This document shows positions 1 through 64,000 of a stretch of 64,000 nt of DNA, piece after piece; the first letter of the stretch is position 1; every line of letters begins with the position of its first letter. The translations under genes were made by a program, and so were the position numbers. The stretch is from assembly GCA_947648495.1 (NCBI GenBank), contig CANSOA010000009.1, positions 5,397 through 69,396 of the forward strand, given 5' to 3'. The notes under the pieces were generated by a model, which was not told the origin of the DNA, searched no databases, and saw nothing but the letters and a program-made list of their open reading frames with translations. This DNA comes from an uncultured Clostridium sp. (lineage in GTDB: Bacteria; Bacillota; Clostridia; TANB77; CAG-508).

Positions 1-537
1 GAAGGAGTGACAAGATTAGAGGTAGAAGATGGCACAAGGATTGTTTTACTGGCTTCTGAAGAAAATTTTGGTGGTTGGTATAACGCTAATACTGACACTC
101 TTGTAGCACAGACAGCAGTATATGATAAATATACTGTACACTCGGATGTAGAGTTCGAGGTGCGTTACAGTGATGAACCAATTAAACCAGAACCGAGAGT
201 ATATTTTTTCGGCAATCAAATTGAAGTTAATTCAGATAAATATAGCGTGTACATCGCCAACGATATACCTTCGGAAGTTGAAAAGGTTGAATGGGGGATT
301 ATATTTACTACAAATGATGCGAAAGATATTTCGGAAGAAATGATGACTGTGGAGATGGCTGAAGATTCTGATATTATTAAAAAAGCCGCTGTGGATAATT
401 CTAAGGTTACTATGACCATTGCGTCTAAATTACCAGCAACTTCGATGACCAAGAAATTCCGTGTATATGCAATAATTAAGAACGCAACTGGTAAAACGGA
501 AACTATTTACAGCGAAGTTCTTGAGCAAACATTTTAG
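1..537 (+). CDS. hypothetical protein, 3' portion of a gene that starts upstream of the window
   Basis: The reading frame is open from position 1 in the frame of the 7..537 ORF. No domain recognised. Confidence 0.4.
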   Translation, partial: EGVTRLEVEDGTRIVLLASEENFGGWYNANTDTLVAQTAVYDKYTVHSDVEFEVRYSDEPIKPEPRVYFFGNQIEVNSDKYSVYIANDIPSEVEKVEWGIIFTTNDAKDISEEMMTVEMAEDSDIIKKAAVDNSKVTMTIASKLPATSMTKKFRVYAIIKNATGKTETIYSEVLEQTF

Positions 538-631
538 TTTTATTTTAGTTTTTCATATTAATTACAAAAACGTAGGATTTCCTGCGTTTTTGTTTTTATG
601 TAAAATTTATACAATTATTTGCGAAAAAGCA

Positions 632-660
632 TTGACAAATAGGAGAATATTTGCTATAAT
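632..660 (+). promoter_or_regulatory. sigma-A type promoter for the precursor-peptide operon (TTGACA-17-TATAAT, TG-extended)
   Basis: TTGACA at 632-637, a 17-nt spacer, TATAAT at 655-660 with TG at -15/-14. It lies about 40 nt upstream of the 702 ATG. Confidence 0.6.
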
Positions 661-701
661 ATTATTAAGATATTATAGAATTAGGAAAGTGGAGGTAAGT
701 A

Positions 702-860
702 ATGGATAATATAGATGATTTAAATGTAGTACATAACGATAGTATAATAGAAGAAAATATAGAACAATATGATAGTGTAATGGCAGATATTACTACTTTT
801 TCAGCACGAGAAGCAAGTGATTCTTCTAGTATAGATGGAAATACTGGTATTGATATGTAG
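702..860 (+). CDS. candidate RiPP precursor peptide (52 aa; MDNIDDLNVVHNDSIIEENIEQYDSVMADITTF / SAREASDSSSIDGNTGIDM)
   Basis: RBS GTGGAGGT is 8 nt upstream of the ATG. The peptide has an acidic leader and a Ser/Asp/Gly-rich C-terminus. It is directly followed by a hairpin and then the kinase, RRE and exporter genes. It is absent from the ORF track because it is shorter than 60 aa. Confidence 0.55.
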   Translation: MDNIDDLNVVHNDSIIEENIEQYDSVMADITTFSAREASDSSSIDGNTGIDM

Positions 861-894
861 GATTAACTTTTTAATTTGAAAAATCGGAAAAACT

Positions 895-928
895 CGAGAC
901 AGAGTAAGACTCTGTCTCGTTTTTTTTA
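895..928 (+). terminator. intrinsic terminator/attenuator between precursor and modification genes
   Basis: CGAGACAGAGT-AAG-ACTCTGTCTCG followed by T8. Confidence 0.7.
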
Positions 929-941
929 TGAGGAGAAACAT

Positions 942-1661
942 ATGAAATATAAAATAGCTGATATTGTGGTAGAGTTTGAAGCTAAATATCAAGTTTTAGA
1001 AAATAGAGCTAAAAAGTATAGTTTGGTAGATGATTCTGCTTCTTCTTTTAAAATTTCTGTGAGTGATAAAGCGATTCAAGAAGAAATTGCTTTAAGTCCT
1101 TTACTAGATTTGGAATTCTCAGAATATATGTTGGTTGGTTCAAAATTTTATCGAGAGTTATTGAACTATAATGGCTGTCTTCTACATGCTTCAGCAGTTG
1201 TAGTAGAGGAGGAAGCCTATCTTTTTTCTGCTGATTGTGGAACAGGAAAGTCAACGCATACATCATTGTGGATGAAATATTTGGCAGATAAAACCCCCTA
1301 TATTTTAAATGATGATAAACCTGCTATTCGCCTTATAGATAATAAAATTTATGCTTATGGAACGCCATTTTCAGGAAAACATGACTTAAGTGAAAATAAA
1401 AAAGTTAAATTAAAAGCAATTTGTTTTTTGGAGCAATCGAAGATTAATTCTATTAGGAGACTTGAACCGAAAGAAGCGATTAAACTATTTTTGGAACAGA
1501 GTATTCGAAAATTGAAGGAAGATGAAATGTTGAAATTTTTGGATTTGTTAGAAATTTTGTTAAAAGAAATTCCTATGTATAAATTGTATTGCAATATGAG
1601 TAACGAAGCGGTACAATTGTCGTATACGACTATGAAAGGAGAGGTTACAAATGAAGATTAA
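942..1661 (+). CDS. HPr kinase/phosphorylase C-terminal-domain-like P-loop kinase (RiPP kinase-like)
   Basis: The motif LHASAVVVEEEAYLFSADCGTGKST is a HprK-type Walker A. RBS AGGAG lies 6 nt before the ATG at 942. Confidence 0.6.
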   Translation: MKYKIADIVVEFEAKYQVLENRAKKYSLVDDSASSFKISVSDKAIQEEIALSPLLDLEFSEYMLVGSKFYRELLNYNGCLLHASAVVVEEEAYLFSADCGTGKSTHTSLWMKYLADKTPYILNDDKPAIRLIDNKIYAYGTPFSGKHDLSENKKVKLKAICFLEQSKINSIRRLEPKEAIKLFLEQSIRKLKEDEMLKFLDLLEILLKEIPMYKLYCNMSNEAVQLSYTTMKGEVTNED

Positions 1662-1917
1662 AGAAGGGTTTATTTTAAGAGAAGTTGTAAACACGATTGT
1701 GGTTGTGCCAACTGGAAAGGCAGTAGAAGAGTTTCAAGGGATGATTACTTTAAGTAAGTCCGCAAAATTTGTTTGGGAGCTATTGCAAGAAGATAGAACG
1801 GTGGAAGAAATAGCGAATCAATTGGCAGAAAAATATAAAATTGATTTTCAAAGAGCTAAAAATGATGTAGAAAGTTTTATTAAAAAACTGAAAGATGCTA
1901 AAGTAATTGAGGAATAG
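1651..1917 (+). CDS. PqqD-family protein (RiPP recognition element)
   Basis: An 88-aa protein with the typical PqqD pattern (ILREV..TIVVVP..G.......SAKFVWELL...TVEEIANQLAEKY.ID...AKNDVESFIKKL). Its start overlaps the kinase stop, indicating translational coupling. Confidence 0.65.
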   Translation: MKIKEGFILREVVNTIVVVPTGKAVEEFQGMITLSKSAKFVWELLQEDRTVEEIANQLAEKYKIDFQRAKNDVESFIKKLKDAKVIEE

Positions 1918-1943
1918 AAAACGAAGAAAGGAAAAAAATTATA

Positions 1944-3617
1944 TTGAAAGATTTAAAAACACTAAGATGGATTTTTTGCAAAACAAAATCACAAAGCTTT
2001 CATTTTATTTTGCTAAATATAATTAATATTGTTTATTCGGCACTGAGTGTTTATTTAATTTTGGTGTCTAAAAATGTGATTGATTCTGCGGTGTCTCAAT
2101 CGGTGGATGGACTGAGAAAATATATAATAGAATTAATTGTGATATGTTTTATAGAAATTGGCTTGAAAACGATTTTGGGCTCGATTAATGCTGTTACGTG
2201 TGCTAAATTGGAAATTCATTTTAAACAAGATGTTTTAAATACGATTTTAAAAAAAGATTATGAACAAGTTTCAAAATTTCATAGTGGGGAATTGATGACA
2301 AGGGTTGTCTCAGATGTGAATATTATTATTGATACTTTGGTCGCTTTGCTTCCTAATATTTTGTCTATGATGACAAAGTTAATTTGTGCGTTGTTATTGT
2401 TGTTTCATGTTAGCAAAGAATTGGTTGTGCTTTTTTTGGTGGCGGGTTTGATTTTGTTTGCTGTTGTGAATATCTTTAAGCCATTTTTGAAGAAAATACA
2501 TAAAAGGTTGCAAGAGGCAAGTTCCAATGTTCGTTTACTGTTTAAAGAGATTTTTGATAATTTGATTGTGATTAAAATTTTTAATAGTGAAGAGGTCATT
2601 TCTGATAAATCTATGCAGTTGCAAAGTGTTAGGTATGACCTACAAATGAAGCGTAGAAGTATTTCGATTGCATCAAGTGCGGGATTTAATATTATTTATC
2701 AGATTGGTTATTTTTTGACTTTGATTTGGGGGGCTTATAATTTATATTTGCAAAATATTACGGTTGGTGGTTTGACTTCAATTGTACAACTGATTGCACA
2801 GGTTCAGTCTCCGATTATAGGATTGTCGAGGTCGTTTCAAAGTATGTTTACGATGTTGGCTTCTGGTGAGAGAATTATGGAGCTTGAGAATTTAAAAGAT
2901 GATGTAAAAGTGCAAGAAATGGATAAAAATTGTTTGTATGAGAATTTGAAAAGTATTGTGCTAAGAAGTGTTCGTTTTACTTATAAGAATAAGAGGATTT
3001 TTGAGAAAACTGATTTTGAAGTTAAAAAAGGTGAAATTGTTGCGATTTATGGTGAATCTGGCATTGGAAAAAGCACGCTTTTGAAGTTGATTTTGGGAAT
3101 TATTCAGAAAGATGATGGCGAGATTTTTTTTGAGTTGGAAGATGGAAGCGTGCAAGAAATAGGGAATGATACCAGAAATATGTTCGCTTATGTGCCACAA
3201 GGCAAATTTATTTTGAGTGGAACTATTCGAGAAAATGTTACATTTGTTAATCCAAATATTTCTGAGAAAGCTTTGCAAGAGGCGTTGGAAGTTAGTAATT
3301 GTAAACTGTTTTTGGATGATTTGCCAGATGGCTTGGACACGAAGATTGGAGAAAGAGGATGTGGTTTGTCAGAAGGACAGTTGCAGAGATTGGCAATTGC
3401 AAGAGCTTTGGTGAGCGAAGCTCCGATTTTGATTTTAGACGAGATTACGTCTAGTTTGGATAGTAAGACAGAAGAAGAGGTTTTGCATAAGATTAAGAAT
3501 TTAAAAAATAGGACGTGCATTATTGTGACACATCGAAATAGTATTTCCAAGATTTGCGATCGAGAATTTGTGGTTGAGAATAAGAAGATAAACGAAAAGG
3601 AAAAAAAAGATGAATGA
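1944..3617 (+). CDS. ABC transporter, fused permease/ATP-binding protein (peptide exporter type)
   Basis: An N-terminal 6-TM region, then Walker A GESGIGKST, the ABC signature LSEGQLQRLAIARAL and Walker B ILILDE. It uses a TTG start. Confidence 0.8.
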   Translation: MKDLKTLRWIFCKTKSQSFHFILLNIINIVYSALSVYLILVSKNVIDSAVSQSVDGLRKYIIELIVICFIEIGLKTILGSINAVTCAKLEIHFKQDVLNTILKKDYEQVSKFHSGELMTRVVSDVNIIIDTLVALLPNILSMMTKLICALLLLFHVSKELVVLFLVAGLILFAVVNIFKPFLKKIHKRLQEASSNVRLLFKEIFDNLIVIKIFNSEEVISDKSMQLQSVRYDLQMKRRSISIASSAGFNIIYQIGYFLTLIWGAYNLYLQNITVGGLTSIVQLIAQVQSPIIGLSRSFQSMFTMLASGERIMELENLKDDVKVQEMDKNCLYENLKSIVLRSVRFTYKNKRIFEKTDFEVKKGEIVAIYGESGIGKSTLLKLILGIIQKDDGEIFFELEDGSVQEIGNDTRNMFAYVPQGKFILSGTIRENVTFVNPNISEKALQEALEVSNCKLFLDDLPDGLDTKIGERGCGLSEGQLQRLAIARALVSEAPILILDEITSSLDSKTEEEVLHKIKNLKNRTCIIVTHRNSISKICDREFVVENKKINEKEKKDE

Positions 3618-4752
3618 AGCGAAAGAATTATTGAGAATAATTAAAAATTTTATAGAAGATGCAAACTGTGAGATAAATGAAAATATGGATGAAAAAGCTT
3701 TGTATCATTTGGCAAAAATGCATAAGGTAAGTAATTTTTTGATTTGTTGGGCTGAAAAAAGTTGTCAATCTGAGGAAATAAAGAGTAAAATTCAGCAAGA
3801 TTTTAATCATCAAATTATTAAGGATACGAATGAAAATATTGAATTGGAGCATATATTAAATAACTTTGAGGAGGCGGGAATTGATACGCTTGTTGTCAAA
3901 GGTGTTACGATGAAAGAGGTGTATCCGCAAGATTATATGAGACAAATGTGTGATATGGATCTTATGATTCATCAAAAGGATTTTAAAAAGGCTTCTAAGA
4001 TTATGAAACACTTAGGATTTGAAGAGTTTTACGATCATGAAAAACATTTGGTTTTTAGCAAAAATTCTTTGATTCTTGTTGAGATGCATCGAAAATTAAT
4101 TCCAGGTGGCGATGTTTCGCATGAGTATTTTAATGCGATTTGGCCGTTGTGTATTCCATATAAAAATTATGATAAGGTGTTTCGTATGAATTTGGAGGAT
4201 ACGTATTTGTTTTGCATGATTCATTTGATTCGCCATTTTAAGTATGCTGGGATTGAGATTCGAGATGTTTTGGATGTTTATTTGTTTTGGGAGAAGTATA
4301 AAAATGATTTTTGTTTTGAGAAATTAAATCGAAAATTGGAGGAGTTTGGGGCAAAAAGGTTTGAAGAAAATATCCGAAAAATAGCGTATAAATGGTTTGG
4401 CGATACTCAAGTCAATGATTTTGATGAGGTGGAAGCGTTCATTTTAAAGGGAGCGAGCATTGAAAATAATGTTCATTATGCAGTAGGTGAAAAGAAGGGA
4501 AAAGTAAATTATTTGTTTCGATTGCTGTTTCCGGAATTTAAGGTGATGAAGGAAAAATATCCTGTTTTGAAGAAAATGCCTATTTTATTGCCTGTTACTT
4601 GGGGAGCGCGTTTGTTGAAGGATGTCTTTTCGCAGGAAACAACGGTGAAGGCGAGAATGAAGCAAATTAAATTAATTCAAGAAGTGAAACAGGAAGATGT
4701 GGAAGAAATTCAAGATATTTATGAGAAATTAGGAATTGTGGAAAGGAAATAG
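3610..4752 (+). CDS. NTP_transf_5-type putative nucleotidyltransferase
   Basis: The motif LVVKGVTMKEVYPQDYMRQMCDMDLMI matches the hG[GS]...DhDhh nucleotidyltransferase fold signature of the uncharacterised-NTase family. It overlaps the ABC gene by 8 nt. Confidence 0.5.
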   Translation: MNEAKELLRIIKNFIEDANCEINENMDEKALYHLAKMHKVSNFLICWAEKSCQSEEIKSKIQQDFNHQIIKDTNENIELEHILNNFEEAGIDTLVVKGVTMKEVYPQDYMRQMCDMDLMIHQKDFKKASKIMKHLGFEEFYDHEKHLVFSKNSLILVEMHRKLIPGGDVSHEYFNAIWPLCIPYKNYDKVFRMNLEDTYLFCMIHLIRHFKYAGIEIRDVLDVYLFWEKYKNDFCFEKLNRKLEEFGAKRFEENIRKIAYKWFGDTQVNDFDEVEAFILKGASIENNVHYAVGEKKGKVNYLFRLLFPEFKVMKEKYPVLKKMPILLPVTWGARLLKDVFSQETTVKARMKQIKLIQEVKQEDVEEIQDIYEKLGIVERK

Positions 4753-4756
4753 AAAA

Positions 4757-5479
4757 ATGTTTGTGGAGCATGAAGTTTTTATTGGGCTTAGAGATGTTGC
4801 GCTTGACAACAAGGTGACGAATACGGCATTACTTTCTTATTTGGAGGATGCAGGTGGCGTCCATTCTAATTTGGTAGGGTTTGGTCTGAACGATATTCCG
4901 AATGTGAAAAGAAGTTGGGTACTTTTGGGCTGGAAAATTGAGATTTTTGAAAGACCGAAGTATGGAGATAAAATTAGTATTAAAACTTGGTCGCGTGGGA
5001 TTGAAAAGTTGTATGCATATCGTGATTTTGAGATTTTAGATGAAAATAAAGAAGTAATTGGAATTGCAACTTCGAAGTGGGTTTTGGTAGATATTGAAAA
5101 TGGTAAAATTTCAAGAATTGATCCAAAAGTTTGTGAAGCTTATACTGTGGAAGAAAGAAAAGTATTTGAAGAGGTGGATTTAGGAAAATTAGTGGAACCG
5201 AATTTGTATATAGATTCTACAATGTTTACGGTTAATCGAAGTTTGATTGATGTGAATAATCATTTGCATAATATTTATTTTATGGATATTGCCAATGAAG
5301 TATTGCCAATGGAAATTTATAGGAATGCGGATTTTAAATGGATTCAAATGATGTGCAAGAAGGAAATTAAGTTGGGGGATACGGTGAAGGTGTTTTATCA
5401 AGTGGAAAATGGGGAACATGTTGTGGTGATTAAAAGTGAGGATGAGAAGTGTTTGCATGGAATTATTCGATTGAAATAA
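4757..5479 (+). CDS. acyl-ACP thioesterase (FatA/FatB-like hotdog fold)
   Basis: About 240 aa with an acyl-ACP thioesterase-like sequence (NTALLSYLEDAGGVHSNLVGFGLNDIPNVKRSWVLLGWKIEI...). RBS GGAAAGGAAA precedes the ATG at 4757. Confidence 0.55.
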   Translation: MFVEHEVFIGLRDVALDNKVTNTALLSYLEDAGGVHSNLVGFGLNDIPNVKRSWVLLGWKIEIFERPKYGDKISIKTWSRGIEKLYAYRDFEILDENKEVIGIATSKWVLVDIENGKISRIDPKVCEAYTVEERKVFEEVDLGKLVEPNLYIDSTMFTVNRSLIDVNNHLHNIYFMDIANEVLPMEIYRNADFKWIQMMCKKEIKLGDTVKVFYQVENGEHVVVIKSEDEKCLHGIIRLK

Positions 5480-5632
5480 GACTTGCAAAGCTTGAAGATT
5501 TGTGATACAATAAATATATTATAACATATTAACATAATTTCTTTAGAATGTCGCTATGGAGGTATGCGATTTTAGACAACATTTTTTATTTTTAGCAACT
5601 TGGCAAATGCCAAAAAGAAAGGAGTATTTTTC

Positions 5633-6049
5633 ATGCAACAAGGTTATTGTATTCGGAGTTTGGATGTATCAGCTATTATGTATGACAATGAAGAGGATCG
5701 AAAATTTAAACAAAATGGCGGAAAAATTCCTTTAAAGATAAAAGGAGAAACTTTTTCAGATATTCCGTTTAAATTGCCAATTCGAGGAAAAGCGTATGAT
5801 TTTGCAAGAAGGAATGATGTGTATTATGATCCAATGGTATACGTTGTTTTATATGCTGATGAAGAACATCTGCAGTGCTTGTTTGTCTTTCGCTTTATAG
5901 CCAGTAGTGGCGCGTGTGATATTGCACGGTGTGTCGGGAAAAACTCAGTAAGGAGACACTGGGGAAGAGTCCGACGATACATTCAAAGATATGGGAATGC
6001 AATTCGAGATGGAGTGATTGCGAAAAATTCTCACTTAGAGTTTGATTGA
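5633..6049 (+). CDS. hypothetical protein (only the N-terminal ~90 aa look convincingly coding)
   Basis: RBS AAAGGAG at 5618-5624, ATG at 5633. The distal part is compositionally atypical (GC-richer, two in-frame CGG codons). Confidence 0.3.
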   Translation: MQQGYCIRSLDVSAIMYDNEEDRKFKQNGGKIPLKIKGETFSDIPFKLPIRGKAYDFARRNDVYYDPMVYVVLYADEEHLQCLFVFRFIASSGACDIARCVGKNSVRRHWGRVRRYIQRYGNAIRDGVIAKNSHLEFD

Positions 6050-6057
6050 AATAACCT

Positions 6058-6104
6058 AAAAAAGAGAGCGTTACTTTTGAATAACGCTCTCTTTGCTGTT
6101 TTTT
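6058..6104. terminator. bidirectional intrinsic terminator
   Basis: AGAGAGCGTTA-CTTTTGAA-TAACGCTCTCT with A/T runs on both sides. It sits between convergent genes. Confidence 0.65.
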
Positions 6105-7218
6105 ATTCATTTGCTAGTGGATTGCTCTCAATGGCATTTCGTACTTGTTCATCATCAACATGCGTGTAAATTTGCGTGGTGGCAATGCTTTCATGACCTA
6201 GAACTTCTTGGAGAGCACGAATATCCACTTGTCCATATTTGTACATAAGGGTTGCTGCGGTATGTCTCAATTTGTGGACAGAATATTTATTTGGATCAAT
6301 GCCTGCCATACGAAATTCTTGTTTTACAATATATTGAACGGTTCGATTGCTAATTCGTTTTCGCTGTTCGCTTAAAAATAAAGCGTTACGAGAATCAAAC
6401 TTAATTCCTTCATGGGGACGAATTTCTAAATATTGATGGATAGCTTTTATGCAAGCTTTGTTTAAATAAACGGTACGCTCTTTGTTTCCTTTTCCGATAA
6501 CGGTTAATTTGTTGTTCTCAAAATCTATATCATTTATATTAATACTTGTTAGCTCTGATAAACGCATGCCACAGTTTAAAAATAGGGTTATAATGGCAAA
6601 GTCTCTGATAGAATTGTCATGATTTCCGTGTGTTTTGGGAAGAGGAGTTTTGGTTACTTCGAGTAGTTTTCGGCTTTCCTCTAAACTTAAGTATTTTGGT
6701 AAACGTTTTCCTAATTTGGGACTTTCTAGGTCTGTCGCTGGGTTGTTGGGGATGCGTTTGGTTTTGTTGCATAAATAATTAAAAAAAACGCGAATACTTG
6801 CTGTTTTGCGAGCGAGTGTGGCAGGTTTACTGTGGTAACAGGTTTTTAAGTAGGATAAAAATGCATGAATGTCTTGAAGTGTAATGTTTGAGATGGTTTC
6901 GAGTGATAAATCATCGATTGTGATTTGTTTTATGAATTCTTCAGATTTTGAGTCTGTCATTTTGAATTTATATTTGATAAATTTAAGGAAATGAGCAATA
7001 TCGTAGTTATATTCTTTGATGGTGTTTTCGGATTTGTTGAGTATGGTGGCTGAATAGTCCAAAAAATCATTTAAAAATTCAGGGTTATTTTCTCTTGTAA
7101 TCATGGCGCCTCCTTTTTTTCTATTATAATATGAGAAGAAAATTTTGGCAAGTAGAGAAATAAAAAAAGAATTTAAAAAAAACTCTTGACATATCAGCAT
7201 TTTGTGAGTATAATGCAA
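6103..7218 (-). CDS. tyrosine site-specific recombinase (XerC/XerD/phage-integrase family)
   Basis: C-terminal HKLRHTAAT...LGHESIATTQIYTHV gives the catalytic R..H..R..Y tetrad pattern. The N-terminal region is SAM-like. Confidence 0.8.
   Translation of the reverse strand: MHYTHKMLICQEFFLNSFFISLLAKIFFSYYNRKKGGAMITRENNPEFLNDFLDYSATILNKSENTIKEYNYDIAHFLKFIKYKFKMTDSKSEEFIKQITIDDLSLETISNITLQDIHAFLSYLKTCYHSKPATLARKTASIRVFFNYLCNKTKRIPNNPATDLESPKLGKRLPKYLSLEESRKLLEVTKTPLPKTHGNHDNSIRDFAIITLFLNCGMRLSELTSININDIDFENNKLTVIGKGNKERTVYLNKACIKAIHQYLEIRPHEGIKFDSRNALFLSEQRKRISNRTVQYIVKQEFRMAGIDPNKYSVHKLRHTAATLMYKYGQVDIRALQEVLGHESIATTQIYTHVDDEQVRNAIESNPLANE
7186..7214 (+). promoter_or_regulatory. sigma-A type promoter upstream of sigH (TTGACA-17-TATAAT)
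   Basis: TTGACA at 7186-7191, TATAAT at 7209-7214. Confidence 0.55.
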
Positions 7219-7253
7219 CTAGGAACAGCTTATGGGAGGTAGCAAAATCAATA

Positions 7254-7895
7254 ATGTTAGATGTAAAGAAGTATCATTTTGAAAATGAATATGCTGATGT
7301 ATCCGATGAAAAATTAGTGGAATTGGTAAAAGCAGGTGATAAAACTGCTCTAGATTATTTACTCAACAAATACAAAGATGTTGTTTCGATGAAAACGAAT
7401 CGTTTTTTTATCATTGGCGCTGAAAAAGATGATATGATTCAAGAGGGATTTTGGGGATTGTATAAAGCGATTCAGTGTTTTGATCCAGAGAAGCAAAATT
7501 CTTTTAAAACATTTGCAAATTTATGTATTGAAAGACAGTTAATTACTGTGATAAAAACATCGAACAGACAGAAGAATCTTCCTTTAAATTCGTCATTTTC
7601 TTTAAATACTTCAGCATATGACGAAAATGATGATGTGTCGATTTTAGATATATTAGAGGCAAAGACAGTAGAAGACCCATTAGAAACAATTATAAAAAGA
7701 GAGTATTATGAAAGTGTTGAAGATAAAATCGATAAGAATTTAAGCAAATTTGAAAAACAAGTTTTAAATCAGTACATACAAGGACAAACTTATGTTGATA
7801 TTGCCAATTGTTTAGAGGCACCTGTTAAGTCTGTGGATAATGCAATTCAAAGAATCCGAAAAAAAGCCATAAAATGTTTAAATGAAGGAGAGTAA
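7254..7895 (+). CDS. sigH: RNA polymerase sporulation sigma factor SigH
   Basis: 213 aa with sigma-70 regions 2 and 4. The N-terminus (LVELVKAGDKTALDYLLNKYKDVV ... IQEGFWGLYKAIQCFD) is typical of Spo0H. Confidence 0.8.
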   Translation: MLDVKKYHFENEYADVSDEKLVELVKAGDKTALDYLLNKYKDVVSMKTNRFFIIGAEKDDMIQEGFWGLYKAIQCFDPEKQNSFKTFANLCIERQLITVIKTSNRQKNLPLNSSFSLNTSAYDENDDVSILDILEAKTVEDPLETIIKREYYESVEDKIDKNLSKFEKQVLNQYIQGQTYVDIANCLEAPVKSVDNAIQRIRKKAIKCLNEGE

Positions 7896-7913
7896 AATTT
7901 CCTTCTAAATCAT

Positions 7914-7989
7914 GCTTCTATAGCTCAGTAGGTAGAGCGCAGCCATGGTAAGGCTGAGGTCGCCAGTTCGATCCTGGCTGGAAGCTCCA
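7914..7989 (+). tRNA. tRNA-Thr (anticodon GGT)
   Basis: A 76-nt cloverleaf with a GCTTCTA/TGGAAGC acceptor stem, D-arm TAGCTCAGTAGGTAGAGC, anticodon stem CAGCC/GGCTG with loop ATGGTAA, T-arm GGTCGCCAGTTCGATCCTGGC, and an encoded CCA. Confidence 0.8.
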
Positions 7990-8127
7990 AAAAATAAGAA
8001 ATTTTTGTGATTTTTATTAGTTTGCTTAAATTTCGAGAATTTTCGAAAGCCTTGAAATAAAGGCTTTTATTTTTTATTAACTTTTTTGAATTTGATTGAT
8101 TTTTAATAGGGAAGAAAATACCGAAAC

Positions 8128-8156
8128 TTGACATTTTATGTAAAATATGATAAAAT
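8128..8156 (+). promoter_or_regulatory. member 1 of a conserved promoter family (TTGACA-TTTTATGTAAAATATGA-TAAAAT)
   Basis: Its 17-nt spacer is identical or near-identical to those of four other promoters in the window. Confidence 0.6.
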
Positions 8157-8207
8157 AAATAATAAGAAGCATGTTGCTTTATTATAATTTTGCAGGAGGA
8201 TGATAAT

Positions 8208-8855
8208 ATGATGAAGGTGTTTGAGGAAAAAGACGTAAAGAAAATGCAACTCCAACTTTCTGATGGACGGCTGATGCCTTTGGAAGACTTACTTGAGGAT
8301 TACGAAAGACTTCTGAAGGAAAAAACTCCCCAAAATAAGCTGGAGGTCGGCAAATGGTTTCTCATTAACAGAGATGTTATTGAGAAAAACCAAGAGAAAA
8401 TCCGTCGCGTGTGCGGTGAAGAAAGAGATTCTAAAGGAAGACTATATCGGGAGAGATTTGGAGAATCGAATGAAATCGCTAATGCGGAGCCTGAGAGATA
8501 TCCTCGCCGAATTTGGACTTTTGTCTTCAAGAAGAACTGGAAGTATAAGAAAGAACAGAAAATGCGAAATATGTGTAAAAAGAAAGGAGACGGAATGTGT
8601 GATGAAGTAATCTGTGATTTAGAGTTGCAAATGAGAATTTGTAATGGGGAATCTGCAGAGGATTTATTCAAAAAAGCCGATAAACTTCCACGTGTAAGAG
8701 TTATACAACTTAGAGACGGTGGAACTGGCTATTTTGGTGGCGGTGCTGATTACAATTACAATGCTCCGCCCGCAGACCTTTGCGGGTACGGTTTCGATCC
8801 TGATTACGAGCACTACGGAGGCACGCCATATGCGTTCCGTCGAGAGCTTTCGTAG
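8208..8855 (+). CDS. hypothetical protein (GC-richer than its surroundings)
   Basis: RBS GCAGGAGGA 7 nt before the ATG at 8208. No domain recognised. It contains two in-frame CGG codons, and an alternative-frame ORF overlaps it at 8374-8610. Confidence 0.45.
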   Translation: MMKVFEEKDVKKMQLQLSDGRLMPLEDLLEDYERLLKEKTPQNKLEVGKWFLINRDVIEKNQEKIRRVCGEERDSKGRLYRERFGESNEIANAEPERYPRRIWTFVFKKNWKYKKEQKMRNMCKKKGDGMCDEVICDLELQMRICNGESAEDLFKKADKLPRVRVIQLRDGGTGYFGGGADYNYNAPPADLCGYGFDPDYEHYGGTPYAFRRELS

Positions 8856-8998
8856 CACTGAACACTGTTTTCATTATTTAAATGGAGACAAAACTAAATT
8901 TAAGGGGAGTAATTTCCCCTTAAGTTATTTAAAAAGAAAGCTATCAAATCAAGTAGATAAGTTACAACTTTCTCATATACTATAAAGAGGTGAGAAAG

Positions 8999-9520
8999 TT
9001 GTGTTGCAATAAAAAATGGAATGGATATTATTTTGCTATTAGTATTGGTTTGATTTTTATATTGTTAATTTTGAATTTTAGTTTAACAATTGTTGCACCG
9101 AATAATTATCCTACGCATATCAATAGTTTTAATTATGCACCAGAAAGAGTAGAAAATGGAGGATATATTACGTTTGATACCAATAGAATTGTAGAAAAAA
9201 ATGATATAACACATCAAGAAGGAAGTTCAGATTTTGTTATTAATCAAGATGGAAATTATTATATTGGGTTTAATACAACGATTTATGAGCCACCATCAAC
9301 AGGGAAAGAAACAACTTTGTCTGTTTGTTTAGAGCATAATAATGCAACTGTATATGGTACAACAGTTGGTGAAACAGTTGCAAATGCTTATCAAACAGTT
9401 AATTTGAGTTTTGAAGTAATAGTTAAAGCGAAGCGAGGAGATATTTTAAGGGTAAAAAATAATTCTGGAACAGTGGTGGAATTATTACAACCTAATATAA
9501 ATATGATAAGAGCAAAATAA
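8999..9520 (+). CDS. hypothetical membrane-anchored/secreted protein
   Basis: An N-terminal hydrophobic segment followed by a polar domain. The start is uncertain (TTG 8999 or GTG 8990). Confidence 0.45.
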   Translation: MCCNKKWNGYYFAISIGLIFILLILNFSLTIVAPNNYPTHINSFNYAPERVENGGYITFDTNRIVEKNDITHQEGSSDFVINQDGNYYIGFNTTIYEPPSTGKETTLSVCLEHNNATVYGTTVGETVANAYQTVNLSFEVIVKAKRGDILRVKNNSGTVVELLQPNINMIRAK

Positions 9521-9597
9521 AAGATAAAAAGATAGATATTTATTGAAAATATCTATCTTTTGTGTTATAATTATTTTCAAAAGTATATAAAAAATAA

Positions 9598-10161
9598 ATG
9601 AAGGAAGACGATATGAAAAAGAAAAGTATTTTTTGGATGGTGGGCATTTTGATTTTAATTGTTATTGTGGGCATTATAACAAATTATGCAGACAGTGCAA
9701 ATCTGACAACTGGACATGAGCCATCTTACTGTATCAAGCGAATCAGTAAAAATGGAGATAAAGTAACTTATTGGGGATTAGGCTACAAAGTCATTCGATA
9801 TGTCAGTGTATCTCCTCATGAGCCATACGAACAAAATATTGGAGTAAAAATGGGCAGTTGGTTTATGAAATATGAATTGCCTAACCCCAAAATAGTCCAG
9901 ATACAATATAATGGAACGACTATGCAAATAACAAATCATAAAGATATTTCAGTCTTAGAAAATATTTTAGTAAATTCAAAATACGATTCGGGAATATGTG
10001 ATGGAATTGCTACATATACAATAACAATTGATAATCAAACATATTCTATAAAACAAAGTTGCAAAGAAATTCAAAAAGACGATAAACAAGCCCCTGTGAC
10101 AGAAGAAGATTTAAACACAATTTTGAAAATAATAGAGAGAAATCAATCAGATGAGTTATAA
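9598..10161 (+). CDS. hypothetical secreted protein with N-terminal signal/anchor
   Basis: The MKKKSIFWMVGILILIVIVGIIT signal-anchor. The start is ATG 9598 or 9612. Confidence 0.5.
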   Translation: MKEDDMKKKSIFWMVGILILIVIVGIITNYADSANLTTGHEPSYCIKRISKNGDKVTYWGLGYKVIRYVSVSPHEPYEQNIGVKMGSWFMKYELPNPKIVQIQYNGTTMQITNHKDISVLENILVNSKYDSGICDGIATYTITIDNQTYSIKQSCKEIQKDDKQAPVTEEDLNTILKIIERNQSDEL

Positions 10162-10258
10162 TATTTTATCTGTATAAAAATCAAAAACAAGCACAACTTA
10201 AAATAGAAAATCATATAATACAGTGAGCAAATAAAATTTTATTTTAAGGATGATGAAA

Positions 10259-11405
10259 ATGATACAGAATATTAGATATTTTGACCATGCTGCAACAACA
10301 GCAATCGATACACGAGTATTAAACGAAATGATGCCCTATTTAACAGAAAATTTTGGAAATCCTTCTTCTATGTATCAAATTGGAAGGAAAAATAAAGAAG
10401 CTATTCATTTAGCAAGAAAAAAAGTTGCCAATGTTCTAAAATGCAATCCAAACGAAATTTATTTTACCAGTGGCGGAACGGAAAGTGATAATTTAGTCAT
10501 CAAAGGAATTGCAATCGCAAACAAAAGACGTGGAAATCATATAATCACAACGAAAATTGAACATCCAGCTGTTTTAAATACCTGTAGTTTTTTGGAAAAA
10601 TATATGGGATTTCATGTTACGTATTTGAATGTGGATAGCAAAGGTAGAGTTGATTTAAACGAACTCGAAAGAGCCATTAACAGACAAACCATTTTAATTA
10701 GTATCATGTTTGCCAACAACGAAATTGGGACGATTCAAGATATGGAAGCCATCGGAAGACTGGCTAGACGTTATGGTATATATTTCCACACAGATGCGGT
10801 GCAAGCAGTTGGAAATATTGATATTAACGTAAAAAAATTAGGAATTTCAGCTCTTTGCATGTCAGCCCACAAATTTTATGGACCAAAAGGAATGGGAGTA
10901 GCCTATATTGCTAAAAATGTTAATTTTGTACGTATAGCAGATGGAGGACATCAAGAACAAGATAAGCGTTCTGGTACAGAAAATGTAGCAGGTATTGTAG
11001 GACTTCGGAAAAGCTATTGAAATTGCGCAAAATGAATTACCAGAATATAATAAAAAATTAAAAGCACTTCGTGATTATTATTTTGCCAAAGTAGAAAAAA
11101 ATATTCCCTTTGTCCGAATCAATGGTGACTTAGAAAATCGTTTGTCAGGTAATGCCAATATTTGCTTTAAAGGTGTAGATGGCGGAAGATTGCTTCAAGA
11201 ATTGGATCAAGTTGGAATTTGTGCTTCCAGTGGTTCTGCGTGTAGTGCAGGATTATTGAATCCGTCACATGTTTTGCTAGCAATCGGTGTGCCTGCCAAT
11301 ATTGCTAGAAGCAGTTTAAGAGTCACGTTTGGTAGAGAAAATACAATCGAAGATGTGGATTATTTAGTGGAAAATTTAGCAAGAATTGTGCAAAAATTAA
11401 GATAG
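10259..11405 (+). CDS. nifS: cysteine desulfurase NifS/IscS family, interrupted by a +1 frameshift near 11006 as sequenced
   Basis: N-terminal part FDHAATT....SAHKFYGPKGMGVAYI (PLP-Lys), C-terminal part in frame +1 with the active-site loop ASSGSACSAG. The join is at GGA CTT CGG, where removing C11006 restores GLGKAIEIA. Confidence 0.75.
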
Positions 11406-11462
11406 ACAATGTTTAAAACGTCAGTTAAACTGGCGTTTATTTTACTTTTTTAAAATTTAAAT

Positions 11463-11491
11463 TGACAAACTTATTTCCTACTTATATAATA
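11463..11491 (+). promoter_or_regulatory. sigma-A type promoter upstream of topB (TTGACA-17-TATAAT)
   Basis: TTGACA at 11463-11468, TATAAT at 11486-11491. Confidence 0.5.
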
Positions 11492-11515
11492 GAAAAAAAC
11501 AATAGGAAGTAAAAA

Positions 11516-13417
11516 ATGAAACTAATCATAACAGAAAAACCATCAGTAGCAATGGAATTTGCAAAAGCACTAAAAATTAATACAACCCGAAAAAATGGCT
11601 ATTTGGAAGGAAAAGAATGGCTCATTACTTGGTGTGTTGGACATTTAGTCACAATGTCATATCCAGAAAAATACGATGAAAACTTAAAAAAATGGCGATT
11701 AGAAACCTTGCCATTTTTGCCAGAAGAATATAAATATGAAATTATTCCAGCAGTCGAAAAACAATTTAACATTGTACAAAGTTTATTACAACGAGAAGAT
11801 ATAACCGAAATCTACAATGCAGGCGACTCTGGACGTGAAGGAGAATACATTCAAAGACTTGTTTTCATGATGGCAAAACCAAATCCCAAAGCCGAAATGA
11901 AACGTGTTTGGATTGATTCGCAAACCGAAGAAGAAATTTTGCGTGGGATTCAAGATGCCAAAAATATGGAAGAATACAATAGTTTATCTGATTCGGCTTA
12001 TTTAAGAGCAAAAGAAGATTATTTAATTGGCATTAATTTTTCCAGATTATTATCCATTATTTTTGGAAGACGTATTGCCAAAGAAATTGGGGAAGACCGC
12101 GTTTCGGTTTCGGTTGGTAGAGTTATGACTTGTGTTTTAGGAATGGTTGTGTCAAGAGAAAGAGAAATTCGCAATTTTGTGAAGACCAAATATTATAAAG
12201 TGATGGGAGAATTTGGAGAAGAAAACGCTTCTTTTAAAGCAGAATGGAAAGTAAATGAAAAATCAGACTATTTTGAAAGTCATGTGTTATACAATGATTC
12301 TGGCTTTAAAAAAGAAGAGGATGCCAAACAATTAATTTCTAGTTTAGAAGGAAAGAAGGCAATTGTAACCGAACTAAAAAAGTCCAAACAAAAAGAAAAT
12401 GCACCACTTTTATTTAATTTAGCGGAAATTCAAAATGAATGTACCAAAAATTTTAAAATCAAACCAGACGAAACACTAGAAATCATTCAAGAATTATACG
12501 AAAAAAAACTGGTTACCTATCCTAGAACAGATGCTAGAGTTTTATCAAGTGCGATTGCAAAGGAAATCGGTAAAAATTTAAATGGCTTATACAAAAATTT
12601 TAAAGACGAAGAAATAAGTGGTTACATCAAAAAAATGATTGACGAAAAATATACAACCAATTTACTCAAAACCAAATATGTCAATGACAGTAAAATCACC
12701 GACCATTACGCTATCATTCCAACAGGGCAAGGCTTGGAAAATTACGATAAATTATCTGAGTTAAAGAAAAATGTCTACCAACTCATCGTAAAACGATTTA
12801 TAGCCATTTTTTATCCACCTGCGGAGTATTCTAAAGTTTCTTTGAGACTGAACATAGAAAATGAAATCTTCACTACCAGTGGTAAAGTTTGTGTAAAACA
12901 GGGTTTTTTGGAAGTTTTGAAAAATAAGTCCAAAAATGAAGATACTTCCAATCTTGAAATTTTGGCAAATTTGAAGAAAAATGCGGAAGTAAATATCTTG
13001 AATTTTGAAACGAAAGAAGCGGAAACGTCTCCTCCTGCTCGCTATAATTCAGGTTCTATGATTTTAGCAATGGAAAATGCAGGCAAACTCATTGAAGATG
13101 AGCTTTTAAGAGAACAAATCAAAGGGGCGGGAATTGGCACTAGTGCGACAAGAGCATCAATTATTGAAAAATTGGAGAGAATCCAGTATTTAGCAATCAA
13201 TTCCAAAACACAAATTATTACGCCGACAGTCAAAGGTGAAGCAATTTATGATGTGATACAAAAGGCTATGCCTGATATGTTAAATCCAGAGCTCACAGCG
13301 AGTTGGGAAAAAGGTTTGGATATGGTTGCCAAAAAAGAGATTGAGCCAGCAGTTTTTATGGGAAAATTGGAAAAATATATTCGAGGGAAATTTGAGAGGA
13401 TGGTTGTGAAATATTAA
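11516..13417 (+). CDS. topB: DNA topoisomerase III (type IA)
   Basis: MKLIITEKPS.A......L (TOPRIM) ... LITWCVGHL. 633 aa. Confidence 0.8.
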   Translation: MKLIITEKPSVAMEFAKALKINTTRKNGYLEGKEWLITWCVGHLVTMSYPEKYDENLKKWRLETLPFLPEEYKYEIIPAVEKQFNIVQSLLQREDITEIYNAGDSGREGEYIQRLVFMMAKPNPKAEMKRVWIDSQTEEEILRGIQDAKNMEEYNSLSDSAYLRAKEDYLIGINFSRLLSIIFGRRIAKEIGEDRVSVSVGRVMTCVLGMVVSREREIRNFVKTKYYKVMGEFGEENASFKAEWKVNEKSDYFESHVLYNDSGFKKEEDAKQLISSLEGKKAIVTELKKSKQKENAPLLFNLAEIQNECTKNFKIKPDETLEIIQELYEKKLVTYPRTDARVLSSAIAKEIGKNLNGLYKNFKDEEISGYIKKMIDEKYTTNLLKTKYVNDSKITDHYAIIPTGQGLENYDKLSELKKNVYQLIVKRFIAIFYPPAEYSKVSLRLNIENEIFTTSGKVCVKQGFLEVLKNKSKNEDTSNLEILANLKKNAEVNILNFETKEAETSPPARYNSGSMILAMENAGKLIEDELLREQIKGAGIGTSATRASIIEKLERIQYLAINSKTQIITPTVKGEAIYDVIQKAMPDMLNPELTASWEKGLDMVAKKEIEPAVFMGKLEKYIRGKFERMVVKY

Positions 13418-13465
13418 AAGAGAAAACTCCCAGCGCGTAGTGTAGCGCTGAGAGTTAAGAGGAAA

Positions 13466-13834
13466 CTAGAATTCCCATCCGATACGCATCGTTCCACCAT
13501 ATGGAGTATGGTTGATACAACCTCTGAAGCGGAAATGTAAGCGAGAAAATACGTTAATTGAATTGCAGGTTGATTCGATATAGTTTTCTAAATCTTCAAT
13601 TGTTCTACCTTGCATATTACATTCGTTATATGCGAAGAAGAGTTGCATATTAGCTTCTAATTTTCCAGTTTCGAGCCCCCAACGTGAAGGGATAACCGAA
13701 GATATAATTTGCGAAGCAACCTTAGTTTTTGCAGGGTCCCAATTTTGTTGAAGGATCTGAGTGTAAGCGTCTTGTTGCCATTCTGGAACTTTCTGATAGT
13801 AGTCGTTAAAAATTGTAAAAACTGTAGTTGTCAT
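13466..13834 (-). CDS. hypothetical protein (122 aa) expressed from the conserved promoter family
   Basis: RBS AGGAGGAAAA precedes the ATG at 13834. A hairpin at 13431-13450 lies downstream. Confidence 0.5.
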   Translation of the reverse strand: MTTTVFTIFNDYYQKVPEWQQDAYTQILQQNWDPAKTKVASQIISSVIPSRWGLETGKLEANMQLFFAYNECNMQGRTIEDLENYIESTCNSINVFSRLHFRFRGCINHTPYGGTMRIGWEF

Positions 13835-13900
13835 AATGTTTTCCTCCTTATTTTGCCACAGGTGGCTAAATTGTGTTTATAAAGTTTTTATACTACTATT

Positions 13901-13929
13901 ATTGTATCATATTTTACATAAAATGTCAA
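13901..13929 (-). promoter_or_regulatory. member 2 of the conserved promoter family (TTGACA-TTTTATGTAAAATATGA-TACAAT on the minus strand)
   Basis: Read on the minus strand. The spacer is identical to that of member 1. Confidence 0.6.
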
Positions 13930-14087
13930 TAGGAAGTGTTTGCAAAAAAAGATTTTTTGTGTGATATAAAAAAGAACAGAAATCCACTAAATAAAGGATT
14001 AAAAAGGCAATAGTAACATTTTACGTTAACTCTTCATAATATGTAACATAAAAACAATACAAAATTTTTTATGAAGAGGTGAATGAA

Positions 14088-15355
14088 ATGTATAACTACA
14101 TAATTAAAGGAGGCACAAAGCTTTCACGGTGAAATGGATGTGTCTGGTTCCAAAAATGCAACTTTGCCCATTTTGGCAGCAACAATTTTGAATGGGAAAG
14201 TTTCAAAATTGTATAATGTTCCAGATATTTCAGATGTTAAAATAACAATTAAAATTTTGGAAAGTTTGCGGTTGTAAAGTAAAAAAAGACAAAAAGAAAT
14301 TGGTGATTGATAGCAGAAATATGACAGGAACCACTATTCCAGAAGAATTGATGCGCAAACTCCGTTCTTCGGTGATTATTGCGGGAGCTATTATTTCCCG
14401 ATTTGGCGAAGCTTGCTTTTCCTATCCGGGTGGATGTGACATCGGAAGTAGACCAATAGACTTGCATTTGAAAGGATTTAAAAAAATTGGAATAAAAATT
14501 GACGAAAACACTAGCAATATTCAATGTAAATGTGATAAAATAATAAACACGGAAGTTCAATTGGATTTTCCAAGTGTTGGTGCAACCGAAAATCTGATTT
14601 TGGCATCTGTAATCGGAACTCATGAAGTGATTTTGAAGAATGCTGCAATGGAGCCTGAAATAGTGGATTTGGCAGATTTTCTGAATAGAATGGGAGCTAA
14701 AATTACAGGAGCAGGAACGAATATTATCAAAATTCGAGGTGTCAAAGAACTGCGCGAAGTTTCGTATACGATTATGCCAGACCGAATTGAAGCGGGAACT
14801 TTATTACTTGCAACAGCGATGACTGGTGGAGATATTAAATTAAACAAGGTATGTCCAGAACACATTAGCCCAATTTTACATAAACTTCAAGAATGTGGTT
14901 GTCGAGTGGATATTATTAAAAATACAATTTATTTAAAAGCGAATGGAAAATTAATTGGTACAGAAATTAAAACTTTACCATATCCGGGATTTCCAACTGA
15001 TTTGCAACCTTTGTTTACGACCTTTTTGACAATTTGCAAAGGAACTTCGATTGTGACAGAAAATATTTTTGAAAATCGTTATAAATTTGCACAAGAATTA
15101 AAACGTATGGGGGCTAAAATTAACATTGAAGGAAAAACAGCGATTATAAAAGGTGTTAAACGTTTGCATGGTGCCAATGTGGAAAGTACAGATTTGCGAG
15201 GTGGAGCATCTCTTATGCTTGCTGGAATGGTAGCTAAAGGAACAACAAGAGTGAAAAAAGTGGAATATATATTGCGTGGTTATGACAATTTAGATAAAAA
15301 ACTAAATTCGTTAGGAGCAAGTATTACTAGGGAAGAAGAAAGGAATGAAAATTAG
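14088..15355 (+). CDS. murA: UDP-N-acetylglucosamine 1-carboxyvinyltransferase, interrupted by two +1 frameshifts (near 14127 and 14269) as sequenced
   Basis: MurA N-terminal MYNYIIKGGTKLS / GEMDVSGSKNATLPILAATIL / GCKVKKDKKKLVIDSR... continue in successive +1 frames. Each join has an extra C before GGT. Confidence 0.75.
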
Positions 15356-16186
15356 TTGAAAAATGTGGTAGAACATAGAAAAAATCAGAAAACGAGAATG
15401 GCTGTAGAAAATACAGCCTCTAAAAAAGAGTACAAGCAGTCAAGACAAAGTGAAAAAGTCTCTAATCATTTACTGACTAAAGTATTGATTACGGTTATAT
15501 TAGTAGCAGTTGCTATTGTATTTATTTTTGCTTCGGGGGCTTTTGTTGTAACAGAAATTATCGTAGAAAAAAATGAAACAATATCAGAGGAACAGATTAT
15601 TAGTTTTTCTGGCATTGTGAAAGGAACCAATGTTTTTGCAATTTCCAAAAAAGTAATGAAAAATAAACTGAAAGAAAATTCGTATATTCAGGATGTAAAA
15701 ATAAAAAGGGTTTTGCCAAATAAAATAAAGTTAATTGTGGAAGAAAGAAAAGTAGAATATGTGTTGCAATTAGCCAATAGTTATGTACATATTGATAAAA
15801 AAGGTTATGTTTTGGAAATTTCAAATAATAAGCCAGAAGTGCCAATTGTGTTAGGATTAACAACAGATTTGAGCAATATCAAGCCGAATGACAGGCTAGA
15901 AGAGGCAGATTTAAACAAAATGAATAACATTGCCAAAATTGTGCAAACGGCAAGCGATAACCAAATAGCAAATTTAATCACAAAGATTGACGTTTCCAAC
16001 GAAATGGATTATACTATATATTTAGATACAGAGGGAAAAATTGCGCATCTTGGGGATGCAAGTGAATTGAATACTCGATTTTTATATGTTAAAAAGTTGC
16101 TGGAAATCCGAAAAGGAGAAGCAGGTGAGATTTTAGTAAATGGAGATTTGAATTCGGAGTATGTTTATTTCAAAAAAAGTGAATAA
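15356..16186 (+). CDS. divIB: cell division protein DivIB/FtsQ (POTRA domain)
   Basis: A single TM followed by a POTRA-like domain. It sits between murA and ftsA in the dcw cluster. Confidence 0.65.
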   Translation: MKNVVEHRKNQKTRMAVENTASKKEYKQSRQSEKVSNHLLTKVLITVILVAVAIVFIFASGAFVVTEIIVEKNETISEEQIISFSGIVKGTNVFAISKKVMKNKLKENSYIQDVKIKRVLPNKIKLIVEERKVEYVLQLANSYVHIDKKGYVLEISNNKPEVPIVLGLTTDLSNIKPNDRLEEADLNKMNNIAKIVQTASDNQIANLITKIDVSNEMDYTIYLDTEGKIAHLGDASELNTRFLYVKKLLEIRKGEAGEILVNGDLNSEYVYFKKSE

Positions 16187-16206
16187 GAAAGAAGGAGGCG
16201 GGAAAA

Positions 16207-16920
16207 TTGAACCATACAAAAATTGCAATTTTATTAGGAATGATGTGTATGTTGCTTACACTTGGAATTTGTGTGCAAGTCAAAACAGTGAATGATTCAT
16301 CGACAGGTGTTGGAAAAACTCAAAAAGAAAACGAGCTAAGAAATAGTGTCTTAAAATGGAAAGAAAGATATGAGGCGATGTATCATGAAGGGATAACCAA
16401 AGAAGAAGAATTGGAAGCCTTACGAACAACGGTTGCCAACCAAGATACGGATTCTGTCAATTTGAGAAATGAGTTGGAGCAAAACAATACATTATTAGGA
16501 TATAATGAAGTATCAGGGCAGGGCTTGATTGTTGTTTTAAAAGATGCCAATAGTGCCAAAGTGATAGGAAATGCAACAGATTATATTGTACATGATGGAG
16601 ATTTGTTGGAAGTAATCAATGCTTTGAAAAATGCTGGTGCAGAAGCTATTTCGATTAATGGAGAACGTATTGTAAATACAACCGCTATCACTTGTGCAGG
16701 AAATATTACAAAAGTTAATGGAGAAAAAGTAGGTTCACCATTTGAAATTAAGGCTATTGGTTTGACGGAAAAATTAAATGGAGCTTTAACGATGCCAGGT
16801 GGCTATTTGGAATTGTTGGAAGACGATGGCGTTCAGGTAGAAGTCAAAGAGGCGCAAAATATTGTAATTCCAAAATACAATGGAATGAATCAATTTGAAT
16901 ATGCTAAAAACGTTGAATAG
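16207..16920 (+). CDS. DUF881 family protein (YlxW-like)
   Basis: N-terminal TM, a coiled coil, and the conserved C-terminal module VHDGDLLEVINALKNAGAEAISINGERIV. Confidence 0.6.
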   Translation: MNHTKIAILLGMMCMLLTLGICVQVKTVNDSSTGVGKTQKENELRNSVLKWKERYEAMYHEGITKEEELEALRTTVANQDTDSVNLRNELEQNNTLLGYNEVSGQGLIVVLKDANSAKVIGNATDYIVHDGDLLEVINALKNAGAEAISINGERIVNTTAITCAGNITKVNGEKVGSPFEIKAIGLTEKLNGALTMPGGYLELLEDDGVQVEVKEAQNIVIPKYNGMNQFEYAKNVE

Positions 16921-16922
16921 AG

Positions 16923-17627
16923 GTGAAAAAATTGAAAAAAGAAACAATTATTTTAAGTATCTCGATTGGTTGTGTGGCACTGATTTTGTGTTTGGTTATG
17001 TTTACGCAGTTTAAAACCATTGAACAGACTGATATTGTAGCCATTGAAACTATGCGAGAAACAGAACTTAGGTCAGAACTGGCGACTTGGAAGGAAAAAT
17101 ATGAAGAAGCAGAAACAAAATTAGAAGATACGAAGCAAAAAATTCAAGATTATAAAACCCAGATGTCGTCTGAGGAAAACGCGACTGAACTTTTAAAACA
17201 AGAGTTTAATGAATCCGAGAAATTTTTGGGTTATACAGATGTACAAGGTGAGGGAATTGTTATTACATTAAAAGATAATGATTTTAGAAATATTGAACGA
17301 TTTGACTTAATTAGTTTGGTCAACGAACTGAAATTGGCTGGCGCAGAAGCAATTTCGATTAATGATGAAAGAATTGTAAACCAAACGGATATTGCTTTGA
17401 TTAATAATCGAATTATCTTAGTCAATGGAAGGCGAATCGCTGGACCATATGTTGTCAAAGCAATTGGAGATCGAAAATATTTGGAAAGTGCTATTACGAT
17501 AAAAGGTGGTTTTTTGGATGAAATTAAGGCAAATGATAAAGACATTGCGTATACAGTTGAGGAAAATATTATGATTCCAAAATATCAAGGGGAAATGAAA
17601 CTAGATTATATTAATGTAAAAAAATAG
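16923..17627 (+). CDS. DUF881 family protein (YlxX-like paralogue)
   Basis: The same architecture as the preceding gene (LISLVNELKLAGAEAISINDERIV). The start may be TTG 16932. Confidence 0.6.
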   Translation: MKKLKKETIILSISIGCVALILCLVMFTQFKTIEQTDIVAIETMRETELRSELATWKEKYEEAETKLEDTKQKIQDYKTQMSSEENATELLKQEFNESEKFLGYTDVQGEGIVITLKDNDFRNIERFDLISLVNELKLAGAEAISINDERIVNQTDIALINNRIILVNGRRIAGPYVVKAIGDRKYLESAITIKGGFLDEIKANDKDIAYTVEENIMIPKYQGEMKLDYINVKK

Positions 17628-17638
17628 GAGGAGAAAAA

Positions 17639-18046
17639 ATGATTTATATTTCAATAATTATAGGTTGTATCATTGGAGCTTTAATCGGAATGAATGCACC
17701 CGTGATTCCATATACTTATTCAATTTATTTATCTATTGCGATTATTGCAGCGTTAGATACGGTGTTTGGAGGAATTGCTTCTGTGATAAAAAAGAATTTT
17801 GATTTGCAAATCTTTTTATCAGGATTTTTTGGAAATGCGATTTTGTCAATGTTGCTGACTTATTTGGGCGAAAAATTGAATGTAGATATCTATTTAGCAG
17901 CGATTTTTGTATTTGTTTGGAGAATGTTTAATAATTTAGGCATCATTCGAAGATACTATATTGAGAAGTGGACTGTAAAATTTCAAACGAGTTTGCGAAA
18001 CAAAAATCACCAAAGCGAAGAGACGCAAGGAAAAGAAAATTCGTAA
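17639..18046 (+). CDS. sbp: small basic protein Sbp (DUF1290)
   Basis: 135 aa, two TM segments, located immediately upstream of ftsA as in Bacillus. Confidence 0.6.
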   Translation: MIYISIIIGCIIGALIGMNAPVIPYTYSIYLSIAIIAALDTVFGGIASVIKKNFDLQIFLSGFFGNAILSMLLTYLGEKLNVDIYLAAIFVFVWRMFNNLGIIRRYYIEKWTVKFQTSLRNKNHQSEETQGKENS

Positions 18047-18191
18047 GAAAAAGTTTTACAAAAATATTACAATTTTGTTACAAAAATATGACAATAAACC
18101 TTGACTTTTTTCAAAAAATGTAATATTCTTATGCTACCGATTAAAAAGAGTGAAAAGCAAATTTTTAAAAATAAAATGGAGGAATTGTAAC

Positions 18192-19424
18192 TTGGCAATA
18201 GGGGATATAATCGTTGGTATCGATATTGGAACCTCTAAGGTAAGTACATTTGTTGGCGAAGTTAATAATTTCAACCAAATTGAGATTATTTGTAGTACGA
18301 GCAGTAAATGTTCGGCTATGCAAAAAGGTATGATTGTGGATGAAGAAGCTTTGAGTTTAGCTATTGCAAAAACAGTCAAAGAAGTAGAAGAAATTTCAAA
18401 TTTGACCATCAATTCTGCTTATACAATTATACCTGGCAAACACATAACAATTGTACAAAACAGTATCGTCAAAGAAGCAAAAGATAAATTTGCAGGCATA
18501 TCAGTAAGAGATGTTGCCTCAGCAATTATACAAGTAAGAGATATTGAAATCCCAGAAGATAAAGAACTAATTGATATAGTACCAGATAAGTTTATACTAG
18601 AAGATGGCAAAACAGTAGAAGATCCTGTTGGTAAGTTTAGTTCAAATTTTACGTTAACAGCACAAATTATATTAGCAGAAAAAGATTACATGAAACAATT
18701 AAAGTCTGTATTTCGAAAAGCTGGAATTGAGATGGATGGAATTGTACCAACTACGTTAGCACAAAGAAATTTAGTGTTAGACACAAATGAATTAAATGAC
18801 AATGTTATGATTTTAGATATTGGGGCAGGAAACACAGAAATTGGGGTTTTTAACGGTTCATCTTTTATCTACACAAACACGATTGCATTAGGCGGAGATA
18901 ATATCACAAGTGATATTGCCTATGTTTTAGGCATCTCAGCAGAAGAGGCAGATAAATTAAAAAGGCAATATGGACTAGCCTTAAAATCGTTTATTGATAA
19001 TGATAACAACATTGTGCTCAACACTTGCAAAGAGGAAAACAATAAAAACAAAACCATAAAAAGTTCAGATTTAGTGGAAATCATTGAAGCAAGAATTGAA
19101 GAAATTTTTAGTTTGGTTAATAAGGATATTACCTCACATGGTGTCAAAACGAATATTAATAATGTGATTTTAACAGGGGAAGGAATTGTTAATATTAATA
19201 AAAGCGACATGGCAGGCAAAATTATTTTAAATATACCAGTCAAAATTTCAACAGGTCGATTAATCAGCACTGTAAAATCCACCTATCGAGTAAGCTACGC
19301 GCTGGTTCGATACATTGCAGCAAGACCCTATGCCAAAACGGTTTCAAGCAGTATAGGAACAAAAACAGAAACAAGTTTATTCAAAACAATAATAGAAAAA
19401 ATAAAAGATTTTTTCTATTCGTAA
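18192..19424 (+). CDS. ftsA: cell division protein FtsA
   Basis: IVGIDIGTSKV actin-fold N-terminus. A TTG start follows RBS TGGAGGA. Confidence 0.8.
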   Translation: MAIGDIIVGIDIGTSKVSTFVGEVNNFNQIEIICSTSSKCSAMQKGMIVDEEALSLAIAKTVKEVEEISNLTINSAYTIIPGKHITIVQNSIVKEAKDKFAGISVRDVASAIIQVRDIEIPEDKELIDIVPDKFILEDGKTVEDPVGKFSSNFTLTAQIILAEKDYMKQLKSVFRKAGIEMDGIVPTTLAQRNLVLDTNELNDNVMILDIGAGNTEIGVFNGSSFIYTNTIALGGDNITSDIAYVLGISAEEADKLKRQYGLALKSFIDNDNNIVLNTCKEENNKNKTIKSSDLVEIIEARIEEIFSLVNKDITSHGVKTNINNVILTGEGIVNINKSDMAGKIILNIPVKISTGRLISTVKSTYRVSYALVRYIAARPYAKTVSSSIGTKTETSLFKTIIEKIKDFFYS

Positions 19425-19487
19425 AAGAAAAGTGATATTAAATATAGTAAGGTTTTTAAATAAAAATGATAAAGGAGGATATACCTT

Positions 19488-20621
19488 ATGATAATGGATA
19501 ATAGTGAAGAATTAAATTACATGATGGATGGAACAGCGATGATTAAAGTAATCGGAGTAGGAGGAGCAGGAAATAATGCAGTAAACAGAATGATTGAAGC
19601 AGGCATCAAAAATGTTGAATTTATTTCAGTCAATACAGACAGACAAGCACTAAATTTGTCAAAAGCAAGTTCAAAAATTCAAATTGGGGAAAAATTAACA
19701 CGAGGATTAGGAGCAGGTGCAAATCCAGATATTGGAACACAAGCGGCAGAAGAAAGTCGTGCTGAAATTGCAGAAATATTAAAAGGAGCTGATATGGTAT
19801 TTGTAACAGCTGGAATGGGCGGTGGAACAGGAACTGGTGCTGCGCCAATTGTTGCTGCGACAGCGAAAGAATTAGGAATTTTAACCATTGGTGTTGTTAC
19901 CAAACCGTTTACATTTGAAGGAAAGAAAAGATTGGCACAAGCAGAGCGTGGTGTGGCATCTTTAAAAGGAAGAGTGGATACGTTAGTTGTCATTCCAAAT
20001 GACAAATTATTACAAGTCATTGACCGCAAAACTTCTATTGTAGAAGCTTTCAGAATGGCTGATGATGTCTTAAGACAAGGTGTACAAGGTATTTCTGATT
20101 TGATTTCTGTTCCAGGACTAATCAATTTGGACTTTGCTGATGTTAAGACAATTATGTTAAATCAAGGTATGGCACATATGGGTGTAGGTCGTGCAAGTGG
20201 AGAAAACAGAGCAGAAGATGCTGCGAAAGAAGCGATTCAAAGTCCATTATTAGAAACTTCAATTGAAGGGGCAAAAGGTGTTATTATCAATATCACAGGT
20301 GGATCGGATATTGGATTGCATGAAGCCAATACTGCTGCTGAACTTGTTCAACGCAATGCTGACCCAGAAGCTAATATCATTTTTGGTACAGTTACAGACG
20401 ATAGTTTAGGAGATGAAATCCAAATTACAGTCATTGCAACTGGTTTTGAAAAAGAAGAGGACAGAAAAAATGTTACCCAAAATTATGATAATATTGTAGC
20501 CGAAGCTTGGAAAAAGAGAAATTCAAGTGTAACTTCAACGGCATCCAGTAATGAAAACAATTCAAATGAATTAGATATTCCAACTTTTTTAAGAAAAAAT
20601 AAAGGTTTAGGAAATAAATAA
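19488..20621 (+). CDS. ftsZ: cell division protein FtsZ
   Basis: [17 protein letters not shown] ... [10 protein letters not shown] tubulin signature. Confidence 0.95.
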
Positions 20622-20814
20622 TTTAAAAATTTTATTTCAGATGTTAGATGCAAAATAAAGAATTTTAAAAATTTGTAGAATTTTATAGAAAAAAAGCAAA
20701 GAAATAATCTATTTTTGTAGATTATTTCTTTTTTTCGACCTTAAGAAATGACAAGTTTTTTAAAAAAAATGTGTTAAGATAAATCCGTACTACAAAAGTG
20801 AAAGGATTTAAGCA

Positions 20815-21732
20815 ATGAAAATATACTTAGATATTGTATTATTAGAAAATTTTATTATGAATTATATCATTATATTTTCAACAGCGATTATTAGCAAATC
20901 CAAAATCAATTATCTCAAAATTGGGATAGCCAGTTTAGTAGCAGGTTTGTATAGTATTTTAAACTATCTTTGGAATTTGGGAAATGTGGGAAGTTTTCTG
21001 GTAAAATTTCTGATTTCAATTTTGATTATTTTGATAGGTTTTGATAGTCACAAAATAAAAACCATTGTAAAACAGTTGATTTTATTTTATTTGGTATCTT
21101 TTACTTTTGGCGGAATAGCATTTATGCTACTGTTTTTGGTAAATCCAGCCAATATTGTTTTTGAAAATGGATTATTGGTGGGAAGCTATCCTGTTAAAAT
21201 AACAATTGTTGGCGGAATTGTTGGATTTGTGGTAATTGCTTGTGTTTCCTATATTATCAAAGATCGACTTAGAACCAAATCCATGCTTTGTGATTTAGAA
21301 ATTTTTTATAAAGGAAACTATCAAAAACTTAAAACCATGATTGATACGGGAAATTTCCTGAAAGAACCCATTAGTCAAACAGATGTCATCATTGTTGAAA
21401 AAAATAGTTTGCGAGGCATTATTTCAGATGAAATTTTAGACAACATTGACAACATTATTCAAGGGAAATGGCTCGATTCCAAAGAAGAAATTTATTCTTA
21501 CAAATTTAAAGTTATTCCTTTTTCTTCGCTTGGAAATGATAACGGTTTACTCATTGGTTTTAAGCCAGACTACATTAAAATTTTGGACGAAGAAGAATGC
21601 ATTCGAAATGATGTTATCATTGGAATTTATAATGGAAAACTTTGCAAATCTAATCTATATACGAGTTTAATTGGACTTGACATTTTGACAAACAAAAAAA
21701 CTTTTTCAAAAGAAAGTACAATGAGGGAATAA
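20815..21732 (+). CDS. spoIIGA: sigma-E processing peptidase SpoIIGA
   Basis: A polytopic membrane N-terminal half, then the aspartic protease motif (DTGN) in ...KLKTMIDTGNFLKEPIS. It lies directly upstream of sigE. Confidence 0.8.
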   Translation: MKIYLDIVLLENFIMNYIIIFSTAIISKSKINYLKIGIASLVAGLYSILNYLWNLGNVGSFLVKFLISILIILIGFDSHKIKTIVKQLILFYLVSFTFGGIAFMLLFLVNPANIVFENGLLVGSYPVKITIVGGIVGFVVIACVSYIIKDRLRTKSMLCDLEIFYKGNYQKLKTMIDTGNFLKEPISQTDVIIVEKNSLRGIISDEILDNIDNIIQGKWLDSKEEIYSYKFKVIPFSSLGNDNGLLIGFKPDYIKILDEEECIRNDVIIGIYNGKLCKSNLYTSLIGLDILTNKKTFSKESTMRE

Positions 21733-21753
21733 AAATTGAGGGGAGGATAAAAA

Positions 21754-22488
21754 ATGAATTTTTTTGAAAAATTAAAAGCGAGAATTTTACGAATTTTAAG
21801 AAAGTATTTTGAAGGAGAAAAGTTGGAAAAATTTCCAGTCTTTTACATCAATGGAAGTCAAACTTTGCCACCACCGTTGGATGTTTTAGAAGAGGAAAAA
21901 TTACTCCAAAAATTGGACGAAAATGACGAGGAGTCTAAAAAAATATTAGTCGAACGAAATTTAAGATTGGTTGTTTACATTGCTAAAAAATTTGAAAACA
22001 CGGGTATGGATTTAGAAGATTTGATTTCCATTGGAACCATTGGGTTGATGAAAGCGATTAATACATTCAATACAGGAAGAAACATCAAACTTGCGACTTA
22101 TGCATCTCGTTGCATTGAAAATGAAATTTTAATGCAATTAAGACGTACCACAAAAATTAAAACAGAAATTTCTATTGATGAGCCATTAAACAAAGACAGT
22201 GATGGCAACGAATTGCTCCTTTCTGATATTTTGGGAACTGACAACAATGTAACATCTAAAAGAATTGAAGAGGAAGTAGATAAAAAACTGCTAAAAATAG
22301 CAATTGAACATTTAAACAATCGAGAAAAAAGTATCATGAAACTTCGTTTTGGGATTGAAGGCGAAGGCGAGGAAAAAACCCAAAAAGAAGTAGCCGATAT
22401 GATGGGAATTTCGCAAAGTTATATTTCGAGATTGGAAAAGAAAATTATGAAAAAAATGAAAAAAGAAATTTTGAGCAAGACGGGATAG
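21754..22488 (+). CDS. sigE: RNA polymerase sporulation sigma factor SigE (pro-sigma-E)
   Basis: A pro-sequence followed by [12 protein letters not shown]... and sigma-70 regions 2-4. Confidence 0.85.
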
Positions 22489-22518
22489 AATAAAAATTGT
22501 TGTTGACAAATTTAATCA

Positions 22519-22547
22519 AACCAGTAGCATGTGTCTACTGGTTTTTA
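22519..22547 (+). terminator. intrinsic terminator after sigE
   Basis: CCAGTAG-CATGTGT-CTACTGG followed by T5. Confidence 0.7.
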
Positions 22548-22710
22548 TTTGTGATGTAGGATTATTTCTAATGCTGTTATTAATAATATCTAATATAATG
22601 TTTCGTATTATAACACTTCAAAAATTAAAATTTGATAAATTTTTCGAATTTAATTGAAAATTTTTTCTAAATCATATATACTATTTTTAAATAATGGGGG
22701 AGGAAAAATT

Positions 22711-24012
22711 ATGGAGAAATGTTTATTATTGGGAAATGGAGCGCGTGAAGCTGTGATTTGTGAAGCAATGAGTAAAAAATATGAAATGTACTGCGTGATG
22801 CCATATGAAAATCCATCAATTGCGGAATTTGTTAAAAAGTCAAATGGAAAATTTTTGATTGGTTCGCCATTTGATAAAGACTTGGTTAAAAAATTTATAC
22901 AAGAAAATGAGATAAAATATTGTATTATCAGTAGTGATAATTTATTGCAGGATGGTCTAATTGATTTAGCTAAAGAATTGGGACTTCAAACATTTGGTCC
23001 AACCAGACAAGGAGCCAAAATTGAATGGAGCAAAACCTATGCATTAGATGTTGTGCAAAAATTGGCACCAGAAATGATTATCAAAAATTTTGAAGTAACT
23101 TCTGAAGCAGAACTAGAAAATGTTGCTAATGCCTATTTAGATGAAAATTTTGTAGTCAAACCAGAAGGTTTAACAGGTGGAAAAGGTGTCAAAGTTGGTG
23201 GTATTCATTTTATGACAAAGGAAGAAGGAATTGCATATGCAAGAGAATGTCTAAATCAAAGTGGAAAAGTAATTGTGCAAGATAAAGTCAAAGGAAAGGA
23301 ATTTACCGTTATGTGCGTAACAGACGGAAAAACGGTTGTCACTTTGCCAACAACATTTGATTATCCATATCGTTATGATAAGGACAAAGGTCCGGGAACA
23401 GGAGGCATGGGTTGTATTGGATTTGCCAATGGATTGTTGCCATTTTTAACCAAAGAAGATATTGAAAAATGCAGTCAACTAATTGAAAAAACAGTTCATT
23501 ATCTAAATCAAGATTCAGAAGAATTTACAGGCATTTTATATGGCGGATTTTTTAAAACCGAAGAAGGAATCAAATTTATTGAATTTAATGCGCGTTTTGG
23601 TGACCCAGAAGCTATGAATGTCATCAATTCTTTTGAGACGCCATTTGCTGAAGTGGTTGCTTCGGTATTTGAGCGAAATTTGTTAAAAGAAAACTGCAAA
23701 TTCAACAAAAAAAATAGTTTTTTAGTGTATATTGTGAGTAAAGAATATGCCTTAAAATCCAATGTTCCACCAGTAGAATTTATGCTAAATAAGGAAAATT
23801 TAGAAAACAAAGGGGTCAAAATATATTTTGCAAATGCAAAAAGAATAGGGGAAAATCGCTATACTTCTGTTAGCAACTCCAGATTATTTGCCATTGAGAA
23901 AACAGGAGACAATTTTGACGAAATAAAAAAACAAGTATATGATGTTATACAACAAGAAGTAGATGAAGTTTTAGATTACCGAACTGATATTGGCACGATG
24001 TATGAACATTAA
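22711..24012 (+). CDS. purD: phosphoribosylamine--glycine ligase
   Basis: ATP-grasp; LLLGNGAREAVICEAM ... GPGTGGMGC. RBS GGGGGAGG precedes the ATG at 22711. Confidence 0.7.
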   Translation: MEKCLLLGNGAREAVICEAMSKKYEMYCVMPYENPSIAEFVKKSNGKFLIGSPFDKDLVKKFIQENEIKYCIISSDNLLQDGLIDLAKELGLQTFGPTRQGAKIEWSKTYALDVVQKLAPEMIIKNFEVTSEAELENVANAYLDENFVVKPEGLTGGKGVKVGGIHFMTKEEGIAYARECLNQSGKVIVQDKVKGKEFTVMCVTDGKTVVTLPTTFDYPYRYDKDKGPGTGGMGCIGFANGLLPFLTKEDIEKCSQLIEKTVHYLNQDSEEFTGILYGGFFKTEEGIKFIEFNARFGDPEAMNVINSFETPFAEVVASVFERNLLKENCKFNKKNSFLVYIVSKEYALKSNVPPVEFMLNKENLENKGVKIYFANAKRIGENRYTSVSNSRLFAIEKTGDNFDEIKKQVYDVIQQEVDEVLDYRTDIGTMYEH

Positions 24013-24154
24013 AATTTTTACATAAATTTACAAAAAGCACTTGATTTTTAAGACCAAAAATGGTAAAATAAAACATAGAAAGAGAGAGCTTACAAAAACA
24101 GATTAAAAAAAAACTTTATTTTAATCTGTTTTTTTGTTTTTAAGTATAAATTAG

Positions 24155-25765
<1,611 letters not shown>

Positions 25766-25788
25766 GAAAAAAGTAAGCGAAAATTTAA

Positions 25789-28062
25789 ATGAATAAAAGT
25801 GGTGAGAAAATGGAAATAGATGTGCAAAATAGAGTAAGTTTTGAAACAGAATTTAATCCAAGACAGTATTTACAAAAGAAAGTAAGTTACAAAACAACAT
25901 TGAAGCAAAGACAGCGAATGATACAAGAAGAAAATTTGCATATAGCTCAAGAAATTTCAAAGGAGCAGTTTCAAAAGTTATATAAAAAATATGGTATGGG
26001 ACTTGAACAAACACAATTTGCTAGGTGTTTTTTAGATATTGATTATGATTCTTGTTATAATTTGCGAGAGGGAAAGATTAAGAAAGCTAGAATTTTATCA
26101 AAAGAATATGTTCCCTATCAAGAATTTTTAAAGGTTCAACAAAAAGTGCAAGAAACATATGCAGTAGTGTCAGGTGAATCAGTAAACTATGATAAAATCA
26201 TGGAAATGTACGATAATACAGCTGGAAAATTGTCTTTAAGGATGTTTGTTGAAGAAGTTTTAAATATCACACAGCATCAGCTTGATTGTATCAAATCAAA
26301 TAGAACAAAGAACAGAAAGATATTAAGACCGCTATCTTTTGATTGGCAAGAGATTTTTGAAATACAAACAAAAGTAGTTCAAGAATCAGGAAGACATATG
26401 GATGAAAGAATTACTTTAGCAGAATTTGAGGAATTATACAATCAATTTGGAAAAAATCTAGATAAAAGGCTATTTGCAATGAAAGTTTTACAAATACCAT
26501 CTTATCAAGTAAATTCATTTTTTTTAGGAAGATGTAAAACAACAAGAATCTTTACAGAATATAATATGAATCCAGATGCTATTTGTAAGTTAAGAGAAGA
26601 AGTAATTTTAAATGAAAATCTTCATTTGGAAGATTCAATTTCAATTGAAGATTTTGAAAGACTGTATCAAAAATATGGTGGAATTTTGTCAGAGGAAATT
26701 TTTGCTGAGGAAATTTTAGATATTAGTATAAATTCTGTAAAAAATATGAAAAACGGTGGAGAGGCGCCTATATTAACTGATGTAGAAATTCCACAAGAAT
26801 ATTTAGCAGCTATTCGAGAAAAAATTATTCTCGAATATAATTTTGAACAAAATGATATGATAACAATTGAACAGGTTAGAAATCTATATGAAAGACTTGG
26901 AAATAGATTGTCAGAAAAACAATTTATTCAGAAAGTATTAGATACTAAAGAATATGTTTATGGATATTATAAAGAGAACTTGGAGAAAGGAAATTTAGAA
27001 AGCAAAATTTCTATATTAAAAAATCACCAAACAACAGATTTTGAAGAATTAAGGAAACGAGTGATTGAAAAAGAGCACCTGCATTATGGTGATATAAAGA
27101 GTTATAAGGAAATAGAGAAATTACATTAAAAATATGCACCTAATGTAAAAGGAAGCTTATTTGCTCAAAAGGTTTTAGATATATGCTCAGATATTTATTC
27201 AAAATTGAAATCTCCTAAGGCAAAAAAATATCAAAGAACACAAATACTTTTAAATGAAAAATTACCAACCGATGAAGAAATTGAAAAAATAAAAGCAACT
27301 ATGATTATAAACAATAATTTACATACAAACGGTAAAATGCAATATCCTGAATTTACAAAATATTATTTAAAATATGGTGGAGTTATGCCAGAAGATATGT
27401 TTGCGCAAAGAACTTTAGACATTGAAAGAGTAGCATTATGTGAAATGAGAGAAGATGAGAATAATGAAATACCTATTTTATTAGATACAACAGAAGATGA
27501 AATTCAAAAGTTAAAGGAGAAAATGCAAAAAGATAGCACAAAAACAATAGCAAGACTTCAAAAAAGAGTAGAAGATATTATAGAAAAATATAGCTATACT
27601 GAACTAAATGTAGGAATTGTAAAAAAATATTTAGATATGGTTCAAGAAAATGTTGTTCCAAAGAATTTTGATAAATCAAAATTAGATTTCCTAAAAGAAA
27701 GCATAGAATTTGCTCAAGGAGGAAGAAAAGACATTGAATATTTTGCTCAAGTGTGCATAGCTTTTCGTCAATACCAAAAAGCAAATCGATTTATATCAGA
27801 AAATATTGATAATGCTACTGTAAAAAAAGAAGAAAGAGCTAAATTGAGAGAATTGCAAAAAAGTATTACTCATACAATCAAAAGAGAAAAAGCTATCAAT
27901 ATGATTTATGAAGATGGGGTTACGGACATCCCGCTAATCATGAAAGAAACAGGACTTCCAGAGACAGAAATATTACAAATAAGAAAAATAAAAACGATAG
28001 AAAAGGAGAAATTACAAAATCCTGTTTCTAAGAGAAATGGCGATAATAAGGAGGAAAAATAA
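25789..28062 (+). CDS. repeat protein of unknown function, ~110-aa repeats with an F(A/I)xxxLDI motif, interrupted by a single in-frame TAA at 27127-27129
   Basis: ORFs 25789..27129 and 27205..28062 are in the same frame. The repeat motif continues uninterrupted across the stop codon. Confidence 0.5.
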
Positions 28063-28063
28063 A

Positions 28064-28684
28064 ATGCATTTTTCAAAACGACTAGAAGAAGATGCCGAAT
28101 ATCAAATTATCGAATGTACCAAGCTTGATAATAACATATTAGTATACAAACAAAAGCTAGATGAAAACCAACCTTATTTTGTGAAACTAAAAAATAATCA
28201 ATATGCCGTTCTTTTTGAAAAAGGGCAAATTTTTGACATTATCAAAGAAGAAGGCATTTATACCATCAGAACCGAGCCTAATACTTCTTTTCCTGAAGAA
28301 TTGAACGATTACAAAATCAAAAATAATCAAGACAATTTATGCCTTCTATTTTTTAATATGGACATCATAACAGCTAACAAATTTTATATCAAAAAGAAGC
28401 ACAAAAACAACTTTTATGGCGAAGGAACCTTTGATTTTCAAATCGAAAATCCACTCAAATTATTCAATAAAGTCATCGAAGTCAGAAATTATTATTCCAG
28501 AGAAGAATTGCTTGAGCAAATTCGTGAAAGAATATCTAAAATTGTAACATCCGTCATAAAAAATCACACAAACACGTATATCATAGAGGAAGAAAATTTA
28601 AACTCTAGTGTGAATATTTTCAAAGAATATGGCATAAAAATTGTAGCATCTAATATAAAAAATATTCAATTTAAGAAAAAATGA
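28064..28684 (+). CDS. hypothetical protein
   Basis: RBS AAGGAGG before the ATG at 28064. No domain recognised. Confidence 0.5.
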   Translation: MHFSKRLEEDAEYQIIECTKLDNNILVYKQKLDENQPYFVKLKNNQYAVLFEKGQIFDIIKEEGIYTIRTEPNTSFPEELNDYKIKNNQDNLCLLFFNMDIITANKFYIKKKHKNNFYGEGTFDFQIENPLKLFNKVIEVRNYYSREELLEQIRERISKIVTSVIKNHTNTYIIEEENLNSSVNIFKEYGIKIVASNIKNIQFKKK

Positions 28685-28744
28685 CAAAAAACTATTGACA
28701 TTTTTTCAAAATGGGTATAAAGTATTAGCAGTCGGATATATTGA

Positions 28745-29059
<315 letters not shown>

Positions 29060-29116
29060 AACTGTAGGGCTCAAAGTTCACATCGATTCAACAAACAAAA
29101 TGAACTCAAAAAATAA

Positions 29117-30781
<1,665 letters not shown>

Positions 30782-30792
30782 GAATAATAAAA

Positions 30793-30827
30793 AATCGCCT
30801 TTGGGTAACCCCTTTGGCGATTTTTTA
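30793..30827 (+). terminator. intrinsic terminator after groEL
   Basis: A GC-rich hairpin (TCGCC...GGCGA) followed by T6. Confidence 0.6.
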
Positions 30828-30840
30828 GTTAAGCGTGGAA

Positions 30841-31311
30841 TTATGTCCAATAACTAAGAGGACTTCTCCACTTTGGATAATTGGTATCCAAAAAATTTTC
30901 GGCTTTTTCTCTTAGTATTTCCGGATCCCCACAAGCAGGTAGAAAGTAAATAATTTTGTTATTCTGGCAGTCCTTGACATGAAGATCACCAGTAGGATAA
31001 TCATGAAATATATCATACCTTCTCAACAAATACATTTCTCCACCAGACAGTTTTGAAAAGAGATACCTGCCACGTTCAAGACCTTTTTCGTCTATGAAAC
31101 TGTTCCATAAGCCTTCTGACCGAACAGTTCTCCAAGAGAATGGTAAAATGGCATGCAAAATCTGCTCATGACCACAATCTAAAAAATTGAAACCTAATAA
31201 TTCAAAGGTTCGTTTGTCTGGTAACATTTTTTTTGGTAGTAAACAAGCAATTGGTCGTTCTTTCATAGTGTTAACCTCCTTATTATTGTGTTTTAAACAA
31301 TGCTCATGCAA
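30841..31311 (-). CDS. hypothetical protein, distal paralogue of a tandem pair (motif LPKKMLPDKRTFELLGFNF)
   Basis: It shares an N-terminal motif with the upstream 74-aa ORF. The start is probably the internal MKERP Met. Confidence 0.45.
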   Translation of the reverse strand: MHEHCLKHNNKEVNTMKERPIACLLPKKMLPDKRTFELLGFNFLDCGHEQILHAILPFSWRTVRSEGLWNSFIDEKGLERGRYLFSKLSGGEMYLLRRYDIFHDYPTGDLHVKDCQNNKIIYFLPACGDPEILREKAENFLDTNYPKWRSPLSYWT

Positions 31312-31517
31312 GCATGATTGTAATCATACAAGGCACGTTTTTGACCGTTTTGGTCAAGAATGTCAATGGAGCCAATATGGACTTTGAAATTCCAGCCACT
31401 TGGCAAACTTGCCCAATAAAGTGCTTCATTTTTGGGCTTTGCAAAGGTGAAGCCTAGCGCTTCGAACGCTTCCCGAGTAGGTAGCATTTTTTGGGGTAAA
31501 GTACATAAATTATTCAT
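31293..31517 (-). CDS. hypothetical protein, proximal paralogue (motif LPQKMLPTREAFEALGFTF)
   Basis: RBS GGAGG before the ATG at 31517. It is expressed from conserved-promoter member 3. Confidence 0.45.
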   Translation of the reverse strand: MNNLCTLPQKMLPTREAFEALGFTFAKPKNEALYWASLPSGWNFKVHIGSIDILDQNGQKRALYDYNHACMSIV

Positions 31518-31562
31518 TGTAAAACCTCCTATTTTGTTTTATAAGTTAATATGTTTTTCTTT

Positions 31563-31591
31563 ATTATACCATATTTTACATAAAAAGTCAA
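31563..31591 (-). promoter_or_regulatory. member 3 of the conserved promoter family (TTGACT-TTTTATGTAAAATATGG-TATAAT)
   Basis: Read on the minus strand. TG-extended -10. Confidence 0.6.
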
Positions 31592-31666
31592 CAGAAATTT
31601 AAAAAGGAGTGTTGGATGTGGAGTGAATGTATTAAAAACACAAAGGAATGTTCAAAAAAATACATA

Positions 31667-31700
31667 AAAAAACGGAAATTTTTAAAAATTTCCGTTTTTT
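31667..31700. terminator. bidirectional intrinsic terminator
   Basis: AACGGAAATTTTT/AAAAATTTCCGTT hairpin with T-runs on both strands. Confidence 0.65.
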
Positions 31701-31718
31701 GCATTTTAAGCGTATGGA

Positions 31719-31844
31719 TTAGCAACATCCTCTGTCGTTTCCACCACAGCAACAGCATAAGATTAAGATAAGAACGATTATCCAAATGCAGTCACCGCCG
31801 AAACCGAATCCGCATCCACATCCGCATCCTCTGTTTTCTGGCAT
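31719..31844 (-). CDS. small Cys/Gly-rich membrane peptide (41 aa: MPENRGCGCGCGFGFGGDCIWIIVLILILCCCCGGNDRGCC)
   Basis: RBS GGGGGG 8 nt before the ATG, followed by the bidirectional terminator. Too short for the ORF track. Confidence 0.45.
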   Translation of the reverse strand: MPENRGCGCGCGFGFGGDCIWIIVLILILCCCCGGNDRGCC

Positions 31845-32040
31845 AGTATTTCCCCCCTTTTTAATTTGATCTCTTTTGAAAAATCATTTGTATGTTATAT
31901 AGTATTCTAAATCATAAAATTGGTTACAAAATGAATTAAAAAATTTTAAATTTTATAAAAAAGACTAAATTTCTAGTAAAATCACTTGAAAATTTAATTT
32001 AGATATTATAAAATAAACAAAAAATAAAGGAGGAAAAACA

Positions 32041-32178
32041 TGAAATACAAATGTACTATTTGCGGCTATATTTATGATGAAGAAAAAGAAGGCGTAAAAT
32101 TTGAAGATTTACCAGAAGATTGGGCTTGTCCATTATGTAATGTCGGAAAAGAACTGTTTGAAAAGGTAGAACAATAAC
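32041..32178 (+). CDS. rubredoxin
   Basis: 45 aa with two CxxC pairs (CTICGY ... CPLC) and RBS AAGGAGGA. Confidence 0.85.
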
Positions 32179-32228
32179 CGTAGAGGCACAAGGCATCGTG
32201 CCCTTATTTTTATACAAAGCCAAAAAAT

Positions 32229-32266
32229 AAAATCCCACCTTAATTTGTTAGGTGGGATTTTGTTTT
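32229..32266. terminator. bidirectional intrinsic terminator
   Basis: AAATCCCACCT-loop-AGGTGGGATTT with flanking T-runs. A second, weaker hairpin lies at 32186-32214. Confidence 0.6.
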
Positions 32267-32426
32267 AAGATTTTGTTAAAACGAAAAAATAAACTCCGCA
32301 ATGTAATAACCCAATACAACTAAAAAATGTAGCTGCAGGAGGGTCATTATTCAAAAGAGCAATAAAACTTAGTATAAGGTATAGAATTGCTCCCAATTTC
32401 AGTCGCCGAAGTTTGTTTTCTTTCAT
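32265..32426 (-). CDS. small hydrophobic protein (53 aa: MKENKLRRLKLGAILYLILSFIALLNNDPPAATFFSCIGLLHCGVYFFVLTKS)
   Basis: RBS AGGAAG before the ATG. It is driven by conserved-promoter member 4. Confidence 0.4.
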   Translation of the reverse strand: MKENKLRRLKLGAILYLILSFIALLNNDPPAATFFSCIGLLHCGVYFFVLTKS

Positions 32427-32492
32427 AAAATTACTTCCTTTCTAAGTAAGGTGAAAATGTCTATTATGGACTACTGTATAGTTTCTACTTAT

Positions 32493-32521
32493 ATTATACA
32501 ATATTTTACATAAAAAGTCAA
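32493..32521 (-). promoter_or_regulatory. member 4 of the conserved promoter family (TTGACT-TTTTATGTAAAATATTG-TATAAT)
   Basis: Read on the minus strand. Confidence 0.6.
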
Positions 32522-32591
32522 AAAAATTTCAAAATATCTTGAAAATTTTGATGTAGTATTATAAAATGAATAAAAGTAAAAGGAGGAAAAC

Positions 32592-33761
32592 ATGAAAGAC
32601 ACAACTATTTCAAATGATATTATTTATATTGGAGCAGATGACAAAGAAATTGATTTATTTGAAAGTCAATACAACGTACCAAATGGAATTTCCTATAATT
32701 CTTATTTCATCAAAGATGAAAAAAATGTTATTATGGACACCATTGACAAACGAAAAACAGATGAATGGCTAACCAATTTGGAAAACGCTTTAGCGGGTGA
32801 AAATCCAGATTATTTGGTAATTTCACATTTAGAGCCAGACCACGCCTACAATATTGAGCTTTTAGCCAGAAAATATCCAGAAATGAAATTAATTGGAAAT
32901 GATAAAACATTTGCTTTTTTGCCACAGTTTTTTGATATTCCTAACTTAGAAGAGAGAAAAATAGTCGTAAAAGAAGGGGACGAAATTAGTATTGGAAAAC
33001 ATACTTTACAATTTTTTATGGCACCAATGGTGCATTGGCCAGAAGTTATGGTAACTTATGAAAAAACAGAGAAAATTGTATTTTCAGCAGATGGTTTTGG
33101 CAAATTCGGAAGCTTAGATACCGAAGAAGATTGGGATTGCGAAGCGCGAAGATATTATTTTAATATTGTAGGAAAATATGGTTTGCAAGTACAAGCTTTG
33201 CTAAAAAAATTAGCCACTTTGGAGGTTAAAATGATTTGTCCATTGCATGGACCGATTTTAAAAGAAAATTTAGCGCATTATATTGAAAAATATGACATTT
33301 GGAGCAGTTATCAGCCAGAAAATGATGGTATTTTGATTGCGTATGCTTCGATTCATGGAAATACAGCAGATGCGGTTAGAGAACTTGCTAAAATGTTGGA
33401 AGAAAAAGGCGCCAAAAAAGTGGTGCTAACCGATTTAGCGCGAGATGATATGGCAGAAGCAATTGAAGATGCTTTTCGTTATGATAAAATGATTGTGGCA
33501 GCTTCGAGTTATAATTTTGGCGTTTTTCCGCCAATGGAGCAATTTTTGAATCATTTGGCTGGGAAAAACTATCAAAATCGCAAAATTGGAATTGTAGAAA
33601 ATGGAACGTGGGCGCCAACGGCTGGAAAATGCATGAGAGAAATTTTGGAAACCATGAAAGATGTAAAAATTTGTGAGACGCAAGTGACCATTCGTTCACG
33701 CTTAAATGAGGAATCAAGAGCAAAATTGGAAGAATTGGCAGGGGAGATTTTGGGAAAATAG
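32592..33761 (+). CDS. flavodiiron protein (rubredoxin:oxygen/nitric-oxide oxidoreductase, FprA family)
   Basis: A metallo-beta-lactamase-like diiron domain (H.E.DH) followed by a flavodoxin-like domain. It is adjacent to rubredoxin. Confidence 0.8.
   Translation: MKDTTISNDIIYIGADDKEIDLFESQYNVPNGISYNSYFIKDEKNVIMDTIDKRKTDEWLTNLENALAGENPDYLVISHLEPDHAYNIELLARKYPEMKLIGNDKTFAFLPQFFDIPNLEERKIVVKEGDEISIGKHTLQFFMAPMVHWPEVMVTYEKTEKIVFSADGFGKFGSLDTEEDWDCEARRYYFNIVGKYGLQVQALLKKLATLEVKMICPLHGPILKENLAHYIEKYDIWSSYQPENDGILIAYASIHGNTADAVRELAKMLEEKGAKKVVLTDLARDDMAEAIEDAFRYDKMIVAASSYNFGVFPPMEQFLNHLAGKNYQNRKIGIVENGTWAPTAGKCMREILETMKDVKICETQVTIRSRLNEESRAKLEELAGEILGK

Positions 33762-64000: not shown

Follow-up and report, generated by a model that had tools for sequence, protein, structure and literature searches.

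We consider it reasonably likely that positions 632-4752 of the window, the whole 64-kb stretch of DNA that was analysed, make up a RiPP operon with five genes, of the Linear Polyphosphorylated Peptide (LPP) type. The cluster is real and compact, and its predicted product is a small secreted peptide, probably phosphorylated. The LPP family was defined in 2026 from lppA-K-B-S-D-N of Paenibacillus alginolyticus DSM5050, with a core consisting of a precursor, an HprK-like kinase, a discrete RRE, a leader peptidase of SpI-like type (LppS), an MsbA-like exporter and an NTP_transf_5 enzyme (Popov et al., Nat Commun 2026, PMC13381572). In that system LppK polyphosphorylates Ser+3, LppA is a proven substrate, leader cleavage is RRE-dependent, and the clusters are located in cell-envelope loci (PMC13381572). 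The window shares the LPP gene set and order without LppS, has no macrolactam cyclase and lies beside cell-surface genes. The RiPP-like reading of an earlier note on this DNA holds, and of the two products it had offered a phosphorylated linear peptide has the better support. That note had called the arrangement undescribed; its core has since proved to be the published LPP core (PMC13381572), and what is new relative to published LPP clusters is the missing SpI-like peptidase together with the missing YxxP leader motif.

The genes run in the order peptide, kinase, PqqD-type RRE, ABC exporter, NTP_transf_5 enzyme and acyl-ACP thioesterase (Table 1). The consensus promoter, the peptide gene, the strong hairpin terminator behind it and the five packed or overlapping downstream genes that had been described earlier were all recovered: the kinase and PqqD genes share 11 nt, the ABC and NTP_transf_5 genes share 8 nt, and the thioesterase, which starts at ATG 4757 and not at TTG 4736, follows after a gap of 4 nt. 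The hairpin between precursor and enzymes has a folding energy of -21.7 kcal/mol (z = -3.3 vs shuffles). What the analysis itself shows is which genes are present, their folds, the synteny, the structure of the clade and the action of purifying selection (dN/dS 0.10-0.26 across all five genes).

Table 1. Features of the operon and its flanks, in coordinates of the window
Feature	Position	Strand	Evidence or remark
InlB B-repeat (Flg_new_2) surface-protein gene, 3' end	1..537	+	neighbour / boundary, outside the cluster
Terminator-like hairpin	564..593	+	13-pair stem then T-run; ends the upstream gene, 5' operon boundary
Sigma-70 promoter, extended -10	632..660	+	TTGACA-17-TATAAT, 12/12, TG present
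Precursor peptide gene (LppA-like, 52 aa)	702..860	+	MDNIDDLNVVHNDSIIEENIEQYDSVMADITTFSAREASDSSSIDGNTGIDM
Intrinsic terminator/attenuator, precursor-enzyme gap	895..927	+	11-bp stem (895-919), 6 GC pairs, then T8
HprK-fold P-loop kinase (LppK-like, ScmC family), 239 aa	942..1661	+	PF27840, motifs, fold
Discrete RiPP recognition element (PqqD-like, LppB-like), 88 aa	1651..1917	+	PF05402, 3e-18
MsbA-type ABC exporter (LppD-like), 557 aa	1944..3617	+	ABC_membrane + ABC_tran
NTP_transf_5 nucleotidyltransferase-fold enzyme (LppN/PsmN-like), 380 aa	3610..4752	+	PF14907, 8e-45
Acyl-ACP thioesterase, 240 aa	4757..5479	+	Acyl-ACP_TE N- and C-terminal domains, 3e-23

The precursor gene has its ribosome-binding site, GGAGG, 7 nt upstream and is annotated as a gene in public assemblies. 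Its product carries a net charge of -12 and contains neither cysteine nor proline. Compared with related locus L091, the gene shows five synonymous and seven non-synonymous codon changes and an in-frame indel of four codons, with a dN/dS of about 0.26. All 11 clade loci examined have an acidic ORF at this position, small (37-60 aa) and hypervariable in sequence. In each of the 11 a perfect TTGACA-N17-TATAAT precedes this ORF by 34-46 nt, and the equivalent hairpin with its T-run is kept in 10 of them.

The kinase gave no match in the Pfam profile search used, and its precomputed annotation is PF27840 (ScmC). Against the NCBIfam ScmC model TIGR04249 it scored 1.8e-6, under the cut-off (27.5 vs 125 bits). 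The P-loop reported earlier as CGTGKST was seen as CGTGKSTHT, which is invariant together with NDDKP and GTPFSGK, and the AlphaFold model (pLDDT 89) has HprK/P and PEPCK as its best PDB matches (Foldseek E 9e-6), in agreement with the earlier HprK-like assignment. Like SynChlorMet (SCM) ScmC, which is accompanied by ScmD, the window kinase belongs to the ScmC family and has a PqqD-like partner; unlike that system, its score falls far under the equivalog cut-off, and no other genes defining the cassette are present. The family is large: it gave 3891 matches, and species genomes hold 596 or more candidate stretches. The dN/dS of the window kinase is 0.10.

Profile searches upheld the PqqD-like, ABC exporter and nucleotidyltransferase assignments. 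The RRE is 45% identical (E 1e-26) to an SpI-associated RRE of Popov et al. Supplementary Data 1, and its matches to LppB (26% identity, E 3e-5) and to PDB 9x8z (E 0.34) are weak. The exporter lacks a peptidase domain, its MsbA and type-I-secretion-like NCBIfam matches starting at the transmembrane domain. For the NTP_transf_5 enzyme, 28 homologues all keep G98 and the D115xD117 motif, and the structural model (pLDDT 87.5) weakly matches LnuA, ANT(2'')-Ia, MenT, CCA-adding enzymes and FKRP.

Thirteen loci have a kinase at least 56% identical to that of the window. All 13 show the arrangement K-B-D-N(-TE) without a peptidase and form one monophyletic clade, and their nearest neighbours in the tree include S-containing loci. 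Among more distant Clostridia kinase relatives (32-50% identity), an SpI-like peptidase and YxxP-type leaders are common. Across 80 fetched loci, PqqD (43), a roughly 155-aa peptidase (36), ABC (30) and NTP_transf_5 (14) recur as neighbours; this peptidase is S24/S26-like, of the archaeal-type SpI-like kind, and homologous to LppS (HMM E 1.4e-26). Precursors in 11 of the 80 carry the leader MKKxYxxPElEIxEFxxEDIITxS, which resembles the published LPP leader YxxPxVLxHQxIxFETxxS. A profile built on these Clostridial leaders does not pick up the window peptide, which has no proline, so that its recognition by the RRE is a prediction here. As judged from these sequences, the clade is a gut-Clostridia LPP branch without the signature leader peptidase or the canonical leader motif. 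It differs from published LPP systems in lacking an SpI-like peptidase (none was found in the 64-kb window or in 13/13 clade loci), in a window leader without YxxP, in cores that are short, acidic and Ser/Thr/Gly-rich where the LppA core is 45 aa, basic and Gly/Asn/Pro-rich, in a host from a gut Clostridia lineage and not from Bacilli, and in the appended thioesterase gene.

The chemical steps proposed for this operon are all drawn from homology to LppK/LppB/LppD/LppN and PsmK/PsmN. A very strong promoter would drive transcription of the small acidic precursor, and the leaky terminator would let a fraction of transcripts run on into the enzyme genes. The PqqD-type RRE is predicted to bind the N-terminal part of the peptide and present it to the HprK-fold kinase, which would phosphorylate, probably more than once, a serine of the Ser-rich C-terminal region (S34, S39 and S41-S43 are candidates). 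The NTP_transf_5 enzyme may then add a sugar or a different nucleotide-activated moiety to the phosphate, as PsmN attaches hexose to phosphoserine; this step is the least certain, because LppN showed no activity in the heterologous system of the LPP study (PMC13381572). The MsbA-like ABC pump would export the product. Given that there is no SpI-like leader peptidase and that the YxxP motif has decayed, the peptide would either leave the cell without processing or be trimmed by a protease that is not linked to the operon.

The other product offered earlier, a lasso peptide, would require the cyclase (C) and B2 to be encoded elsewhere, with the kinase and NTP_transf_5 enzyme acting in tailoring as in paeninodin and pseudomycoidin, whose HprK-like kinases (PadeK, ThcoK, PsmK) modify a precursor serine and whose NTP_transf_5 enzymes (PsmN) decorate the phosphate. 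The window shares with them the HprK-like kinase, NTP_transf_5 enzyme, B1-type RRE and D-type exporter, a combination typical of Firmicute lasso clusters; its RRE also weakly matches lasso B1 NCBIfam models and TbiB1, and in Bacilli LPP and lasso clusters frequently co-occur (PMC13381572). However, as claimed earlier, a scan of the plausible ORFs of at least 110 aa in the 64 kb, covering all but six short antisense ORFs inside longer genes, detected neither an Asn_synthase nor a transglutaminase-like domain, and neither a cyclase nor B2 lies directly upstream of position 1, where the surface-protein gene is located. Neither family is among the recurrent neighbours of the 80 fetched loci or within about 7 kb in clade loci with Pfam-annotated genes; related loci have an SpI-type peptidase instead, the window peptide is without YxxP, and it ends in Met where PadeK, ThcoK and PsmK target a C-terminal Ser. 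A split lasso cluster is barely plausible, and with cyclase and B2 protease both missing, no lasso fold is expected. It is quite unlikely that the locus is not a RiPP cluster at all and that its enzymes modify or export an envelope component or the adjacent surface protein, the small ORF being an attenuator-coupled regulatory leader peptide. Envelope genes do accompany the kinase family (Wzz, CpsB, LytR_cpsA_psr, SLH, InlB-repeat proteins, pilins, T2SSE), a large surface-protein gene lies upstream across the clade, the small ORF is hypervariable, and 32 of 96 tabulated kinase homologues stand alone without an RRE, so the family is not solely RiPP-linked. Against this, a discrete RRE is characteristic of peptide substrates, the S-containing relatives have homologous small ORFs with the LPP/lasso-type YxxP leader, published LppA is a proven substrate, and the surface-protein gene has its own terminator and adjoins the thioesterase also where the cluster is absent.

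Loss of the peptidase and the YxxP motif, along with some relatives (L094, L105) in which the NTase or ABC gene is truncated or split, could instead mark a decaying LPP remnant that no longer functions. This is very unlikely: the five genes are intact and conserved in length in most of the 13 loci, their dN/dS values indicate constraint, promoter and attenuator are retained as above, and kinases 55-100% identical to that of the window fall into 120 or more distinct clusters at 90% identity. The thioesterase poses a separate question within the LPP reading. The earlier assignment of the last gene to the acyl-ACP thioesterases stood in the profile search, and comparison with PDB 2ESS (1.5e-18) shows that the catalytic DxNxH...E motif is kept; its place in the pathway did not fare as well. 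An active member adding or removing an acyl group, giving an acylated (lipo-)phosphopeptide and somehow replacing the peptidase step, would fit the short gap without a terminator after the NTase gene and the adjacency of the two genes in 10/13 clade loci despite differing downstream flanks (XerC-like gene or Spo0A). It is unlikely, however, as no acyltransferase is present, L103 and L104 have A-K-B-D-N without a thioesterase (L011 ends before that position), and the thioesterase was not found in the text-format supplementary files of the LPP paper (PMC13381572). Orthologues with 51-55% identity moreover lie near DinB and XerC-like recombinase genes, preceded by an intergenic region of their own and unaccompanied by K-B-D-N genes. 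The occurrence of orthologues in a similar neighbourhood without the cluster, and the two clade members that lack the gene, point to an ancestral neighbour. On sequence grounds the thioesterase gene, probably transcribed together with the operon, is probably a neighbour by synteny and not a biosynthetic gene, most likely a pre-existing chromosomal gene that would now be reached by operon read-through. The surface-protein gene upstream is probably an ancestral neighbour as well: in the same-species contig L002 its product reaches at least 568 aa and carries Flg_new_2/Flg_new domains, genes of this type also lie upstream in L092, L094/L095, L102, L105 and L012, and in L106, which is without the RiPP genes, a Flg_new/SLH surface-protein gene is likewise found near the thioesterase orthologue.

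The genes that the table below lists from the precursor ORF to the thioesterase form a real and well-formed RiPP operon, in which every feature that the earlier note had read from the sequence was found again: the promoter, the 52-aa ORF, the hairpin and five tightly spaced genes. The first 7.5 kb contains two 12/12 promoter matches, including the one that precedes the precursor ORF, and a search against Rfam found no known RNA elements in the operon.

Features of the operon and of the regions downstream of it (window positions)
Feature	Position	Strand	Description
Terminator of upstream gene	564-593		Precedes operon promoter
Promoter	632-660		TTGACA-17-TATAAT with TG extension; 12/12 match
Precursor ORF	702-860		52 aa; GGAGG ribosome-binding site
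Hairpin	895-927		11 bp, GC-rich, followed by T8; folding energy -21.7 kcal/mol, z = -3.3
Kinase	942-1661		No match in the Pfam copy used
PqqD	1651-1917		11-nt overlap with kinase; Pfam PF05402, 3e-18
ABC exporter	1944-3617		Pfam ABC_membrane and ABC_tran
NTP_transf_5 (NTase)	3610-4752		8-nt overlap with ABC gene; PF14907, 8e-45, full profile covered
Acyl-ACP thioesterase	4757-5479		4-nt gap after NTase; Pfam, 3e-23
ORF	5600-6049	+	138-163 aa (start ambiguous); ends at the bidirectional terminator
Bidirectional terminator	6061-6094		
XerC-like recombinase gene	6103-7218	-	Abuts the thioesterase region
Promoter	7151-7123	-	Divergent pair with 7186-7214, perfect and near-perfect, between recombinase and sigma-factor genes
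Promoter	7186-7214	+	Divergent pair with 7151-7123
Sigma-factor gene	7254-7895		
tRNA gene	7914-7986	+	Rfam, 65 bits; just downstream of the sigma-factor gene
Three ORFs	8190-8855, 8990-9520, 9598-10161	+	See text
Spo0A block	52636-56601		About 47 kb from the operon

Precomputed families in public assemblies place the kinase in PF27840 (ScmC), and its match to the ScmC NCBIfam model is weak (27.5 bits against a cut-off of 125). A profile search of PDB sequences with the kinase gave no match and a fold search was needed instead, in which the AlphaFold model (pLDDT 89) matched HprK/P best (Foldseek E 9e-6) and PEP carboxykinase next. Since structures of HprK/P are the best match to this model, the label "HprK-like" that the kinase had been given holds at the level of the fold. 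The motifs CGTGKSTHT (the P-loop), NDDKP and GTPFSGK are invariant in the kinase. The ABC exporter matched the MsbA model TIGR02203 at 4e-73, under the cut-off of the model.

This gene set closely resembles that of the Linear Polyphosphorylated Peptides (LPPs) defined by Popov et al. (Nat Commun 2026, PMC13381572), whose clusters encode a precursor (lppA), an HprK-like kinase (lppK), an RRE (lppB), an SpI-like peptidase of TIGR02228 (lppS), an MsbA-like pump (lppD) and an NTP_transf_5 protein (lppN), and often lie within capsule loci. In that work, LppK placed up to four phosphates onto Ser+3, LppS together with LppB cleaved after Thr-1, and LppN showed no activity in the heterologous host; leaders carry the motif YxxPxVLxHQxIxFETxxS, of which [Y/W]xxP is the RRE-binding knob (PMC13381572). 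Shared with the window are the HprK-like kinase beside an RRE, the discrete PqqD-type RRE, the MsbA-like exporter, the NTP_transf_5 protein and the lack of a macrolactam cyclase, from which a linear product is expected, whereas two defining features of LPPs, the SpI-like peptidase and the YxxP leader, are missing. The arrangement was thus undescribed only in part, as the LPP core was published in May 2026, while the joint absence of the peptidase and the YxxP leader still sets the window apart. By analogy, the window operon is best read as working like an LPP cluster and as descending from one. Homology of its kinase to LppK is inferred through sequence relatives 41-50% identical to it that sit in loci with kinase, RRE, peptidase, exporter and NTase genes.

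Loci carrying homologues of the window kinase were ranked by kinase identity to it. In all 13 loci in which this identity is at least 56%, hereafter the clade, kinase, RRE, exporter and NTase genes are present and a peptidase is absent within ~7 kb; a peptidase is common among loci at or below 50% identity. A profile built from 36 LppS homologues likewise retrieved no LppS-like peptidase from the 64-kb window (best E-value 0.25). In a neighbour-joining kinase tree, built with no bootstrap, the 13 loci form one clade with nearest neighbours that include peptidase-containing loci. The regulatory layout is also retained, with a perfect TTGACA-N17-TATAAT promoter lying 34-46 nt upstream of a 37-60-aa ORF in 11/11 clade loci examined and a hairpin with a T-run separating the small ORF from the kinase gene in 10 of those 11. 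Set against L091, the closest relative of the window with a kinase of 85% identity, the peptide gene differs by five synonymous and seven non-synonymous codon changes and an in-frame 4-codon indel. As dN/dS ranges from 0.10 to 0.26 across all five genes, the module is being maintained and is not decaying. Two clade loci have an NTase gene that is cut short or broken into two ORFs (L094, 10704-11696; L105, 7168-8848 and 8835-9987), and in L105 the ABC gene is affected as well; either the genes have become pseudogenes in these lineages or the assemblies are in error.

The peptides of the clade are hypervariable; most have a strongly acidic sequence, none contains cysteine, and Ser, Thr and Gly abound toward the C-terminus. 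With an invariant strong promoter in front of cores that vary so much, diversifying selection, as seen for signals or weapons, may be at work. YRSPEL is kept in the peptide of clade locus L104 and E-[DE]-P-x-[VM]-E in several of the peptides; the window peptide contains no proline. When 1700 ORFs were searched with an HMM built on 11 Clostridial YxxP leaders, the window peptide was not retrieved, so that by this profile the leader motif that marks an LPP precursor is lacking. For the same reason, the correspondences seen when the peptide was aligned to these leaders with MAFFT and by eye, a gap-free alignment with Y23, I30, F33 and S42, are offered as suggestive only, as a lead. In the supplement of Popov et al., an RRE listed beside a cluster-4 peptidase shares 45% identity (E 1e-26) with that of the window; identity of the latter to LppB is only 26%.

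Neighbouring genes were clustered across 80 fetched loci, with ORFs in the related loci called by a crude longest-ORF method. The kinase was recovered in 78 of these loci, PqqD in 43, a protein of ~155 aa in 36, the ABC exporter in 30 and NTP_transf_5 in 14. The ~155-aa protein is Peptidase_S24/S26-like, with archaeal-type signal peptidase I as its top NCBIfam model, and its family is homologous to LppS (HMM E 1.4e-26; BLASTP, 35/36 members) and closest to cluster 9 of the similarity network of Popov et al. In that study, the only Clostridial pairs of SpI peptidase and RRE are the uncharacterised clusters 4 and 9 (PMC13381572). Eleven of the Clostridial peptidase-containing loci encode short precursors in which the leader MKKxYxxPElEIxEFxxEDIITxS precedes a short, acidic core, and these precursors are clearly LPP-like. 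Envelope genes also recur near the kinases, including Wzz, CpsB, LytR_cpsA_psr, VanZ, SLH/InlB-repeat proteins, pilins and T2SSE ATPase. Ten kinase/PqqD(/peptidase) loci (L041, L068, L070, L075, L078, L049, L051, L060, L073 and L084) are embedded among genes for pilin-like (N_methyl, type IV) proteins, T2SSE ATPase, LysM/secretin-N, LytR_cpsA_psr, Wzz and CpsB. These envelope-gene settings extend the published association of LPPs with capsule loci to Clostridia.

The earlier note had also considered a lasso peptide with its cyclase and leader protease (B2) encoded elsewhere. The window does encode an RRE, and its peptide lacks the lasso-type leader motif [Y/W]xxPx[L/V/I/F/A]. A Pfam scan that took in all plausible window ORFs from 110 aa upward, apart from six short ORFs antisense within longer genes, found neither an Asn_synthase-like (cyclase) nor a transglutaminase-like (B2) protein, and together with the LppS profile this bears out, for the ORFs scanned, the claim that cyclase and protease are both absent from the 64 kb. 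Nor does a cyclase/B2 pair lie just upstream of position 1, where the note had allowed for one; same-species contigs extend the gene that ends at 537, and its product is a surface protein with InlB B-repeats, 568 aa or more in length. Genes for L28, SmpB, HIT and RecG lie farther upstream in related genomes. The rest of the window holds Clostridia housekeeping and sporulation genes (FtsA/FtsZ, SpoIIGA, sigma factors, purine genes, GroEL, CTP synthase, the SpoIIIA operon and Spo0A). With no lasso cyclase family among the recurrent neighbours of the 80 fetched loci either, a lasso product is very unlikely. A SynChlorMet cassette, to which the family name of the kinase points, finds no match in the operon, which holds only the families in the table: ScmD reached 19.5 bits against a cut-off of 100, and ScmC was also below its cut-off. 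A literature search on ScmC/SynChlorMet returned only unrelated acronyms.

The last gene of the operon had been called an acyl-ACP thioesterase homologue, and this identity stands, as the protein is a genuine acyl-ACP thioesterase (PDB 2ESS, 1.5e-18) that keeps the DxNxH...E motif; with regard to the cluster, it is probably a bystander. It follows the NTase in 10 of the 13 clade loci, counting L091, in which the contig ends 35 codons into the gene. Two clade loci, L103 and L104, have intact precursor, kinase, RRE, exporter and NTase genes with no thioesterase. Orthologues (51-55% identity) occur apart from RiPP genes in similar surroundings, upstream of DinB and a XerC-like recombinase and, in locus L106, behind a giant Flg_new/SLH surface-protein gene as well, and those outside RiPP clusters have their own upstream intergenic region. 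Both the thioesterase-less loci and these free-standing orthologues argue against a biosynthetic role. The simplest history is insertion of the five genes from precursor to NTase between a surface-protein gene and a thioesterase gene, with the thioesterase now read through from the operon; its functional recruitment is possible but unsupported.

Beside the observed gene set, folds, regulatory signals, clade structure and selection, a mechanism can be proposed from the biochemistry of LPPs, paeninodin and pseudomycoidin. The RRE would bind the N-terminal part of the peptide, the kinase would act on a core serine, adding phosphate probably more than once, the NTase may then modify that phosphate and the ABC pump would export the product. 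With LppS absent, the leader would be either retained or cut by an unlinked protease. In the lasso peptide pseudomycoidin, the NTP_transf_5 enzyme PsmN puts one or two hexoses on phosphoserine. The window NTase had no match among PDB sequences, and its model resembles small-molecule O-nucleotidylyltransferases and, weakly, FKRP. The fold matches are weak (best E 6e-3), so that they do not separate nucleotidyl transfer from phospho-alcohol or sugar transfer. In locus L042, which has kinase, PqqD and NTP_transf_5 genes and lacks the exporter, the gene right after NTP_transf_5 (3184-3909) encodes a D-ribitol-5-phosphate cytidylyltransferase (TarI-like; NF001183, 5e-75), which hints that the NTP_transf_5 family may use CDP-activated polyols rather than sugars. 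Taken together, the fold likeness and this CDP-ribitol synthase gene make transfer of a nucleotide-activated group plausible. We consider it improbable that the end product of the clade differs chemically from published LPPs, as a full-length, uncleaved acidic phosphopeptide handled by an RRE that no longer uses the YxxP knob, with the co-transcribed thioesterase perhaps recruited so that an acyl or other non-sugar group sits on the phosphate or on the peptide; if so, gut Clostridia would widely make a lipo-phosphopeptide that is secreted or bound to the surface.

The LPP family dates only from 2026, when the SpI-like peptidase served to define it, for the most part in Bacilli (PMC13381572). 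The same kinase-RRE-exporter-NTase core occurs in a large peptidase-less branch, to which peptidase-guided searches are blind; uncultured Clostridia of gut and rumen account for its 13 or more verified loci and ~120 clusters of kinase sequences. This branch is a natural experiment on the need for leader removal and for the YxxP knob and on how RRE specificity drifts, and its five genes in 4.1 kb offer a compact construct for finding the activity of NTP_transf_5.

The kinase family as a whole is large, with 3891 database matches and, in species-representative genomes, 596 or more matching stretches; almost all of these come from uncultured Clostridia of the gut or rumen, among them Acutalibacteraceae, Oscillospiraceae, Ruminococcaceae and Eubacteriales. 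A metagenome scan with a single kinase sequence added six distant loci (32-35% identity) and no further clade members. Lone kinases, which have neither an RRE nor a peptidase, exporter or NTase in their vicinity, account for 32 of 96 tabulated homologues and recur beside a DinB-type polymerase gene (L032, L040, L047, L057, L061, L062 and L079) or a DUF4430 protein (L038, L065, L069, L074 and L088); the ScmC-like family therefore has members in another role. A 235-aa P-loop protein near the thioesterase in locus L107 was checked as an orphan kinase and is not a homologue.

Downstream of the operon, the ORF at 5600-6049 was considered as a sixth enzyme gene and rejected, being conserved only in same-species contigs and matching no family. 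Of the three ORFs beyond the tRNA gene, the middle one (8990-9520) encodes a small protein that weakly matches the exosporium-like C-terminal domain of BclA (2.6e-6, below the cut-off); the ORFs on either side match no family. In three related loci (L092, L094 and L102), Spo0A, a PNP_UDP_1 phosphorylase, a response regulator and a histidine kinase directly follow the thioesterase, with Spo0A on the opposite strand. The Spo0A block of the window lies far from the operon and in the other orientation, which points to a large-scale inversion or rearrangement, one breakpoint of which would lie immediately 3' of the operon.

What the first reader, a model, noticed from the sequence alone, without database searches (positions are those of the whole stretch)
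702..928. Precursor peptide obeys lasso-core rules (Thr at -2, Ser1, Asp7, 19-aa core) and is followed by an attenuator hairpin
The C-terminal 19 residues SAREASDSSSIDGNTGIDM start with Ser and have Asp at core position 7, the macrolactam acceptor position. The leader ends ...ADITTF, which puts Thr at -2, a hallmark of lasso leaders. The tail is a Ser-rich stretch (SSS) that would suit the adjacent HprK-like kinase. The terminator between precursor and enzymes is the classic stoichiometry-setting arrangement of RiPP operons. The tail lacks bulky plug residues and there is no YxxP leader motif, so the lasso assignment is not secure.
Basis: inference. Interest (0 to 1): 0.6.

Follow-up and report, generated by a model that had tools for sequence, protein, structure and literature searches.

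The report
Linear phosphopeptide precursor, not lasso
The 52-codon gene is real and is most likely the substrate peptide of the kinase, chaperone, exporter and nucleotidyltransferase genes behind it, but the locus has no lasso ring-forming enzymes and instead matches the linear polyphosphorylated peptide pathway described in 2026, in a gut-Clostridia form that lacks the usual leader peptidase.

Summary
The ORF (702-860), its C-terminal sequence and the hairpin (895-919 plus T8) are all present as described. A perfect sigma-70 promoter and a GGAGG ribosome-binding site precede the ORF. The lasso reading fails. The operon is A, HprK/ScmC-like kinase, PqqD RRE, MsbA-like ABC exporter and NTP_transf_5. 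No lasso cyclase or B2 protease lies in the operon or among the large ORFs of the 64-kb window. Thr-2/Ser1/Asp7 are kept only in two near-identical relatives and are absent from the other orthologous loci. About 10% of shuffles of the peptide give a lasso-like parse. The gene set equals the lppA-K-B-S-D-N cluster of Linear Polyphosphorylated Peptides (Popov et al. 2026, PMC13381572), minus the SpI-like peptidase LppS, which about half of the related gut loci do carry. Best reading: a linear peptide whose leader is held by the RRE and whose internal Ser (S41-43) is phosphorylated. That Ser run sits at the same distance from a Tyr as the phospho-Ser of LppA. Caveat: profiles built without this peptide do not detect it, so the assignment rests on synteny. 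The terminator hairpin recurs in 10 of 11 distinct orthologous loci, and no promoter-like site lies between it and the kinase gene, so read-through is required. Verdict: new variant of a known kind.

The parts
632..660 (+). Sigma-70-type promoter of the operon: TTGACA, 17 nt, TATAAT, with a TG extension
   Evidence: 12 of 12 matches. Conserved in the two close relatives.
691..695 (+). Ribosome-binding site GGAGG, 6 nt before the ATG of the peptide gene
   Evidence: Every orthologous small ORF has a comparable GGAGG/AGGAGG site.
702..860 (+). Precursor peptide gene A (52 aa; acidic, 25% D+E, 19% S+T, no Cys)
   Evidence: A small ORF occupies the same position in every orthologous A-K-B1-D-N locus.
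768..800 (+). Candidate RRE-binding leader segment Y23-F33 (YDSVMADITTF). It can be aligned to the family motif YExPxxEVIxF. This is inference, not statistically supported.
   Evidence: Alignments. hhalign to Bacilli LPP leaders gives P = 0.008. Leave-one-out HMM and PSSM tests do not detect it.
822..830 (+). Ser run S41-S43, the predicted phosphorylation site. It lies 18-20 residues after Y23, against 18 for Tyr-16 to phospho-Ser3 in LppA.
   Evidence: The column aligned to S42 is Ser in 59 and Thr in 6 of 72 family peptides. LppA S3 phosphorylation is from PMC13381572. The assignment here is inference.
895..927 (+). Intrinsic-terminator-like hairpin (stem 895-919) plus T8 (920-927). Read as a leaky terminator between the precursor and the enzyme genes.
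   Evidence: An equivalent hairpin plus T-run, with differing stem sequences, occurs in 10 of 11 distinct orthologous loci. No promoter-like site lies between it and the K start.
942..1661 (+). K: HprK/ScmC-like P-loop kinase (239 aa). RBS GAGGAG at 930-935.
   Evidence: TIGR04249 ScmC, E = 1.8e-6, below the curated cut-off. PF27840 ScmC in precomputed hits. AlphaFold model pLDDT 88. Best PDB fold matches are HprK/P and PEPCK. G100-T105 and D124-D125 are invariant in 22 homologues.
1651..1917 (+). B1: discrete PqqD-type RiPP recognition element (88 aa). Overlaps K by 11 nt.
   Evidence: PF05402, E = 3e-18. Below the cut-offs of the curated lasso PqqD families. BLAST: 44% identity to the RRE next to an SpI-like peptidase in Lachnoclostridium An76; 1e-11 to 8e-5 to the LppB sequences tried; 7e-7 and 0.014 to two paeninodin-type B1.
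1944..3617 (+). D: MsbA-like ABC exporter (557 aa, no peptidase domain)
   Evidence: PF00664 plus PF00005. TIGR02203 MsbA, E = 3.9e-73.
3610..4752 (+). N: NTP_transf_5 nucleotidyltransferase-fold protein (380 aa). Overlaps D by 8 nt.
   Evidence: PF14907, E = 8e-45. D115xD117 is invariant in 42 distinct homologues. This is the same Pfam family as the 'putative NTP transferase' of LPP clusters.
4757..5479 (+). Acyl-ACP thioesterase gene, 4 nt after N. Membership of the system is doubtful; it is probably a syntenic housekeeping neighbour.
   Evidence: PF01643 and PF20791. Present after N in most but not all orthologous loci (absent in L017 and L111). It is the most conserved gene of the block (84% identity to L001; dN/dS 0.07).

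Best explanation
ORF 702-860 is the precursor (A) of a non-lasso, RRE-dependent peptide pathway. The pathway is of the Linear Polyphosphorylated Peptide (LPP) type and the gene order is A-K-B1-D-N.

Proposed mechanism:
- The PqqD protein B1 binds the leader of A. The candidate segment is Y23-F33.
- B1 presents A to the HprK/ScmC-like kinase K, which phosphorylates an internal Ser of the S41-S43 run, possibly more than once.
- The NTP_transf_5 protein N further decorates the phosphate. Its relative PsmN is needed for hexose addition to phospho-Ser in pseudomycoidin.
- The MsbA-like pump D exports the linear product.
- This sub-type has no SpI-like leader peptidase. The leader is therefore either kept or removed by an enzyme encoded elsewhere.
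- All five genes are transcribed from the promoter at 632-660. The hairpin at 895-927 stops most transcripts after A, which gives excess precursor mRNA, and lets a fraction read through into K-B1-D-N.

Shown here: gene content, synteny, catalytic motifs, K fold class, hairpin conservation and purifying selection. Inferred: the binding segment, the phosphorylated residue, the role of N and the read-through ratio.
For: Gene families:
- K hits TIGR04249/PF27840 and has an HprK/P-like fold.
- B1 is PF05402, D hits TIGR02203 and N is PF14907.
- These are the same families that Popov et al. group as HprK kinase, discrete RRE, MsbA transporter and NTP transferase in LPP clusters (Supplementary Data 2; text). 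The order lppA-K-B-(S)-D-N also matches.
- LppK polyphosphorylates Ser3 of the LppA core, 18 residues after the leader Tyr. In this peptide Y23 to S41/S42/S43 is 18/19/20.

Comparative evidence:
- The same A-K-B1-D-N block, with a 37-55-aa ORF with a strong ribosome-binding site in the A position, occurs in all orthologous loci examined.
- Related gut loci carry an LppS homologue. Hits to TIGR02228 have E = 9e-6 to 6e-4. BLAST to LppS gives 1e-7 to 7e-12. 50 of 107 sequences searched have one.
- The peptides of those loci form a large family, MKExYExPxxEVIEFxxEDVIT(T/M)S plus a hypervariable core. It has 1473 clusters at 50% identity.

Functional state:
- Catalytic motifs are intact and invariant: K GTGKST and D124-D125; N D115xD117.
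- dN/dS is 0.11-0.26 for A, K, B1, D and N.

Terminator.
Against: - Sequence-level homology of this peptide to the family is not demonstrable. An HMM built without it and its two close relatives ranks it 9th of 586 small ORFs of the window (E = 15).
- A PSSM of the leader built from the S-containing family does not pick the YDSVMADITTF segment.
- The Pro of YxxP is Val here. The FET motif of Bacilli LPP is absent, and hhalign between the alignments is weak (P = 0.005-0.008).
- The defining peptidase LppS is missing from the whole window.
- K scores far below the curated ScmC cut-off (27.5 against 125 bits).
- No product has been observed for any cluster of this sub-type. LppN was inactive in the published heterologous system.
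- The terminator looks strong, and read-through was not measured.
Confidence: 0.65

Rival explanations
1. Lasso peptide precursor. The leader would end at TTF, and Ser34 would be joined to Asp40 in a macrolactam ring with a 12-residue tail.
For: The literal pattern T-2/S1/D7 is present. A PqqD RRE, an HprK-like kinase and NTP_transf_5 also accompany paeninodin- and pseudomycoidin-type lasso clusters.
Against: No Asn-synthetase-like cyclase and no transglutaminase-like B2 lie in the operon. B1 ends at 1917 and D starts at 1944. None of the 10 other large ORFs of the window (424-633 aa) is a cyclase. None of the related loci inspected shows a cyclase. T-2/S1/D7 are absent in 7 of the 9 other orthologous peptides; the lasso-like parses in L002 and L111 fall at other positions. 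10% of shuffles give a lasso-like parse. B1 is below the cut-offs of the lasso PqqD families. The tail has no bulky plug residues.
Confidence: 0.03
2. The small ORF is not the substrate. It would be a fortuitous or purely regulatory upstream ORF, and K/B1/N/D would act on a peptide or protein encoded elsewhere.
For: Leave-one-out profiles fail to recognise the peptide. The peptides of orthologous loci are too divergent to align reliably.
Against: A consensus promoter and a strong ribosome-binding site precede it. One close relative has an in-frame deletion, and dN/dS is 0.26. An ORF of similar size and composition lies in the same slot in every orthologous locus. No other small ORF in the 64-kb window resembles the family. 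A hypervariable core next to conserved enzymes is the usual RiPP pattern. The stop codon is 34 nt before the hairpin, and I saw no alternative antiterminator pairing, so translation-coupled attenuation is unlikely.
Confidence: 0.1
3. The locus is a decaying remnant of an LPP-type cluster that lost its peptidase and no longer makes a product.
For: LppS is absent. The leader motif is degenerate. In the L005 and L006 lineage the kinase gene has a 1-nt insertion in the P-loop codons.
Against: All five ORFs are intact here, with invariant catalytic residues. dN/dS is 0.11-0.26. The peptidase-less architecture is kept across K homologues of 55-98% identity from many samples.
Confidence: 0.1
4. The hairpin is a full stop, not an attenuator. 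The peptide gene would be monocistronic and K-B1-D-N would have their own promoter.
For: The stem is long and perfect with T8, which is a strong terminator. In L002 and L111 about 100 nt of AT-rich spacer follow the hairpin and could hold a promoter.
Against: In this window only 14 nt separate the T-run from the K start codon, and they hold the ribosome-binding site. The scan finds no promoter-like site between 749 and 994. The same tight spacing is seen in L001, L005, L107, L108 and L110.
Confidence: 0.1

Closest known systems
Linear Polyphosphorylated Peptides (LPP): lppA-K-B-S-D-N of Paenibacillus alginolyticus DSM5050 and about 126 Bacillota clusters (Popov et al., Nat Commun 2026, PMC13381572)
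   Same: Same enzyme families, in the same order: HprK-like kinase (TIGR04249 class), discrete PqqD RRE, MsbA-like exporter and NTP_transf_5. There is no macrolactam cyclase. The small precursor has a leader Tyr and a Ser 18-20 residues downstream, followed by a variable C-terminal part.
   Different: [quoted passage not shown] The region after the Ser run is very short (about 9-11 residues, against 45 in LppA). The host is a gut Clostridia lineage rather than Bacilli, and the locus is not in a capsule locus. The RRE is nearest to one that the paper lists as 'RRE others' (Lachnoclostridium An76), not as an LPP RRE.
Paeninodin and pseudomycoidin lasso peptide clusters (PadeK, PsmK, PsmN)
   Same: An HprK-like kinase that phosphorylates a Ser of the precursor before processing. 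An NTP_transf_5 protein needed for hexose addition on the phosphate. A discrete PqqD B1 and an ABC exporter.
   Different: Those clusters have the cyclase C and the peptidase B2. Their leaders carry WxxP and Thr-2, and the phosphorylated Ser is the C-terminal residue. Here the C-terminus is Met and no cyclase or B2 exists.
SynChlorMet cassette (ScmC TIGR04249 with ScmD TIGR04248)
   Same: K and B1 give weak hits to ScmC and ScmD (E = 1.8e-6 and 8e-4). K homologues carry Pfam PF27840 'ScmC'.
   Different: Both scores are far below the curated cut-offs. The radical SAM/SPASM partners of that cassette are absent from the operon.
RiPP and bacteriocin operons with a leaky terminator after the structural gene (for example the nisin and subtilin operons; from general knowledge, not checked here)
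   Same: A hairpin plus T-run lies directly after the precursor gene and before the enzyme genes, which lack a promoter of their own.
   Different: Read-through has not been measured here, and the class of product differs.

Membership tests
Lasso peptides | Macrolactam synthetase C (Asn-synthetase-like) in the cluster | tested here: not met
   Pfam scan of all operon proteins and of 10 other large ORFs (424-633 aa) of the window. None was seen in the related loci inspected.
Lasso peptides | Leader peptidase B2 (transglutaminase-like Cys protease) | tested here: not met
   No such hit. There is no unassigned ORF in the operon; the gap between B1 and D is 26 nt.
Lasso peptides | Discrete or fused RRE (B1, PqqD-like) | tested here: met
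   PF05402, E = 3e-18. However, it is below the cut-offs of NF033530 and NF033536, the lasso PqqD families.
Lasso peptides | Leader with Y/WxxP and conserved Thr at -2; core with G/A/S/C at position 1 and D/E at 7-9 | tested here: not met
   The leader reads YDSV, not YxxP. T-2/S1/D7 are present here and in two near-identical relatives only, and are absent in other orthologous peptides. The pattern arises in 10% of shuffles.
Linear Polyphosphorylated Peptides (LPP) | HprK-like kinase (TIGR04249/04352/04355 class) | tested here: met
   The class definition is in Supplementary Data 2 of PMC13381572. P-loop and DD motif are invariant.
Linear Polyphosphorylated Peptides (LPP) | Discrete PqqD RRE next to the kinase | tested here: met
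   It is closer to the best LppB sequences (best E = 1e-11) than to the two paeninodin-type B1 tried (7e-7 and 0.014), though the ranges overlap.
Linear Polyphosphorylated Peptides (LPP) | NTP_transf_5 protein and MsbA-like exporter | tested here: met
   PF14907, E = 8e-45. TIGR02203, E = 3.9e-73.
Linear Polyphosphorylated Peptides (LPP) | Archaeal-type SpI-like leader peptidase LppS (TIGR02228), the marker by which the family was found | tested here: not met
   tblastn of three gut LppS-like proteins and five sequences from the published SpI-like peptidase table (four LppS and the Lachnoclostridium An76 SpI) finds nothing better than E = 0.14 in the 64-kb window. It is present in 50 of 107 related sequences searched.
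Linear Polyphosphorylated Peptides (LPP) | Precursor with N-terminal YxxPxVLxHQxIxFETxxS and a variable C-terminus | tested here: inconclusive
   The Tyr and a Ser at the right spacing are present. Pro and FET are absent. hhalign gives P = 0.008. Leave-one-out HMM and PSSM tests are negative.
Linear Polyphosphorylated Peptides (LPP) | No macrolactam cyclase (linear product) | tested here: met
Linear Polyphosphorylated Peptides (LPP) | Kinase-dependent (poly)phosphorylation of one Ser near the leader/core junction | not testable with these tools
   Needs mass spectrometry of the expressed cluster.
SynChlorMet cassette | ScmC and ScmD together with radical SAM/SPASM enzymes ScmE and ScmF | tested here: not met
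   No radical SAM hit in the operon. The ScmC and ScmD scores are far below the curated cut-offs.

The most novel reading that the evidence does not exclude
The peptidase-less A-K-B1-D-N clusters of gut Clostridia form a distinct branch of the LPP-type pathway. In this reading the phospho-decorated peptide is exported with its leader, or is matured by a non-dedicated protease. The rapid divergence of the peptide between species, against conserved enzymes, would reflect a role in strain-specific signalling or competition in the gut. The wider gut family (at least 1473 peptide clusters and at least 3891 kinase homologues) would then be one of the larger uncharacterised RiPP-like families of the human microbiome.
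Probability: 0.3. Interest if true: 0.6.

Novelty: new variant of a known kind. Interest (0 to 1): 0.45.

Why it matters
LPPs were described only in 2026, from Bacilli. They were found through their SpI-like peptidase, and neither their final structure nor their biological role is known. This locus shows the same kinase, RRE, exporter and nucleotidyltransferase module at a conserved chromosomal site in gut Clostridia, without that peptidase and with a very short, fast-evolving peptide. A peptidase-guided search therefore misses part of the family.

The short peptide gives a simple substrate for asking three questions: which Ser the kinase marks, what the NTP_transf_5 enzyme adds, and whether leader removal is needed at all. 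It is also a cautionary case for genome mining. PqqD plus an HprK-like kinase plus a Thr-x-Ser...Asp pattern does not make a lasso peptide.

Tried and rejected
- Pfam and NCBIfam scans of the peptide and of six family peptides found no curated family.
- Sequence search of K (profile) and N against PDB sequences found nothing. Only the fold search was informative.
- The single-sequence scan of genome contigs returned only 13 loci. The profile scan of metagenome contigs was needed.
- I first read the alignment QYDSVMADITTF ~ QYEKPTIEIIVF as evidence that the window peptide shares the family leader. Leave-one-out HMM and PSSM tests did not support this. A regex test that did single it out (1 of 734 ORFs, 0 of 50,000 shuffles) was circular, because Val at the Pro position came from the window peptide itself. 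I therefore give that test no weight.
- The register between Bacilli LPP leaders and the gut family is ambiguous. hhalign deletes 3 residues and pairs IxFET with IxFDx. Counting back from the conserved Ser gives a 1-residue offset instead. I could not resolve this.
- Literature searches for ScmC/SynChlorMet, PF14907 and RRE-Finder with kinase gave nothing relevant. The LPP paper surfaced only through 'paeninodin' plus 'kinase'.
- Rfam found no family above threshold around the hairpin.
- Source names for the window proteins: none on record.
- A B1-peptide complex prediction could not be run, because fused sequences are not accepted.

Full report
**1. Observation**

The ORF at 702-860 encodes MDNIDDLNVVHNDSIIEENIEQYDSVMADITTFSAREASDSSSIDGNTGIDM. 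It is preceded by a 12/12 TTGACA-17-TATAAT promoter with a TG extension at 632-660 and by GGAGG at 691-695. An 11-bp perfect stem (895-919) plus T8 (920-927) follows. The intergenic fold is -21.7 kcal/mol, z = -3.3. No Rfam family reaches its threshold there.

Two close relatives (87% and 79% identical) keep the promoter, ribosome-binding site, frame and hairpin. One has an in-frame 12-nt deletion. So the ORF and the hairpin are real. That pattern is weak evidence. 10.4% of shuffles of the same peptide give a lasso-like parse under general rules, and 1.7% give the exact one.

**2. Surroundings**

Four tightly packed genes follow the peptide gene:
- K (942-1661) hits the ScmC family (TIGR04249, E = 1.8e-6; PF27840 in precomputed hits). 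Its AlphaFold model (pLDDT 88) matches the HprK/P catalytic domain and PEPCK best.
- B1 (1651-1917) is a discrete PqqD RRE.
- D (1944-3617) is an MsbA-like ABC exporter without a peptidase domain.
- N (3610-4752) is NTP_transf_5, PF14907.

An acyl-ACP thioesterase gene follows 4 nt later and is probably only a neighbour. K/B1 and D/N overlap by 11 and 8 nt.

**3. Why it is not a lasso cluster**

The operon holds no Asn-synthetase-like cyclase and no transglutaminase-like B2, and it has no unassigned ORF. The 10 other large ORFs scanned (424-633 aa) are topoisomerase, PurD, CTP synthase, GroEL, a histidine kinase and similar, plus one (25789-27129) with no Pfam match. B1 scores below the cut-offs of the curated lasso PqqD families.

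**4. Orthologous loci**

The same block A-K-B1-D-N, usually followed by the thioesterase, sits after a large Flg_new-repeat surface protein gene in many gut MAGs and metagenome contigs. K identity runs from 55 to 98%. Each locus has a 37-55-aa ORF with a strong ribosome-binding site in the A slot. All of these peptides are Cys-free and most are acidic, though the L017 peptide has more K+R (19%) than D+E (12%). They are so divergent that they cannot be aligned reliably. Examples are MPEDIIPEDPNAIFVQPFADTIQQDGTTVEPRERGSEQSTNSSTSTNTMD and MEDPEMQIQLFTDDKIIKANNPSMQGGTTGGEEGDDL.

T-2/S1/D7 occur only in the window peptide and its two near-identical relatives. Seven of the nine other orthologous peptides have no lasso-like parse at all, and two have one at a different place. 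In a 73-sequence family alignment the three columns read as follows:
- T32 column: E 31, K 22, L 5, A 5, P 3, T 2.
- S34 column: D 35, E 16, P 8, A 5, S 3.
- D40 column: T 25, M 15, I 8, A 4, S 3, L 3, D 3.

**5. The wider family and the literature**

More distant K-B1 loci (K identity 41-48%) carry peptides with a clear shared leader. It reads MKExYExPxxEVIEFxxEDVIT(T/M)S, followed by a hypervariable D/N/G-rich core that often ends near a Trp. A profile search finds 1473 clusters at 50% identity with E <= 0.001. The kinase family has at least 3891 members.

About half of the related sequences also encode a 144-152-aa protein with a G-x-S-M-x-P motif next to B1, K or D (50 of 107 searched). 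It hits archaeal-type signal peptidase I, TIGR02228, at E = 9e-6 to 6e-4.

Popov et al. 2026 (PMC13381572) describe exactly this gene set in Bacilli as Linear Polyphosphorylated Peptides:
- The cluster is lppA-K-B-S-D-N, with no cyclase.
- The leader motif is YxxPxVLxHQxIxFETxxS.
- The SpI-like peptidase LppS cleaves after Thr-1.
- LppK adds several phosphates to Ser3 of the core.
- LppN was inactive in their heterologous host.

Their Supplementary Data 2 groups TIGR04249/04352/04355 as 'HprK kinase', NTP_transf_5 as 'NTP transferase', PqqD as 'discrete RRE', TIGR02228 as 'SpI' and TIGR02203 as 'MsbA'. These are the families hit by the proteins here.

Using sequences from their Supplementary Data 1, I ran direct comparisons:
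- The gut peptidases match LppS at E = 1e-7 to 7e-12.
- The window B1 matches the best LppB sequences (best E = 1e-11) better than the two paeninodin-type B1 tried (7e-7 and 0.014), though the weakest LppB hits overlap that range.
- The best match of the window B1, at 44% identity, is the RRE beside an SpI-like peptidase of Lachnoclostridium An76. The paper lists that RRE as 'RRE others'.

The window itself has no LppS homologue; the best tblastn E-value is 0.14.

**6. Limits of the peptide assignment**

MAFFT aligns window residues QYDSVMADITTF with the family's QYEKPTIEIIVF, and S42 with the nearly invariant Ser (S 59 and T 6 of 72). The distance from Y23 to S41/42/43 is 18/19/20 residues, against 18 from Tyr-16 to phospho-Ser3 in LppA. 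I reconstructed the LppA leader from the published primers as MEENTKREQKLYARPMVLSQQPVRFET|AQS.

Unbiased tests fail, however:
- An HMM built without the window peptide ranks it 9th of 586 small ORFs (E = 15).
- An HMM built from the S-containing family alone ranks it 24th.
- A leader PSSM does not select the YDSV segment.
- hhalign between Bacilli LPP leaders and the gut alignments is weak (P = 0.005-0.008).

The claim that this ORF is the LPP-type substrate therefore rests on position, synteny, expression signals and composition. It does not rest on sequence homology of the peptide.

**7. Functional state**

K keeps the P-loop GTGKST (100-105) and D124-D125. These are invariant in 22 homologues and by inference correspond to the metal-binding D158/D159 of PsmK. 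N keeps D115xD117 in all 42 distinct homologues, by inference matching PsmN D134/D136. Against L104 (K 85% identical), dN/dS is 0.26 (A), 0.11 (K), 0.12 (B1), 0.16 (D) and 0.16 (N). The cluster is under purifying selection and is not decaying.

**8. Mechanism proposed**

- B1 binds the leader of A.
- K phosphorylates an internal Ser of the S41-S43 run, possibly more than once.
- N decorates the phosphate. In pseudomycoidin PsmN is required for one or two hexoses on phospho-Ser.
- D exports a linear product.
- Leader removal, if any, must use a protease encoded outside the cluster.

The support comes by analogy with LppK, which targets an internal Ser, rather than PadeK, which targets a C-terminal Ser; the C-terminus here is Met.

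**9. The hairpin**

A stem-loop plus T-run directly after the peptide gene is found in 10 of 11 distinct peptidase-less loci. The stems differ in sequence, for example CGAGACAGAGT/ACTCTGTCTCG, TCGAGGCGG/CTTCCTCGA and GAGATAGAG/CTCTGTCTC.

In the window only 14 nt, holding the GAGGAG ribosome-binding site, separate the T-run from the K start codon. No promoter-like site lies between 749 and 994. K-B1-D-N must therefore be expressed by read-through. I saw no alternative antiterminator pairing, and the stop codon is 34 nt upstream of the stem. This is a plain leaky terminator, or a 3' stabiliser of the short transcript, rather than a regulated attenuator. The read-through ratio is unmeasured.

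**10. Verdict**

The locus works like, and is most likely a peptidase-less, leader-divergent relative of, the LPP pathway. I do not file it as a full member, because the defining peptidase is absent and the precursor motif test is inconclusive. It is a new variant of a known kind, of moderate interest.

Noticed in passing
L005:1196-1215 and L006:994-1010 (kinase gene): In two MAG loci from different samples the kinase gene carries a 1-nt insertion within the P-loop codons (…SANS RNW* against …GTGKST in another frame). K is split into two frames there, while the peptide, B1, D and N stay open. This may be lineage-specific inactivation of the kinase or a shared assembly error.
   Followed up: partly
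window 702-860 compared with 942-5479: Against L104, synonymous divergence of the peptide gene (dS 0.31, from only 7 synonymous differences) is much lower than that of the five genes behind it (dS 0.54-1.07). Possible causes are constraint at the RNA level, recent exchange of the peptide gene, or small-sample noise.
   Followed up: no
window 10250-11405: A class-V aminotransferase / cysteine desulfurase (NifS/IscS-like) gene is split by a frameshift near 11005-11020. The reading frame continues as …GKAIEIAQNELPEY… in another frame. It is either a pseudogene or a sequencing error.
   Followed up: partly
L040:3259-5943, L040:2900-3238, L100:8207-9172: LPP-like clusters of other gut lineages carry extra conserved genes with no Pfam or NCBIfam family: an 894-aa protein, a 112-aa probable membrane protein and a 321-aa protein. 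They lie between the precursor and K or B1 and may be additional tailoring or immunity functions.
   Followed up: partly
P0124 (88 aa), from the protein database: One database entry is a tandem fusion of two precursor copies (MKELYETPTVEFIEFDSEEVITMS… twice). Several loci carry two or three precursor genes, for example L075:5568-5702 with 5712-5870, and L034:5598-5741 with 8311-8460.
   Followed up: no
window 7-537 and upstream genes of L108 and L110: The peptide operon always lies directly downstream of a very large Flg_new-repeat (PF09479/PF18998) surface protein gene. The window starts inside its 3' end. Bacilli LPP clusters are reported within capsule loci, so a link to the cell surface may be shared.
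   Followed up: no
window 4757-5479: The acyl-ACP thioesterase gene starts 4 nt after N with no terminator between them, so it is probably co-transcribed with the peptide operon. It is absent after N in L017 and L111.
   Followed up: partly
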